Assembly (NCBI RefSeq): GCF_006345805.1
Contig: NW_021826856.1
Coordinates: 1 to 11,864 of the forward strand
Origin: Octopus sinensis
Taxonomy: Eukaryota
Length of the DNA stretch: 11,864 nucleotides
Reading direction: 5' to 3'
Shown here: positions 1-11,864 of the stretch, piece by piece
Position numbering within the stretch: the first letter of the stretch is position 1
How the letters are laid out: the number at the start of each line of letters is the position of its first letter
Notes under the pieces: generated by a model
The model's input: only the letters and a program-made list of their open reading frames with translations
The model's database searches: none
What the model was told of the DNA's origin: nothing
Translations under genes and position numbers: made by a program

Positions 1-95
1 GTCATTACAATCAAAACACAGAGGGCTGGAAACTGATTCTGCAAGGTGTCTTTCTTGTCCAACGCTCTAACAGTCCGGACAATAACTATCCTAAA

Positions 96-238
96 TTAGT
101 ACTTTTTTTATCGACCCTCGAAAGGATGAATAGCAAAATTAACCTCGGCTGGATTTGAACTCAGAATGCAAATACACAGAACAAATTCCGCCAAGCATTC
201 TACTCAATGCTATGGTGATTCTACAAATTCGCTGCCTT
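96..238 (-). mobile_element. Degenerate tRNA-type SINE (family B), 5' part
   Basis: The reverse complement aligns by eye with the + strand copy at 5038-5177: ttatcgaccctcgaaaggatgaa...acctcggctggatttgaactcagaa...ccgccaagcatt...tcgctgcctt versus aagcggcga...aatgcttagcgg...ttctgagtacaaattccgccgaggt...ttcatcctttt...tcgataaaataagtac. B-box-like GAGTTCAAATCC on the minus strand. Confidence 0.8.
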
Positions 239-282
239 TGGTTAGGGTAATTAACTCTCTCTTGTCTATGGGGAAGATAATC

Positions 283-930
283 AGCTCTCTCTTTCTCTTT
301 TCCTTTCTTTCATTCTTTATTTCCATCTCTCCCCTCTATTTCTCCTCTCCCTCTCTCTCTCTTCTCTCTCTTTTTTCTCTCTCTCTTTTCTCTCTCTCCG
401 TTTCTTCCCTCTCTCTTCTCTCTTTTCACTCTCTCTTCTCTCTCTCTTTCTCTTTTCCTTTCTTTCATTCTTTATTTCCATCTCTCCCCTCTATTTCTCC
501 TCTCCCTCTCTCTGTCTCGCTCTCTCTTTTTTGTTTCTTTATCTCCGTCTCCCTCTCTCCATCTCTCCCCTCTATTTCTCCCTTCTCTTTCTCTGTTCCC
601 TTTTCTTTCTTTCTTTCCATCTCTCCCCTCTATTTCTCCTCTACCTCTCTCTCTGTCTCGCTCTCTCTTTTTCTTTCTTTATATATCTCTCTCTCTCTCT
701 CTCTCCATCTCTCCCCTCTATTTCTCCCTTCTCTTTCTCTGTTCCCTTTTTTTTCTTTCTTTCTTTCTTTCTTTCTTTCTTTCCATCTCTCCCCTCTATT
801 TCTCCTCTACCTCTCTCTCTGTCTCACTCTCTCTTTTTTCTTTCTTTATCTCTCTCTCTCTCTCTCTCTCCATCTTTCCCCTCTATTTCTCCCTTCTCTT
901 TCTCTGTTCCATTTTCTTTCTTTCTTTCTT

Positions 931-972
<42 letters not shown>
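283..972. repeat. CT-rich polypyrimidine minisatellite/microsatellite with a 23-bp recurring core
   Basis: Almost pure C/T on the + strand. The core ccatctctcccctctatttctcc starts at 323, 478, 559, 617, 705, 783 and 870 (the last with one mismatch), separated by (CT)n and (CTTT)n runs. Confidence 0.97.
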
Positions 973-1139
973 GAAATAAATCTAATTAACTGTCAACATC
1001 CAATATTCTGCCTACGTGCCAATAACCAAGGCTTAAACAGCCGATCACCGGAGCACCCAGTCCAGTCCAACTCACAATCAATTAGCGCCGAGAAGGAGAC
1101 AGACCTACACTTATTACGGACGACTAATACTGACGCTTG

Positions 1140-1235
1140 TACAAGGTGTGACAGAAACACTTCACATATTTTACACGGCTATTGGTATGGCACTAGCAAA
1201 GTTAGGCAGATGACCATGATGTGTCGATATGCTCT
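1140..1235 (+). mobile_element. Possible left terminus (TA + TIR) of a Tc1/mariner-superfamily DNA transposon
   Basis: TA at 1140-1141 is followed by CAAGGTGTGACAGAAA, resembling TA-CAGGGTG.. termini. It lies upstream of, and in the same orientation as, the transposase relic at 2236. No partner TIR was found. Confidence 0.35.
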
Positions 1236-1646
1236 TACTCTTTAAATCTTTTACTTGTTTCAGTCATTTGACTGCGGCCATGCTGGAGCACCACCTTTAG
1301 TCGAGCAAATCGACCCCGGGACTTATTCTTTGTAAGCCCAGTACTTATTCTATCGGTCTCTTTTGCCGAACCGCTAAGTAACGGAGACGTAAACACACCA
1401 GCATCGGTTGTCAAGTGATGTTGGAGGGGATAAACACAGACACACAAACACATACACACACATACATATATATATATACATATATACGACAGGCTTCATT
1501 CAGTTTCCGTCTACCAAATCCACTCACAAGGCATTGGTCGGCCCGGGGCTCTAGCAGAAGACACTTGCCCAAGATGCCACGCAGTGGGACTGAACCCGGA
1601 ACCATGTGGTTGGTTAGCAAGCTACTTACCACACAGCCACTCCTGC
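1236..1646 (-). mobile_element. Near full-length tRNA-derived SINE (family A, octopus-type)
   Basis: The minus strand begins GCAGGAGTGGCTGTGTGGTAAG, with A box TGGCTGTGTGG (1639-1629) and B box GGTTCAGTCCC (1596-1586). A CTTGGGCAAGT CORE-like segment follows, then an internal (TA)/(TG) microsatellite (about 1435-1486), a 3' body and an AAAGAGT-like tail near 1236. Older copies lie at 1652, 8021 and 11213. Confidence 0.92.
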
Positions 1647-1651
1647 ATCTT

Positions 1652-1860
1652 TAGTCTTTGACTCGTTTTAGTCATTGGTTTGCGGCCATGCTGGGGTGCG
1701 GACTTGAAGAATTTTTGGTCGAGTGAATCGACACCAGTACTTATTCTTTTAAAGTCTGGTACTTATTCTATCGATCTCTTTTGCCGATGCAAGCACAGCA
1801 ACACTAGTTGCCAAGCGATGGTAGAGGAAAACAAACATAGATATAAACACATACACACGC
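1652..1860 (-). mobile_element. Older SINE family A copy, 3' half only
   Basis: Colinear similarity to 1240-1460: agtcatt..tgcggccatgctgg, gtcgag..aatcgac, acttattcttt, gtacttattctatcg.tctcttttgccga, caag.gatg. Confidence 0.88.
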
Positions 1861-1862
1861 AA

Positions 1863-1928
<66 letters not shown>

Positions 1929-1932
1929 GGAG
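1863..1932. repeat. (TA)n(GA)n compound microsatellite
   Basis: Directly visible dinucleotide runs. Confidence 0.97.
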
Positions 1933-2069
1933 AGAGTGGTTGTATACCGTCAACTTAACATGACAGTCCCGTATGGGAATTACACCACCGCTGTTTAGCC
2001 CTAGGAAGAATCGGTGGTGTAATTCCCATACGGGACTGTCACGTTAAGTTGACGGTATACAACCACTCT
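1933..2069. repeat. 58-bp inverted repeat with 21-nt spacer (57/58 matched)
   Basis: 1933-1990 is the reverse complement of 2012-2069 except A1960 opposite C2042. Spacer ctgtttagccctaggaagaat (1991-2011). Confidence 0.98.
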
Positions 2070-2124
2070 ATCGCTCCACCACCGCTCATGTCTCTTTGAG
2101 ACATTTAGAAATTTAATATTTCTG

Positions 2125-2180
2125 ATATATATATACTATATATATATATTATATATATATATTATATTATATACATATAA
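2125..2180. repeat. Imperfect (TA)n microsatellite
   Basis: Directly visible. Confidence 0.9.
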
Positions 2181-2235
2181 ACAACAGGCTTCTTTCTCTG
2201 CACCTATATAATTAATATGTTTTTTTTTTGCTGCC

Positions 2236-2925
2236 ATAGCTTGAACCAGTACATACCGTGCATTTGCTATTGAAACACTTGTCCAAAACAATGAATCTGT
2301 GATTGCAATGTAAAGAACTTTTCTAATTAGTTTCGAGCTAAATGGAAATGATGTTATGCCAAACCAAAAACCCATGTTGTTATGGAATGAAAATTTGAAG
2401 CCCAGATATTCAACGCAAAAAAAAAAAAGGAAGAAAAAAAACACATCTTAAGACCTTGGGGCATTTGAACTCCAGTTAGTGACAAAGTTGTGAAATAGTC
2501 TGCTTTACAACCTCCTGAACGTTCAGCCCTTAAACTTGCTTTTGCTTTGAGGCTGTCTAATCGAACAGTCAGAAGAATTTTTTCACACCGATCACTCAAG
2601 TTTCATCCATGCAAAATTATGCTTGATCAAGAACTTAATGAACATGATTAACAAAACCACATGACATGCTGTGAGGATATTCATCTCAATATTCTTACAG
2701 TTGGTGTTCTACTCGAAAAGCGACGAAGCCCACTTTATCAGTCTGGTTGTGTCCATAAGCAAAAATTTTCATTACTGGGCCGAAAACAATCTTAAACGAC
2801 TTCATGGAAAATTTCAACACAGCGAAGGAGTTACTGTGCGGAGCACTGTTGTAAATTTGTGTGTTTAGAGCCCCTCGCTTATTTTAGGATGGGAGCAGCC
2901 AAACGGTTTCAGTGAAATATGATCG

Positions 2926-2929
<4 letters not shown>
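2236..2929 (+). pseudogene. Decayed IS630-Tc1-mariner transposase (DUF4817-type HTH N-terminus, probably DD41D/rosa group), N-terminal part
   Basis: Manual translation across stops and frameshifts: (ATA for M)A*TSTYRAFAIETLVQNNESVIAM*RTF...NDVMPNQKPMLLWNENL...KKK / RPWGI*TP...PERSALKLAFALRLSNRTVRRIF...LKFHPCKIMLDQELNEHD / SDEAHF / SGCVHKQ / NFHYWAENNLKRLH...HSEGVTV / QTVSVKYDR*. This follows the recalled family pattern SDEAHF..G.VNKQN.RYWA.ENP...HS..VTVW...TV..DRY. The second and third catalytic Asp regions are missing. Confidence 0.9.
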
Positions 2930-2965
<36 letters not shown>

Positions 2966-3091
2966 CAGCAGCAGGCAGTAGTAGTAGTAGTAGTTGCATC
3001 AGCAGCAGCAACAGCAGTAGTAGTTGTAGTTGTAGTAGTAGTAATAGTTGCAGTAACAGCAGAAGTAGCTGTAGTAGTAGTAGTAGTAGTT

Positions 3092-3152
<61 letters not shown>

Positions 3153-3227
3153 AAGAAGAAGAAGAAGAAGAAAAAGAAAAACAACAACAACAATAACAAC
3201 AACAACAACTACTACTACTACTACTAC
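2926..3227. repeat. Compound trinucleotide microsatellite (TAG)n/(CAG)n-(GAA)n-(CAA)n-(CTA)n
   Basis: Directly visible. It explains the poly-Y/F/L ORF at 2999-3208. Confidence 0.98.
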
Positions 3228-4160
3228 TCTATAGAATGTACAGAGTAGTTGACAAAGCGAAAATCGACATACTGTTGTTTCCTTGATTCTTCAGTCTTTG
3301 GTTTCGTTTGTGCCAAATCTTAATAAAATGAGACAAAGATTCAACTGTCTCAATTAGGCGAAAAGATACGCGGAGCGAGTTAAGCGGAACAGGTACACCG
3401 GAAATCGAAACTGCGTCTCAAGCACAATCTTTTTGAGAACTGGTCACCTTTCTACATCATATACAACAACAGAAGGCAGGTGGCGAGCCATACCAGCAAG
3501 AATTTGCAACCAGATCTTCAAACATCATTCTACCACCGAGAACAACGCTGAGGCGTTCATCTAGGCAGCTGGCAAGAACGTGTCAAAACATATGAAATGC
3601 CGACTTACAAGGCGGCCACGAACGATGCAAAATTACCAAGATTTGGTAGAGATAATGGAGTATATATAAAAGAAAAGGTATTGTGAAAACTTTAATTTGG
3701 AAATGATAAAAAGAACTTTAAATTCTGAAAAAAAATGTTGAACTTTGTAAAATTTTTGAAATGTATGTTGAAAATGTGTAAAATGTTTTTATTTGGAAAA
3801 TATTGTTGACGAATAAAAAATGACGAAAAGTAACCGCTCGATTTCGGGGATCGAGTGGGCATTACACCACATTGTACAAACTTCATATTTCATTATTTTA
3901 TTTTTTCCCGATTGTATTGTCCCCTCTATGTTGCCCCTTGTGGGTAGGAATAAAACAATTCTACCACCGTAAAAATTGCCTGCATATTGGCTAATGTAGT
4001 GCTATAATCGCAATGCCTCAGGAAAAGTTGCGATGGTTATGGTTGGAACATCATTGTTCGTAGGTTTACTCAATCATAGATGTCCGAGAGCTTAACAACT
4101 ACAACAAAGTTTTAGTCGATCATATCGGCCTTAGCATTCATTCACCTAGGGTCGGAATTA

Positions 4161-4228
4161 AGGACAATTAATGCCCAAATAGCCCAAGGACAATTAAATA
4201 GGACAATTAATGCCCTAAATAGCCCAAG
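4161..4228. repeat. Short local tandem duplication
   Basis: aggacaattaatgccc(t)aaatagcccaag occurs at 4161-4188 and 4200-4228, with a partial third aggacaatta at 4187-4196. Confidence 0.92.
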
Positions 4229-4721
4229 TATGCCGCCCCTTCGACTGTTGTATTGTCTATCTGATAAAAAGTTTAGACTTAATAGGAGCTGCATGTGAAA
4301 TAATAGTAAGTTTCAAGTTGAGTTTTCTTTCAGATCAGCTTGCAGCGCAGACCCCACAGCAAGATTAAATGTAATCTATTTTGTTTTATTTTATTTATTT
4401 AACATCAAAACTAGTAATATAAGCAAATCATTTACTAAAAAAAGGTCAAAAGGAAACAGGCAGATTTTCAACATTTTTGATTAATTAAAAAATGTTATAA
4501 ATTACCATTTGCACTTTGGTAAATCTGACACTAGAATAACTTTGTGGTTCTCTAAGTATGTATTTATTCTGCGTAATGCTTAATCAGACCACGATTGAGT
4601 CTGGGATTTGTTTTATTGATCTCACTAATATCGAATCAATGGATTACACTTTTGACTCACCACCAGTTTTTACACGGGATAAAAACAAACACAAACATTG
4701 ACACAAAAGCACACATGCACA

Positions 4722-4798
4722 TTAATATATATATATTACAGTATATATATATATATTATATATATATAGATAATATATATATATAGTATATATATATA
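4722..4798. repeat. Imperfect (TA)n microsatellite
   Basis: Directly visible. Confidence 0.93.
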
Positions 4799-5030
4799 AA
4801 GTTAATCCAAAACATGACAAACACAAAGAGTAAAACACACAAACAAAGGGAGGGACGTTGGAACAAGTATATAGTGTTATTGGACACGCTCAGGACACGG
4901 AGGGGAAAGGAAGAAAGAAGGAGGATTTAACGTTTCGAGCGGAGCTCCTTCGCCAGAAACATAGGAAAAGGAAAGATCCAAGGAAAGGAAGACAGGAAAA
5001 AAATTGCCAACGATACACACGCGGTCACAA
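4799..5030 (-). mobile_element. Penelope pLTR-like short repeat with hammerhead-like motif, copy 1
   Basis: Minus-strand order: atcgtt..caattttt, pyrimidine tract, GA-AG-GAGC-TCC-GCTC-GAAACGTT, tcctgagcg, aata, T-rich end abutting (TA)n. The same order of blocks is seen at 8888-9082. Confidence 0.7.
4925..4960 (-). ncRNA. Minimal type I hammerhead ribozyme-like motif (variant core CUGGCGA)
   Basis: GUUU-CUGGCGA-AG-GAGC(UCC)GCUC-GAAA-CGU-U-AAAU. Stem I GUUU/AAAU, 4-bp stem II, palindromic AACGUU stem III region. Differs from CUGANGA at A6. Confidence 0.62.
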
Positions 5031-5037
5031 TGTATTA

Positions 5038-5237
5038 AAGCGGCGAGCTGATATGATCGTTAACAAGCCGGGCGAAATGCTTAGCGGTATTTCGTCTGTC
5101 TTCATGTTCTGAGTACAAATTCCGCCGAGGTCGACATTGTCTTTCATCCTTTTGTGATCGATAAAATAAGTACCAGTTGAGCACTTGTGTCGGTGTAATC
5201 GACTTACACCCCCGCCCGAATTTGTTGGCCTTGTGAC
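5038..5237 (+). mobile_element. tRNA-type SINE (family B)
   Basis: GC-richer unit with head GCGGCGAGCTG..ATCGTTAAC, B-box-like GAGTACAAATTC (5111-5122) and body ..TCGATAAAATAAGTACCAGT..TAATCGACT. A second copy lies inverted at 96-238. Confidence 0.85.
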
Positions 5238-5252
5238 CCTCCGACTGAGACA

Positions 5253-5400
5253 CGTCTGGTCTTTTCTCTTTATTTTTCTATCTCCTCATTTATTCTTTCC
5301 GTAGAAGACCGTATAGTCGAAACGTTAAAGGCTTCTTTCAATTTTCCTAGCGTCGGCCTAATACTACTAATACTATATTTTTCCTGAGTATCAAACTAAG
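5253..5400 (+). mobile_element. Penelope pLTR-like short repeat with hammerhead-like motif, copy 2
   Basis: Pyrimidine tract, gtagaagaccgtatagtcgaaacgttaaag, then ttcct(g)agcgtc..ctaatac (partially duplicated). Matches 8956-9022 (gtcgaagagcgtaggctcgaaacgtaaaag...ttcctgagcgccaaactaatac). Confidence 0.7.
5294..5331 (+). ncRNA. Minimal type I hammerhead ribozyme-like motif (variant core CCGUAGA)
   Basis: UCUUU-CCGUAGA-A-GAC(CGUAUA)GUC-GAAA-CGU-U-AAAGG. 5-bp stem I (one G-U), 3-bp stem II, AACGUU palindrome. Confidence 0.5.
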
Positions 5401-5459
5401 TTATGAACTGAAACAGGATTGAATTTAACGCAGGATTGAAACATAAATGTTTCTTAATG

Positions 5460-5659
5460 AAACATTTGTCTTTGTTCCAACTTACTGCATGACAAAATCG
5501 CAGACTACAGCATACAATTTCGAAGTAAAACACAGCGTTGTCACTCAGAACACTGTCTCATGAAGATCACTGCTAGCTCTCAATGCGCATATAACCGTAT
5601 GCTGCCATCTGTTGGCACGCTACAGAACTAGTCCGGAAACTTTTTGATACCACCTCGTA
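5460..5659 (-). mobile_element. 5' fragment of a mariner-like element (TIR, leader, start of transposase)
   Basis: The minus strand reads TA-CGAGGTGGTATCAAAAAGTTTCCGGACT (5659-5630), a typical mariner TIR. Then come the subterminal GCCAACAGATGGCAGCA (5616-5600), ATG at 5490 and a frameshifted LEQR (5480-5469) resembling the mariner N-terminal EQR..IKF motif. No second TIR in the window. Confidence 0.8.
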
Positions 5660-8020
5660 ACTTACTTCATTACTTATAGCAATATGTTTAGTTCCAGTTC
5701 AGCAATAGGTTACAGACTCACGAATCTTCGCCTCGTGGCGTGATGTTTTGCCATTTAAGCCATCTGCTCACTGAAATTCAATATTCTACTTCTCAAGTTC
5801 AATAGTTCGTATCTTAGGTAAAATGCCAGCTACAAATCCGAATGAATTCATTAAAATTACTGAAGGAGAGCTAAATTTGTATCAACGTCAGACGTCGTCA
5901 ACGACTCCTGGTCAAGTTATCTCCGATTCATTTTATGAAACTTGAACTTTGTGAAATTGCTTGATTTTAAATTAAACTACCCGTATCCATTCAGCAAGTG
6001 TCCAGCTTTCTTTAGCGATTCTCTTTCAATGCTATTCACAATTGTAACTAACTGTTGAAGACATCCATTTATTATCTGTTTATTTCAGCAATGCCGAACT
6101 TATCTGTAACAACGAAAATACAATCCGATTTAGAACAGGAAGTTTGCTAATTCACAGCTTCCGTCTTTAAACCGCCATCTTTAAGAATCATACACTGAAG
6201 AAAAATATGACAAAAGAAAGAGGGAAAGAGAGGGGGAGATAGATAGAAAGAAAGAAAGATAGAACGAGAAATATACTTTAACCTCTAGGATAACAGGTAA
6301 TTAATGATATATCACTGGTGTAAAGTATGAAAGAGCAGTGCGGAACTAATTAGATCTGTATAAATATTGACTTTTTCCCTTGATATCAGTTTAGCAAACA
6401 TGGCGACAACGTTTCTCTAAGATTGCCTGATAAGTGTTAGTTGAAAGAAAGCACATGGACGCTATATGTCACAACAAGGGAATTTGTAAAGAGATACAGA
6501 CATAAAACCCATGGAAGAAAATAATTATTCTAAAGGAATAGCGACTTTAAAAGGCTTATAAAAATACATCAAGTAAAGGAAGGGTAACAACGCAATCAAT
6601 ATTTCATGATGAATTCTGCAGTGTTGGCTTTTCTAACACCATCGGACGACGTTGCTCATTGCAGATAACTAACAGAGGATGTAGCAACAGGTGTCGATCG
6701 TTGTTATTGTTGTTGCTGTTGTTCTTGTTATTACCGCTGTTGCAGTTGAAGGTATCACGGAAAGATTGAAACCTTTGAATATCTCGCTAATTTTAGCATC
6801 TCTTGGGAGGAAATATTCCCAAGACGTTTTCTATAACCTATTCCACTCTTTCCAGATCTATAGCGGGAGTTCAACTCAGTACTGAAAACTAACAAAGCAG
6901 CATTAATTATAGATTGAGATCTCGGTTTACAATAGAGAACCGTACCAAATCCATGGATCCTATTTTCAGATATATTGCCTGAGGCATAAAATAAGAAATT
7001 ACTCAGGAATAACATACGAGTGTTTTATTTACTTCTGAGAAATGAAAGCCCTGTTAATACGGGAATGTATTGTAGCAGTAGTAATTATATTTTCCATGTT
7101 TATTGAACTAATATAATATCAACTTTATAGGGTAGGGGAAAATTTATTGGTTCGAGTTCTGGGCGATATTTATATACATTCATAAGAACTATGTTCAAAT
7201 ACCCATGAAGTCAATTTTACCTTTCAATTTCTTGTCGATGAATTTAATGCGAATCATGTCTTGCCGGTAGGTTGCTTTAATCAATAACATTTTTTAGCCA
7301 AAATGTGGATACTTGTACCAACGTTAGAAATCAATGTATATTTTTAGCGTCATCATTCTGTGAACTCGATGCCTTTCAACACTAGAAATTCTATTTCAAA
7401 GATTTGAGCTTAAAATTTAATCCTCGCAGACAAGTTTGTTTTTGTATTTACATATACGAAATTCACCGTCTATTGCATTGTTTATCTCATTGGGATACTC
7501 CTGAAGACCAAACCTCCGTGTCTTATTTCAAGAAAAGAATATATACTGCAATAGCTTTCTAAGGAAAGCTTTTTCAATTGACTTTCAATTCACATGAAGA
7601 ACTGAATTCTTCCTATTGAAGGGTCTTCAACAAAAAATACAATCCTGCATAAGACAAGAATTTGGCTGATAGAAATCACTCAACTTCAACCTGCAACCTT
7701 AAATGCTTTAACCGTTATCCGTCATCACTAAAACGCTTAACTATCATTTTAATTTTAAAAGTCCTGTGTCTGAGATGAACATGTAGAATGAAACTAACTT
7801 TTTTTAGAAGAAGGACCGGCATCTATAGCTCCTTTTTAAAGCCTCTGTGTCTGGTAGAAAGAAGGAAGTTACCCTTAGAGCGGTTACCTAATCTGAATAA
7901 TTATAACAACTTAGAGGACTCTGCTAAAAGTGCTCAACAATAAGATGATAGTGTTAAATTGAGCAAAGGATTAAGTTAACTACCTAGGAACAGGAACCGT
8001 CCTTCGAATGGTCTTCAATG

Positions 8021-8164
8021 TCATTTCCGTCTACCAAATTGTATTTTTCAAGATTTTAATTAATTCACAGCTATGGTAGAAAATACTTGCACAAGGAGTC
8101 GTGCATATGGATTGAGCATGAATCTACCTAATTATGAAACGAGCGTCTCAACAACTCAGTCATG
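8021..8164 (-). mobile_element. Old SINE family A copy, 5' head/core
   Basis: The exact 16-mer tttccgtctaccaaat occurs at 8024-8039 and 1504-1519. Colinear similarity continues (gcta..gtagaa.a.acttgc.caag, tgggattga) to the head region. Confidence 0.8.
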
Positions 8165-8519
8165 TGTCAAACAATATACTTACGTTTGTACTTTCATTAC
8201 CTAAGATAACTGCACATTTTTAGGAATATATTAAGAGTTAAGAAATGAGAATAATGAATAAAGAATAAACCTGATAACATTTAATTTTATCTGTCGTGTT
8301 ATGCTTGTATACAGAATAGTATGTAGTTTTACATCTACTGTACTTAAATGTTTGTATATTTACGTCATGTAAAGTGTGACAATTTTTATTTTACAAGTCT
8401 TGTAAACATGTACAAAACCGTTTACTGTTAGCGGTCTTTTACATCTCTACAACAACTGATCACTGATGTTAAGGACCATTCATAAAACAAATTTCGCTCC
8501 TTCCTGCGGTGAAAACATT

Positions 8520-8626
8520 TAAGTTGACAATGACGAAATCGAGACGATGGCAACATAATCGAGACTAGCGCTAACGAATTTGAGGTTGACATTTACGAGA
8601 TGGAGGTTGATAATGACGAATTTGAA
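8520..8626 (+). repeat. Degenerate 21-bp tandem repeat, five units
   Basis: Units: taagttgacaatgacgaaatc (8520), gagacgatggcaacataatc (8541, 20 nt), gagactagcgctaacgaattt (8561), gaggttgacatttacgagatg (8582), gaggttgataatgacgaattt (8603). Confidence 0.7.
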
Positions 8627-8637
8627 GAGGAAACCCA

Positions 8638-8854
8638 GTATGTATGTATGTATGTATGTATGTATGTATGTATGTATGTATGTATGTAGTATGTATGTAT
8701 GTATGTATGTATGTATGCATGCATGCATGTATGTATGTAAGTATGTATATATTATGTATGTATGTATGTGTGTGTGTGTACGTATGTATGTGTGCATGTA
8801 CGTATGTATGTATGTATGTATGTATGTATGTATGTATGTATGTATGTATGTATG

Positions 8855-8886
<32 letters not shown>
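8638..8886. repeat. (TATG)n then (TA)n microsatellite
   Basis: Directly visible. It explains the MYVC/HTYI ORFs. Confidence 0.98.
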
Positions 8887-8887
8887 A

Positions 8888-9082
8888 CGCCATGTTGGAT
8901 CGTTAGCCCCTACACGCAATTTTTGTCTCTCCTTGTTTCTTTTCTGTATCTTTTTGTCGAAGAGCGTAGGCTCGAAACGTAAAAGACTTGTTTTATTTCT
9001 ATTCCTGAGCGCCAAACTAATACATTGTTTTTTTGTACTCCACCTGCCTTCGTCTTTTGTTTATTTTCGTAAACCTTCCCGT
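8888..9082 (+). mobile_element. Penelope pLTR-like short repeat with hammerhead-like motif, copy 3, embedded in a TA/TATG microsatellite
   Basis: A 195-bp non-simple unit with (TA)n on both sides. Block order and motif are shared with 4799-5030 (minus) and 5253-5400. Confidence 0.75.
8949..8986 (+). ncRNA. Minimal type I hammerhead ribozyme-like motif (variant core UUGUCGA)
   Basis: UCUUU-UUGUCGA-A-GAGC(GUAG)GCUC-GAAA-CGU-A-AAAGA. Perfect 5-bp stem I (8949-8953 with 8982-8986), 4-bp stem II, ACGU palindrome, predicted GUA cleavage triplet ending at 8981. Confidence 0.58.
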
Positions 9083-9117
9083 TATATATATGTATGTATG
9101 TATGTATATATATATAT
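9083..9117. repeat. (TA)n/(TATG)n microsatellite
   Basis: Directly visible; a continuation of the array upstream of 8888. Confidence 0.9.
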
Positions 9118-10807
9118 TTATTCAGTTGTAGACACAACTTTTGAGATGCGCATATACTTCTAGACACATACTGTAGATATTGTTGCATCTTTACACATGT
9201 GATTTGTTTGATAATTAGACCACAATTCACTCTGATGATCGTCGACAACATGTAATGTTTCATCTTAAAGAGAGACGTAGTGGAGCCGATATAGTTTAGC
9301 AAAGATATAGCTATTGAAGACAGCAGATTCAAGGATAAGTTAGTAAGTTATATTAACTAGAGAAATATGTCTAAAAACACCTGCTGCATGGAATACATTA
9401 GTAAAGTGAGCAGGAAAGGCAGAAAAGCCATCGTGATAATTGTGAAAATGGCACTCAACTTTGCGGTTCGAGAAAAGGCGTGTGTGTTCTGAGATACACT
9501 TTAGCTCAATTCAGAGCGACATCCGTTCGATAGGCCCACTGGGTGGGGGTAGAGGCATGACGTAACAAAAAAGAACCTGTCCCGTGTTATCTGATTGCGG
9601 ACATATGTTCGCAGCTTTTCAACAACACCTTGCCCGGCTGTTTGGCTTAAGCTGTTGACTGGATATGGCAGATTTTAATTACACCCTCGAAGGACTGCCA
9701 CGACTATTACCAGGAGGGGTGGAGAGTTGTGAAAAGCCAACAACAACAGCTGAAATACGAGGGACATGAGCGATTGCAGAGAGAAGAATATCGCTGGGTT
9801 TAGATGGCTTGCCATAAAAAAAAAAACATTATTTGGTAAAGCTAGTTCCGTTCACCGTTTTGGCCAACGTTCAACACTACTAACAGCAAACTTGGTACAT
9901 TCCCAGTTGTGATATCTGGAGAGTAGCAATGTGTAGAGAAAGGACTCGAACAAAGCAAACATTGTTGATAGCCTTCGAGTTTGAATGTAAAATTAAGGTT
10001 TTTCTCACAGTAGAGTATTGTAGTTCGCTTGAAGCATTGTGTATTGTTCGTAAAGAATAAAAGTTTCGAATGGTACAACAATGCACTATAATACAAACAA
10101 TGGGCTATATACCTGTTTTAATTTAGTCATCCATAGTCTGATATGATATTTCGGAATAAAATTCCTTCTTCAGATATTCTTAGATAGAGTCGCTGCTATA
10201 ATCGGTTTTCTAATGGCTTTTCTTTTATATTTATATTTTTTTCTCACAGTGATTGCCAGTTGATCCTTAGTACCATACTAGGTTGTCTAATTCCCAACAG
10301 ACCTATCCAGGGCAATCACCAAATTATATGAAATATTACAGTATAAGCTTGTAATGACTCTAACTTTAGTGGAGTTTAGATCAGTATGGATACATCTAAA
10401 ACAATAGTTCTTAACCAACTTTTTGTAGCGCCCCCTTTTTCAGTAGTCGTTACGCCTAGCACCCACCCAAGAAAAGAGTGAGTTGTCACGACTAAACTAA
10501 CATAACATGGATGATAATTTATAAATTTTACTCTAAAAATAAAGTAAAATTGTATAAGCTTTTAACAGAGAAATGATAAAAATTTAATGAAGACAAACGC
10601 TGTAAATTTACTTTATACATTACAAGTTAATGACTTCCCTGTATGTGATAAGATCTATTTAATTTTAGTAACCATAACTAGTTTTATCATGTATAATATA
10701 ATTACTACTTTAGGTAAAATTTAATATGTTAATGATGCTACCCTAAAGCTTAACGCTCCTTTCTACATGCCCAACGATCCCTTGGAGATAGTACTGCCCA
10801 CGATGAG

Positions 10808-11194
10808 AACTTCTGATCTACAGCTTTCGCCAGTGTCGACCATCACTATCTGTCAGTTGTGAAAAGAGGTACCGGTTTCCACTCTATTGTCAAAGACTGA
10901 CAACTGCTCATTGATCAGACTTGACAGCCACTTATCGCAACTATTTCGAACAGCACGTTCAATCAATTACACCTGTTTTCTTTTTAAACTTTTGAGCAAC
11001 TGCTGTGGTTAGATGTGTTGTGGGGTTGAGGGACATTTTCTTCTAAATGGATCACACTAAAGATGTGTCTGCATACGGGGATGACATCACCACCATATTA
11101 TTTGTCGTCTTGAAAATCGAAGTGGTCCGCACCACATCGAAAGAATATGTTAACTGTAGCGCGTATTAACCAGCAGAAGTTGGTGGGCTTGAAA
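10808..11194 (+). pseudogene. Decayed non-LTR retrotransposon reverse transcriptase fragment (L1/Tx1-like)
   Basis: Manual translation across frameshifts: STAFASVDHHYLSVVKRGTGF..KD* (10817-; cf. KAFDRVDH.YL..L...GF..W), SHLSQLFRTARSINYTC (cf. GHLS.PF...RSVRQGC), TFEQLL (cf. LEPLL), VSAYGDDIT (YGDD at 11074-11085; cf. YADD), SKEY, INQQKLVGL (11165-11191; cf. IN..KS.GL). The motifs are in the correct order. Confidence 0.85.
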
Positions 11195-11212
11195 CACAAT
11201 GCATACACAGAC

Positions 11213-11358
11213 AAGAAAGTTTGCTTTATAATCATGGGATCCTAAGTTCGATCCCATTATCCAGCGCCTTGAAACATTTTTTTTCAATAATAGCCACAGG
11301 CTTAACCAAGCCTTGTGAGTGGAACTGAGCAGACAGAAACTATGCAGAAGCTCGTTGG
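11213..11358 (+). mobile_element. Old SINE family A copy, 5' head/core
   Basis: B box AGTTCGATCCC (11245-11255) and aagccttgtgagtgga..agacagaaact..gaagc match the reverse complement of 1490-1625. Confidence 0.8.
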
Positions 11359-11476
11359 ATGCAAGATGGTTGGATGGAAGCTCGTTGGACTATCCTTGTC
11401 AAACATAGTGTCAAATTGGCTCTGTCTGGCTGGTTTAAATGTACAAATGTCTGTATAATACTCCATTGCGTATACC

Positions 11477-11569
11477 ATTAATATAGTATAAATATTAATA
11501 TAATATAAATATTAATATGATAAATATAATAAATATTAATATAATATAAATATTAATATAATATAAATA
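11477..11569. repeat. A/T minisatellite, about 17-bp unit taaatattaatataata
   Basis: Four to five imperfect copies, each containing the palindrome atattaatat. Confidence 0.85.
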
Positions 11570-11611
11570 ACTCCATTATTCGAGTAACTAGAATAATTGT
11601 AATCGAAACTG

Positions 11612-11750
11612 GTACATATGTGCATGTGTATACCTGTTTGTGCATGTGTATACCTAATCATGTGTGTGTGTGTGTGTGTATGTATGTACGTGTATGTGTA
11701 TGTATAGATATTTGAGTATATGCATATATATACATACACACACGCACGCG

Positions 11751-11804
<54 letters not shown>

Positions 11805-11805
11805 C
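11612..11805. repeat. (TG)n...(CA)n/(TA)n purine-pyrimidine alternating tract
   Basis: Directly visible; includes the duplication tgtgcatgtgtatacct at 11618 and 11639. Confidence 0.93.
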
Positions 11806-11864
11806 AAGTAGTGAAGATTTAATTTCCTCGAAAGGTATTATTTATAACAATCCGGATACCAATT

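What the first reader, a model, noticed from the sequence alone, without database searches (positions are those of the whole stretch)
4799..9082. Dispersed non-coding repeat family carrying minimal hammerhead-ribozyme folds with non-canonical cores (3 copies)
Seen: loci 4925-4960 (minus), 5294-5331 and 8949-8986 all read stem I - 7-nt core - A - stem II - GAAA - CGU - H - stem I', inside related 150-230 bp units. Stem II co-varies (GAGC/GCUC with two different loops; GAC/GUC) and stem I stays paired in all three. Established: Penelope-like retroelement pLTRs and retrozymes carry minimal type I hammerheads with a palindromic stem III that are thought to act as dimers. Unusual: none has the canonical CUGANGA core (CUGGCGA, CCGUAGA, UUGUCGA). 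The two + strand copies share U at the normally invariant A6 although they diverge elsewhere. Inference: an A6U subfamily amplified with this change, so it is either a variant ribozyme or a non-cleaving fold kept as a recognition signal for a Penelope RT.
Basis: partly seen in the sequence, partly recalled or inferred. Interest (0 to 1): 0.75.

Follow-up and report, generated by a model that had tools for sequence, protein, structure and literature searches.

The report
Penelope hammerhead with fixed A6U core
The three repeats are tail pieces of two sister Penelope-type jumping genes; one keeps A at a normally fixed core position of its hammerhead RNA motif, while the other carries U there in about 13,000 copies and kept spreading, so it is likely a slowed self-cutter, though cutting is untested.

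Summary
The three motifs are real. They are pLTR fragments of two sister Penelope-like (likely Neptune) retrotransposon lineages, not one family.

Locus 4925 belongs to a lineage with A6 (100 of 100 listed copies); its G6 is private decay. Loci 5299 and 8954 belong to a lineage with A6U fixed: 13,092 exact motif matches, purine at position 6 in only 164. Full-length RT/GIY-YIG copies carry U6 in both pLTRs. Across six subfamily consensuses only positions 4, 7 and 17 vary, the positions a hammerhead tolerates. All 21 motifs found beside related RTs in metagenomes have A6, so U6 is derived.

Best reading (0.5): a slowed hammerhead still under selection. Main rival (0.3): a non-cleaving fold read by the element's protein. 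In both lineages most short copies span the motif and start 65-80 nt upstream; there is no peak at the cut site. No raw RNA reads were available.

Hammerheads in Penelope pLTRs are known. I found no natural A6U hammerhead in print, but could not read Lünse 2017. This scan noted A6U before, elsewhere in this genome and in other genomes (28 notes, unverified).

The parts
4799..5029 (-). Short pLTR fragment of the A6 lineage ('family A'), 3' end against a (TA)n tract
   Evidence: Aligns end to end with family copies. The same motif lies downstream of RT/GIY-YIG frames 59-79% identical to the U6 lineage in 12 of 20 fetched loci.
4925..4960 (-). Minimal hammerhead motif of the A6 lineage; this copy has A6G and an extra G before stem II; H17 at 4929
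   Evidence: Sequence; relatives have CUGACGA or CCGACGA.
5233..5382 (+). Old, decayed pLTR fragment of the U6 lineage, subfamily S5 (core CCGUAGA)
   Evidence: scored copies diverge 22.6% from their consensus.
5295..5330 (+). Minimal hammerhead motif with U4C and A6U (both shared by the subfamily) and a privately mutated stem II; H17 at 5326
   Evidence: 10 of 14 scored nearest copies have CCGUAGA and all 14 have U6.
8886..9082 (+). Young pLTR fragment of the U6 lineage, subfamily S2 (core CUGUCGA), between TA/TATG tracts
   Evidence: 39 other scored places at 94-97% identity. Longer copies L009 and L014 run upstream into a GIY-YIG frame.
8949..8986 (+). Minimal hammerhead motif with lineage-wide A6U (U at 8957) and private C3U; H17 at 8981
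4725..4798 (.). (TA)n-rich target tract at the 3' end of the family A fragment
   Evidence: copies end at (TA)n throughout.
8638..8885 (.). (TATG)n/(TA)n tract at the 5' junction of the S2 fragment

Best explanation
The three repeats are pLTR fragments of two sister Penelope-like retrotransposon lineages, and in one lineage the minimal hammerhead has A6U fixed while the rest of the core is frozen, so it is likely a slowed hammerhead that still cuts occasionally. Shown: element identity, fixation of U6, its derived state, and conservation of the motif. Inferred: two motifs pair through their ACGU palindromes and cut after H17 at a low rate, probably with help from the element's protein, as reported for the anole Poseidon element. 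Inferred: most insertions come from uncut RNA. Reverse transcription would start about 100 nt downstream of the motif at a (TA)n target and run off a preferred 5' end 65-80 nt upstream of the core (a likely transcription start), which gives the roughly 200-bp units. Rare cutting would matter for another step, such as making circles that yield more-than-unit copies.
For: Fixation: 13,092 exact matches with positions 6 and 7 left free; 99 of the first 100 have U6. Purine at 6 in 164 of 13,092. A6 copies are scattered inside U6 subfamilies, and A:G at position 6 (79:21 of 100 listed) resembles the transversion ratio at a stem II control site (33:12). Copies picked by the downstream flank: U6 in 25 of 27, A6 in 0. 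Coding copies: 15 of 16 motifs in 12 loci chosen for long open frames have U6, 1 has C6; 5 loci have both pLTRs. Polarity: the sister lineage (support 100, quick tree) has A6, and so do 21 of 21 motifs in 18 of 80 metagenome loci. Selection with a hammerhead signature: 33 of 36 motif columns invariant across six subfamily consensuses against 75 of 146 gap-free flank columns (Fisher p 3e-6). The three variable columns are 4 (U/C), 7 (all four bases) and 17 (U/A). PMC4075628 names these as the tolerated positions and puts A6 in the 10-100-fold class, against over 100-fold for C3, G5, G8, G12, A14, A15.1, all invariant here. Contigs of 8 public runs pile up on the motif and lose the reference on either side. 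Natural A6C cleaves slowly (PMC3088659) and well in Mn2+ (PMC7151607). A PLE hammerhead is protein-assisted and dispensable for insertion in vitro (PMC11167929). 5' ends: 32 of 79 U6 copies and 20 of 30 A6 copies start within 12 nt of one upstream site.
Against: No cleavage data exist for this motif. In a full mutant scan all CUGA single mutants had low activity and only the C3-G8 swap rescued (PMC9901934). A6C dropped to 3.55e-6 per min at 0.3 mM Mg2+ in one ribozyme, and canonical minimal PLE hammerheads are already weak. There is no peak of 5' ends at the cut site: 5 of 44 distinct loci in the U6 lineage, similar to neighbouring positions, and 3 of 27 in the A6 lineage (hand counts). Stem II and loop 2 are invariant in sequence within the U6 lineage, with no compensatory change, which also fits sequence-specific protein binding. 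Three of the six subfamilies were found mainly through motif patterns, which inflates motif conservation. That U6 never reverted is not evidence that U is favoured: about half of flank columns are invariant too.
Confidence: 0.5

Rival explanations
1. The U6 motif no longer cuts; the fold and most core letters are kept because the element's RT-endonuclease protein (or a host factor) binds this RNA to load the template or place the start of reverse transcription.
For: Stem II and loop 2 are frozen in sequence across subfamilies whose flanks are 60-93% identical. Genomic copies come mostly from uncut RNA. Catalytic mutants did not impair insertion in vitro (PMC11167929). Naiads amplify without canonical hammerheads (PMC8557442). 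CUGA mutants are nearly dead in a mutant scan.
Against: The only variable positions (4, 7, 17) are those that catalysis tolerates, and H17 is never G in the six consensuses. The canonical sister lineage also shows no cut-site peak, so that test does not separate the lineages. In the anole element the minimal template lay downstream and 5' truncations stayed active.
Confidence: 0.3
2. The motif is conserved as DNA, for example as part of an internal promoter 65-80 nt downstream of the transcription start, and the hammerhead shape is inherited but unused.
For: A preferred 5' boundary lies just upstream in both lineages. PLE promoters lie in the pLTR (PMC6765202). No covariation within the U6 lineage.
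Against: Across relatives both stems covary (33 cells with double changes, 0 of 500 shuffles as high). The pattern of tolerated change matches hammerhead chemistry; I know no promoter motif that predicts it.
Confidence: 0.1
3. The ribozyme was inactivated once by A6U and has since been a neutral passenger of a successful lineage.
For: Cleavage is dispensable in vitro. Pattern-based sampling inflates apparent conservation.
Against: Subfamilies not picked by a motif pattern show the same contrast: S5 against S1, 34 of 36 motif columns identical with flanks at 60%. Contig pile-ups peak on the motif in 8 runs.
Confidence: 0.07

Closest known systems
Minimal hammerheads (min-HHR) of metazoan PLE pLTRs, Cervera and De la Pena 2014 (PMC4209133; read main text parts 1-2 of 4, supplement parts 1-2 of 3)
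   Same: Type I layout, extra base after A9, G10.1-C11.1, CG palindrome in place of stem III, short stem I, place in both pLTRs, many solo copies. Motifs of outgroup loci L270 and L324 match their Acropora digitifera Neptune example in stems and layout.
   Different: All 56 representatives in their Fig. S3 have A6; the only core variant described in the parts read is U3-A8. Their consensus is CUGANGA, so such a search would miss U6 families.
Natural A6C hammerhead of phage Bcep176 (Perreault 2011, PMC3088659, passages and part 3 of 8; Naghdi 2020, PMC7151607, parts 1-2 of 4)
   Same: A natural pyrimidine at position 6; slow in Mg2+, active in Mn2+.
   Different: A single phage ribozyme, C rather than U. 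Here U6 is fixed in a retrotransposon lineage of over 13,000 copies in a minimal, dimer-type motif.
Poseidon element PAc of Anolis carolinensis (Frangieh 2024, PMC11167929, parts 1-2 of 4)
   Same: EN+ PLE with pLTR hammerhead, internal start of reverse transcription downstream of the motif, AT-rich targets, uncut RNA as main template.
   Different: Penelope/Poseidon clade, with a hammerhead that cleaves with protein help; no change at position 6 is mentioned in the parts read.
Neptune clade of EN+ PLEs (Craig 2021, PMC8557442, passages)
   Same: RT followed by a CX2-5CxxC linker and C-terminal GIY-YIG, partial tandem pLTRs, inverted 5' pieces, microsatellite targets.
   Different: The paper states that canonical hammerheads are universal in Hydra and other canonical PLEs; this lineage's core is not canonical.
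Non-LTR retrozymes (bioRxiv 10.64898/2026.07.22.740005, part 1 of 5 and passages)
   Same: Short non-coding repeats with type I hammerheads derived from PLE pLTRs.
   Different: Retrozymes are defined by tandem units. These copies are dispersed fragments that run on into coding elements.

Membership tests
EN+ Penelope-like element | RT followed by C-terminal GIY-YIG in one frame | tested here: met
   Open frames of 574-1009 codons in 12 of 12 loci, 11 of them running through the YIG motif; Pfam RVT_1 above cut-off (Pfam did not report GIY-YIG). From the likely start codon the frame breaks after 38-271 codons in 5 of 5 two-pLTR copies, so no copy examined is fully intact.
EN+ Penelope-like element | Direct pLTRs in partial tandem around the ORF | tested here: met
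   5 of 12 loci have the motif twice, 4.3-4.5 kb apart, with near-identical repeats.
EN+ Penelope-like element | Fixed 3' end, variable 5' truncation, microsatellite targets | tested here: met
Neptune clade | CX2-5CxxC linker between RT and endonuclease | tested here: met
   C-X4-C-X2-C at residue 774 of the L171 frame, before YIG at 825.
Neptune clade | RT phylogeny groups with named Neptune references | tested here: inconclusive
   No named PLE references were in the tree (quick method). Indirect: near outgroups L270 and L324 carry a motif like the published Acropora Neptune hammerhead. The Nematis clade shares the linker and was not excluded by a tree.
Minimal PLE hammerhead (min-HHR) | Stems I and II around the core, with covariation | tested here: met
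   93% of cells paired and 6 of 7 pairs with double changes over 13 motifs (outgroup rows were picked with a pairing filter). No covariation inside the U6 lineage.
Minimal PLE hammerhead (min-HHR) | Extra base after A9, G10.1-C11.1, palindromic 15.2-16.2 | tested here: met
   Invariant in six subfamily consensuses and in family A.
Minimal PLE hammerhead (min-HHR) | Core CUGANGA: family of locus 4925 | tested here: met
   A6 in 100 of 100 listed; U4 in 33 and C4 in 67. The window copy itself is decayed.
Minimal PLE hammerhead (min-HHR) | Core CUGANGA: lineage of loci 5299 and 8954 | tested here: not met
   U6 in 99 of 100 listed; purine in 164 of 13,092.
Minimal PLE hammerhead (min-HHR) | Self-cleavage after H17 as a dimer | not testable with these tools
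   Needs a bench assay. The genomic 5'-end footprint was inconclusive.
Rfam hammerhead families | Match to a curated covariance model | tested here: inconclusive
   No hammerhead hit at E up to 10 in the window, but none either for a canonical family A copy, so the models miss this minimal form.
Non-LTR retrozyme | Tandem arrays of short hammerhead units without coding sequence | tested here: not met
   Copies are dispersed and continue into coding elements.

The most novel reading that the evidence does not exclude
A6U is a tuned, conditional hammerhead chemistry: an off-by-default ribozyme switched on by the element's own protein or by a metal ion, which lets the element use uncut RNA for most insertions and cut rarely to make circles. 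If the shark families in earlier scan notes are real and lie outside this clade, it arose more than once in Penelope-like elements and marks a class of natural hammerheads that CUGANGA-based searches have missed.
Probability: 0.2. Interest if true: 0.78.

Novelty: new variant of a known kind. Interest (0 to 1): 0.53.

Why it matters
What the hammerhead does for Penelope-like elements is open: it is widespread, weak in vitro and was dispensable for insertion in the one reconstituted system I read. This genome holds a natural matched pair, an A6 lineage and its U6 sister, both amplified to thousands of copies on the same targets. Measuring cleavage of the two decides between two useful outcomes. 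Either position 6 tolerates U in a working natural ribozyme, which widens the core consensus and means descriptor searches undercount hammerheads. Or a dead ribozyme is held under strong selection, which points to a protein-recognition role for the fold.

Tried and rejected
Rfam: no hammerhead hit, uninformative because a canonical copy is missed too.

RNA evidence: no RNA holder listed and no raw reads. Contigs of four other organism labels list variants at positions 7 and 17 but none at 6 at 5% or more, with 5 rows not shown. The short lay did not list even the position 7 variants, so its variant table is uninformative.

Covarying stem II subfamilies within U6: a pattern excluding the usual second base gave 450 matches; the first 100 were nearly all point mutants of the same stem. 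Rejected.

'U6 was selected to lock the monomer by pairing with A15.1': predicted in short U6 folds (probability 0.42-0.98), but A6 copies fold into equally closed hairpins, and the pairing vanishes with 40 nt of context in 4 of 5 U6 copies. Not supported.

A hidden canonical subfamily within the U6 lineage: the 14 A6 copies in the tree fall among U6 copies and mostly carry the host subfamily's position 7. Rejected.

Cut-site footprint: no peak in either lineage. Identity of the two pLTRs within a copy fits both a circular template and template jumps.

One search measured the wrong columns and was redone. One search was confounded by microsatellites and redone. The query was translated out of frame; its hits were checked with the right protein. 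The careful tree did not finish; the quick tree is used.

Papers not held: Lünse 2017 and Nelson and Uhlenbeck 2008. The A6U hit in PMC11662667 concerns twister ribozymes.
Full report
Observation. The three motifs are present as described, with cores starting at 4956 (minus), 5299 and 8954. A relaxed scan finds these 3 in the window and none in 300 simulated windows. The window is one contig of a 2.72-Gb assembly.

Two lineages, not one family. The nearest copies of locus 8886-9082 are 94-97% identical. Of 29, 26 could be scored: 24 CUGUCGA, 1 CCGUCGA, 1 CUGUUGA. So U6 is shared and the window's U3 is private. Near locus 5233-5382, 14 of 29 could be scored; all have U6, 10 read CCGUAGA, and none has the window's GAC/GUC stem. 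Near locus 4799-5029, 21 of 29 could be scored and all have A6. That family has 9,600 exact motif matches, with A6 in 100 of 100 listed and U4C in 67.

U6 is fixed. With positions 6 and 7 free, the other lineage gives 13,092 exact matches; the first 100 show 99 U6 and 1 C6, with all four bases at position 7. Only 164 have a purine at 6; the first 100 split 79 A to 21 G (hand count), close to the 33:12 transversion ratio at a stem II site (hand count). In a tree of 132 copies the A6 copies sit inside U6 subfamilies. Copies found by the downstream flank have U6 in 25 of 27 and A6 in none; 3 more lacked a scorable motif, and at least one of the 27 was an earlier search target. In 800 kb taken at fixed intervals, 5 of 6 flank hits carried the motif, all with U after G5, one with a small deletion. 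Among C4 copies, 96 of 100 listed have U6.

The parent element. Longer copies run into a GIY-YIG frame. A protein search scored 150 places, nearly all over 90% identical. Twelve loci chosen for long open frames show RT plus endonuclease; five have the motif in both pLTRs, and 15 of 16 motifs have U6. The linker C-X4-C-X2-C precedes YIG, as described for Neptune and Nematis (PMC8557442, passages). None of the five two-pLTR copies is open from the likely start codon. Mean divergence from consensus is 0.8% for S2 and 1.6% for S1; both sets were top hits, so these figures are biased low. Family A motifs lie downstream of RT frames 59-79% identical to the U6 protein in 12 of 20 loci.

Polarity. A quick maximum-likelihood tree of 39 RT segments joins the two lineages (SH-aLRT 100) inside relatives. 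Of 80 metagenome loci with related RTs, 18 gave 21 minimal motifs with positions 4, 6 and 7 free; all have A6. All 56 representatives in Cervera and De la Pena's Fig. S3 have A6. U6 therefore arose on this lineage's branch. Across 13 motifs both stems covary, which supports the hammerhead origin; the outgroup rows were picked with a pairing filter.

Selection after the change. Six U6 subfamily consensuses (7-26 copies each) share 33 of 36 motif columns, against 75 of 146 gap-free flank columns (p 3e-6). The variable columns are 4, 7 and 17. Olsthoorn (PMC4075628, part 1 of 2) lists these as tolerated and gives 10-100-fold loss for A6 changes, citing earlier mutagenesis that I did not read. Caveat: S3, S4 and S6 came mainly from motif patterns. 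S1 (protein search), S2 and S5 (DNA searches) show the same contrast, and contigs from 8 runs pile up on the motif. The persistence of U6 itself does not show that U is favoured.

How the short units likely arise. Among copies picked by the motif, 32 of 79 U6 copies and 20 of 30 A6 copies begin within 12 nt of one site about 65-80 nt upstream of the core (one family A locus was dropped from the U6 set). Copies that begin at the cut site are few and form no peak: 5 of 44 and 3 of 27 distinct loci among the first 100 rows listed, at a spot with TA microhomology to the target. So most templates were uncut in both lineages. This agrees with the anole element, where reverse transcription starts internally, uncut RNA is the main substrate, and the hammerhead cuts only with protein present (PMC11167929). 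I infer run-off copying from a transcription start to the internal start site; neither end is mapped here.

Does it cut? For: the tolerance pattern above; natural A6C is slow but active; protein help is documented. Against: CUGA mutants were all low in a pairwise scan (PMC9901934, passages); A6C fell about 100,000-fold in low Mg2+ in one ribozyme; stem II and loop 2 are frozen in sequence. I put slowed ribozyme at 0.5, recognition fold 0.3, DNA-level element 0.1, neutral relic 0.07.

Novelty. PLE hammerheads are known. Nine literature searches gave no natural A6U hammerhead; the one A6U passage I checked concerns twister, and the other hit was seen as a listing only. Lünse 2017, the largest survey of these variants, was not held, and its alignments could contain U6 members. 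Also seen: PMC6765202, PMC13481778, PMC13282606, PMC11014351 (passages) and PMC12192606 (no matching passage). Earlier scan notes report A6U in this genome and in others, including sharks. I confirmed the claim for this genome only. A shark protein lies outside the two-lineage clade in my tree, but I have no motif for it, so independent origin is untested.

Verdict. A new variant of a known kind; interest 0.53.

Noticed in passing
window 1926-2076: Inverted repeat with 65-nt arms, 95% complementary, 21-nt spacer; only sub-threshold miRNA-like Rfam hits. May be a fold-back insertion or a MITE.
   Followed up: no
window 1242-1430, 1650-1830, 4111-4143, 5040-5230: Related dispersed repeats of another kind (families D14, D16, D20); a similar-looking piece separates the two divergent pLTR fragments at 5040-5230.
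   Followed up: no
family A, genome-wide: U4C in 67 of 100 listed copies: a second core change that reached high frequency in the sister lineage, and separately in subfamily S5.
   Followed up: partly
both lineages, 65-80 nt upstream of the core: Strong shared hotspot of 5' ends, a candidate transcription start that would explain the roughly 200-bp units.
   Followed up: partly
L014 (G000:C10337): An inverted S3 pLTR piece abuts the 5' end of a truncated S2 copy; the two belong to different subfamilies.
   Followed up: no
L041 (G000:C7:84757745-84760954): An RT thumb segment is joined directly to the short family A unit, an internal deletion or template jump landing at the 5' hotspot.
   Followed up: partly
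L088:2781, L047, L388: Further minimal hammerhead-like motifs with other stem II sequences and A6 occur in this genome.
   Followed up: no
L049, L069, L090, L109: Fragments of other GIY-YIG endonucleases unlike the two lineages studied.
   Followed up: no
L175:156-1901, L176:932-2605: Long open frames of other RTs (LINE-like) next to the elements; in L176 the element's 3' end is joined through a (TA)n tract to such a frame.
   Followed up: no
L320 (metagenome): A two-pLTR element with the U3-A8 covariant core in both repeats.
   Followed up: no
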